Under the pieces are notes generated by a model. That model saw nothing but the letters and a program-made list of their open reading frames with translations, ran no database searches and was not told the DNA's origin. The position numbers were made by a program, and so were the translations under genes. This document shows, piece by piece, positions 1 through 64,000 of a stretch of DNA of 64,000 bases. Source of the stretch: Eledone cirrhosa (lineage: Eukaryota); NCBI GenBank assembly GCA_964016885.1, contig OZ024740.1:111786001-111850000 (forward strand), read 5' to 3'. Within the stretch, counting starts at the first letter, position 1. Each line of letters opens with the position of its first letter.

Positions 1-2351
1 CCTCTTATGGGTCTACTAGGGCAGAAACATCTAAGGTCTTGGCTGTCTAGGTAGTCAGTGTCGTAGGTAAGTCTAAATAGGAGGCCCAGTTCGTCTGTGT
101 CGACGTCGCAGAACTCCACCTCACTCCCAATGATCATCTTCACACATTTTTCCACAGCAAAATCAATGTTAATGGATGGGTACAGTGATACCACATCCAT
201 ACTGCCTATTATGCAGTTGGATAGGTTCCTGTTTTTGTTGCACTCACTGATTCTGCTGAAGAGGTCCTCTGTACTGTCACATACATCTGGGGCATCTTGA
301 TTATGGGGCCTATAACCATTGAGAGGAAGTAGGAGATCCTATAGTTGCTAGCTATATTTGCTCCGCATACAGGTCTTGTTGGTGGTCCTGTTGTCGGGTC
401 GTCGACTGTCTTGTGGTCTTTGCGGAGCCCATACAAGGTTGTCATGCCATTGTTAGACGCCTGGAAGTTGTTGGCAGTGCGTCTGCTTGGCTTTAGGATG
501 TCGGTCCACATCATCATGTGAGCGTTGAGGATTTTCTCTCTTCCATCATGTATTTGCTGTGCAATTTCGCTCGTGTTGGTGATGTGGGGTTGCATAGCCT
601 TGATGTAGTTCGGCATGCTGTCTATTGACATCCTACCAGACTTATCCGTGGGTAAACATACTACCTCACCATCCCTTGTGCGCTGCTTGAATCTAACCAA
701 GCCTTCTACAGGTTTCCTCCAAAGTTGTTGGACCTCTGGTCTGCTCTGTCTCTTAGTATACCAGTCTACTATTTGTCTAATCTTATTTCTAGCTATGGTG
801 AACTGTGCCTCTGTCTCGTCATCTATTTGTTGTGGTATGCAAACCCTTTTATTAAAGGGTAACCTCATAGGATAGATATTACCCATCTTATATGTTTTGT
901 CGGCTGGGTTGAAGAATAGTTTCTCTAAGCGGTTGTCATTATATTTATTGTCATAGTTGTGTGTGTTGCTATTATTGTTATTATGGTGGTTGTTGTTGTT
1001 CCTATCATTAGCATTATTATTATTGTTATGGTTGCTAGATGTATTGTTCCTGTGATAGTTAGATGTATTGTTGTTGTTTTCTCCACCGTTATTGTTGTTG
1101 TTACTGTTATTTCTACCATTGTGGTTGTTACTTTTATTATGTTTCTTGTTTTTGTTATTGTGTCTATCATTAATGTTGCTACATATATTATTTCTATTAT
1201 TACCACTGTGGTTGTTGTTGTTACTCGTATTGTTACCGTTATCACTACTGTGGTTGCTGCTGCTGTGCCTGTAGTTAATGTTTTTATTATTTTTTTCTTT
1301 CTTTTCTTATATAAATAATAAAAATATTTACACGCACAAAACCCACATCGTACCGTCCTGTTCCGTCTGTGATGTTTTTCTTGATGTCAGCCCTTGTGGC
1401 CAATAAAGAAATCATTATTATTATTATTGTGGTTGTTATTGTTGTTCTGTCTATCGTTAATATTATTACCATTATTACTACTTCTCACTCTCCTGCTATT
1501 GTTATTGTTATGACTATTACTATTATAGCTGTTATTTCTATACTCAGAGTTATTGTTTATATTACTACTACCGTTATTATTGTTGTTGACCGTATAGTTG
1601 TTGTTGTTGTTTACTTTTGCATTCCAACGTATTTTTGTGAAACACTTTTCCAGGTCCGTTTTGCACTCGATAGGGTTAATCTTTTTGTAGATGGCAAATC
1701 TTGGTGGTAGCTGCAGAATTTGTTGTTCTTGTTCACTGATTAAAGTGTTCCCATAAATATTTACTGTGTGGTCATTGGTAAATTCTTCCGGTAGTTCTAC
1801 ATCAGTCATACGGATATTGTTGATGTTATCTGGGTATTTTTGTGAATATTCTATTTTTCTTTCTTCTAGTTTTTTCTTATTCATCCATTCTAATTTCTTA
1901 TTGAAATGCCTATTACATTCGTTTCGGGCGTATTTCGTTTAACATCGGATGACGCTCATGAAGTCATCCCTTTCGTTTGGTGTGGTGAGATTTTGGACTT
2001 CCTTGCCGTTAATGCGTTTCTGTCGGTAAAGTTCGTTAACTTTTGTATATGTTGTTCTTTTCATATTAACTGTTATTGTGTGTTTTAGTCGTTCAGCTTG
2101 TGTTTTGTTAAATAATAAATTATTTACTTGTTTTGATATGTTTGTTGTGTATATTTTGAAAGAAACACAGTGTTTTAAGAAGCGGATTTGTTCCGTTGTT
2201 ATTGTAGTTTTTATATAACAGAAAATAGTGTAGTTCAATAACCTTCAGCTTGGCACAAGCTAATGCCATAACGGCGATGAATTAGTTTTGCAAGGTTTTT
2301 GATATGAAATCGTGTGTCGAAACAAATATTGTTATACTTGTGGAGGATCAT
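1..2351 (-). mobile_element. Penelope-like retroelement, 5' part of ORF (N-terminal region with Asn-rich expansions plus RT fingers), frameshifted, runs off window start
   Basis: Minus-strand translation gives PLE-type motifs CLPTDKSGR, LYGLRKDHK..PPTRPVCG and IIGSMDVVSLYPSINID (about 165-215). Candidate ATG at 2351 (MILHKYNN..). The ORF is broken into several frames. Confidence 0.8.
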
Positions 2352-2536
2352 ATTTGTGTAATAATATTGCCAGAATTAATAACAGAACACACTCACTGTT
2401 TGGTTGGTTTTCGCTTTTCGCTTCTGTGTCTTTTATATCGATAATCTAATTTATTCGGTCCTCAATGTTACCATTGACTGACCAACGGTCAAAAATACAG
2501 ATACAATATAGACACAAACACATATATATATAGTCT

Positions 2537-2578
2537 AACAAAGTTCTTTCGTTGCACATCTGCAACATCGTCAGTGGT
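2537..2578 (-). ncRNA. Minimal hammerhead ribozyme-like motif
   Basis: acca-CTGACGA-t-gttgca(gatg)tgcaac-GAAA-gaactt-tgtt. Stem II is a perfect 6 bp; stems I and III are weak. Same strand as, and upstream of, the PLE ORF. Confidence 0.55.
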
Positions 2579-2826
2579 GCTATTGTTTCCTCCCGTTGTA
2601 TTGTATGCTTACACCATCTTTATTTAGTCTGTTTATTTATTTATTTATTTATTTATTTGTTTATTTTTTTGTCTTCTCTGCGCATGCGTTTGCGTGTGTG
2701 TATAGTGTTTTGTTTGATGTGTGTTCGTGTTTGGGTGACTGTGTACTGGTTATTGTATTCTATCTTAGTTTACTAGTGTGTGTTTATATGTGTTTGTTGT
2801 TATATATCTATATATATATATATCCA

Positions 2827-3180
<354 letters not shown>

Positions 3181-3302
3181 TGTGTGTGTGTCTATATTGA
3201 AGGGAGATACGGAAACTAAAAAACTAAAACAATGTTGTTATATAGAGAGTGAAGAGCGACAGAGAGAGTAAAGCAGTTAAATTATAGAGAGGGGGAATGA
3301 TC

Positions 3303-3333
<31 letters not shown>

Positions 3334-3360
3334 CATACATACATACATACATACATACAT

Positions 3361-3868
3361 GGTGGCTGCCAACTCGTTTTCGAGTACGGCCACTACTTTA
3401 TATCCATGTAGGAGAACCCCTACCGATGCGCTGAACGAGTGTGACTTTTTAGTCCAGCCAGCGACTTGAAAACTCTGGTACAAACACTACACTTGTGACA
3501 ATTATTGACACATAGTGCTGGGCACATGGTACCATGTGACGACAAATGCAGAGAGATATCCAGATATAAAGCAATACCTGTGCCGTGAAGCTTTTATAGT
3601 GAGCAAAGGCACTGCACAAAGCCAGTCCTACTCTCTTAATCAAGATGATATTTACCAAAAAGAAGAACAACTCAACATCATTGGATACCATCAGGGTTGC
3701 AGGTGTTATATCAGAGTTTTCCTTCTCCTAGAATTCTGCCTTGACAAAGGCTAAGGGGTCATCTCTCCCGGTGATTTTGGATGGCCATTGACTCTTAAGA
3801 GCTCCTTTGCCCTTTGACAGGTTTTGTTTTTAGTCCTGCAGGATATCCAAAGTCACCCTCCTCACCAT
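3361..3868 (-). mobile_element. Non-autonomous retroposon with (TATG)n tail, 5'-truncated copy
   Basis: Near-identical to 23731-24302 with the same boundary against (CATA)n. Contains ctaggagaaggaaaactctg, which resembles RTE-type 5' UTR sequence. Confidence 0.7.
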
Positions 3869-3985
3869 ATATACATACATACATATAAAATATAGATATG
3901 TGAGTGCGTGTGTTTGTGTATGTGTCTGTGTGTTTTGTTTTGATGTTATCCGGCAATTGGCGAAATCAGGTGTGAAGGTATGTGC

Positions 3986-4200
<215 letters not shown>

Positions 4201-4327
4201 TATGCGAGCGACGACAGAAAAAGTGTGTGCGATACATACATTATTATATTTGTCTGTATTTTCATTCTGCATCCAAATGATTTTAGATGTATGTATTACC
4301 TTCTTGCCCGTCCCCCTGTTTCTCTTT

Positions 4328-4366
<39 letters not shown>

Positions 4367-4659
4367 CTCCTCTGTCTCTCCTCTCTCCTCTCTCTCTCTC
4401 TCTCTCCTCTCTCCTCTGTCTCTCCTCTCTCCTCTCTCTCTCTCTTGAGATGTGTATGTGTGTGTAATTTTCCTAATCTGTCTCTTTCACTCTCTGTCTC
4501 TCTAAGAGGGTTGCCTTTTGATGTATGTATTACTTGCTTGTGTGTTGGCCGAATTTGAAGGAGGTTATCCTTTTGGAATAAACATACATACGACTCTCAT
4601 CTCTATGTTGATATATGATATAAATAATGGGATTGATGAGTTAATATCTGTATACAACA

Positions 4660-5219
4660 ACTAGAACGGTACGCGATGGGGCCCACCCACAGCCCCGGTG
4701 GACAGAATGGAGAAGGCGTTTCCCTGGAGGACGGCAAGGGCTACGCGCTGGAAAAGCTACCCCAACTTGCGGGGCTCACGTAGCCCTGGGGCCGAGGACA
4801 CCAGAAGTCTCCACTGCCAGGGGTACGACCGCAAACCTGTCGGAGAGCGACCTTTATTTGAAACGTTTCGCCCCCTCAGCCCGACGTGCAGCAGAACCTG
4901 GGTATATATTGATATATTGAAGGTAGATATGGAAAGTAAAAGAGTGTTGTCATATAGAGAGTGAAGAGAGACAGAGAGTAAAGCAGTTAAATTATAGAGA
5001 GGGTGAAAGAGGGAGAGAGAGAGACGACGCTTAGCTTTATAATATTTGAGAGTGAAGAGCCACAGAGAGAGTAAAGAAGTTAAATTATAGAGAGGAGGAA
5101 TGATCTATTATAGAGAGAGGTAAGACCGACGTATAGAGTAAAGCTAAGAAACTATAGGGACGTGTGAGGGATACATACATACATAATACACACGACACTC
5201 AGCTTTATAATATTATAGG

Positions 5220-5222
<3 letters not shown>
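4660..5222. mobile_element. Non-autonomous repeat, possibly Helitron/Helentron-like; related segment at 3195-3302
   Basis: Begins actag and ends gctttataatattatagg. The internal subrepeat gagagtaaagcagttaaattatagagag is shared with 3195-3302. Classification is inference only. Confidence 0.35.
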
Positions 5223-5259
<37 letters not shown>

Positions 5260-5432
5260 ATTAGTATATTTACGAACATATGCGTACAGATGTACACTAA
5301 TGCTAGCAAAAAAATAAGTTATGTCATAGTACCTAGGTGGTTCAATGCAGGAGGATGCAGAACAATTATATGAAAGACGTAAAATAAGAAAATTTTAAAA
5401 ATTAAAAATTAACTTACTTACTAAAATTTTCA

Positions 5433-5512
5433 CTTCAACTAATTAGTTTCTGTAACGGGATAAAGATAGTTACGTAATGTAACTGTCGAGAATTCATTAC
5501 GTCATCAGGGAG
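5433..5512 (-). ncRNA. Type I hammerhead ribozyme motif with extended stem II
   Basis: ctcc-CTGATGA-cgtaatg...cgttaca-GAAA-ctaattagt-t-gaag. Stem III ACTAATTAGT is palindromic. Confidence 0.65.
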
Positions 5513-5686
5513 TCTATTCTCAGCTAAGTCTCCAGGCAATGCGCGGACACTAGGGACTCATATAAAAATAATAATAATTCGGTGGATGGAACAGCTAGCG
5601 AGGACTAAATTCCAAAGCACTGAAAAAGTTCACTGCTTCTGGTCAAATGGCAGATTCTAAAGAATCAATCACGTGATATATATATG

Positions 5687-5717
<31 letters not shown>

Positions 5718-5728
5718 GTATATATATG

Positions 5729-5827
<99 letters not shown>

Positions 5828-5942
5828 ATTATATATATATATATATATATAACCAAAGATATGGTTCGTTGATTATTCAACGAATACAATTTTACAATAG
5901 ATTAGAAGCACTCGGCACATATATATATATACATATATATAC

Positions 5943-5985
<43 letters not shown>

Positions 5986-5990
5986 TATAG

Positions 5991-6077
<87 letters not shown>

Positions 6078-6138
6078 AGTGTGTGTAGGTATATGACGAT
6101 TTCCTTCGAAGGAAATTGTTCTAGTCCTGTGGAAGCCA

Positions 6139-6196
<58 letters not shown>

Positions 6197-6203
<7 letters not shown>

Positions 6204-6397
6204 GTATGACCCCGTCGAAATACTTGAGCTCTGCCGTTAGTGTCATACTTTTTTCCTATTACCCACTCTACTACCCTAAGTACTGAGTACTCTGGTGCGT
6301 TATGGTCCATCTGGTTCCTTACCACAACTCCTTCGTTATATATATATATATATATATATAACGAAGGAGTTGTGGTAAGGAACCAGATGGACCATAA
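6197..6397 (+). mobile_element. Short PLE pLTR fragment (family A) in (TA)n with small inverted pieces
   Basis: Homologous to 20321-20446. Ends ccttcgtta-(TA)n, followed by an inverted copy of that end. Confidence 0.75.
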
Positions 6398-6790
6398 GTA
6401 GAAGGGGTATTTAATTTGTTGGAAGTCCGAAAAATATAAATATTTATAACTGATTTAGAGCACTCAACAATTTACTGGAGTAAATATTCAATGATATTAA
6501 ATAAATGGCGACTATATTTATAAAACCATATTTATTTTATTATATATATTTCATATTTCAAGGGTACCAAGACAACATTGGTACGCTTTCATCAGATAAA
6601 ATACTATCCAGTGAATTTCCAACCGATAAGGTATGATTTTCATGGGTATGTCTCTATTTGTATTTTATCTGATGAAAGTGTACCAATGTTGTCTTGGTAC
6701 CCGTGAAATATATATAATAAAATAAATATGGTTTTATAAATATAGTTTCCATATACATAGTTTCCATATATATAGTTATAAATATAGTTT

Positions 6791-6792
<2 letters not shown>
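6398..6792. mobile_element. Fold-back pLTR-like insertion (family B) with HHR on both arms
   Basis: About 6503-6604 is the reverse complement of about 6660-6752. Further copies at 17488-17545, 25370-25540, 26565-27038 and 28750-28845. Confidence 0.75.
6661..6724 (+). ncRNA. Type I hammerhead ribozyme (family B)
   Basis: tattttat-CTGATGA-aagtgtaccaa(tgttgtc)ttggtacccgt-GAAA-tatatat-a-ataaaata. Stem I is 8 bp. Confidence 0.75.
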
Positions 6793-6830
<38 letters not shown>

Positions 6831-8144
6831 TATATATATATATATGTATATTTATTTATATATATAGTGAACAAAGGAACAGAAAAAACAAAACCAAGAT
6901 AAAATATCGTACAAAATGAGAATATTAGTTTAATGATGTTTAAGAGTGAGTATACGTTAAATATAACGTTTTGAGTTTTGCCTTTCAGAAAAGTGAGAAA
7001 GAAGCAAAAGAAATACAGAAAAGCTGGAAAAGGGGCGAGGGAAAATATACGAGTGTATTGTTACATGATGGGGGTGAGAGCTATTTTTAAGTCGATGTTT
7101 CGATTGTATATATATATTTTTTAGTCAACCGTAATTCATTTTCATGTTTACAGAAAAACGAAACCTTGATTTAACCCAACCAACTAAAAATAGTAAATCT
7201 AAGATAAATCTAATGTAGGTATATATACTGCTTAAAAAGAATTACTATTAATACGTAGACAAATGCGAAAAACATTCCGTTACAAGAGTACTTGCGAAGG
7301 CTACGCCTGGGTATTTAGCCCATAAGTTAACTCTACAACGTGCGCTCAATTCTCTTGCTTATGCACCCCATTCTTCCAAATAAATAATAACAATTTCATA
7401 CTCTGGCAAACTGCCAAACCTAGTTTGTTTTTTTTTTAACTAATAAAATTATTAAGCCTGCATTTTCTACTACACCATCCACAATCATCCCCGTTAAATC
7501 ATATGACTGGTCCTAACACTTTAGATAATTTCACCACGCAGCTACGCGGAAAAAATGTTTAGTGATTAATTTATTGTTTGCAGAAAATTATTTATTTCAG
7601 TTAGTTATACAAATTTCATAAAACTAAAATCCTTTAAGTTTGAGTAATGCACCATAAGTAGCTGCCAAGTTAACCTATTGATAGTGCCAGAGCTTGTTAT
7701 TTGTTTTCTTGTGAACGAGTTTATAATATTTTCCTTAACTTATAGTCGGAAATCAATAAATATCCAGACAAGTATAAGTCCAATATTTTAAAAGATATTC
7801 TACAAAATGATGCTCTTACTCATTGCCTACAAGGTTTATCAACTACACATACGAATAGAGCCTGTGAAATGTAAAAATGGGAAAAATCCCTGCTCATCAA
7901 GCCTTGCATCGCTAAGGGGCTTTTGGGGCTTAAGCCCCTCCAATAATGTGGAAACGTTGAATGATGTTAAAGTTTTGTTACTTAAAACACTGTTCACTCT
8001 AAAGATGTTAGTATGATCATGTTTTCTGGTAGATAGTTTCTGCAATAGATTACTTAATGACGCAAAGGATAAAGATAGAAATACCAAAGTGGAATTTTTC
8101 AACATTTCATTCTTTAATAAATCACTGGATAGGTTGTACTTGAA

Positions 8145-8727
8145 TTCAATTTTTAGAAATAGGAAGGTAAACAGCGACGAGAACTCTGGCTACTGTTATG
8201 ATCCAGAGACCAAAGGACTGAGTGCCCAGTAGAAACATTCTGACTTTCCAAGACCCAAGAAGGCCAAGTAAAGGAGATCCACTAGGTAGCACATGATGAT
8301 CACATTCTTCGAGAGCAAGGGCATTGTCTACATCCACCAGGTCCCTCACGGCCAAACAGTCAACAAAGAGTACTATGTAGAGGTTTTGAGGCAGTTCAGA
8401 AAGAGATTCCATCGCAATTGTACCTTCACCAAGACAATCTCCACTGACACAAATCAAATCCTGCTGACCAACTACTTGGCCGATATGGAGATACAGACTG
8501 TCCCTCATCCTCCCTGCTGTCAAGACTTAGCCCCATCCGTTTTGAAGATGTGGAGGAGATGAAGAAGGCTGTGACAAGTACCCTAGACACCTTCACTTTG
8601 GAGGACTAGAAGGTGGCCTTCCAGAAGTGGGTGGAGTGCTACAAAGTGGGAGGATCCTACTTTGAGAGAGACTAGTGTTTTGTGTTTCAATCTAAATATC
8701 CTCAACACATCTTGAGTGTACTTCATA
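8145..8727 (+). mobile_element. Decayed mariner (Tc1/mariner) transposase 3' fragment
   Basis: Motifs SDENSGYCYDPETK, MITFFESKGIVY..VPHGQTVNKEYYVEVL, FHQDN and HPPCCQDLAP (cf. HPPYSPDLAP). Contains stops and frameshifts; ends at TA. Confidence 0.85.
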
Positions 8728-8748
8728 TATATATATATATATATATAT

Positions 8749-9240
8749 ATGTAATAAAATGAGTCCCTCATCAGTGATTTTCCGAAGATCATAGATATTT
8801 CATTGCATTAAAAATCATATACCTCACGTCGGTGCAATAATAACCAAAATAAGTTATTAGGACAATTAAAACGCGTAAAGCGAGTGAGACAGGAGAACAA
8901 CAAGAGTATGGCTAACCAGGGAAAGAAACAAGCTTCAAAAATTATTCTGTTTAGCATAAGCTAGGTGAATATATGAGCGCTTTTAGAATAGACCCGACAC
9001 GAGCGAAGGCTATGAGCGGAGAGAGAAAAATAGCTTTCGTGGTGTACAGGATGAAATGAAGAGAAGAGAGAGAAACAGTGAGTGAGTGAAAGTGTGAGGA
9101 AGAGTAAACTGACATGACAGAGGGGGAGAAACAGAGAGAATGGGGGAACAGTAAGAGAGAGAGAAAAAAACACAGAATCGCAGTGGTAAATATATGTAAT
9201 AAAATATAGAGAAAAATACTGCAGGTAGCACATGGATAAC
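8749..9240 (-). repeat. Single inverted copy of the 492/493-bp unit, head-to-head with the array
   Basis: Reverse complement of the array unit. Junction palindrome gcacatggat-aac-atccatgtgc at about 9228-9250. Confidence 0.95.
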
Positions 9241-12200
9241 ATCCATGTGCTACCTGCAGTATTTTTCTCTATATTTTATTACATATATTTACCACTGCGA
9301 TTCTGTGTTTTTTTCTCTCTCTCTTACTGTTCCCCCATTCTCTCTGTTTCTCCCCCTCTGTCATGTCAGTTTACTCTTCCTCACACTTTCACTCACTCAC
9401 TGTTTCTCTCTCTTCTCTTCATTTCATCCTGTACACCACGAAAGCTATTTTTCTCTCTCCGCTCATAGCCTTCGCTCGTGTCGGGTCTATTCTAAAAGCG
9501 CTCATATATTCACCAAGCTTATGCTAAACAGAATAATTTTTGAAGCTTGTTTCTTTCCCCTGGTTAGCCATACTCTTGTTGTTCTCCTGTCTCACTCGCT
9601 TTACGCGTTTTAATTGTCCTAATAACTTATTTTGGTTATTATTGCACCGACGTGAGGTATATGATTTTTAATGCAATGAAATATCTATGATCTTCGGCAA
9701 ATCACTGATGAGGGACTCATTTTATTACATGTTATCCATGTGCTACCTGCAGTATTTTTCTCTATATTTTATTACATATATTTACCACTGCGATTCTGTG
9801 TTTTTTTCTCTCTCTCTTACTGTTCCCCCATTCTCTCTGTTTCTCCCCCTCTGTCATGTCAGTTTACTCTTCCTCACACTTTCACTCACTCACTGTTTCT
9901 CTCTCTTCTCTTCATTTCATCCTGTACACCACGAAAGCTATTTTTCTCTCTCCGCTCATAGCCTTCGCTCGTGTCGGGTCTATTCTAAAAGCGCTCATAT
10001 ATTCACCAAGCTTATGCTAAACAGAATAATTTTTGAAGCTTGTTTCTTTCCCCTGGTTAGCCATACTCTTGTTGTTCTCCTGTCTCACTCGCTTTACGCG
10101 TTTTAATTGTCCTAATAACTTATTTTGGTTATTATTGCACCGACGTGAGGTATATGATTTTTAATGCAATGAAATATCTATGATCTTCGGCAAATCACTG
10201 ATGAGGGACTCATTTTATTACATGTTATCCATGTGCTACCTGCAGTATTTTTCTCTATATTTTATTACATATATTTACCACTGCGATTCTGTGTTTTTTT
10301 CTCTCTCTCTTACTGTTCCCCCATTCTCTCTGTTTCTCCCCCTCTGTCATGTCAGTTTACTCTTCCTCACACTTTCACTCACTCACTGTTTCTCTCTCTT
10401 CTCTTCATTTCATCCTGTACACCACGAAAGCTATTTTTCTCTCTCCGCTCATAGCCTTCGCTCGTGTCGGGTCTATTCTAAAAGCGCTCATATATTCACC
10501 AAGCTTATGCTAAACAGAATAATTTTTGAAGCTTGTTTCTTTCCCCTGGTTAGCCATACTCTTGTTGTTCTCCTGTCTCACTCGCTTTACGCGTTTTAAT
10601 TGTCCTAATAACTTATTTTGGTTATTATTGCACCGACGTGAGGTATATGATTTTTAATGCAATGAAATATCTATGATCTTCGGCAAATCACTGATGAGGG
10701 ACTCATTTTATTACATGTTATCCATGTGCTACCTGCAGTATTTTTCTCTATATTTTATTACATATATTTACCACTGCGATTCTGTGCTTTTTCTCTCTCT
10801 CTTACTATTCCCCCATTCTCTCTGTTTCTCCCCCTCTGTCATGTCAGTTAACTCTTCCTCACACTTTCACTCACTCACTGTTTCTCTCTCTTCTCTTCAT
10901 TTCATCCTGTACACCACGAAAGCTATTTTTCTCTCTCCGCTCATAGCCTTCGCTCGTGTCGGGTCTATTCTAAAAGCGCTCATATATTCACCTAGCTTAT
11001 GCTAAACAGAATAATTTTTGAAGCTTGTTTCTTTCCCCTGGTTAGCCATACTCTTGTTGTTCTCCTGTCTCACTCGCTTTACGCGTTTTAATTGTCCTAA
11101 TAACTTATTTTGGTTATTATTGCACCGACGTGAGGTATATGATTTTTAATGCAATGAAATATCTATGATCTTCGGCAAATCACTGATGAGGGACTCATTT
11201 TATTACATGTTATCCATGTGCTACCTGCAGTATTTTTCTCTATATTTTATTACATATATTTACCACTGCGATTCTGTGCTTTTTCTCTCTCTCTTACTAT
11301 TCCCCCATTCTCTCTGTTTCTCCCCCTCTGTCATGTCAGTTAACTCTTCCTCACACTTTCACTCACTCACTGTTTCTCTCTCTTCTCTTCATTTCATCCT
11401 GTACACCACGAAAGCTATTTTTCTCTCTCCGCTCATAGCCTTCGCTCGTGTCGGGTCTATTCTAAAAGCGCTCATATATTCACCAAGCTTATGCTAAACA
11501 GAATAATTTTTGAAGCTTGTTTCTTTCCCCTGGTTAGCCATACTCTTGTTGTTCTCCTGTCTCACTCGCTTTACGCGTTTTAATTGTCCTAATAACTTAT
11601 TTTGGTTATTATTGCACCGACGTGAGGTATATGATTTTTAATGCAATGAAATATCTATGATCTTCGGCAAATCACTGATGAGGGACTCATTTTATTACAT
11701 GTTATCCATGTGCTACCTGCAGTATTTTTCTCTATATTTTATTACATATATTTACCACTGCGATTCTGTGCTTTTTCTCTCTCTCTTACTGTTCCCCCAT
11801 TCTCTCTGTTTCTCCCCCTCTGTCATGTCAGTTTACTCTTCCTCACACTTTCACTCACTCACTGTTTCTCTCTCTTCTCTTCATTTCATCCTGTACACCA
11901 CGAAAGCTATTTTTCTCTCTCCGCTCATAGCCTTCGCTCGTGTCGGGTCTATTCTAAAAGCGCTCATATATTCACCAAGCTTATGCTAAACAGAATAATT
12001 TTTGAAGCTTGTTTCTTTCCCCTGGTTAGCCATACTCTTGTTGTTCTCCTGTCTCACTCGCTTTACGCGTTTTAATTGTCCTAATAACTTATTTTGGTTA
12101 TTATTGCACCGACGTGAGGTATATGATTTTTAATGCAATGAAATATCTATGATCTTCGGCAAATCACTGATGAGGGACTCATTTTATTACATGTTATCCA

Positions 12201-14187
12201 TGTGCTACCTGCAGTATTTTTCTCTATATTTTATTACATATATTTACCACTGCGATTCTGTGCTTTTTCTCTCTCTCTTACTATTCCCCCATTCTCTCTG
12301 TTTCTCCCCCTCTGTCATGTCAGTTAACTCTTCCTCACACTTTCACTCACTCACTGTTTCTCTCTCTTCTCTTCATTTCATCCTGTACACCACGAAAGCT
12401 ATTTTTCTCTCTCCGCTCATAGCCTTCGCTCGTGTCGGGTCTATTCTAAAAGCGCTCATATATTCACCTAGCTTATGCTAAACAGAATAATTTTTGAAGC
12501 TTGTTTCTTTCCCCTGGTTAGCCATACTCTTGTTGTTCTCCTGTCTCACTCGCTTTACGCGTTTTAATTGTCCTAATAACTTATTTTGGTTATTATTGCA
12601 CCGACGTGAGGTATATGATTTTTAATGCAATGAAATATCTATGATCTTCGGCAAATCACTGATGAGGGACTCATTTTATTACATGTTATCCATGTGCTAC
12701 CTGCAGTATTTTTCTCTATATTTTATTACATATATTTACCACTGCGATTCTGTGCTTTTTCTCTCTCTCTTACTATTCCCCCATTCTCTCTGTTTCTCCC
12801 CCTCTGTCATGTCAGTTAACTCTTCCTCACACTTTCACTCACTCACTGTTTCTCTCTCTTCTCTTCATTTCATCCTGTACACCACGAAAGCTATTTTTCT
12901 CTCTCCGCTCATAGCCTTCGCTCGTGTCGGGTCTATTCTAAAAGCGCTCATATATTCACCTAGCTTATGCTAAACAGAATAATTTTTGAAGCTTGTTTCT
13001 TTCCCCTGGTTAGCCATACTCTTGTTGTTCTCCTGTCTCACTCGCTTTACGCGTTTTAATTGTCCTAATAACTTATTTTGGTTATTATTGCACCGACGTG
13101 AGGTATATGATTTTTAATGCAATGAATTATCTATGATCTTCGGCAAATCACTGATGAGGGACTCATTTTATTACATGTTATCCATGTGCTACCTGCAGTA
13201 TTTTTCTCTATATTTTATTACATATATTTACCACTGCGATTCTGTGCTTTTTCTCTCTCTCTTACTATTCCCCCATTCTCTCTGTTTCTCCCCCTCTGTC
13301 ATGTCAGTTAACTCTTCCTCACACTTTCACTCACTCACTGTTTCTCTCTCTTCTCTTCATTTCATCCTGTACACCACGAAAGCTATTTTTCTCTCTCCGC
13401 TCATAGCCTTCGCTCGTGTCGGGTCTATTCTAAAAGCGCTCATATATTCACCTAGCTTATGCTAAACAGAATAATTTTTGAAGCTTGTTTCTTTCCCCTG
13501 GTTAGCCATACTCTTGTTGTTCTCCTGTCTCACTCGCTTTACGCGTTTTAATTGTCCTAATAACTTATTTTGGTTATTATTGCACCGACGTGAGGTATAT
13601 GATTTTTAATGCAATGAAATATCTATGATCTTCGGCAAATCACTGATGAGGGACTCATTTTATTACATGTTATCCATGTGCTACCTGCAGTATTTTTCTC
13701 TATATTTTATTACATATATTTACCACTGCGATTCTGTGCTTTTTCTCTCTCTCTTACTATTCCCCCATTCTCTCTGTTTCTCCCCCGCTGTCATGTCAGT
13801 TAACTCTTCCTCACACTTTCACTCACTCACTGTTTCTCTCTCTTCTCTTCATTTCATCCTGTACACCACGAAAGCTATTTTTCTCTCTCCGCTCATAGCC
13901 TTCGCTCGTGTCGGGTCTATTCTAAAAGCGCTCATATATTCACCTAGCTTATGCTAAACAGAATAATTTTTGAAGCTTGTTTCTTTCCCCTGGTTAGCCA
14001 TACTCTTGTTGTTCTCCTGTCTCACTCGCTTTACGCGTTTTAATTGTCCTAATAACTTATTTTGGTTATTATTGCACCGACGTGAGGTATATGATTTTTA
14101 ATGCAATGAAATATCTATGATCTTCGGCAAATCACTGATGAGGGACTCATTTTATTACATGTTATCCATGTGCTACCTGCAGTATTT

Positions 14188-14190
<3 letters not shown>
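9241..14190 (+). repeat. Tandem array: 10 full units (493 bp x3, 492 bp x7) plus about 27 bp
   Basis: Unit starts (atccatgtgc) at 9241, 9734, 10227, 10720, 11212, 11704, 12196, 12688, 13180, 13672 and 14164. The whole structure is flanked by (TA)n. Confidence 0.97.
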
Positions 14191-14256
<66 letters not shown>

Positions 14257-14450
14257 TACATGTATTTATACGTGTGCGAGTGTATATCTATCTAGCTATA
14301 TATATATATAGTTGTTATATAGTAAGGTGCATTATTGGTTGTGTAAAATGATTCAATAACTTTATGTTAGCAATATTAAGTTCTCCACGCTTTTGTATAT
14401 CTCCAATTCCATTCAAGAGAACAGCTAGATGATGTAAAACGGAGTAGAAG

Positions 14451-15929
14451 TATCAAAATGAAAATCCGAAGGCAAGGTAAAATTCCAATCATTTGATCAC
14501 GACACATGTTTCAATAAGAGGTAGATCGATTGTGAAGCCATGATCGATTATCACTGATCTCATCAGGTGAAAATGAATTGTCTTCAAATTCTTGATATGA
14601 GGAAGAGAAATAACGATGTTCTCTCACAGAATTCATTCCCTCATATGAAGACACACCAGTCAGAGACACGGCGACTGCTATTAACTTCAGTTGAGGTCAT
14701 AAAAGTTGTCAGATTTCTATCGTCGCAAAAGACGCTGGACATCAATCAAATCTGTAGGGATACAGTCAGTCACAGTTAATGTGAGAGGGTACACACACAT
14801 TCCACACTCACATACACCGGCTCGATGTCAAAGAAAAATATATACATATATATACACACATCAACACAGTATTAAACCTGTAGAGTTAGTGTGGGTGGGT
14901 ACACACACTCTCACACACACCGAAGCGATGTCCAAGAAAAAACAAATATAAGAATGTACCAAGACAGCACTCACCGAAAATTAGTTCACAAAACAACAGA
15001 AGCTATATTGGTCAAATTTCAATTTGAGGATGTAAATTGGAAATATAAGGTTAACCCCCCCCCCCCCCCCGCCCCACACACACAAACAAGTAAGTTCAGT
15101 TCAGTGTTCTGCTATCCGTGTATAGATTGAATTGTAACATCCATATCTTTTTAGAATACCTAGCTACTAAATAGTTAGATTGATTACACACTTAGTATAC
15201 CTAGTTAGTAATTGATTGCACACTCAGACATGATCGATTACGCACACCTACTTTTACTTTAAGATACCCTAACCATTGAGTTCTCTCAGTTGGGATATAG
15301 CTAGTCGTATTACACATTTAGTTAGGACTGATTACGCTCTCTATACATAACTCTACACACAGTACCCGTTTCCTTTAGACATTGAGCTCCCACAATTACG
15401 ACTGTCACGTTCCTACCGACTGAACACTACACCAGGTTTTGATCCGTGATCATCTCACCATGGAGGACTCAGAGTTACTGATTGAACAATAATACTGACA
15501 CACCATTAATGGGCCTACACACATCCTCTGGATTTTACTGTCCTGTGTTTTTTTACTTCACCTTCTGTGTTGGATAACACACCTCCACCACTCAAACAAC
15601 TATCTTAAAAGCTCATTGGCCCATATGACGGGGAATCGCACTTACGGACGCATTTACCCAATACCCAACCCTACACGGAGCACCTTGCTGCCCTTCATTT
15701 AGGTTGCTTGCACGCACGGATTTGGTGAATCGGATTCTCAATGGGACAGCGGTACATACTGAGTTCGATGTGAGCTGATTGCTTGCTCTTCACATGAATA
15801 TGTATATACCCGGACATACCCTTTTTTGGACGATTCGGATGTGTATATACCATAACATACACTTGAAGGTATGGATGTTACAATTCAATCTATACACGTA
15901 TAGGAAAACACTGAACTGAACTTACTTGC

Positions 15930-16016
<87 letters not shown>

Positions 16017-16642
16017 GGGCGTTGGTTAACCCAATATTTCCAATTTACATCGTCAAATTGAGATTTGACCAATATAGTTTCTGTTGTTTTGTGAACTAAG
16101 TTTCGGTGAGTGCTGTGTTGGTACATTCTTATATTTGTTTTCTTATATTTGTTTTTTCTCGGACATCGCTTCGGTGTGTGTGAGAGCGTGTGTGTGTACC
16201 CACCCATACTAACTCTACAGGGATACTACTGTGTTGATGTGTGTATATATATGTATATATTTTTCTTTGACCTGGAGCCGGTGTATGTGGGTGTGGAATG
16301 TATGTGTACCCACTCACATTAACTGTGACTGACTGTATCCCTACAGATTTGATTGATGTCCAGCGTCTTTTGCGACGATAGAAATCTGACAACTTTTATG
16401 ACCTCAACTGGAGTTAATAGCAGTCGCCGTGTCTCTGACTGGTGTGTCTTCAGATGAGGGAATGAATTCTGTGAGAAAACATCGTTATTTTTCTTCCTCA
16501 TATCAAGAATTTGAAGACAATTCCTTTTCACCTGATGAGATCAGTGATAATCGATCATGGCTTCACAATCGTTCTATGTCTTATTGAAACATGTGTCGTG
16601 ATTGAATGATTGCAATTTTACCTTGCCTTCGGATTTTCATTT

Positions 16643-16647
<5 letters not shown>
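14451..16647. mobile_element. Large inverted repeat (arms about 14451-15150 and 15866-16647), pLTR-like, with an HHR in each arm
   Basis: Arms are reverse complements, also seen as mirrored ORFs 14567..14779/16319..16531. The right arm ends at gata-(TA)n. Confidence 0.8.
16529..16600 (+). ncRNA. Type I hammerhead ribozyme motif (mirror copy 14498-14569, minus)
   Basis: cac-CTGATGA-gatcag...cttatt-GAAA-catgtgt-c-gtg; GUC site. Confidence 0.6.
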
Positions 16648-16684
<37 letters not shown>

Positions 16685-16687
<3 letters not shown>

Positions 16688-17196
16688 AATGTACACGTAC
16701 ATACATATATGTATACAGACGTACAGTAGTATGTATATATATATACATACATGCACACATATATATATGTACGTATGGATTCACCGAACATTTATTATAA
16801 TGCTCGGTGTGTTTGTAAACAAACATTCCGTATTAAGCCGTAGTGTTTAGCAACCATCGTTGCTCGTTTGTTCAACACTGACAAAGGAACGCTGTACTAG
16901 TTTCAAGCTTATTAGATATCGTCAGCAAAGTATACCTTCCTGCCAGATTGTTGAACGTCTGAAAGTATATACTTTCCTTATGTATATTAACGGCTGAGTA
17001 GCCCAATTTGCATATATTATAATAAATGTTCGGTGAATCCATACGTACATATATATATGTGTGCATGTATGTATATATATATACATACTACTGTACGTCT
17101 GTATACATATATGTATGTACGTGTACATACTTATATTTAAGTAACAGCCGTACTAAGAGTGGGAAATGAAATTTCATTTCATTTTTTCCGTTTATA
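16685..17196. mobile_element. Fold-back insertion of the 429-bp HHR family (family E)
   Basis: Minus arm about 16685-17014 (HHR 16890-16930) and plus arm about 17015-17196. Same family as 40631-43590. Confidence 0.8.
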
Positions 17197-17233
17197 TATA
17201 TATATATACAGACATATATTTATACATGTATGC

Positions 17234-17301
<68 letters not shown>

Positions 17302-17302
17302 T

Positions 17303-17350
<48 letters not shown>

Positions 17351-17353
<3 letters not shown>

Positions 17354-17465
17354 CGAAGGAAATGTGGTAAGGAACCAGGTGGACCATAACGCACCAAAGT
17401 ACTCAATACTTGAGTTAGCCGTCGAAACGGCTTGAGCTCAGCTGTCGGGGTCTTACTGGTTCCTA
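17351..17465. mobile_element. Family A pLTR fold-back fragment in (TA)n
   Basis: Minus-strand long end (taacgaagg..) joined to a plus-strand HHR 3' half ending ttccta-(TA)n. Confidence 0.75.
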
Positions 17466-17574
17466 TATATATATATATATATATATGCAGAGGCTATATT
17501 TAATTTGTTGAATTCAACAAGCTTAACATTTTTTATAACTGATATATATATATATAAATATATAAATATATATA

Positions 17575-17665
<91 letters not shown>

Positions 17666-17767
17666 GTAGGAACGAGTAGGACCCCGACGGCTGAGCTCAA
17701 GTCGTTTCGACGGCTAATTCTTGACTAAATGAAAATTGTTATCCTAGTATATGAATAGCCGAGCTTC

Positions 17768-19151
17768 AATTACCTTACCGCTACTTACGGCTGCCTTGGA
17801 CTTCGCCGAAATACTTGCGCCCATCACCGACCAGGAAAGAAACATCAGCCTCCACGCCAGGAAGACAGTCCTACTCTTCGACAACTCCAAATGGATAAAG
17901 AGAGCTCCCGACTCACCCTTCGACGTCAGAATGGGCGCGACGGATTCGGCTGAGGTCACAGATCTTATAGGATTATTCCTACTAGCTAAACTCACCGATA
18001 TGTTTCCTGCATTGGGCGGTGGATTGTGCCGTGATGATGGGCTCCTTACCCTTAAAGGGTACAACCCCAGTAGTACAGACCTGGTCCGTAAACAATTAAT
18101 CAGTTTCTTCCGCGACTGGGGATTTTAAATAACCCTACAAACGTCCCTGACTCGAGTAAACTTCCTGGACGTTACCCTTGACCTCGACAATGATCTGTAC
18201 TACCCATACAGGAAACCCAACGACAAGCTGCACTACATCCACCGCCGGTCAAACCATCCTAGGAACATCACCAATAACCTGGTTAAAAACATCTCCCTCC
18301 GCATATCTCGTTTGTCCGCTAATGAGCAGATATTCGAGGAACATGCGCCTTATTACAACCAGGCCCTCAAGCGGAGTGGTTTCCGGGAGGAAATATCCTA
18401 CTGTCCAGCTCCCATTAGCGGAACCAGCAGGCGACACCGCCGCTCACGCAATGTAACATGGTTCAATTCTTTCCCCAACGCCGAGGTGACAACTCCTATC
18501 GGGAAAATCTTCTTTACGCTCATTGAAAAACACTTCCCACTACAACACCGCTACAACAACATAATTAACAAAAATACCATCAAACTCTCCTACAGCACCA
18601 CACCAAACTTTGCACAAAACATCGTCCCCTCTAACAACAAAAAATTCAACCCCTATGGAAGAAATAACCTAAATAGCAGTGGAGAGCCGACCAGGAGGTG
18701 CAACTGTCCTGATGGATCCATTTGCCCCCTCGACAACAGATGCAGAGATCGTAATGTAATCTACCAGTGCAACGTGAGGACGGACACCTCCAACAAAGCT
18801 TATATAGGATTAACCGCATGTGACTTCAAGATCCGGCTATACCAACACAGACATACCTTCCGAAACCCGGCCCGGCGTGACACCACTAGACTTTCGAGCC
18901 ACATCTGGCACCTCAAGGATAACAATATTACCTATGATCTCACTTGGAGCTTACTGTCCAGAGCCAACTCTTACACGGGAGGACGCCGTCCGTGTAACTT
19001 ATGCTCGGAGGAAACTTTACAAATGCTGTTTTCGACGGACCAACTCCTAAACAAGAAAGATGAACTGGTAACTGCATGCAAACACAGATTGCGTAGGACT
19101 TACCTCGCCCTCAAACCCCATAATGACCCGGGGGGTAGACAAGGGCTATAA
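17768..19151 (+). pseudogene. PLE RT + GIY-YIG ORF with one in-frame TAA (18126-18128)
   Basis: One frame throughout: FDVRMGATDSAEV, GLCRDDGL, VNFLDVTL, SNHP, CNC-x5-CPL-x3-C, VIYQC..YIGLT..FKIRLYQH, CNLCSEE, ACKH. Confidence 0.9.
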
Positions 19152-20256
19152 CACCCCACTTGCCGACTTTGTAATAGGTAACCCCTACTTGCAAAGGTAG
19201 ACGTAAGATCTTCTTTTATATCTTTTTATCGTTTCTTCTATATTTCCTTCTTCCTCTATCCCTCCCTAGTACTTCAACCCCAGTCCTCTTTATTTGTCGT
19301 CGTCCTTTTCACTTTCTCGCCCAGCCGAGGCAGCCCCTCGCTTCTTTGTAGCCTCAGTACCCCACACACTTCCCCTATTCTATGATAGAATTGGCCGACT
19401 CCGCTTTTTATGGCAGATGTGATAGACCCCGGATACTTGCCTTCTTATCCGATGGCTGCCCCTTTTCCGTGCTTTCTACATTTCTTAGTGGTATATTTGC
19501 TTTAATTTCTCGTATACCACTATTTATTTATTTTTCCGTATCAAATTTTTTATATACTTCGTACGAGGATTTATGTAGTTTGCACTAGAATTTTTGTATC
19601 GTAGCGGCACCCTTAGAGATAGTATTAGTATTCTTTTTCGAGATTCTGAATTATTATTTCGTATTAGTTTATTTTTTGCACTGGGTGGTTGCTGGCCTTG
19701 TGCCTAGGGTAGAAACCATTATTTCGTGTTAGTCTCGGGACTCTGAATTATTATTTCATGGTAGTTTCTTTAGTATTCTGGCCCCCCACTTGTTGACCCG
19801 TCACCGTAAGATATACTCGGTTGATTACTACTACCTCTTAAAAGGGTCTCATTATAATTCCGTCCCACCTAGTAAACCTTTCTTTAGTCTAGCAGTACCA
19901 GTGAGAGACTTGATGGCTGTCCATAGGTTATAGTAACCAGAAATTGTTTTTTTTAAATATTTAATTGTTTTTTTTAACATTCTCGGTATTTTTCTATATA
20001 TTTACCCCATATTGTTTTACTTATTGTTTCGACTTCCTCCCCCTCCCCCTCCCTAGTATACTTCCTTGACCTCCTGCCCTGCGGTAGTTGGCACTATCAA
20101 CGCACGACTGGGTTTCCTCCACGCCCTCTCCCTCTTTCTTCTACTGGCAGGTTCAGCTACCCCCTCCTTCCACAAATTGCCATGATAGAATTATGTGTCT
20201 CAACAACAAACTTTTGACCAATCCTTGTGACAATCACTTTTACCATATATGGAATC

Positions 20257-20352
20257 ACCCCCTGAGAAGCTCGGCTATTCATATACCAGGATAAAAATTT
20301 TCATTTAGTCCAGAATTAGCCGTCGAAACGGCTTGAGCTCAGCCGTCGGGGT
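20257..20352 (+). ncRNA. Type I hammerhead ribozyme in the PLE 3' pLTR (family A), core CTGAGAA
   Basis: acccc-CTGAGAA-gctcggctattc...gaattagccgtc-GAAA-cggct(tgagctc)agccgt-c-ggggt. All three stems pair; GUC site at 20347. Confidence 0.8.
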
Positions 20353-20443
20353 CCTACTCGTTCCTATTACCCACTCTACTACCCTAAGTATTGAGTACTT
20401 TGGTGCGTTATGGTCCACCTGGTTCCTTACCACATTTCGTTCG

Positions 20444-20527
<84 letters not shown>

Positions 20528-20597
20528 AAAAAAAGATGAAATCGAAAATGCAACTGGAGTCTTATTTTTTTTTAAAATATATATATTTATTTGGTTC

Positions 20598-20633
20598 CTT
20601 TACCGGTTTCGCAGTTCTTCTACTTTTCAAAAG
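20598..20633 (-). ncRNA. Minimal hammerhead ribozyme with U3-A8 core
   Basis: ctt-TTGAAAA-gtag(aagaa)ctgc-GAAA-ccggt-a-aag; palindromic ACCGGT stem III. Confidence 0.65.
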
Positions 20634-20687
20634 TAGAGTTGAGATGGAGGGTCTGTGACTTTCACAGACCCTCCATCTCAACTCTAC
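20633..20687. repeat. Perfect 26-bp hairpin with 3-nt loop
   Basis: gtagagttgagatggagggtctgtga-ctt-tcacagaccctccatctcaactctac. Confidence 0.9.
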
Positions 20688-21153
20688 AGTATATTGTTTA
20701 GCTGCAACTGTCAGAGTTAGTGAAAATATATTATATTTTTCTAAAATATACAGTGACTGATTGACCTGATTTGCTTATTAGCAGACTGGCTGATCAGTCA
20801 GATCTGCATATTAGCAGACACACTGTTTGCTAGCTAACAAAAGAGGGGGGGGGGTCATTCTACTGACATATCCTAAAGCGGCTGTTTGCATAATTGCAAA
20901 CAAATCGAATATTATTATTAATATTTGAAAAGCTCAGGTTACATTTATTGTATTCACCCATCTAGAGCGATAAACTATTTGTTATGTATATATATATATG
21001 TATGTATATATATATGAATATATATATGAATATACATATGTATATATGTATTCCAAGAGATGTCAACATGAATGGACCTGTTATTTTTATCTAAATAAAT
21101 GTTTACCAATTCCACCCCGCCCGTCCCTTCAATCTATCTTATTTCTCATTCTT

Positions 21154-21190
21154 TCTTCTGATGAAGGACTAGCGTCCGAATCGTTAAGAG
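21154..21190 (+). ncRNA. Minimal hammerhead motif with GAAA mutated to GAAT
   Basis: tctt-CTGATGA-aggac(tagc)gtcc-GAAT-cgt-t-aaga. Confidence 0.6.
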
Positions 21191-21274
21191 CCTCTTTCTG
21201 TTATTTCAAGCATTAACCTAATATATTCCTTCCATATACTGTACCGATTGTGTTGTTATTTCTGTTTACCTTTT

Positions 21275-21397
<123 letters not shown>

Positions 21398-21761
21398 CAT
21401 ACAAACTTAGATACATACAAACATCCATAAGTATATACATTCATGCGTATATAAACACATAGATGACTGAAAGGTAATGCATATTTCGTTCGAAAGAAGT
21501 TGAGAAGATATGTAGTAATTGCAATGCCAAATTCCAGTCTCTAATTACACCAGCTAAATATGTCCTTGAAATCCGAGGACTGACACTTTTCCCGCTGTCT
21601 TTCTTTGGATGCCACATTTAGATTATAACATGTCTTTCATGTTCTGAGACCCCCTTCACATTCTCGCAGAAATTAGAGGAAATTTGACTGGTCGTTCTAA
21701 CAACCTCCTTTTCTCTGGGTTTTCAGGTCAGTAAGGCAAATACACTTTATATATATATATG

Positions 21762-21843
<82 letters not shown>

Positions 21844-22393
21844 CAATTAATTAAATAGATATAAAGCAGTATGTTCTAATTTTCTCAAAATAGCATCTAA
21901 GTAACTGTATGGGTTCATCCTTTGTATTTTGGTAGATAATTGTGTCTATTTGAACAAGGAATCTGGACCGGATAATAAAGCCAAATTGTCGATGCAAAAT
22001 TCCGTTAAGACGTAGATTGAATGTCGGATATTTTGAAAGAAGTAAACGCAGAGGTTCATACGGCTTGAGATTCCCTTTGATATGTGTGTAATGATAGTAA
22101 GTCATGGTGATTATTGTGCCTTATAGATGTTATACGAGGATATTTTGTAGTAAATAAATTTACTAAGCAACAAAAATAACGGAAAAGTGTACATGAATGA
22201 AATCAAAGATTCAAAAGATGGCGTTTATACATGATCACTCTATTGCCCCCGTCTCTCTTCGCCCTTTCTTTATCACTATTACACTAACATAAATAACATA
22301 TACATATATACATACATAAACACACACACACACACATACCTGTGTATGTAAAGAGAGACTGGTAAAAGAGCATTTCATCAGCATATACGTCCG

Positions 22394-22498
<105 letters not shown>

Positions 22499-22536
22499 CC
22501 TGTCTATATACATATTTTTCACTATATATATATATA

Positions 22537-22578
<42 letters not shown>

Positions 22579-22652
22579 AAAATGGAACGGGAACAAAACA
22601 GAGAGGCAGGACAAAGAAAGGTTTATTAGTTTCACGCTCTTGAGGGTGGGGT

Positions 22653-22842
22653 GAACGAAGGAGGTGTGGTAAGGAACCAGATGGACCATAACGCACCAGA
22701 GTAATCGATACTTAGGGTAGCAGAGTGGGTAATATAAAAACGTTTAACCCTGACGGCAGAGCTCAAGCCGTTTCGACGGCTATTCCAGAAATAGCCGTCG
22801 AAACGGCTTGAGCTCTGCCGTCTGGGTTAAATATTTTCCTAT
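22653..22842. mobile_element. Family A pLTR fold-back fragment
   Basis: Long minus arm plus a short plus arm ending ttccta-(TA)n. Confidence 0.75.
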
Positions 22843-23730
22843 ATATATATATATATATATATAACTATTCATACATACATGTATGCATGCATACATACTT
22901 TCATACATGCATACAAACATACATACATACTTTCATACATACATACATACAAACATACATATATACTTTCATACATACATACATATAAACATACATTCAT
23001 ACATACATACATACATACATACATACATACATACATACATACATACATACATACATACATACATACATACATACATACATACATACATACATACATACAT
23101 CGAAATAAAAGAGAGTGGGAGAGAATGAGAGATGCATGAATAAATAACGGTCTGATTGATTCACGCATAGTCAATGGTGGCTTTCATTGTAAACACATGA
23201 ATGACTTCACAATATGTAGAGAGCAATAGTAGAGTGGACAGAAACACACATACATATACAGCTACAGATACACAGGACAGCTACACACATATACATATAT
23301 AAGCACATACATAAATAGATACATACATATCCATGTACATAAATGCATACATAAATAACTACATATATACATACATGCATACATGCATACTCACATACAT
23401 ATCTGCATGCACACATGCATGCAACCATACATACATACATATATATATCTACATACGTACATGCATATCTACATACACACATACATACAAAAATAGACAC
23501 ATACATACATACATACATACATAAATACGTATCTACATACATACATACTTATATACATGCATACATACATACATACATACATACATACATACAAAGAAAG
23601 ACACATACATAAATAGATACATACATACATAAATACGTATCTACATACATACATACATGCATACATACAAAGATAGATACATAGGTACATAGATACATAC
23701 ATACATAAATATATATCTACATACATACAT

Positions 23731-24302
23731 GGTGGCTGCCAACTCGTTTTCGAGTACGGCCACTACTTTATATCCATGTAGGAGAACCCCTACCGATGCG
23801 CTGAACGAGTGTGGCTTTTTAGTCCAGCCAGCGACTTGAAAACTCTGGTACAAACACTACACTTGTGACAATTATTGACACATAGTGCTGGGCCCATGGT
23901 ACCATGTGACGACAAGTGCAGAGAGATCTCCAGATATAAAGCAATGCCTGTGTCGTGAAGCTTTTATAGTGAGCAAAGGCACTGCACAAAGCCAGTCCTA
24001 CTCTCTTAACCAATATGATATTTACCAAAAAGAAGAACAAGTCAACATCATTGGATACCATCATGGTTGCAGGTGTTATATCAGAGTTTTCCTTCTCCTA
24101 GAATTCTGCCTTGACAAAGGCTAAGGGGTTATCTCTCCCGGTGATTTTGGATGGCCATTGACTCTTAAGAGCTCCTTTGCTCTTTGACAGGTTTTGTTTT
24201 TAGTCCTGCAGAATGTCCAAAATCACCCTCCTCACCAAGAAACCTTGGTGGGGTTGGCAGTTTAGTCGCCAACGACCCGACCGTGAGACAGGTTGTACTG
24301 GG
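23731..24302 (-). mobile_element. Non-autonomous retroposon embedded in (CATA)n, longer copy
   Basis: Near-identical to 3361-3868 and about 65 bp longer at the 5' end. (CATA)n on both sides. Confidence 0.75.
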
Positions 24303-24694
24303 ATACATACATACATACACACATACATACATACATACATACATACATACATACATACATACATACATACATACATACATACATACATACATACACAGAC
24401 AGAGACATAGATACATACATAATTAAATATAAATTAACATACATACATACATATATAGATACATAGATACATACATATAAAGATAGATACATAGATACAT
24501 ACATAATTAAATATATATCAACATTAATACATACATACATACATACATACGTACATACATACATACATACATACATACATACATACATACATACATACAT
24601 ACATACATACATACATACATACATACATACGTTCATACATACTGATACATACATACATACATACAAACATACAAACATACATACTAATACATAT

Positions 24695-25020
24695 TTTTTT
24701 AAATGGATTTTTTTAATGGATTTTTAATGTATTTTTTTTAATTGATTTTTTTAATGGGTTTTTTTTAATGGCTTTTTTTAATGGGTTTTTTTAATGGCTT
24801 TTTAAATGGATTTTTTTTAATGGATTTTTTAATGAATTTTTTTTAATGGGTTTTTGAAATGGATTTTTTAATGGATTTTTTTAAATGGATTTTTTTAATG
24901 ATTTTAATGGATTTTTTTAAATTGATTTTTTTTAATGATTTTTTTTAATGGATTTTTTTTTAAATGATTTTTTTAATGGGTTTTTTTAATGGCTTTTTAA
25001 ATGGATTTTTTTAATGGATT
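24695..25020. repeat. Minisatellite of about 11-15 bp units (T5-8 AATGG A/G/C)
   Basis: Repeated ttttttaatggat variants, directly visible. Confidence 0.9.
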
Positions 25021-25267
25021 AGAAGAGGTGGGGGCAAGTTGGACAGGGTTGAGTGGCGGTGGGGGGTTTAATGGTGTTCCTCATGTTATACTCATTATTC
25101 AAAGCTGACAAGAAGAACGGCTCTGAGCTTTACATGTTAAACAGTGAACGTTGAAACTAACTCCGTGAAAGTACAACAAAAACAGAAGAAGGGAGTAGTG
25201 GCGTTTAGAGCGATGTAGGCGATGTTGATCATCAACACCATTATGACTCTGCTCTTGGTGAACATAT

Positions 25268-25375
<108 letters not shown>

Positions 25376-25414
25376 ATATTAAATAAATGGAAACTGTATT
25401 TATAAAACCATATT

Positions 25415-25475
25415 TATTCTATTATATATATTTCAAGGGTACCAACATTTTGGTACGCTATCATCAGATAAAATA
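25415..25475 (-). ncRNA. Hammerhead ribozyme (family B)
   Basis: Reverse complement homologue of 6661-6724 with CTGATGA and GAAA intact. Confidence 0.7.
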
Positions 25476-26639
25476 CAAAATGTTTTATAAATATTTGACA
25501 TAACCAAGGATAATATACCTTAACGGTTCAAGTTATCCCTGTAAAGTGAAGGGAAGAGAAAAAAGTCAGATATTTCAAATTATTAAGATGAGTATGCAAA
25601 TGAGGTTTATGTAAAAGGGCTGAAAAAACGTTATTTTAGACGCTATGGAAAATTTAAATTTGATAAGTTATTGAATGCGTAGGAAAGAAGAGAAAGGTGG
25701 AAGGGCTAGGATTTACGTTAATTTTGGGGGAAAGATTTGTTACCTATATTAGGAGTTATAATATTGTATATTTAATCAATTAGATTATATGAAGAATTAT
25801 GGTTGTAAGTATTTTTGTCTTATTAAATTTAGATAGGTTATATGTATACAAATATCTATATATATTAATAAATTACGTATGTATTAATTGTTTATATATC
25901 AAATATGAGTTACGAATAGTGTTGAATTTGTATTTTACTTTAAAAATATGTGGTTCAGGTTGTGAGAGTAGAATAATTTGTGGATTCAAACATTTTGGTC
26001 GACAATGAGAATGTTTTCAGAATATTGTTAATTTAACGAAGCTATATAGGTAATCAAACAAAAATCATTTTGCACGATTGAGAAAGGAAAGATAACTCCA
26101 ATTTTTTTTGTTAACCATTAAAATTAGAGAAAAAATTATATATTATTTTGTGTGAGATCCATTATTTTAGTCGAAAGATGTGTGAATGTTTGGATAACAA
26201 AAAGAGAGAGGAAAAATGTAATGTGTTTTTCGAAGAACTATCTTAAAGAGCATACATTTTCAGAACGTCATTTAAAGATTATCAATCTACATCTAAAATA
26301 TATTTATAGGGGTGTCCTTACAAAAAGAATGTCGGAATTAAAAATAATGTGGGAATTAAAAATGTCAGAATTAAAATGATGTAGGAATTAAAATATTATA
26401 AATCTTAGAGGTATCAAAAATTCATGAAATATTAAAAAATATTACAAAATATTAAAATATAAAAAATATTAAAAAGATTTACATTTAAATTTTTTTAAGA
26501 AAATAGGATCAGTTTGAAGGTTTATAGGTATATTATAAATTAAAAATAGTTCTGAACGTGGAATTTTGAGTGCTTTAAATCAGTTATAAACATTTATATT
26601 TGTTGAATTACCAACAAATTGAATATTCCTTCTGCTTAT

Positions 26640-26764
<125 letters not shown>

Positions 26765-26933
26765 CAAGGGGATATTTAATTTGTTGGTAATTCAACAAAT
26801 ATGTATATCTATAACTGATTCGAAGCACTCGACAAGTTTTCTGGAGTATAATATCAATGAATGATATCCAGGTAAAACTTGAACCGTGAAGGTCTCATTC
26901 CTGGATATGTCAATATTTATAAAACAGACTTTG

Positions 26934-26994
26934 TATTTTATCTGATGAGAGCTTACCAAAGTTTTGGTACCCTTGAAATATATATAATAGAATA
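26934..26994 (+). ncRNA. Hammerhead ribozyme (family B)
   Basis: tattttat-CTGATGA-gagcttaccaaa(gt)tttggtaccctt-GAAA-tatatat-a-atagaata. Confidence 0.7.
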
Positions 26995-27035
26995 AATATG
27001 GTTTTATAAATATAGTTTCCATTTATTAATATCAT

Positions 27036-27108
<73 letters not shown>

Positions 27109-27111
<3 letters not shown>

Positions 27112-27454
27112 TTTTAACCGTTGGTCAGTCAGTGATAAACATTGACTGCCAAATAAATTAACTGTGGAGATATAAAAGATGCAGAAGCGAAAACCAACCA
27201 AAGAGTGAGTGTGTTCTGTTATTATTTCTGGCAATGTGGATTGGCAGTATCGGTAGAGGGTCGGACGCCATGCTTTCCAGCATAGTTACGTCCCTTTACG
27301 ATCTGAGTTCAAATCCCGCCGAGGTTGACTTTGCCTTTCATCCTTACGGGGTCGATAAAATAAAGTACCAGTAATGAACTGGGTAATTGCTGGCCTTGTG
27401 CCTAAAGTAGAAACAAATATTATTACAACAATATGACCCTCCCCAAGTATAACA

Positions 27455-27458
<4 letters not shown>
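27109..27458 (+). mobile_element. Solo terminal fragment of the PLE at 1-2500, interrupted by a SINE
   Basis: 27109-27235 plus 27417-27458 are the reverse complement of about 2325-2500. Confidence 0.7.
27235..27417 (+). mobile_element. tRNA-derived SINE
   Basis: A-box-like tggcagtatcgg, B-box gagttcaaatccc, core gcctttcatcc..ggggtcgataaaataaagtacc. Several other copies in the window. Confidence 0.85.
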
Positions 27459-27522
<64 letters not shown>

Positions 27523-27983
27523 TGTTTGGTTTTTTTTAACCTACGGGTATTCCAGTTGTTTGATCAGCAGATCAGTTTGCTCCTGAAATTAACGTAAAGT
27601 TTATTGAGCATTCCACAAACATGTTTACACTTAACGTATTTCTCAGGTAACTCTCATGTTTTACCACCTCATTTGACTGAAGCGACGGAAAACAAATTGA
27701 CTTGTTGGAGGACAAAATGCACTAAGAGGAATCGAGCTCATATTCGTCTGTTGACACATTTGAGATATTTTCATCTATATTTGTGTACTTCACCAAAAGT
27801 CATAATTTGTCCTGTCTTTATTTCTACCTGTTTCATTACATCTTAATGTGCACTGGAATGAACGGTCTGAAACCTTAATGTACAGAAATGGTATGGATTT
27901 CCAGAGGTTGACTGAGAAAATGGGACTGTCAGTTAATTCGTTGAATTTTCCATTGTCTTTGTCGAGTGTGCATCCTTACTTTG

Positions 27984-28074
<91 letters not shown>

Positions 28075-28272
28075 AGAAGCAAAAATTTGCTTATCGTGAT
28101 CCATCTCAGTTTGTCACTCTACTTCCTACCTCTACCCCTTCCTCTCCTCTCTCTATACTATTCCGTTTGTCCCCTCACCTTCTGATTCCTATCTCTCTAT
28201 ACTAGTAAATACAATTCCAAATAAATGTTTTTCTCTATATATCAAGAATTATTTCAAGAGTAACTTACTCAC

Positions 28273-28374
28273 TATTTTGAAAATTTGGACTGTGAACAAC
28301 AATCATAATTGAGTGGCTGCTATTTGCAGTATAGCAATATAAGGCTGCACTTACCAATGAAACGGTCGTAAATA
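28273..28374 (+). ncRNA. Hammerhead motif with U3-A8 core and long stem II
   Basis: tatt-TTGAAAA-tttgg...ccaat-GAAA-cggtcgt-a-aata; ends shortly before a (TA)n tract. Confidence 0.5.
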
Positions 28375-28421
28375 CCTGGATAAAATCCTTCTCTTAATGC
28401 TTACCTGTGTTTTCTCTTTTA

Positions 28422-28489
<68 letters not shown>

Positions 28490-29165
28490 GGAAATTTAGT
28501 AAAATCGAATTTCCGGCGGTTTGCAAGCAAATTCGGCCTACTTATATGAAATGATGAGTTAGCAAAGCAATCGATAAGTTAGGTCCTTAGAGTAATAACA
28601 TACGTTTAAATAGCCTGACAAATCGAACATTGTGGTAGGCAAAATCTAACACAATAATATACCAAAGTAACGATAGAGCTAACAGGTTGAGAAAAATACA
28701 CCTGGACAAATCAAACGATTATACGTTTAAAGTGTTTCTTTGTATCCGAAAAATAAATATGGTTTTATAAATATAGTTTCCATTTATTAATATCATTGAT
28801 ATTATACTCCAGGAAAACTGTAGAGTGCTTCGAATCTGTTATCAATATATATAAAACTGAGGATGTCTGTCTGTGTGCGTGTGAGTTTGAATCCCTAAAA
28901 CTCGAGAAGCACCCAACCGACTTTTTCAAACTTTACACATGTAATACTTATGTTTCAGTGAGTGTTCTGAGCAAAAGAAATTTCAAATGTTCAATGCCCT
29001 AGGGAACACATTAGGCAATTTAGCGATCTCTCTCTATAATTCTTAGACTTTCTCTTTTTAGATAGATACATACATATAACTTCGCGCCCTTATAATATCT
29101 GTCTGTATGTCTGTCTGTCTGTCTGCTGATCTATGTGCCGAATCGCCTTGTACTCCGGCATATAC

Positions 29166-29298
<133 letters not shown>

Positions 29299-29660
29299 TT
29301 GCTCCGACGAGGACTGTAAATTTGGCCATGTATTTTACAGCTGGCTGTCCTTCCTAACAACAAACATATTTACAGTGTGGAATGGATGGCTCCGTTGTGA
29401 GGAGGGACAGGCCAATTTGGCGTGCCGAAACCGTCTCAGAGCGGAACCATATGTTTGGAGCCCGATACTGGATGACACAGGTATGAGGAGCCTAACCCAT
29501 CTCACAGCGTGCGCCATAGTTATGGGGCCAGGTACTGGAAGGCACCGCTATGAAGAAGGACAGGCCAGTTGGCCGCGCCGAACCCGTCGACTCACAACGT
29601 AACCATAGTTTGGGGGCCCGGTAGTGGATGACGCTGGTATGGGGATGGAAAAGTGTGGAA

Positions 29661-29715
<55 letters not shown>

Positions 29716-29720
<5 letters not shown>

Positions 29721-29872
29721 AGGCTTCTACAGGACTAGAACTGTTTCATTCAGAAGAAATTATCATTCTAGACCAGTAGAAGCCTTTCTATATTAAATAT
29801 TTATACTCTACTTTGTATTGAATACCTTACTTACTGTGGTTACCCCCGATTGAACACGGGATAAACTTATAT
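29716..29872. mobile_element. Family C pLTR-like fold-back fragment
   Basis: Homologous to 30440-30621; a degenerate piece also occurs at 6093-6141. Confidence 0.7.
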
Positions 29873-30164
29873 ATATATAATGTATAGTCACCGATCATCT
29901 ATGAACAAAGACGAAGGTTACTGTTTCTTTATTTTATTAACCACTGTATTTTAGCTGGTGTTTCTAGCTGTTTGATAGATCACCTTGCCTCGTTAGAGAC
30001 GTCAACTTTGCTTTTCATCTATCCGCAGTCATCGATCAAATACAATACCAGCCAAGTATTGGGGACGTTATAATTGAGTTTTGTCTCCCTTCTAATTGCT
30101 GGCCTTGTGCCCAAACCTAAAACAATTATTATTGGTACTATTAATCCGATATCTTGCACACTGT

Positions 30165-30371
30165 CTTGAACCTGGAGGTTTATCAGGCCGGTGCTTATCC
30201 CGGTTTCCAATGTGTGAAGTGACAGAGAACACAAGACTCCCCACTGGACGGGACAGCAATCCATCGCAAAATGAAACCCCCAGCTATGGCTGGCACTCAT
30301 TTTCAGCTGAGTTGACTGGGGCAACGGAACACACAATTCAGTGATGGAATCGAACCCTCGACATTATGCTC

Positions 30372-30375
<4 letters not shown>
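30165..30375 (-). mobile_element. SINE-like element of a second family
   Basis: Minus strand has a B-box-like gggttcgattcc, followed by ccagtcaactcagctgaaaatgagtgcc and gtcccgtccagtgggg motifs typical of invertebrate core SINEs. Confidence 0.5.
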
Positions 30376-30440
<65 letters not shown>

Positions 30441-30566
30441 CGGGTTCAATCTGGGGTAACCACAGTAAGTAAGGTACTCAATATATAGCAGAGTATAGAT
30501 ACTTGATATAGAAATGGTTTCTACAGGACAAGAACTGTTTCATTCTGGAGAAATCATCAGGAAGCT

Positions 30567-30613
30567 CTTCCTGATGATTTCTCCAGAATGAAACAGTTCT
30601 AGTCCTGTAGAAG
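30567..30613 (+). ncRNA. Type I hammerhead ribozyme (family C); mirror copy 30518-30564 minus
   Basis: cttc-CTGATGA-tttc(tcca)gaat-GAAA-cag(ttctagtc)ctgt-a-gaag; GUA site. Confidence 0.75.
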
Positions 30614-30683
30614 CCATTTCTCTCTCTCTCTCTCTGTATATATATATATATATATATACACGTATACACATGTACACATATAC

Positions 30684-30748
<65 letters not shown>

Positions 30749-31190
30749 CTCTTTCCTTCCCCGTCTCACCATTTCTCTCCCTTTCTCTTTCTCTCTCTCT
30801 CCATCAGAATAAGGAATAATGCATGTACACGGAAATAATATCCACACATCCACACATACACTGGCTCATTCTTTTCGAAATCAATCTATATTTCCAGTAG
30901 GGGTTACATCTCAATATTTCCTTACTCATTCCTCCTGATGACAGGCCCTCGAAGTAAGCCTCAGGAAAGAAGAAAAAAGAGACCCTGACCAAACCCTTAC
31001 AATTTCTTGATGAGTGGTCACGTGATTCATCACCATACACTATTTAGGGGTTGATCAGAACCAGAGATCTTTTAATATCTTTTGCCCTATTTCTTTTCTG
31101 TAAAATACTTTTTTTCTCTTTCTATTTTGATCGATGAGAAAATGATACTATACACAAGATTATTTCAAATGTAGAAAATTATATATTACG

Positions 31191-31277
<87 letters not shown>

Positions 31278-31305
31278 GAATTTGCATGTATGTATATATT
31301 TATAT

Positions 31306-31374
<69 letters not shown>

Positions 31375-31829
31375 TTTGCATATATTTATATGCATATATT
31401 TATATATATATATATGTATATATACATAAACATACACACACAGACATGAGTATACATAGACACACATTCCCTAACTTATAAGATATAGGGGTAAGGAAGA
31501 AAGGGATTCTCGTATGTTGTGCCATCCTTAGATTCATCGTTCTCTCAGTATGCAACATTTAATCCAACCCCTATGCAAATAATCATCTCTACAGAGACCA
31601 CACACATTCGCACTAACACTTCCACTACATACATACATACATAACACTACGTGACATACATATACACATATAATTGCCCCCTTCTTAAATTTTTCAACAT
31701 TGTTGTTAAACAATTTTTTTGTTCATGTTATTCATTCAGATGAGTATCATATGTAAATCATAATATAATTCTGGCAAATAATGTAAATATAGGAATATAT
31801 ATGATATATATATAGATGGATACATACAA

Positions 31830-31929
<100 letters not shown>

Positions 31930-32031
31930 GTGTGTGTGTATATATAGATATATCAAATATTCAACATGTCAAATGCTCATTTTATAATGACATATTGAAC
32001 ATCTATATATGTGTGTATATATATGTGTGTG

Positions 32032-32104
<73 letters not shown>

Positions 32105-32253
32105 ATGTACATATATATATATATAAGAAATACATTTCAATGAGTAGATGATAATAAACATATCAATCTACATCTTTACCTTTTCGACTGATACATGTAA
32201 CATCGAAATGATATACTTAGGTGTGTGTGTATGAATGTATATATTACACACAT

Positions 32254-32284
<31 letters not shown>

Positions 32285-32886
32285 CCTGTATGCATTTATA
32301 AGTATGCATATCCACTTACATACATATGCATATATATATTCAATCATTTATATGCACATATATATATTCCCACATACTTACATATATGTACATATGCGTA
32401 TTTCTATATATATCTATATACTTATACGTAACTCTATATCCTAGTTAAACAGTCAGGCATTTTTACATTTATTTATTTCTTCCAAGATTATATCTTCATC
32501 AAATACTGACAGTAGTATAAACCGTGTAAACCTGCCATTTAACCGGACATGACCAACGATCACTGAAGTTAAGTATTAGTCATATGGTAAGGTAATACAT
32601 TCCCAACATGTGTGACTCCTCACAGGCTGGTCTTGTTTTAAGCCCTTTGTGTGTGTGTGTATATATATATATTCCAGTGCCCTTTGTGTGTGTGTGTGTG
32701 TAGTGTGTGTGTATATATATATATATATAGATAGATAGATAGATAGATATATAGATAGATAGATATTAGTATAAAAAAATGAAAAGTCAGTGATGCATCT
32801 GGACTCAGTATATATATATATATACTGAGTCCAGATGCATCACTGATTTTTCATATATATATATATATATATATCACTGATTTTTC

Positions 32887-33027
<141 letters not shown>

Positions 33028-33110
33028 GAGAGAAGGTAAGAACCTCAATGTATTTAAAGTTGTTTCTGCGTCTGATTTACTTACTTCATCAGAGTTTCAT
33101 TATTCCTCAC

Positions 33111-33204
<94 letters not shown>

Positions 33205-33425
33205 TCTCTCTCTCTCTGTTTCATTTAGGCATCATGTTATCATGCAACAAGAAAGGAAGTTATTTGAATCTTGGTGTCTCATATTTTCATTGATATATAG
33301 AGATACATTGGCAATTACCAGTTTTTATTATTTGACCATTGTTCATTTACGTACTCAGTACTTAGGAAAGTAGAGTGTAGTTTTTGCAAAGAACTCAGCC
33401 GTCGAGCAGTAACTCTTTACAATAC

Positions 33426-33461
<36 letters not shown>

Positions 33462-33653
33462 ACAGGGAGAAAGAGACGATTATTAGAAAGAAAAATGTAT
33501 TTTCTTCCTTTTTTATTTATTTCTCTCTTTTTTCTGGGTTAGAAAATGATTAAAACGAAATGTTTTACTTTGTGTGAAGTGTTAAGGTATTAGTTGATTT
33601 ATTTATTATTTAACAATGGCATTTATTTATCTATTTATATATTTAATAATTGT

Positions 33654-33695
33654 CTATTACCGGTTTCAGCATTTTTATACATTATCAAATGATAG
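33654..33695 (-). ncRNA. Minimal hammerhead motif with U3-A8 core
   Basis: cat-TTGATAA-tgtat(aaaa)atgct-GAAA-ccggt-a-atag; stem I weak. Confidence 0.5.
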
Positions 33696-33776
33696 TGATA
33701 TGTATTAGTGTGGTGTCGCACATGTTAAAGAGAAGGTGCAGAAAGAATGTTATTTACAAACAAGGTTTATGACGTG

Positions 33777-33936
33777 AAAAGAAAAAAGAAAAAAGAAAAA
33801 AGAAAAAAGAAAAAAGAAAAAAGAAAAAAGAAAAAAGAAAAAAGAAAAAAGAATAAAGAAAAAAGAAAAAAGAAAAAAGAAAAAAGAAAAAAGAAAAAAA
33901 GAAAAAAGAAAAAAGAAAAAAGAAAAAGAAAAAAAA
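33777..33936. repeat. (AAAAAAG)n purine tract
   Basis: Directly visible. Confidence 0.95.
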
Positions 33937-36149
33937 CGGGCGTAATGTAGAGCATAAAAAGTCAATGTGGAAGAAAAAATAATGTTATTTACAGGCATAG
34001 TTCTTGAAGTTAAGCAGATCGAAATGTGTTAATATAGCAAGAGTGCTTAGTTGATCCATGATTCCATGATGGAGGCAAATGGTGGACTGAGGTCCATATA
34101 TATACAGCTGACTTCTGCAGTATTCGTCTAACAAATTTCCCTCACACAGCATTGGTCAATCCGGGATCATAGGAGAAACCACGAACCCAATATTCCGCGC
34201 CTTAATCACACAACCATGTCTTTGCCTATATCTATATTTTCCAAATGACATCTATAATTTCGAGCATATCAAGTCGCATTCTCTTTCTTTCCTTTCGTCG
34301 ACGCTCGAATTAGGGGTCTGCACGCAGAAGTGAACCATTGAGATTTTTTTTTTCTTTTTGTTAACCTCGGACTTTTTAAGGTTTATATCTAGAACTCTAT
34401 ATGATAAAAAGAAGTGGGCCATAGTTCCTTTCTTATCCAGAGATGGAAAAGCTGAGCCGATGATGCCTTCCAGGGTATACGAGGCGAATGCCAGGAAACT
34501 ATGCCAGGAAACAGAGCAGACTTGGTTCTAATGTTATCCACCTAACTTTCTCGGGTTCTACCCCAGAGTCTCCAGCCGGTTGGTTGAGCCCGTAAAATAT
34601 ATCAAGAGATTCTTTCCTGAGACATTTTAACCACATGTCCATAATATCAGAGATGTGAACTCTCAATTCTATCTGAAGCGAGACTCTGAACTCCAAGATA
34701 CGCACTCAATCAAATAACGTTACTCCAAAGACCCTTCGGAGGAACCCCAATTCGGTTGTTTTTATTCGCGATTGTATTCTTTCGGTCATTACCCATCATT
34801 ACTGTATAATTTGCATAATTACAAAAGTGAGCCAAGGGGAGTATTGTAAGCTAGCTGATACCATGAATTCACGCAGGTAGCGACGTACTGAATGTTGTGT
34901 ACAAAAGTTCTAAATTAATTGATATAATTTTGTTAGCTGCAAAACTAACTCTAACTTTTTAAAAATTTAAGAATTACGTTTAAAGAAATGAATTTTCACG
35001 CTTATGAGGAAACTCTGGTTTTTGTTGCCAGGCAAATCCTTGGTTAGTTTTAATGGTCAATAGGTGAGATTATATTATCACTCCATCAACAGTATCCCAA
35101 CCACCAGCATTGCCATCATTATAACCACCGCTACAAGCACCTCCACTGTTACAACAGCCACTCACCACTACCACCTCTACCAACGACAAAACTACGACCA
35201 CAACCAGCATCGACACATCTACCACCACCAGGAACACCTCTACACAACCCTACCACCATAAGTATTATAACCACTACGAATGCTCTCACCACCACCTATA
35301 CCTAAATCAAAACAGTAGTCCCCAGTTTCTCCAAGAAGCCCTACACACACATACTGAAACACACAAACTCATACACACACAAACATACCTATATACATAC
35401 ATATATTCATTCTTGACAAACAGTAGTAAACATTAATCATTCAGGACTCATCAATCATGGCTGTCTAATCATTAATGATTCGTTAGTGATGGTGGTGGTG
35501 GTGGCAGTAATTGTTGTTATAGTGGTGGTGGTGGTGGTGGTGGTGGTAGTTGTAGTGGTCTTGTGGTAGTGATGTACTGATAGCTGTGATATTGGTTGTG
35601 GTTTCAGTTGTAGCAGTGGGAGGAAGGGGTGATGCGGACGATGATGGTAGTAATAATTTTATTGGTGCAGGTTTTGGTATTGGTGATGTTGGCGAGGATG
35701 ATTTTAATGATAATTATGGCGATATGGATGTGGTTTATATTGCTGCATTTTTTGTTTTTGTTTTTATTTAGATGCTGTTGTTGCTGATTCGGCCCAAATC
35801 CGCCCTCACCAGAGACATACCAAGGGCATCGCTTTTAATGTTCAAACACTCTATAACAGAACAACATTTATAATAACGGTATCATGGGTGATCTAATAAT
35901 CTTCTTTTCCTTCTTCTTTTTTTTGGCGGCTTATATAATATCTTATTTTTTAAATACATATATTTATTTAATAGTTTCAATCCTTAAACTGCGACCATGC
36001 TGGAGCACCATCTTGATTTAATCGATCATATTGACTCCAGTACTTATATTTTTAAGTCTGGTACTTAATTTGTCGATCACCTTTATGTCGAGACGTTAAG
36101 TTGCTGGGTTTCGTCATAGACACGAAGGAAAAGATAAACACACACATGC

Positions 36150-36243
<94 letters not shown>

Positions 36244-36276
36244 TATATAATATATATATATATATATAATATATAT

Positions 36277-36442
<166 letters not shown>

Positions 36443-36566
36443 TATATTCATTAGTTAAGCAAAACAAGACCACAAATTTCACAAGGAAGGCCTTATTAAA
36501 AGATTGTCAACATATTTTAGTTTGATGTAAGGAATGTAGAGAATAATAATAATAATATTAATAATA

Positions 36567-36760
36567 ATTGTTTCTACTTTAGGCACAAGGCCAGCAATTA
36601 CCCAGTGCATTACTGGTACTTTATTTTATCGACCCCGTAAGGATGAAAGGCAAAGTCAACCTCGGCGGGATTTGACTTTGCCTTTCATCCTCACGGGGTC
36701 GATAAAATAAAGTACCAGTATTAATAATAATAATGTCCGTTTAAAATAAAGTACCAATAT
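36567..36760. mobile_element. SINE 3' part with internal fold-back, inserted in the (TAA)n of the PLE left arm
   Basis: Minus SINE 36567-36675 is followed by an inverted copy of its core. Absent from the right arm (39064-39092). Confidence 0.8.
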
Positions 36761-37447
36761 TAATACTAATAATGTCCGTTTACAATTGTTTCGCTACTCC
36801 AGATAATATTTCTGGATCAGATAACTATATATCATTATTGATCTGGTTCAGTTGAAAATAATTAACATATTTAAAAACAGAGCGGCTCATCGGAACTTCA
36901 AAGGAATATAAATTCAAATAAGGAGTGAATGTTACATAATGTAGTGTTCCATATATTGGTGTTTCACTATGGTGTCCTGGGTGTATCAGTTGTCAGCCAT
37001 AATCAAGCAGTATTCATCTGTCGAGGCTGCATTGTGTGAGATCTGCCTAAGGGTAACAAGATGGCCACCAAAGGACATATTTACCTAACAAATTAGAGGG
37101 TGGTTTCAGGAGAAGTAACTCAAGAGATTAGAAATTGTGGGTAGTTTATAGTTAAGTGCTAATTTTTAAACTTTTTTAATTGAGAGACAATGTAGGGGAG
37201 GTAACTTATAATTATCTAAGTTAGTTATAGCTATTTAACTTATTAGCTACAAGTGAAAATGGGGCTAGATGACTATGTTGGGTCAAATATTCTATTGGCG
37301 AAGGAATTAGCCTTTCGATGTTGACAGCTAATAGTTACCACCGTTCTATCGTTAATCGGTAGAGGTCATGATAGAGTTATGTAATATGCTCCAGCAATAC
37401 AGAGATCACAAGATTTTCTTCGTCCATTGAGCGGTTGGGCCCTAGCT

Positions 37448-38561
37448 CTCTCTGAATCTGGTTATGAACAATCCATTTACTACATACCTAAATGCCATAA
37501 CACAGCAATTCACCATAATAAACTTAACATTACAACTAGAAATACCTTAGCATATAGCCAGATTCGCCGGAATTTTAGCAGTAACAGCACCTACACAGGG
37601 AAGTTTAATGGTGGCAGCGGCCTGCTCCCCACTCCAAGTAGCAAACTAAAAATCAACCCTAGAATAGGAATGAGAAATGGGATGACAAATAACCAATCCC
37701 CAGGTAATAATAACCCTAGGAAGGCGCCTACCAACTCCACTAGAACCCCTAGAAGGAATAGACCTAGAAATATCACCTGGCTTAACCCCCCATTCTCATC
37801 TAATCTAGCCACTAATATCCCTAAACGTTTCTTCTCTATCCTATCTAAACATTTTCCCCCCAACCATAGATATTACAAACTCTTTAATAAAAAAAACAAT
37901 AAAATCTCATTCTCCACAACACCGAACCTAGTTAGCCACATCGCATTCAGTAACCATCATAGACTAAGACAGTATAACTCCCACACCGCGGTACCACCAC
38001 CCCTATCAAATACACACACGCCCCTACACCAATAATTACTCTAGTATCACACCTCCCCCATCTAATCCTTCTAGCACTGACCAACCGCTTAGGTTAAATT
38101 ACCCTACTCTCACTAACCGCAGAAGCAACTGCAACTGCCGTTACCCTAATGCATGCCCATTAAATGGACAATGCCTGACACCCAACATAGTCTATAGGTG
38201 CACGGTTAAAACTGCTTTGAATACCAGATCTTATATCGGGTCTATCTCTAGCCCTTTTAAGCTCCGCTATAACGCACACTCTTTTTCCTTCCGAGACCCT
38301 AGCAACAGATGTTCGACATCTCTAGCTAGGCTCATTAAAAACCTTAAATTAAGCAACATTGAACACTCACTAAAATGGGATATCGTAGCTAGAGCCCAAC
38401 CGTTCAATGGACGAAGAAAATCTTGTGATCTCTGTATTACTGAAGCATATTACATAACTCTATCACGACCTCTACCGATTAACAATAGAACGGAGGTAAC
38501 TATTAGCTGTCAACATCGAAGGGCTAATTCCTTCGCCAATAGAATATTTGACCCAACATAG
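37448..38561 (+). pseudogene. PLE thumb/linker + GIY-YIG endonuclease, frameshifted
   Basis: RNITWLNPPFS, HFPPNHRYYKLFNK, KISFSTTPNL, CNCRYPNACPLNGQC, IVYRC..YIGS..FKLRYNAH, CDLCITE, SCQH. Confidence 0.9.
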
Positions 38562-38940
38562 TCATCTAGCCTCATTTTCACTTGTAGCTAATAAGTTAAA
38601 TAGCTATAACTAACTTAGATAATTATAAGTTACCTCCCCTACATTGTCTCTCAATTAAAAAAGTTTAAAAATTAGCACTTAACTATAAACTACCCACAAT
38701 TTCCAATCTCTTGAGGAGCTACTTCCCCTGAAACCACCCTCTAATTAGTAAGGTAAATATGTCATTTGGCGGCCATCTTGTTACCCATAGGCAGATCTCA
38801 CACAATGCAGCCTCGACAGATGAATACTGCTTGATTATGGCTGACAACTGATACAACCAGGACACCATAGTGAAACACCAATATATGGAACACTACATTA
38901 TGTAACATTCTCTCCTTATTTTAATTGATATTCCTTTGAA

Positions 38941-39059
38941 GTTCCGATGAGCCGCTCTGTTTTTAAATATGTTAATTATTTTCAACTGAACCAGATCAAT
39001 AATGATATATAGTCATCTGATCCAGAAATATTATCTGGAGTAGCGAAACAATTGTAAAC
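38941..39059 (+). ncRNA. Hammerhead motif with CCGATGA core and a stem II region of about 94 nt (mirror 36778-36896 minus)
   Basis: gtt-CCGATGA-gccgctct...ggagtagc-GAAA-caattgt-a-aac. The same core is present in both arms. Confidence 0.7.
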
Positions 39060-39367
39060 GGACATTATTATTATTAATATTATTATTATTATTCTCTACA
39101 TTCCTTACATCAAACTAAAATATGTTGACAATCTTTTAATAATGTCTTCCTTGTGAAATTTGTGGTCTCGTTTTACTTAACTAATGAATATTTCCAGCTC
39201 TGCGCACCTAACTTCTGCATGAACCCAGCCACTTAGCTGCTTTCTACTCCATATTGCACATCGAGCACATGCCTTTACGCTTTGGCTTCTAACTAATTCA
39301 CCAATCTATCTTCTCCTATCTCCTCTCCTATCTCTATCTCTCTCTTTAAGATTGGTTACTCTTGAAC

Positions 39368-39406
<39 letters not shown>

Positions 39407-39604
39407 GTGTGAGGGGGTGTACAGTTATAACCATCTACCCCTCAATTAGAACGAAAACAAATCCAAACCAAACCTATGCCGCCGCGAGCTCAAGCAAAGG
39501 AAAACTACTGTCATACGATCAACCCTGCTGCCAACACCGTACCACCATTAGCCTTTAAACTTGTCCTTTAAAACCATATGCCAGCTCTCACAGCCAAGCT
39601 GTAA

Positions 39605-39760
39605 ACAGCCTGCACCGATTACTGGTAAGGAGTTGACGGACGTCAACGCGGTGACAACCAGCCTGCATCCATTACTGGTAAGGTGTCGTACATCAACAGA
39701 CTGTGACAACCAACCTGCATCCATTACAAGTAAAGAGTTGTCGGGCAACAACAGGCTTTA
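39605..39760. repeat. About 3 diverged tandem copies of a roughly 53-bp unit
   Basis: cagcctgcaccgattactggtaagg / cagcctgcatccattactggtaagg / caacctgcatccattacaagtaaag. Confidence 0.7.
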
Positions 39761-40522
39761 GCTAGCGTATGAAGTAAATTCTATATCACTCTGCAGCGAC
39801 TATGATCCTGTTACGTAAATGGCATTGTACTTACACATAGTACAACAATTAGAAATTACCACCGGCCCGTAAGTCTTATAAAGCTGACCTGGTATATACA
39901 CACACCATCGCTAACCTCATGCTCAACCACCCGACCCAGAGCTAACAGAGAACCTGCAATCACCTATAATCTAATCGAAATACTATCCTACATATCGAAC
40001 TACGAAACTGATATATTGCATAAGACGGACTGCTGCAGTTTCTCTCTGCCAAATTCTACTCTCACCCTGAAGCTTTTTTAAAACACATTTTCTCACGATA
40101 TCACGCAACGCTGAACTACGTGTTTACAGAGCGGACCCGTTAACCACAGAGCCATGCCTCAAAATAGTTCCCTGTCGTTCTTTCTTATGTTCAAACATTG
40201 AATCCTGAGACCAACCCTATAACTATATATCACACATCGTTGCGTATATGTGGAGGAAAATTTGTAATAAGGGAATCAACAAGTATTTGTATTTTGGAAA
40301 CATGACATCGCGCCATCTATCGGATTCCAGTAGAAGCAAGGGTGGGTAACTTTCGACGATGAATATCGTTTCTGACTCGTTACCTGGTTATTATTCTGGT
40401 CATTATCAAGACAGCGTCCCCCTAGCCTGTACTCTGCGGGAACTCAATATACATAGCCACTTGTTTACTTGGTGGAGTGTACTATCCTGCATACAATAGT
40501 GTCGGTGATTAACTAACACATA

Positions 40523-41155
<633 letters not shown>

Positions 41156-41163
41156 ATATATAT

Positions 41164-41212
<49 letters not shown>

Positions 41213-41394
41213 CATATATATACAAATATATATATAATATAGAGAAGAAAACACAGTAGAGAGAGTGTGTGTTTATCAATGTACATGGAATACCACTAGC
41301 GTATGGAACCTATAAACTAAGAAAGGTGAGGTAGTTACATTATAATTAAAAACATAAATTAGAATGAATTTACCAACCCTATAACTATATATCA

Positions 41395-41473
41395 CACACG
41401 TACAAACTGAGAGAGATTGTTTCGCCAGAAAATTAGTGTTTGGATTGAACTCACCCAGGTTCATCAGCGTGTG
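41395..41473 (-). ncRNA. Type I hammerhead ribozyme motif
   Basis: cacacg-CTGATGA-acctgg...ctggc-GAAA-caa...ttgt-a-cgtgtg. Stem I is a perfect 6 bp; stem II is degenerate. Confidence 0.65.
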
Positions 41474-41809
41474 GTAGGTGAATACATTCCAAACGACCCT
41501 AAGAGAACTCAAAATAACTGCATTGCAACACGTGGGAGAGAGAAGGATTTGCGTTTATGAGACAGTAAACCAGTGGCTTGGGTGGGATGAGCTGCTAGAA
41601 ATGGCAGCCCAAAACTACTCAAATTAATGTGCGCAACAAAACAGAGAGAGAAGACCGTTCTTAGGAGCAATATATCAATATAAAGTAACGGAGTCAGAAA
41701 CTCGCGTTTCGTGGAGAACTCGGGATTCGTTTTCCTTTGAGCTCATGGATTACAGGGACTAACGCGAGTTCCTGTCTCCGTTACTTTATTTATATATATA
41801 TATATATAT

Positions 41810-41887
<78 letters not shown>

Positions 41888-41894
41888 CTTTATT

Positions 41895-43590
41895 TATACG
41901 GAAAAAATGAAACGAAATTTCATTTCTCAGTCTTAGTACGGCTGTTACTTAAATATAAGTATGTCACGTACATACATATATGTATACAGACGTACAGTAG
42001 TATGTATATATATATATATACATACATGCAAAGATATATATATGTACGTATGGATACACCGAACATTTATTATAATGCTCGGTGTGTTTGTAAACAAGCA
42101 TCCCGAATTAAACCGTACAGTATCTAGCAACCTTCGTTGCTCATTTGTTCAACACTGACAAAGGAACGCTGTACAAGTTTCAAGCTTATTAGCTATCGTC
42201 AGCAACGTATATCTTCCTGCCAGATGGTTGAACGTCTGAAAGTATAAACTTTCCTTATGCACATTAACGGCTGAGCAGCCTAATTTGCATATCGAGTGAG
42301 TTAATCGGCCGGAGAACCGAAAACGATAAACAAATTAAAGTTTAAGCAAAGAAACACTGCATTCACCCTTAACGGGATCTCAAAGTTTCAGAAGATCCCG
42401 TTAAGGGTGAAAGCAGCGATTCTTTGCTTAAACTTTAATCTGTTATTTTGATAAATAAATATATATATAAACGGAAAAAATGAAACGAAATTACATTTCC
42501 CACTCTTAGTACGGCTGTTACTTAAATATAAGTATGTATACGTACATACATATATGTATACAGACGTACAGTAGTATGTATATATATACATACATGCACA
42601 CATATATATATATATGTACGTATGGATTCACCGAACATTTATTATAATGCTCGGTGTGTTTGTAAACAAACATCCCGAATTAAGTCGTACAATGTTTAGC
42701 AACCATCGTTGCTCTTTTGTTCAACACTGACAAAGGAACGATGTACTAGTTTCAAGCTTATTAGCTATCGTCAACACCGTATACCTTCCTGCCAGATGAT
42801 TGAACGTCTGAAAGTATATACTTTCCTTATGCATATTAACGGCTGAGCAGCCTAATTTGCATATTGAGGGAGTTAATCGGCCGGGCGCACAGGAAGGTAT
42901 ACGGTGCTGACGATAGCTAATAAGCTTGAAACTAGTACATCGTTCCTTTGTCAGTGTTGAACAAAAAGGCAACGATGGTTGCTAAACACTGTACGGCTTA
43001 ATTCGGGATGTTTGTTTACAAACACACCGAGCATTATAATAAATGTTCGGTAAATCCATACGTAGATATATATGTGTGTGCATGTATGTATATATATATA
43101 CATACTACTGTACGTCTGTATACATATATGTATGTACGTATACATACTTATAATTAAGTAACAGCCGTACTAAGAGTGAGAAATGAAATTTCGTTTCATT
43201 TTTTCCGTTTATCGTTTTCGGTACCACGGCCGATTAACTCACTCGATATGCAAATTAGGCTGCTCAGCCGTTAATATGCATAAGGAAAGTATATACTTTC
43301 AGACGTTCAATCATCTGGCAGGAAGGTATACGGTGCTGACGATAGCTAATAAGCTTGAAACTAGTACATCGTTCCTTTGACAGTGTTGAACAAAAGGGCA
43401 ACGATGGTTGCTAAACATTGTACGACATAATTCGGGATGTTTGTTTACAAACACACCGAGCATTATAATAAATGTTCGGTAAATCCATACGTACATATAT
43501 ATATATATATGTGCATGTATGTATATATATATACATACTACTGTACGTCTGTATACATATATGTATGCACGTATACATACTTATATTTAA
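41895..43590. mobile_element. Cluster of family E 429-bp HHR units in inverted and tandem arrangement
   Basis: Minus units about 41895-42331 and 42465-42885; plus units about 42888-43211 and 43212-43590. HHRs at 42167-42207(-), 42739-42779(-), 42902-42942(+) and 43331-43371(+). Confidence 0.88.
42382..42436 (+). ncRNA. Hammerhead motif (family F) in a small fold-back, core CAGAAGA
   Basis: aaagttt-CAGAAGA-tccc(gttaa)gggt-GAAA-gca...tgct-t-aaacttt. Inverted arm at 42328-42380; another piece at 44394-44452. Confidence 0.6.
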
Positions 43591-43623
<33 letters not shown>

Positions 43624-43854
43624 TTAGAAACACACAGATACATGCGGACACACACATATACATGAATGCATCCACACCCAACCGTGAGTTAATGGTGCCA
43701 ACCTTACCGATGTTGCTCAATGAATGACTGGGACAGACCAATCCGGTTGAACCAGACTGAACCAGTATCAGAGTTAAAAATACATTATGAAGAGAGAAGG
43801 AACATTCAGATATAATTAGTAATAAAATGTATCATACCTAAACTGCTCCTAGAT

Positions 43855-43944
43855 TCCTCGACTACGTAGTTTCGTGGCATAAACAAAAACAATACATCAT
43901 AAAGATATAGAGTCCCTGCGAGGTCTGCCGACTTATCAAGAGGA
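43855..43944 (-). ncRNA. Type I hammerhead ribozyme with U3-A8 core
   Basis: tcctc-TTGATAA-gtcggca...tgccac-GAAA-ctacgtagt-c-gagga. Stem I 5 bp, palindromic stem III, GUC site. Confidence 0.8.
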
Positions 43945-44030
43945 TACCTCATTTTACTAGTCTCAAGAACGCGTCTACATATATATATTTATTTATATAT
44001 ATATTTATATATTTTATATATATATATTTA

Positions 44031-44093
<63 letters not shown>

Positions 44094-44365
44094 TAAAGTA
44101 CCCGAGTCAGGAACTCGCCTTAGTCCCTGTAATTCCTGAGCTCAAGAGAAAAATAATCCCGGGCTCTCCACAAGACTCAGACATCATGTGAAAACGACTT
44201 TGTGCTAGATTTGCTTGAGAAATGTTAATTTATCTTCGTCCTTACCTCTCTCTCTCGCAGTGTTGATATGCTGGTCAAACGTAGAACAATACTTATCTAC
44301 AGCTACCTACCTTTGTTGCATATAATCAATATTCGGACAATTAAGACATCCATCTACCACCACCC

Positions 44366-44398
<33 letters not shown>

Positions 44399-44518
44399 TA
44401 ACAGATTAAAGTTTAAGCAAAGAATCGCTGCTTTCACCCTTAACGGTTCTTATATATCTGATATATATTTCTCCTTATCGAGCCCTCTTTGGATTTTAGT
44501 CTTCAAATTTATTATTAT

Positions 44519-44589
<71 letters not shown>

Positions 44590-44593
<4 letters not shown>

Positions 44594-44781
44594 AACAAGT
44601 ATGACCCTGATGGCAGAGCTCAAGCCGTTTCGATGGCTATTTCAGTCCAGAAATAGCCGTCGAAACGGCTTGAGCTCTGCCGTCGGGGTCATACTTGTTC
44701 CTATTACCCACTCTACTACCCTAAGTATTGAGTACTTTGGTGCGTTATGGTCCATCTGGTTCCCTACCACAATTCATTCGT

Positions 44782-44784
<3 letters not shown>
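44590..44784. mobile_element. Family A pLTR fold-back
   Basis: Short inverted arm starts taggaacaag; long arm ends ttcgtta-(TA)n. Confidence 0.8.
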
Positions 44785-44814
<30 letters not shown>

Positions 44815-44921
44815 CTTAAAATGGAGTGAGAATAAGAAGAAAGCAAGAACGAGCGGTTTCTTCTTATTCTCATTCCATTTTAATCTACCTCAACTAACAA
44901 CTACACAGCCAATCCTATTCT

Positions 44922-44997
<76 letters not shown>

Positions 44998-45052
44998 GTG
45001 GGGGTGAGGGAGAGAGAGAAGGAGAGAGAGAGTAAGTTGAATCGTAATGAGT

Positions 45053-45345
45053 GTTGCATGCAGTATATGTACACAATTTATTGGCATATTAGAATTGTTT
45101 CGACATCGATCCGTTCAGAGTTCAATATTAATGACCAAGACCACCTCTTCTTCGACATTGCATAAGATATGCGAGTTTGTATGTGGAAAGACACATCTAA
45201 ACTTAGTTGTATCGCCCATGTAGACTCGCATATCTGACGACATGTCGAAGAAGTGTTGAGTTCTGGTCATTATGATTGAACTCCGAGCTGATCGATATCA
45301 AAACAATTGAAATATGCCAATAAAGTTTGTACATATGCTGCAACA
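45053..45345. mobile_element. Diverged fold-back (family G) containing a decayed HHR at 45228-45317 (+)
   Basis: gcatat-CTGACGA-catgtcga...tcgatatc-aAAA-caattg-aa-atatgc. The left arm retains gtcGAAAc. Confidence 0.6.
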
Positions 45346-45583
45346 CTGACCTCTAAACAACTTTATTTACGCTCTGCAAAATACTGCCGCCTTAACTCTG
45401 AAATACAACCTAACACACGAGACGCACCTCGTAAGAGCATTGAGTGCTTCGAACGGCGTGTCGCCTGTTACTGTAGTTACACACCTAACCAACATATATA
45501 TATATATGTGTGTGTGTCTGTGTAGATTCCCGATTTGTGTCGAGGGAGGGGGTAACCACAGTTAATATATATATATATATATA

Positions 45584-45938
45584 TACGTGGGAAAGTAAAA
45601 AATCGGAGAATATACCGTTAAAACATGTTTATTTAAAACAGCACCTACGTACGTTTCGCCCAGTTGGGCTTCTCAAGGGCATAAATAATCACAAGTGTTC
45701 CTTATATTGCTCGGAAAGAGTTTTTGGGGTTAACCCAAACATGTTTTAACGGTCTATTCTCCGATTTTTTACTTTCCCACGTGCTTACGCCCTGCTAACT
45801 CTCTAGCCCACTAAATATTAACACTTCGAATATTTAATACTGCCGGCACTAGTATCGAGCACCTTTGGCATACGCTACTTGGCAAATAACTATATGTATC
45901 ACCTATCCCCCCTTTTTTTCTCTTTCTCGATACGTAAA

Positions 45939-45942
<4 letters not shown>
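45584..45942. mobile_element. Fold-back (family H) in (TA)n
   Basis: 45585-45630 is the reverse complement of about 45737-45782; the right arm continues to (TA)n. Confidence 0.7.
45641..45680 (-). ncRNA. Minimal hammerhead ribozyme with U3-A8 core
   Basis: gccc-TTGAGAA-gccc(aact)gggc-GAAA-cgtacgt-a-ggtgc. Confidence 0.75.
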
Positions 45943-46019
<77 letters not shown>

Positions 46020-47734
46020 CTGCTAAAGCAAACTGCTCGTGGTTTTACTATTTACGGATATCTATTCTTTATAGTGTTTAATCTCAATAAGTAGGAACAC
46101 TTCAAGAAAAATAATGCATCATATTTTTACTATAAAGATTCTCTGAAAGTATACTGAAGCCTTGAAGTTGAACCATCAGAAACCATCAGATGAAAATGGA
46201 AGAAATACAGCCGACGGCTATGGAGGTCCAGATATTGGCCAAATGTTGCTGAAACCACCGATGACATCTTTACCTTCTTCTCGCTGCAGGCTAAGAAAAA
46301 GAATGGAAGAAAGTTGTTCGAATATGGCTTCTTGTTATATTTCTTCAGTTTAAACGAGATAAACAGAGAAACAACCAGCGATTAAAGGCGGTCATCAAAC
46401 AAATCACACACACACAAATCACGCACGCACACACTCTCATACACAGAAAATCCTGCACGTGTTCATACACAAACACACAAATTGGACGCACATAAACACA
46501 CGTTTACAAAATCGCATACACATACACACAGCACTCAAATAGAAACTACTCTCAGACACATACATGCATATGACAACACACACATACCCAAATTACGCAA
46601 ATAAATATAAACTACTCTTACTTTGTTCGGCACTTTATGAAGGGGACGTAACTAAAAAGCACACGTCATTTTGTTAGCACGTTATCAAGGGGAGGTAATT
46701 AAATAGGCATGTTATTTTGTCCGTCACTTTACCATATCTGCCATCATCTACTAGTGTTAGTGTTGATATTACGATCGTACAAATCATGTCTATAAAAAAG
46801 AATTTGTTCGAAAAAATATTTTATATAATATTGAATATTGATTTTTGCCAATTTTATCAATCGAAGAGAGTATGAAAAAAAGTACAATGAAACACATCCT
46901 GAAGAAAATTTTAATGATGGTGTTTTTATTGTGAAAACGTTTGAAGTTAACCGTAGAAATTGGTAGTTAGTTAATTAGATGGGAAGGGCTGCAGTAATTA
47001 TATAGTAATTTAGTTGAGAAAAATCAATTAAGATTTGATATAATATTATGGTGACGATGCCGACAACAAAAACAACGACAGCAATAACAATAGCAACAAC
47101 ATTATCAAAACTAACAACAGCAACTACTGTCAGCCCTAAAATACTGGTGGGGCCGTAGGGCATTCACACCTGGAGAAGACCATCACTCTTTAAGTCTGAA
47201 CACACAATTACTTCCAAGCAAAGAGAGAGTGAGCGAGAATATGTAGAAATGATATAGAGAAAGAATCGAACTCAGTGTTGATACTTTATTTAGCGACATC
47301 GAAAGATGAAAGTCGGGATTTGAAAAGTACATAAACTGACTATGAAGGAGTGATGCTTGAGCTGGGGGAATCTGGCATGTATTAATTTCAATTCTTCTTA
47401 TTAATAACTGCATTGTTTCTTTCTAGGGACTATGTTGAAAAATAAACCTCATTTGGTCATTTCATGAGAATATCTCGGTCAGCCTATGAACTATGTGTAG
47501 AGTGCGAAAATGGATATGGCAAATTATTCTATCCGACCATCTGGCAGTTCTAATAGTTCACCGACGTGGTAATATAATAGAAAACACGTTTATAGTTTTA
47601 AAACCAAAATGGTGAACTCTTTTTATAAAACGGAAGGCTCAAACGGGAAAGGAAAAGTTAGTTTTACCCTTTGATTATCATATTTCTAATGAAAAACATA
47701 CCTTAAAATAACCAAGGATTTGCTAGGATTTATT

Positions 47735-47950
47735 ATTTAGCTGATATTATCGGTAGAACGTCGGACAACACGCTTTGTGATTTATAGCTGCTGCCCTATA
47801 CGCTCTGGGGTCAAATCCTGCTGAGGTTAGCTTTGACTTTCATCATTACGAGGTCGATACTAAATAGTAAAATTAACACAAAGGGGTCGATATAATCGAT
47901 TTTTTCTTTCGACAAAAAATTGTTTGCTCTATGCTTAAATTAAAATCTAT
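47735..47950 (+). mobile_element. Diverged tRNA-SINE copy
   Basis: gggtcaaatcctgctgaggttagctttgacttttcatc..ggtcgat matches the 27235 SINE. Confidence 0.65.
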
Positions 47951-48057
47951 TACTACGATGTTGTTTGGAACTTAATTTAACGAAAGTTGTTACATTGAAT
48001 TATGTTTTTTTTAAATAATTATAAACACTGTAAAATAAAGTTTTATAGAGTACAACT

Positions 48058-48533
48058 ATTCAATTCAATTCAATTCAATTCAATTCAATATATTTGGCAG
48101 AAATTAAAACATAGATGCTTCAGATGCCATGTGAGGAGGGGAGGGGGCAACATTTACACAGTCCGAAACACAGTGGTCCCACACCGGTCCAATTTCGCCT
48201 TGAATTGTTGCGTGGTTGACGCGTTGACTACTTCTTCTGGAAGCCGATTCCAGGGTCCAGAGATGCGGATCGAGAAGGCAGATTTCCGTCTATTTAGGCG
48301 AAAGCGGCGGTGAAACAGCTTTTTGTCATGTCCACGTAGACCCCGTTCAATTGCCGCAGTGAATAGGAGATCTTGAGGGAGATCGTAATGGCCATTGAAG
48401 AGATTGTAAGCCAAAATGAGATCGCCTCGTAGCCGTCGACGCTCCAAGGAGAAGAGGTTCAGCTTCTGCAGCCGGCTTTCGTAGGGCAGCTCATGGAGAC
48501 CCTGAACCATTCGAGTCGCTAGTCGTTGAACTA
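48058..48533 (-). mobile_element. CR1-clade LINE 3' fragment with (ATTGA)n tail
   Basis: VQRLATRMV..YESRLQKLNLFSLERRRLRGDLI..RGHDKKL..FSIRISGPWNRLPEEVVNA..FKAKLD; pentamer tail at 48058-48088. Confidence 0.9.
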
Positions 48534-48811
48534 GAAACTGTTTCAACTGGTTTAGTGTCAAAAAGATTAATTCTATGTTTGAAAGTTTCTCGTTAATCGT
48601 GAGAAAGGCATAAACAGCGAAAATTCACACTTTAATTCTTCTCACTTCTTTTTTCCTCACTCTCTTTGTATCTCGCTCACACTCACATACACACTCACAT
48701 TCTCTGTCGTTCTCTCTCGCAAAATGTAACATTTTGTATGTAGGCAAAATTTACAACTTCGAAATGACTGATCACAGCTTCAACAATATGGGCATGTGGT
48801 TAGAATGTCTT

Positions 48812-49040
48812 AGGAAAGAATCGCTGGACAGCTTTTACCGGCAATACCAATCGTCAGTAGACCCAAGGTAGAACCCGAGCAATATGGTTGGATAATATCC
48901 ATGAGCTTAGCTGGTCTCGCTTGGGGATCCAGCCGGATCAGTTGGAGATGGTTGCTTCTGATAGGACCCACTGGAGAGAGTGTTTGTGGACTCTTCCCCC
49001 ATGACCCCCTTAGGAATAAGTGGGCGAAGAAGAGAAGACA
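48812..49040 (+). mobile_element. RTE-like LINE 3' fragment
   Basis: Frameshifted RP.GRTRAIWLDNIHEL..VASDRTHWREC; ends in a gaagaagagaaga tail. Confidence 0.6.
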
Positions 49041-49054
49041 AAATTTACCGATAT

Positions 49055-49275
49055 TATTTGTTTCCAGTTTAGGCACAAGGCCCGCAGTATTTAGTAGGAG
49101 GATAAGTCGATTACAACAACCACAGTCCTTGGCTGATTCTTTATTTTATTGACCCCCCAGAAACGATTAAATAATAAATTAATATCGATGGGATTTCAAC
49201 TCAGAACATATAAAACCAGAATAAATATCACAAATATAATATGACCTGATGCACCAGCGATTCTGAAAATCCACT
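49055..49275 (-). mobile_element. Diverged tRNA-SINE copy
   Basis: tttaggcacaaggcc 3' end and gggatttcaactcagaac B-box complement. Confidence 0.6.
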
Positions 49276-49600
49276 ACCCAGCTATTTTTTATTATGACTG
49301 AAACGAAAATTGAAGACCAATTTCGATTCTTAGTAGTAAATAAAGCATATTGCTTACTTCTACAAGGCCTTAGAGAAGGGCATGAATGTTACACAATGTA
49401 GTTTTTTATTTACTTGTAAATATGTAACTGTGGGTCTAATCACTTTATACATACATTCATAAATATACACACACACACACATATGTGCGTATATATATAT
49501 GTGTGTGTGCATATATATATATCCATACACATATATATATACATGGACATATATATGTGTATATGTATATATATACATATTTATATATATGAACATACAT

Positions 49601-49636
<36 letters not shown>

Positions 49637-50221
49637 GCTTTATATATATATATATATATATGCGTGTGTGTGTATATATATATATATATAATGTGTGTGT
49701 GCGCGTGTCTTTTTCACTCTCGCAGATACTCTGTCTCTCTTTGCTTTCTCACTCTTCCCCTCACTCTTAATGCTCCCTTGACAATTGTCTTTAGACAGTT
49801 ATCGATCACCCAATATATATACATATATACATTCCTCATCCAATACAGTTCTTCACCTCCTCCTTCTTCTCTCAAGTCACCGCTCCTCTTTTTCTGTCCA
49901 AAGTTATTCATGATCCCTACATAAGGATCTGTACTGTTTCAAAACCAATTGCAAACCCCCTCCTGCCTCTCTTCTAACCTTCTTCTTCACTTCTTTTATT
50001 ATTATTATTATTTTCTTCATCTTCCTTGTCTCTTATTTCCTACTACTTCTTCCTTTCCTTATATCTTCTCCACATTCGATCATACATTCCTTCATTTTAT
50101 CTTCTTTTATTTTTTAATTCTTTCTTTTTTGTATTTATTTTTATTTCTATTTTACTTGCTTTTGTCTGTTTTTGTTGTTGTTTCTTGTCGTTTTTTATTT
50201 TTATTTTTTCGTTACGGCTGT

Positions 50222-50241
50222 TCATCATCATCATCATCATG

Positions 50242-50275
<34 letters not shown>

Positions 50276-50282
50276 ACATCAC

Positions 50283-50318
<36 letters not shown>

Positions 50319-50712
50319 TTTCTTGATTTTCTCATTCACTTCCGTCATATTCATCATCATCATCATCATCATCACCATCATATTCATCTCACACATCATA
50401 TTCATCATCATCATCATCACCATCATCATCATCTGTATCATTACCATCAACATGCTAATCATCAGCATCATTATCATTATCATTGCCATCACCATCACTG
50501 CTGCGGTCATCACCATCCTAAATCATCATCATCAACATTATCATTTACCACTTCATCTCTGTAATCACCAGCTCACCCATCATCATCATTAGCATTATCA
50601 TAACAATCATTATTACCATCGGGGCCGCCATTATCACCATCATCAGCAGCAACATCATTACCATTACCATCATTATCATCTTCCTCTCCATCATCATCAT
50701 CATCATTATTAT
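50222..50712. repeat. Degenerate (CAT)n trinucleotide tract
   Basis: Directly visible. Confidence 0.9.
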
Positions 50713-51509
50713 TGTAGTTGATGTTCTATAATGTTGTTATAATTATTTTTTGTTTTCGTTTATTTTAATTTTTTATTTTTGTATTGTTCGCTGTTGTTTT
50801 ATTGTTTTTGTTTTTCTTTGTTCGTTATATTTTGTTGGGGTTTCGCTATGTTTGTGGTGTGTGTGTATGGGGGGGGGGGTCGTTGTGGTCCTGGTCGGTG
50901 GGTAGGAAGGGACGGATGAGTTCCCTTATTTTAAGAGAGGACAAATTCCTAAGTGATGAAGGAAAGGTCTAGTCATTGAAACATGGGTTCAATTCATACA
51001 TTCACCCTACACCTCCGTATAAACACACACAATAATACACACACACATATTCACACATACCCACATAGATTTGTGCATTTGTAATCAATGAATGCATAAC
51101 TATATGGTAAGTGTAATTATGTGGACAAAGAGAACATGCACACATACATTTGTGTGTATATATTTATAAATATACGTACATATGCACATACATATGCACA
51201 TAATACATACACACATGCATACATACATACATGATAGCTGCCCCCTCGTTATCGAGTATGGCCATTGCACGAAAAAAAAATAATAATAATAAATAAATAA
51301 AAAATTAAAAAATTCAAAAGAAAGAAATATATATATATATATATACACACATACATATATATATATACACATATATATATATACACACATATACATTAAT
51401 AACAATAATAATAATAATAATAACAACAATAATAATAACGACAACAACAACAATAATATACATATACATATATATATACACACACACGCACACACATAAA
51501 CATATCTAC

Positions 51510-54500
51510 ACACACACACACACACACAACAGCAACTAACAGCGCTGCGATCGAATGTGGCTTTTTAGCCCAGCCAGTGATCTAAAATGTCTTGCACAGA
51601 GTCGGCAACCTAAACATTCACTGGGAATAACCGGCTGTGGTTGGAGTTCATGTACTTTTGCATGTCGCTTGAGCCCTCCTACTGATTTACATTCACTACC
51701 ACATGCTTGGCAAGCATGATGAGTAGCATCTCCAACAGCAGCCTGGTAGTCAACCACTGGTCTTACTTTATGACTGCGAAGATGACTTTCGAGTCCAGCT
51801 TTGCTTAGGCAGAGTCTCGCACAGACGCTGCATGTCAGCACCATAGGAGGACCCACGCCATCTGGAAGTGCAACAGCAATGCCCTTCCTCACACCCCGCT
51901 TTACTTTCTCGTATGCGATTCGAGATGCCTCAAAGGCAACTTTTCCCTCATATACAGTCTTTCTCCATTTATTACGATCAGCAGCAATATTTTCCCATGT
52001 ATCAGCAGAGATGTTAGCGTCTTTCAAAGAGGCTTTCAAGGAATCCTTATACCTCTTTTTTGGTTTATGTGGTGGTCGTTTTCCTTTAACCAACTCTCCA
52101 TAAAAGAGTTGTTTTGGTATTCTAGAATCCTTCATCCTGGCAAGGTAACCACTCCAACGGAGTCGTTGCTTAAGCACAAGAGCTTCTATACTGTCACACA
52201 TAGAGATTTCCAAAATCTCGACATCACTGATGTGGTCCCTCCAGTGAACACCATGGATCCGTCTGAGACACATCTGATGGAAACGCTCCAATTGCTTAAG
52301 GTGGTGTCGATATGTGACCCTGGTCTCGCAGGCATAAAGAAGAGAAGAGAGCACACATGCCTTGTACACCTTTACCTTTGTCCTCCTGCATATCTCTCGC
52401 CGACCCCAGAGTCGCCTTTCTAGCTTTCCGAAAGCATCACTTGCTTCCTAATCCTAAGTGAGATTTCACTGTCAAGGTTGCTGTATCGATTGACAGTGCT
52501 TCCCAGGTAAACAAACTGATCAACCACTCCAAGTCGTTTACCATACACATAGATATTTTGTTCAGTGTACTGCTTACCAGGGGCAGGTTGGTACATGACG
52601 ATGGTTTTCTTGAGACTGACAGTCAATCCTAGGGCAGTGCAAGCGTCAGAAAATGGATTCAAAATGTGCTGCATATCACTCTCTGTGTGCGCTACAAGAT
52701 CGCAATCATCTGCATACAAGAGGTCTCTTATGATTGATGTAAATACTTTTGTCTTTGCAGCAAAGCGCCTGATGTTAAATATGCTGCCTGAGGTTCGATA
52801 TCGGATGTAAACACCATGCTCGCAATTCCTGAATGCAATACAGAAAACCATTGCAAAGTATATGGCAAACAGGGTCGGTGCTGGAATATCCCCTTGTTTC
52901 ACTCCATTTTTTACTGAGCTAGGCTCCGACATGTTACCTCCGACATTAACCCAAGCCTTCATGTCGTCGTGGAAAGACCTAACTAAAGCAAGGAACTTAT
53001 CAGGGCAACCAAGTTTCTGGATCTCTGTTAATAGTATCGAAAGCTTTTGTCAGATCGACAAAAACCTGATACAGATCCAAACCTTGTTCCATGCACTTCT
53101 CCTGGAGCTGTCTAGCTGAGAAGATCATATCAGTAGTGCCGCGTCCAGCACGAAAACCAGATTGACTTTCAGGAAGAACACAATCTGCAATGTGTATCAG
53201 CAGACGGTCCAGAAGCACCCTACATAAAACTTTCCCTACAGCAGAAAGCAATGATATACCTCTGTAGTTCCCACAATCATTCCGGTTACCCTTTCCCTTG
53301 TACAAGACCACCATTACTGCATCTCTCCAGTCCTCAGGTACGGATTCATAAGCCAATATCCTGCCAAACAAAGAGTGAAGATGTTGCAGGAGTCTCTCAC
53401 CACCATATTGTAGGAGCTCAGCATGTATGCCATCCATACCTGGAGACCTTCCACTGTTCAGATTCGAGATAGCCACTGCAACATCCACAAGCGTCGGGGG
53501 TTCTGCGAGAGTTACTTTCACAGGACTTTCTGGAATGAGATTGAGGAAATCTTCACTGACGACAGACGGCTGATTCAAAAGATCATCAAAATGCTTTCGC
53601 CACCTCGTAGAATTCCTTGTGAGTCACGAAGAAGTTCTTTGCCATCCTTGCTGCGAAGCGGTGTCACCAGAGAAGAAGACGGTCCATAAACCTCGCGCAA
53701 GAGACTGTACAACAGCTTTGTGTTATTGGAATCTGACGCAGTTTGTATCTCACCAGCCTTCTCACTCCACCACTGATCCTTCATCTGAGAAAGACTCCGC
53801 CTAACACGTGATTTTACACCCTTGAGTTCCTCATGCAACGTATTCCTCTCCTGTGATTTTGCCGTCAAGTAGCGTGACAGAGCACGCCTCTTATCAGCCA
53901 ACAAGTCTTCTATATGTACATCATTCTCATTAAACCAGTCCTGATGTTTTCTCTGCACCAATCCCAGAACACGCCTGCCTACATCATAAACCGACTTTTT
54001 AAGGGTCGGCCAATCCTCACCAAGATCTGCAGCCTGCATCTCTTCTTCCAATGTCCTCTTCACATGTTTATCCTTAAGACGAGCAGCATTCAATCTTTTG
54101 GGCAGGGCAACACCAGGAGCCCGGATTTTACGTTTAGTGATTAGTTTCACTTTTGCACGTACCAGGCGGTGGTCCGTCCAGCACTCAGCTCCACGAAGAG
54201 CACGAACACACTGCACATCCTGTCTGTCGCGCATCCAGACTAGGACGTAGTCCAAAAGATGCCATTCCTTAGATGCAGGATGCATCCATGTGGTCTTGAA
54301 TTTGTTCTTTTGTTGGAACATGGTGTTGGTAACACACAGATCCAGCTCCTCACACATCTGCAGCAGGAGAATACCATTGTTGTTACACTTTCCCACCCCA
54401 TGCCTTCCGATTACATTCCATGTGTTAAAATCCCTACCCACTCTAGCATTAAAGACACCAAGCACGATGACTTTGTCTGCCTGAGGGATATTTCTTAAAA

Positions 54501-55070
54501 CACCTTTCAATGCATGGTAAAAGGATACCTTTTCCCCATCGACAGAACTCATAGTTGGAGCATACACACTCACCAGGGTAGCATATCTTCCTTTGTCCAG
54601 CGAAATTATCATGGACATAAGACGCTCACTAGTCCCTACTGGGAATTCTAATTTATTCTCAAGAACAGTCTTAACAGCAAATCCTACCCCAGCCTCTCTT
54701 CTGGTTCCTTCATCTCTTCCTTTTTTCCAGAAGAATGTATATTCTCCCCAAAATTCTGTAAGATGACCATCTCCAGCTAACCTCGTCTCAGATAAAGCCA
54801 CGATGTCAAGATCGTAACGTCGAAGCTCCTTTGCAACAAGAGCGGTCCTTCGTTCAGGACGCTCCAAGGAATCCTTGTCAAGCAGCGTCCATACGTTCCA
54901 GCAGCCAAGACTAAATGCCTTGTTTGGCTCTACTACAATGGCACGATGACGAGCGGGCCCAGGCTGTGATAACCTGGGGCCCCTGCCCTTATTGCCAATT
55001 ATCTTTTTTGTTCCAGAATCTAAATTGCCAATTATCGCTTTTATATTGTTCTGGAACATCATTGAATTAG
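51510..55070 (-). mobile_element. Near full-length RTE-clade LINE (APE endonuclease + RT + C-terminal C2H2 fingers), several frameshifts
   Basis: GCWNV, LSETR, VYAPT, LLDYVL, TDHRLV; YRGISLL, QSGFRAGR, FVDLTKAFD, GVKQG, LLYADD, FVYLGS; LRWSGYLARM, G.RP..KPKKRYKD. Very short 3' UTR into (TG)n. Confidence 0.95.
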
Positions 55071-55114
55071 GAAAAAAAAAAAAAAATAAATAAAAGTAAT
55101 AATAATAGTAACAA

Positions 55115-56359
55115 TGTAAGAATTCATAAGATCTGAATACCTTCGGAGAGTAAGGAGCGTATTAAAGTCACATCTGAACAGTAGGAATGCCATAAGTGCA
55201 GTAAATTCCCGAGCTGTGTCTATTATTAGGTACAGTGCGGGAATTCTGAGATGGAATATTGTTGAACAAAAAGAAATGGATAGGAAGACTAGGAAGCTAT
55301 TGACTATCTACAACATGTTCCACAAGAGGAGTGATGTCGATAGACTCTACTTAAGGAGATCTGAAGGTGGAAGAGGTCTTATCAGCATAGAGGACTGTGT
55401 TCAGATGGAGAAAAACAACCTACACAAATACGTGACTGATAGTAAGAAACCAATGCTCAGAACTGTACTGAAGGAGGGGACAATAGACCAGGGGATGTCC
55501 AAGGAGGAAATAACATCAAGGAGAAAGAGCAGCCTTCATGAAAAATCCCTTCATAGTACCTTTTTTGAGAAAACTGAATTCAGAGATCCACAGACATGGA
55601 ACTGGTTGAAAAGAGGAGACCTTAAAAAAGCTAGAAGAAGGAATGTTAATGGCTGCGCAGGAGCAGGCCCTCAAAACGAAGTGGTTGAAACACCATATTT
55701 ACAAGGAGGAGGCTAGCCCACTGTGCAGAATCTGTGGAGTGAGAGAACAGACTGTGGCTCACATTGTATCCGAGTGTAAACACCTAGCCCAGACTCACTA
55801 TAAAGGCTGGAGACATGATGTGATGGGCAGGGTGATCCACTGACACCTATGCAAAGTAAACAATTTACCACATTCTGAGAAGTGGTATGAGCATAAGCCA
55901 GAGGCGGTGATGGAGAACGATCAGGTGAAGGTGCTGTGGGATTTTAGGATACAGACGGACAAGAAACTGGAACACAGTAGACCTGACCTGGTGGTTGTGG
56001 ACAAAGAAAAAAGATCGTGCCTGATTGTGGATGTGGCCTGCCCATTCGACACGAGAGTGCAAGAGAAGGAGAGGGAGAAAATTAACCGATACCAGGTGGG
56101 AGGTAAAAAGAATTTGGAACTGCCATGAAGTCAAAGTGGTCCCGATTGTCATAGGCGCACTAGGGACTATCTCAAAAAGCTTCCAGGGTTGGTTAAAGAA
56201 AATTGGCCCCTTCACGCTTTTTGGAACGCTTCAAAATGCATGCTTGCTGGGAACAGCAAGAACCCTCCGATACGTCCTGAATATCTGAGGCTGCAGGTAG
56301 TGACTTGATATTCATTTCAACAAACTTTCCAGTTATCTAACATCAATGACTGAGACTCA

Positions 56360-56428
<69 letters not shown>
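55115..56428 (+). mobile_element. 5'-truncated R4/Dong-like LINE with restriction-like endonuclease and (TAA)n tail
   Basis: RKTRKLLT, DVDRLYLRRSEGGRGL, CRICG..TVAHIVSEC, RHD, RPDLVVVD..IVDVACPFD, VVPIVIGALG; tail at 56361-56428. Confidence 0.9.
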
Positions 56429-56615
56429 TGTTTCTACTTTTGGCACAAGGCCAGCAATTATCCAGTGCATTACTGGTACTTTATTTTATCGACCCCGTAA
56501 GGATGAAAGGCAAAGTTAACCTCGGCGGGATTTGAACTCAAACCATAAAGGGGCGTAACTCTTTGCTGCAAAGCATAGCGTCAGACCCTCTACCGATACT
56601 GCCAATCCACCGCCC
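56428..56615 (-). mobile_element. tRNA-derived SINE, full length
   Basis: Reverse complement of the 27235 family, from gggcggtggattggc to gtagaaacaa-(TTA)n. Confidence 0.9.
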
Positions 56616-56649
56616 TTGTCCGTCTGTATCCTAAAATCCCACAGCACCT

Positions 56650-59600
56650 TAATAATAATAATAATAATGATTTCATTTATTAGCCACAAGGGCCGACATG
56701 TAGGGGACAATACAAAGACAGGGACAGTGGGGTTTACAATAAGGTCGAGTAAAAGTGCACAATGGCAAGACTAATTTAACAATGAAAATATAAAAATATA
56801 AAATAAACTATGCATAAATATAACAAAATAAATTCCCCGATAGGGGGTGGACGACCCTGGGGTGATTCGGGTACCCCACCAATCCTGAACCACCCTGCGC
56901 TTCTAGGGCACCCAGGGAGAGCACCCCTCTTCTCAAGTTAGCTAGCCTATAGGCGCATGGTCAGAGTAGGCCCATTCACACGAGCCATTCTCGCCACATT
57001 CACCCACCTTTTAGCAAATGTACTGGGGGGCAGCACTTCTCTCTCCACCCTCACCTTCCTTTCCAGGTGAAACTTGAAGAAGTTGATGAGGGATTGGGCG
57101 AAGAGAAAAGTGTCTGTCTTTAGTCCTTTCAACCTGGTCCACCATATAATCTCTTTCGCAACTGCTACAAGACAGAGGAAAATTTCCTGCTCTTCCTGAC
57201 CTAAGGAAGGCGGTGGATCGATCTTTACTATGGACTCAGCCGATAGCCGGATTCGTTCCACACGCGACAGTAGCTGTTCGACATAAATCCACAAGTCAGT
57301 AATGCACGGACATTGGACAAGTGCGTGCAGAACGGTTTCGTCGTTCTGTGCGCATCTTGGGCAGGTCCGTCTGATAGCACTTCCGTGCCTGTAGAGTTTA
57401 TCCCGAACCGGCAGTGCCCACCCGGTAGCACTGCCAAGCGAGGGATTTTTGGAAATTGTCCATCATCCCCGGCTCAAAAGTCCTCCGGTACAGACTGGTC
57501 AGTTCGACTTCGTCGAGGCTCAAAGCTTCTCCGAGTGCGTCATCGCACTTGCCCACCACTAATCCTCTATAGAACTCGAGAGTGGAAGTTCCACTGATCG
57601 CATTGCCCGCTTGGTAAAGGGCAGTGAGTGCCTGGCAACATTCCAGGTGCCAGTCACCCAGTCTCGGTCTCTTCTTGACCCAGGACTGCAGCTCAGTCAA
57701 AGAAATGAGCTGCGGAAAGGCCCGTCTGATAAACGGCGACCACACCTGTTCACCGTTGAGGCAGAATATCTGGAGATGTCGCAGCCTCAACGCATGTCTG
57801 CGCATCATTAGCTACGGCATGCCCAACCCTCCGCGTAGAGGTTGCTGGCAGCAGATGGACCGCCTTACCAACGGAACTTGTCCCCTCCACAAGAATTTGA
57901 AGAGGAGCCGTTCCAACTTGACGAGGCGCGGACGGGGGCAAGGCACGACGGTCAGGCGGTAGTAGATGACGGACGCGATGTACGCATTCGCCACCTCCGC
58001 GCAACCTTTCAGTGATAGCTTCCTCCCAGCCCATTTTTGAGTGAGACTGGCTACTCTGCTCGTAACCTCGTCCTAATTCTTTTCCACCTGGAGGTCTGGT
58101 CCGAACCAAACCCCGAGCAACTTTACCGGTCCGTCCGTCCAGCGCCCCACGACGCTGTTGGACGGCATGGGCTTGCCTCTCCAGGTTCCGAGCTGCAAGC
58201 CCACCGACTTTTCCGGGTTAAGTTTGGCTCCTGTCAACCTTTCATATTCCTTCAATAAGGTGCCGCCCACCTCGATTTCTGAGGTGTTCGACACCATCAC
58301 GGTGATGTTGTCCGCATAAGCCGACACCGCCTTTCTACGTCCCGGTTCGAGCGGGATGCCCTGCAACAGCTCCATCTTCCGCAGTAAAGGCTCGAAGGTC
58401 AATACGTACAGAAGGGAAGAGAGAGGGCACCCTTGACGGACCGATCGGGAGAGCCGAAATGGTTCCGAGAGGTGGCCATTAACCTTGATCAAACCGAGCG
58501 TGTGCCGCTGAGCATTGCAACGATCCAGCTTCTAAAGATAGGGCCGAAGCCAGCTGCTTTGAGGACAAACTCCAGATACCGATGGTCGACGCTATCGAAT
58601 GCTTTCGATTGATCTAAATTGATCAGTGCCCCACCGAAGCCAGGTTTACACCCTACCCTCTCTATGATGTATCGCATGAGGTGGAGATTGTCGTGTATGG
58701 ACCTGGCTGGGATTGCGCAAGTTTGCGCCTCCCCAACCAAATCCTCGACGACAAGCGCCAATCCCTTTGCTAACACCTTGGCCAAAATCTTAAACTCTGT
58801 GTTGAGCAGAGTTATGGGCCTGAAGTTGTCTAATGTATCCCTCTTGTTCTCGTCTTTCCTTATCAGCGTCACCACTCCCCTGCTCACAGAACTGGGAATA
58901 CTCCCATTCTGCTGCCAGTTGCAGTAGAGTACTTCGAGGAGTTCGGAGAACAAGTCTGGCATATTTACGTAAAGCTCGTAGGGCAGGCCATCCAAACCGG
59001 GTGACTTGCGCCTCATGCAGCCGACAAGGGCGTCCTGAATTTCGGCTGAAGTAATCGGCTTTCGCAGCGCTCAGCGTCGACCGTCGAGATGCGCGGCAAG
59101 CTGTCAAGGTAGGGACTGAAATCCTCTACTCTCTCTGACTCGCCACTCTCCCTGAACAACCGAGCAAAGTGCTGGCGAAAGGCCTCACACATCCGTTTGG
59201 AATCGCTTATCTCGTGTCCGTCTCGGTCCGCCAAAGACCGAATTGTGGTTTTATTACAACGCTGCGCCTCCGCCACGCGGACCCATCGAACAGCTTTAGT
59301 TCCCTCGTTTCTCAGCGCACGCGCCTTAGCTCTGACAATGCAACCTTCGTGTTTGGCATTGAAGAGATGGTCTAATGCCATTCTCGCCGCTAGCACGTCA
59401 GTTGCGATGCCACTACAAATAGCTTCGTCTAACTTATCTACCAACTCCCCCTCCTTTCTATTTTTCTCTAACGCTAGTTCTTTGCTGAACTCTATCGAAG
59501 TTACTCTAATCTCTCTTTTGAGAGCCACCCACCATCTGTTGTTGATGATCCCCCTGTCAACTTTTATTTAACTAAATTGTTGACTCGGTCCCTGTAAGCC

Positions 59601-61735
59601 TTACGTGCCGGAAATGACATGTTCAGCTTCCAGTAACGCGGTCCTAACCTACGCGTTTTATTTAGGTCGACCGTACAGATCATAAATTTGTGATCTGAAT
59701 AGGCGACCGTTTTAAAAAGTGGACAGCCCACACTATTTCTATCTATTTTCCTAATGAAGATCCTGTCTATATACGATCTAGATGACCCCATTCGGTTGGT
59801 CCATGTCCATACTGGCACATTGGGGAAATCTAGTCGATACCTGTCAGACAGTTGGAACTGGCTGAGTAGGTGCTTGAGGCTTTTGCACCCCCCGCTCCTA
59901 TCGGCTACTCCCACACAATCCCAGCGTGCGTCTAAGATGCCATTCCAGTCCCCCGTTAACACTAAAGGGCGAGACGTACCCTGAAAGGTCTCCAGGCGCC
60001 TAAAGAAGTCAGGTCGTAAGGCCCCTGTAGGGGCGTAGATGGCCAGCAGTCTAAAGGCACCACCTTCGCTACTGCTCACATCCAAGACCACCAACTTACC
60101 CTCCGGGTCCCGGAAGATCGACCTTACCTCGAGATCCAGTCGTTTCCTAAACAGCACTGCCAACCCACCCCCCATTCCGGGCCTGCTAACAGATGCGAAG
60201 ATCTGATAGTCGTCGAAAATGGGGGCTAGTGCGTGCGTGTCGGAAATTATGGTTTCGCTTACGGCAATCACATCCATTTCCAGCGACCGGAGGTCGTTGA
60301 GCAGGCGACCCCTCTTTCAGGGTGACCCCAGACCCTGAACATTTAAACTTCCTACTCTTAATATGGCCATATTGGTAAGCTATGTGAGAGGGAAGGTTTA
60401 CTTACTTCCCGGGTCTTGTGAAGGTCGGGTGGTTCGACCTCCATGGTTGGTGGGGTTTCTTTTGGGAACCCCTTTAAAAGTCTTGATGTGGGTTTCACAT
60501 TCGGGGTTCCCACGTCTTGAGGAAAGCTCTCTCGAATTTCTTTGAAGGAATTGAGTGACATTCGGACCGGAAGCAAATCTTCTGGCACACAAAATGTGCT
60601 CATTTCAAAAATCTCCCCCTCTGTTTGAATGTCCTCGCTTCGCGCTAAGAGGGCCATCAGTTTATCGTTGGCCCTCTGACAAGCACGAAGTTTTTAACAT
60701 TTCGTTGGTGTGGTTTTATTTGTTTTCGTTTTGGTGACTGTGGTAGCGATGGTTTTGGTGGTGTTGTGTCGGGTATGTCTATGTTTGTTGTAGGTGTGGT
60801 GTCTGCAATTTCAGGTATTTGTGTGTTTATTTGTACTTGTGTTTGTTTAGGTTGTTTGCGTTTCGGGGATTGTGGAGGTGGTGTCGATGTTGCTGTTGGT
60901 GATGATGTTATTGGGGAAGTGTTTGCGTTAGTGGTGTCTGTATTTTTTGTTGTGTATGTTTTTGTTTTGTTGGGGCTTTTTTTGTGAGTTTTCTCTGTTT
61001 TTTTTGCACTTTTGGGTTTTCCTCCATCTTCGCTGCTGGAAGACAAAGGGTCTGTGTCTGTGAGTGTCTCTGTGTCTGTGTGTGCGTTTATTGTTTTGTC
61101 TATGTGTATAATTGGGGGGTAGGGGGAGTGGGAGAGCTTTCCTCGTTTTCTCCTTGGCTTGGTTTTGGGGTTGGTGGTGATCCGGCTGCTTTTGATGTTG
61201 GTGTCCGTGTTTTTGTTGGTGTTGTTTTTGGTGGTGGTGGTGGTGCAGCTTTCCGTGCTGACACTGGCGTTGGCAACAAAGGAGGTTTGCGACCCCCTGC
61301 ATTTTTGCGCTGAGGGCAGAAGGCTTGAAGATGCGTTGCTTCCCCGCAGACGAAGCAGCGTGGCCTTCTTCCGTCAATGATTAGTTGGATTGTTGTCCCG
61401 TCCTGCAGGCGGGCAAAATCCGGGATGTTATTCATATCCTCCGGTTTCATTTGGAGAAGAATCTCCAAATCCATTCCGGACCAGACCTCTCTCTCTCTGT
61501 CCTTTTGATATCCAGGAGGGTAGTGTCTGTCCCCTCCTCGATTACGCATCCCAGCAGCCACCATATGTTCATTCCTGGTGGGATGCTGGGAATGCGTACC
61601 TTTACTGTCTTTTTACCCATGTAGGACGGATGCATGATAATGCGTTCCGTTCTGCAGGGGGTCACTCGGGCCATTCTTGCTTCTCTCACCCATCTTTCAA
61701 CACAATGCTGGGAAGAGAGCACTTCCCTCTCTACT
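56650..61735 (-). mobile_element. Full-length Tx1/L1-clade LINE inserted in (TAA)n; ORF1 about 61730-60360, ORF2 60370-56947, frameshifted
   Basis: ORF1 zinc knuckle CFVCGEATHLQAFC and T/K/P-rich tail. ORF2 has MAILRVGSLNVQGL, IYAPT, GDWN, SYIDRIF, SDHK, KSPGLDG, FRPITLLN, DQSKAFD, QGCPLS, YADN and CPRC..ETVLHALVQC. (TAA)n on both sides. Confidence 0.93.
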
Positions 61736-61774
61736 AATAATAATAATAATAATAATACACTATTAATAATTATT

Positions 61775-62055
61775 AATGCACTCGTGCAATGCCTGTGCGT
61801 GACGAATATTTTTAAAGTGAGGAAAGACTGTGCACTGAGCCAATCCCACTCTCTGAGCGACAGTTGCTATAATCCGAAAAGAAAAGATCAACATCATCGG
61901 TAACTACTGAGCCGCAGGTTTTATGTCGGAGTTAACCCAGTTTCCTGAGATGCCTTCTCCTAGAAGAATGCCCTGACAAGGGCTAGGGGTTCTTCACTCC
62001 CAATGGTTTAACTGCGCGATCGGGCATCCAGCCGGATTATTTTTGTCCCCGCGCA
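61775..62055 (-). mobile_element. Retroposon 5'-UTR-like fragment homologous to the (CATA)n elements
   Basis: Shares ctaggagaagg, gatgttga..ttcttt, agagagt.gga.tggct..gtgca and cacaggcattgc with 23930-24140. Confidence 0.55.
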
Positions 62056-62198
62056 AAAAAAAAAAAACTCACTTATTGACAATTATAGGTACGACATACA
62101 CACACGCGCATACATACGCGCGCAGACACACGCATACATACACGTGCACACAGCAACACTCATACATACAAACAAACACACACACGCTACTCACTTAT

Positions 62199-62236
<38 letters not shown>

Positions 62237-62334
62237 TACCGTCATTACTGATACAAGATTACAAGATTATGTCAACTGTTGACTTTCAAGAGTTTGTATA
62301 GTTGAAGCCGTTCGTATTACAGTCCAGTATTATT

Positions 62335-62500
62335 ATAATTGCTTTACAGCATAGAGCTATGGCTCTCCACGCTCTGAGATTAAATCCCGCCGAGGTCAAC
62401 CTTGCCTTTCATCCCCACGGAGTCAACAAAAGAGAGTACCAGTAATGCGCTGGACCAGTCACTGGATCCGTGCCAAAAGCAGAAAAATTATTATTATTAA
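62335..62500 (+). mobile_element. Diverged tRNA-SINE copy
   Basis: aaatcccgccgaggtcaaccttgcctttcatcccc..gtaccagtaatgc. Confidence 0.7.
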
Positions 62501-64000
62501 AGTTGTTTTCTTAAGGCCCGGTCGCTGGTAATGGTGATGGCGGCGTGGTGGTGGTGGTGGTGGCAGTTGATGTTGTTGTTGTGTTGTGTGCGTGTGTGTG
62601 TGTGTTTTGTTATTTTGAGTTTTGTTTGTTTGGGGTTTTGGGGGTTTTTTTTATCGTTTGATGCCGCTGTTGTTGTAAATGTTCATTTAAATTCATTCTG
62701 AAGCTGTTGTTGCTGTAAACATTAGTGCCGGTGTTGTTGTTGTAGATGTTGGGGTTGAAATCTGGTCGTTTGACTGAGTGATGTATATACACACATATAC
62801 ATACATATATATATATATATACACATACATACATACATACATACATACATACATACATACATACATACATACATACATACATACATACATACTTTCACAC
62901 ATACATACATTAATATATATGTGTGTATATATATAGATGTATCGAATTTTGGACTCTTTCCACTGCACCTTCCCCAGTTTTGTCTACGTGTCCTGATGCA
63001 CGTTATGCGAGGCCATGTAGACTGGAGGCACAGCTCGTTGACTGGTAAACAGGTTCGTCAAAACCTTTCAGGACATCCGGCTCAACCAACAGTCTCTGGT
63101 CGTCAGTTATTTCTCTTCCGACTGACACACCACTCACCACCTCATATTTTCGGCTTCGCTGTTTGCCTGGGGCCCTTGGACTCACGCCTCATGAGACAAA
63201 AGCCTATCATATTTTCTCTTCACACATTAACTGGAAACTGTTTCTTCCTTTAGCCTACTCTTTCCCAGCATCCACCTCACATCCACACTCACACGTACAT
63301 ACACACTACCCCCAGTACCATTTGACCACCTTCACTACCACACCACTCACACACATACATTGACACACTAACGCACATAGATACAATATAACACACACAC
63401 AAACAAAGCTAATTACTTAGTTACACCAACACCATAGATAAATACACATATTTAATTTCACTAACGTTACTAATTAACTAATTAATTATACTAACAAAGC
63501 CGTCTCACACCCACACATATTATTCACTATTGTGACTTTAACTCTCTAAGCACTAAGCCAGGCGCCGTCACTAATGGCTGAATCTAAAGACTGAAACCTC
63601 TAAAAGTATAAAAGAATAGTTTAAAAGTAAAATGTAGATGGAAAGGAGGAAGGCAGAGGAGGGAGGGAGAGAGAAGAGGCAGGAAGTAAAAGGCGAAAAG
63701 ACAAAGAAAAGAAAAAACAAAGAAATGAAATCAAAAAGGCTAAAAAAAAAAGACAAAAGAGTAAGTAAAGAAAAACAAGGGGGTAGTAAAGAAAGACAAG
63801 GGGTAGTAAAAATAAAAAACTGGAATGAGACGATACATGATTGGTGAGGAGGCAGTTTTTATAGTTTTCAATTACAACACATCGACGGTGTGGTAATAAA
63901 AAATGGCGCCTGATCAACTGTATTACATATATATATATATGCTGTGTGTGTGTGTGTATGTGTGTATATATGTATGTGTATATAAGTATGTATATGTATA

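Follow-up and report, generated by a model that had tools for sequence, protein, structure and literature searches.

The closest described ribozymes are the type-SGC hammerheads (HRIMA-1 and its variants; Eckert et al. 2023), which cleave in vitro and which, on the account given in the relevant parts of PMC10085705, come from metatranscriptome contigs, with no genome of a known organism among their sources save for one doubtful case. Among mobile elements, the Naiad Penelope-like retrotransposons (PLEs; Craig et al. 2021) encode both EN and RT, and were reported, in those sections of PMC8557442 that treat them, to be without canonical hammerheads. For the non-LTR retrozymes of metazoans a PLE-dependent spread has been proposed (PMC7761336; bioRxiv 10.64898/2026.07.22.740005).

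The locus analysed here lies in Eledone cirrhosa (assembly GCA_964016885.1, contig OZ024740.1), in a stretch of 64,000 nucleotides (positions 111,786,001 to 111,850,000 of the forward strand) that we call the window and whose own numbering is used throughout. It holds a tandem array that we believe, with a probability of about three in four, to be the insertion of a non-coding, likely non-autonomous Naiad-related PLE, the unit ending in a non-circularly permuted hammerhead with self-cleavage predicted between 9661 and 9662; the element was likely spread by the enzymes of Penelope-like retrotransposons. The array is laid out as follows.

8725..8750, no strand: left (TA)n target tract
8749..9240, minus strand: inverted head copy, its 3' end at the first preferred 3' end, without a tail
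9229..9249, no strand: fold-back junction, with a 3-nt spacer between perfect arms
9241..14190, plus strand: ten units in tandem, three of 493 nt and seven of 492 nt; the array stops, with a tail, at the second of the preferred 3' ends
14191..14251, no strand: right (TA)n target tract

An earlier, sequence-only reading of this DNA had described a ten-fold array of 492/493-bp units with an inverted head, set in (TA)n on both sides; the coordinates of the assembled sequence bear this out, as do TRF (10.1 copies, 99% matches; units of 493, 493 and 493 nt in order, then seven of 492 nt) and the arms of the fold-back (8919-9237 and 9241-9559), which turn at 9240/9241 and are 100% complementary with 3 nt between them. 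The inversion point, the outer end of the inverted copy and the end of the array had also been placed near one motif, and all three do fall within about 60 nt after CTGATGA. The longest stop-free frame of the unit (144 aa) gives no sign of coding. Four variants common to several units are private to the array and occur in mosaic combinations; this argues against a simple rolling-circle derivation of the ten copies from a single monomer, and the rolling-circle origin once suggested for the array is unsupported in its pure form. Among the public contigs listed as matching the left flank and junction, none spans the (TA)n or the fold-back; tandem joints of the element are present in public contigs from two studies.

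Turning to the core, we see GAAA at 9678-9681, 27 nt 5' of CTGATGA (9705), a position at which it was overlooked by the sequence-only reading, which had reported that the unit has no GAAA. The inverted copy and nine of the ten forward units have the tetranucleotide upstream of CTGATGA, while unit 8 carries GAAT (ending at 13127). From 5' to 3', the blocks of the intact copies run cleavage site (S), GAAA (G), CUGAUGA (C): the non-circular permutation known as type SGC. A descriptor that demands the core letters, a stem I of at least 5 bp and a stem III of at least 4 bp in S-G-C order matches nine of the ten units and the inverted copy, nowhere else in the window, and none of 20,000 shuffles. 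Read from its letters, the core is complete but permuted, with no GAAA missing; of the earlier suggestion that the ribozyme is either dead or an unknown variant, the variant stands and the supposed loss of GAAA falls away. The stem II and the CTGCAG stem III proposed with it lie outside the ribozyme, and neither is conserved in related families. In a scan of the window with Rfam, the 150 of 263 matches listed are all sub-threshold hairpin and microsatellite matches, with no hammerhead among them.

9616..9716, plus strand: permuted (S-G-C) hammerhead of unit 1, recurring in every unit (alignment, covariation, descriptor)
8763..8863, minus strand: permuted hammerhead of the inverted copy, core intact (descriptor), with the cut predicted after 8818 on the minus strand
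13124..13127, plus strand: core mutation of unit 8, GAAA to GAAT, predicted inactive

A direct stem II is not found: the strands on the CUGAUGA side and on the GAAA side both pair with an upstream strand instead. We propose a model in which the two halves of stem II are separated and form a junction on this upstream splint strand, and in which stem III continues through a kink-turn-like bend; its strands, all on the plus strand, are given below for unit 1.

9616..9645, plus: upstream splint strand (covariation)
9616-9619 with 9713-9716, plus: helix IIx (covariation)
9620-9641, plus: splint hairpin (covariation)
9642-9645 with 9673-9676, plus: helix IIy (covariation)
within 9647..9661, plus: 5' strand of stem III' (9647-9652) and kink-turn-like GA (9654-9655) (alignment, descriptor)
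within 9647..9661, plus: 5' strand of stem III (9656-9660) and A17 (9661) (alignment, descriptor)
between 9661 and 9662, plus: predicted cut (by analogy to hammerheads)
9662..9667, plus: 5' strand of stem I, pairing with 9699-9704 (alignment, descriptor)
within 9678..9697, plus: GAAA core (9678-9681) and 3' strand of stem III (9681-9685) (alignment, descriptor)
within 9678..9697, plus: 3-nt bulge and GA (9686-9690) and 3' strand of stem III' (9692-9697) (alignment, descriptor)
within 9699..9716, plus: 3' strand of stem I (9699-9704) and CUGAUGA core (9705-9711) (alignment)
within 9699..9716, plus: G9712 and 3' strand of helix IIx (9713-9716) (alignment)

Support for this arrangement comes from an alignment of 22 genomic copies drawn from six families, across which the proposed fold is 88.2% paired, against 30-47% for slid controls. 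Two-sided (compensatory) changes are seen in 20 of 34 pairs where shuffling gives 12.8+-1.8 (0/500 shuffles reach as high), a control that related sequences can exceed even without structure. By helix, stem I is 89.6% paired with two-sided change in 4/7 pairs; stem III is 98.2% paired, with one of its five pairs changing on both sides and three invariant; and IIx and IIy are each 83% paired in the 22 sequences. Between stem I and the strand that precedes GAAA the linker measures 4 nt in every row (22/22), and the U-H cleavage-site base is A in 16 and C in six of the 22, never G. The CUGANGA, GAAA and U-H core is kept across families, including A, B and D, which were found without the core pattern; the patterns used to search for relatives imposed the core and three stem III pairs and, for a subset of families, the GA and a portion of stem I as well. 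In a kink-turn, two helices are separated by a 3-nt bulge and then tandem G.A/A.G pairs, and the window unit fits this consensus; over the 22 sequences G1b, A2b and A1n are present in 22/22 each and G2n in 15/22.

Computed as duplexes, the helices of the window subfamily are weak (stem I and IIy at -2.9 kcal/mol each; III' contains a single mismatch). The minimum-energy fold without pseudoknots, at -19.3 kcal/mol, differs from the model, whose nested part comes to -10.0 kcal/mol. Single-sequence folding (z of 0.79 and -0.73) is uninformative for a pseudoknotted RNA, as is the identity of ribozyme and body between families A and B (0.73 and 0.71; shuffled body 0.66) because the alignment is gapped. 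Two other pairing schemes were set aside: a type II reading (GAAA-UAUC-UA with a local stem I hairpin), because family B has neither that U-H nor the stem, and a direct stem II, whose core-adjoining pair forms in only 12/22 aligned sequences (54.5%).

Set beside the type-SGC hammerheads as described in the relevant parts of PMC10085705, the element shares the block order site-GAAA-CUGAnGA with conserved core letters and a short linker between stem I and the GAAA strand (4 nt here, typically 3 there). It differs in that the described ribozymes have a direct stem II and an interaction helix that connects stems I and II on their other sides, whereas here stem II would be replaced by the splint junction and stem III' reached through the kink-turn-like loop; it resides, moreover, in an animal genome, at thousands of copies within a retroelement.

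Across the genome, motif matches number at least 8,751 (controls 0/0), with 3,954 overlapping matches to a second pattern (control 1/0) and 2,887 to the family B pattern. Relatives of the kind that the earlier reading proposed to seek are found in their thousands; in the aligned copies GAAA stands upstream of CTGATGA, and CTGCAG is not conserved in related families. These copies are dispersed over many contigs with retroposon ends, and further arrays and inverted heads occur at other loci, so that what had been termed a satellite is a dispersed retroposon family and not a one-off; the suggested PLE/retrozyme-type origin, the (TA)n targeting and the link between ends and the ribozyme region all hold up. 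At the 3' side, 70 of 71 arms stop in one zone of about 55 nt, in agreement with the internal priming described in PMC11167929.

9727..9782, plus strand: zone of three preferred 3' ends, forming the tail (+23-31, +55-63 and +67-77 from the C of CUGAUGA)

Fold-back ends, which had been put forward as a test, are seen as inverted heads in 10 of 61 loci, nine of these ten with a tail on one arm only. Of the single-orientation copies, 24/51 exceed one unit, and many insertions hold one motif only. Of 51 5' ends, nine fall 0-19 nt past the predicted cut; a uniform null, which takes no account of truncation bias or of TA microhomology, gives 2.1, and 3/9 were re-read by eye. The copies carry the marks of a Naiad-type PLE: they sit in (TA)n, are truncated at the 5' side, include partial tandems and inverted heads, and have the tail on one side. 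The pertinent parts of PMC8557442 give a matching anatomy for Naiads, with a preference for (TA)n, truncated 5' ends, partial tandems, an inverted copy at the 5' side and a one-sided tail of 30-40 bp. In contrast to Naiads, the array unit encodes nothing, and exact-motif searches of this genome for an intact Naiad gave no match at first and later one decayed copy. No ORF of the element lies upstream of the motif in the fetched loci; at two of them (L114/L115) a PLE ORF is on the strand opposite to the motif, and at another (L208) decayed S..G..C remnants follow a decayed Naiad ORF. Read by eye only, the 3' ends of octopus Naiads have their blocks in the same order and display the same kink-turn-like loop and the same loop on the splint hairpin, and the consensus 3' ends of coral, jellyfish and other Naiads the same fold.

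Like the non-LTR retrozymes, the element consists of non-coding tandem units, one hammerhead each, from monomers to multimers (PMC7761336; bioRxiv 10.64898/2026.07.22.740005); those are defined, however, by a type I hammerhead, and the array units, being non-circularly permuted, would be missed by type I descriptors. With the MRC1-type Chlamys PLE it shares a head-to-tail multicopy arrangement, a likely non-autonomy and, as judged by eye, a 3' end resembling autonomous families, yet that element belongs to green algae, and no permuted ribozyme figures in the portion of PMC8557442 describing it.

In the mechanism we envisage, read-through transcripts would fold into a pseudoknotted cage, a kink-turn-like bend leading stem III back to where stem I and IIy end. 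Cleavage would set the 5' ends of the RNA and may give monomers of about 492 nt, base-paired end to end and able to circularise. Acting in trans, a reverse transcriptase/GIY-YIG enzyme from a PLE would nick (TA)n, with internal priming at T-rich or TA-like sites 12-65 nt past the ribozyme producing the tail, and a second priming or a fold-back the tailless inverted head; the ten units may have been reached at least partly by local duplication or conversion, or by copying of a mixed multimer.

The strongest rival accepts the fold but holds that it has lost its catalytic activity and is retained as a handle by which the PLE enzyme is recruited and internal priming placed. The 3' ends clustering directly after the fold would suit it, as would the many copies with two or more uncleaved motifs (those exceeding one unit), the weak helices and the non-standard stem II; we consider it unlikely, given that every letter of the catalytic core and the U-H site are kept across families, A, B and D among them, and that 5' ends lean to just past the predicted cut. 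That the shuffled order is only apparent, an ordinary circular-order hammerhead forming across three tandem units or between molecules, seems very improbable: blocks C, G and S do run in standard order over successive array units, and dimer-dependent hammerheads are known in PLEs and would offer a precedent, but many insertions contain a single motif, the helices tying the blocks together locally (III', IIx and IIy) covary, and Naiad consensus 3' ends show, by eye, one local copy. We give slightly less credence still to a DNA-level satellite or assembly artefact with a chance likeness to a ribozyme, which would fit the array-private mosaic variants, pointing as they do to local amplification, and the lack of a listed public contig spanning the locus; such a reading can account for the number ten but not for the element, in view of the dispersed copies with retroposon ends, the arrays and inverted heads elsewhere, the tandem joints in contigs of two studies and the descriptor's silence on shuffles. 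The main proposal of the sequence-only reading, a type I hammerhead decayed by loss of GAAA, is scarcely tenable: within the unit no GAAA follows CTGATGA and the listed Rfam matches include no hammerhead, but GAAA, U-H and stems I and III lie upstream and covary, and the downstream 'stems' are not conserved.

Returning to the permuted hammerhead of a Naiad-related PLE, we see a little better than an even chance that it is active and has a new four-strand topology (non-circular order, stem II rebuilt on a splint, and the cage closed by a kink-turn to which a protein of the L7Ae family may bind), and that it represents the hidden ribozyme of Naiads throughout the animals (in SGC form in cnidarians, crustaceans and cephalopods, in CSG form in nematodes), driving retrozymes invisible to type I-III searches. 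The fold is readily testable, given a transcript of 111 nt that spans the predicted cut and a natural variant predicted to be dead (unit 8).

As far as the literature we found extends, the SGC form had been described only from environmental sequences; the present family would place non-circularly permuted hammerheads inside a retroelement of an animal, in thousands of copies and with a fold absent from the relevant parts of PMC10085705. This offers an answer to why Naiad PLEs appeared hammerhead-free in the account of PMC8557442, as far as that account goes, and implies that censuses of ribozymes and retrozymes resting on types I-III overlook a class; the family itself preserves, over a large number of natural insertions, how PLEs prime, form tails and invert.

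Read from left to right, the window sequence bears out the layout proposed in the sequence-only reading, an inverted head and ten 492/493-bp units between two (TA)n runs, and we consider the array a real feature. The GAAA that the same reading held to be missing is in fact present, 27 nt 5' of CTGATGA. Comparison of the unit (family A) with family B, a 637-nt unit found without any core pattern beside family A at two loci (L077 and L068), reveals the order of the core: cleavage site (S), GAAA (G) and CUGAUGA (C).

Features of the array and of one unit's predicted fold (window coordinates)
8725-8750: (TA)n, left
8749-9240: inverted unit
fold-back junction between inverted unit and array: 3-nt spacer
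ten tandem units: 493, 493, 493, then 7 x 492 nt
from about 14191: (TA)n, right
9647-9652 with 9692-9697: stem III'
9656-9660 with 9681-9685: stem III
9661: A17
9662-9667 with 9699-9704: stem I

A decayed mariner-type transposase fragment (8150-8724; Pfam Transposase_1, E 4.8e-6) abuts the left (TA)n. Ordinary minimal type I hammerheads sit in fold-back insertions at 40850, 42202, 42907 and 43336, as well as at 6595/6669, 14566/16532 and 25467/26942; four satisfy a simple stem I test, the remainder being known only as CTGATGA..GAAA motifs.

A descriptor combining the core with a stem I of at least 5 bp and a stem III of at least 4 bp, in S-G-C order, matches the inverted copy and nine of the ten forward units, has no other match in the 64 kb, and hits none of 20,000 dinucleotide-shuffled versions of the unit; the core of unit 8 reads GAAT. 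In the animal's own genome two looser patterns give 8,751 matches (controls 0/0) and a partly overlapping 3,954 (control 1/0), with 2,887 for a family B pattern and 20 for that of the older family G; units are spaced at about 480 to 670 nt. The longest stop-free frame, on a CT-rich strand, spans 144 aa.

Our model places a ‘splint’ strand upstream of the core, pairing with bases past CUGAUGA (IIx), forming a hairpin, then pairing with bases before GAAA (IIy). Stem III' is linked to stem III through a 3-nt bulge and GA/GA, which we take to fit the kink-turn consensus; the kink would let stem III bend back to a second junction, where stem I, IIy and III' putatively meet at their distal ends. In an alignment of 22 rows (from 45 cluster representatives; 5'-truncated and chimeric rows removed, together with family G, which has no hairpin) model pairing is 88.2%, falling to 30-47% when partners are slid. 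Two-sided change affects 20 of 34 pairs (III' 6/6, hairpin 5/7, stem I 4/7, IIy 2/4, IIx 1/4) against 12.8+-1.8 in shuffles, 0/500 reaching as high, the rows being related to each other; a ‘further pair types’ measure on the same rows is not above shuffles (138/500). Of the model, the search patterns imposed three pairs of stem III, part of stem I and the core; the hairpin and helices III', IIx and IIy figured in none. With a core-adjacent stem II pair in only 12 of the 22 rows, an ordinary stem II is absent. Counting against easy folding, the helices are weak in the window subfamily and the pseudoknot-free minimum-energy fold is a different structure. On sequence grounds a permuted hammerhead fold is well supported, and its catalysis is predicted. 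Family G (L161-L180) keeps the block order, with no splint hairpin; there the G after CUGAGGA is able to pair with C/T before GAAA.

In the block model of Eckert et al., CUGAUGA and GAAA each lie beside a direct stem II (accessible text of PMC10085705); the present RNA shares the SGC block order but has no such stem beside either block. We infer that it works like an SGC hammerhead, and it is best filed as a new hammerhead variant. Within a literature search of mostly non-subscription journals, the term ‘type-SGC’ appears in the Eckert paper alone (PMC13725137 mentions it in the reference list only), and Naiads, a group of Penelope-like elements (PLEs), meet hammerheads after 2021 in one retrozyme preprint, whose accessible part has type I models only, the other match being a fungal paper on an unrelated subject.

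Of 51 5' ends, nine fall 0-19 nt past the predicted cut, where 2.1 would be expected (binomial 2e-4, under a null ignoring truncation bias and TA microhomology; three ends re-read by eye), and 36 family B copies show, by eye, five break points shortly past the cut and one shortly before: only a hint of cleavage in vivo. Since priming sites lie 65-120 nt past the cut, only short copies could be made from a linear monomer after cleavage; anything longer would call for a downstream ribozyme left uncut, for a multimer, or for a circle as in the model outlined in the accessible part of PMC7761336.

Against its own 3.0-Gb genome the unit yields 1,723 candidates, of which 39 were scored, with 94-100% identity in the full-length matches; an exact 31-nt pattern gives 113 matches (control 0). 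Across 61 loci, taken from the first 100 matches listed after removal of segmental duplicates (L025 not included), 5' ends are spread over the unit and 3' ends fall, in 70 of 71 arms, within a single ~55-nt zone past the ribozyme. Single-orientation copies exceed one unit in 24 of 51 cases; inverted heads occur at 10 of the 61 loci, nine having one arm that stops at the first 3' site and another with a ‘tail’ beyond it. A set of 40 loci examined earlier, with partial length bias, resolves three 3' sites, counted from CTGATGA: +23-31 (11 arms), +55-63 (11) and +67-77 (24). (TA)n adjoins nearly all copy ends. The accessible text of PMC8557442 describes this same anatomy for PLEs, Naiads included: (TA)n bias, 5' truncation, partial tandems, a 5' copy in inverted orientation and, on one side, a tail of 30-40 bp, which PMC11167929 ties to internal initiation of reverse transcription. 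PLE-type spread is well supported, in line with the PLE/retrozyme-type origin suggested earlier.

At L012, L015, L021, L077 and L080, copies that stop at the second 3' site have gained (CT)n ahead of (TA)n, in runs that reach tens of repeats, as would be expected of an enzyme that slips and thereby starts a microsatellite. At L077:6100-7500 (minus strand) a G-like remnant, two B units and seven A units plus tail follow head-to-tail, the families joined at short microhomology at the 3' end of B, a pattern that points to template jumps in series or to more than one round of insertion.

How ten copies arose is a separate matter, for which a multimeric or rolling-circle origin had been proposed. 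Four variants common to several units are absent at other loci (site 67, 0/32; 87, 0/38; 130, 0/41; 273, 0/49), all four combinations of sites 130 and 273 occur among the units, and a private variant of the inverted copy recurs in units 1-3 and 6. Such a pattern would follow from local duplication with conversion, from a mixed multimer or from mixing in the assembly. Ten copies of one monomer circle would not give it. Public contigs of three studies contain parts of the family, two with tandem joints, and none of those listed spans the array locus.

At two loci an SGC-family unit lies head-to-head, with no (TA)n between, with an element carrying an ordinary type I hammerhead: L114:3900-7700 (duplicated in L115), where the partner is a fragmentary PLE that shows RT motifs and matches GIY-YIG weakly, and L022:2150-2860. 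These joins hint that other PLE enzymes can use SGC-family RNAs.

Craig et al. describe Naiads as without canonical hammerheads, flagging eight ‘half core’ cases including Naiad_Ovul (accessible text of PMC8557442). We inspected their consensus file by eye round CTGATGA (first 55 of 62 places), CTGACGA (first 15 of 23) and CTGAGGA (first 15 of 25), a reading that misses motifs split by line ends and takes record names from headers and file order. Among these places, S-G-C order with splint is seen in two octopus, three Acropora, one Clytia, two Morbakka and one likely Darwinula records, the two octopus Naiads also resembling the window unit, by eye, in their hairpin loop and kink-like loop, which are the same. 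This octopus likeness would point to a cephalopod host. About six nematode Naiad consensus 3' ends, among the places listed, read by eye as C-S-G, an order that PMC10085705 gives for two metagenomic sequences; they appear to end in type-CSG hammerheads. In the Eledone genome one exact Naiad protein-motif pattern gives no match and a second gives one, a decayed Naiad-like ORF (L208:5000-7000) with S, G and C blocks, likewise decayed, following one another in that order at its 3' end. Descent of the family from a Naiad 3' UTR is likely.
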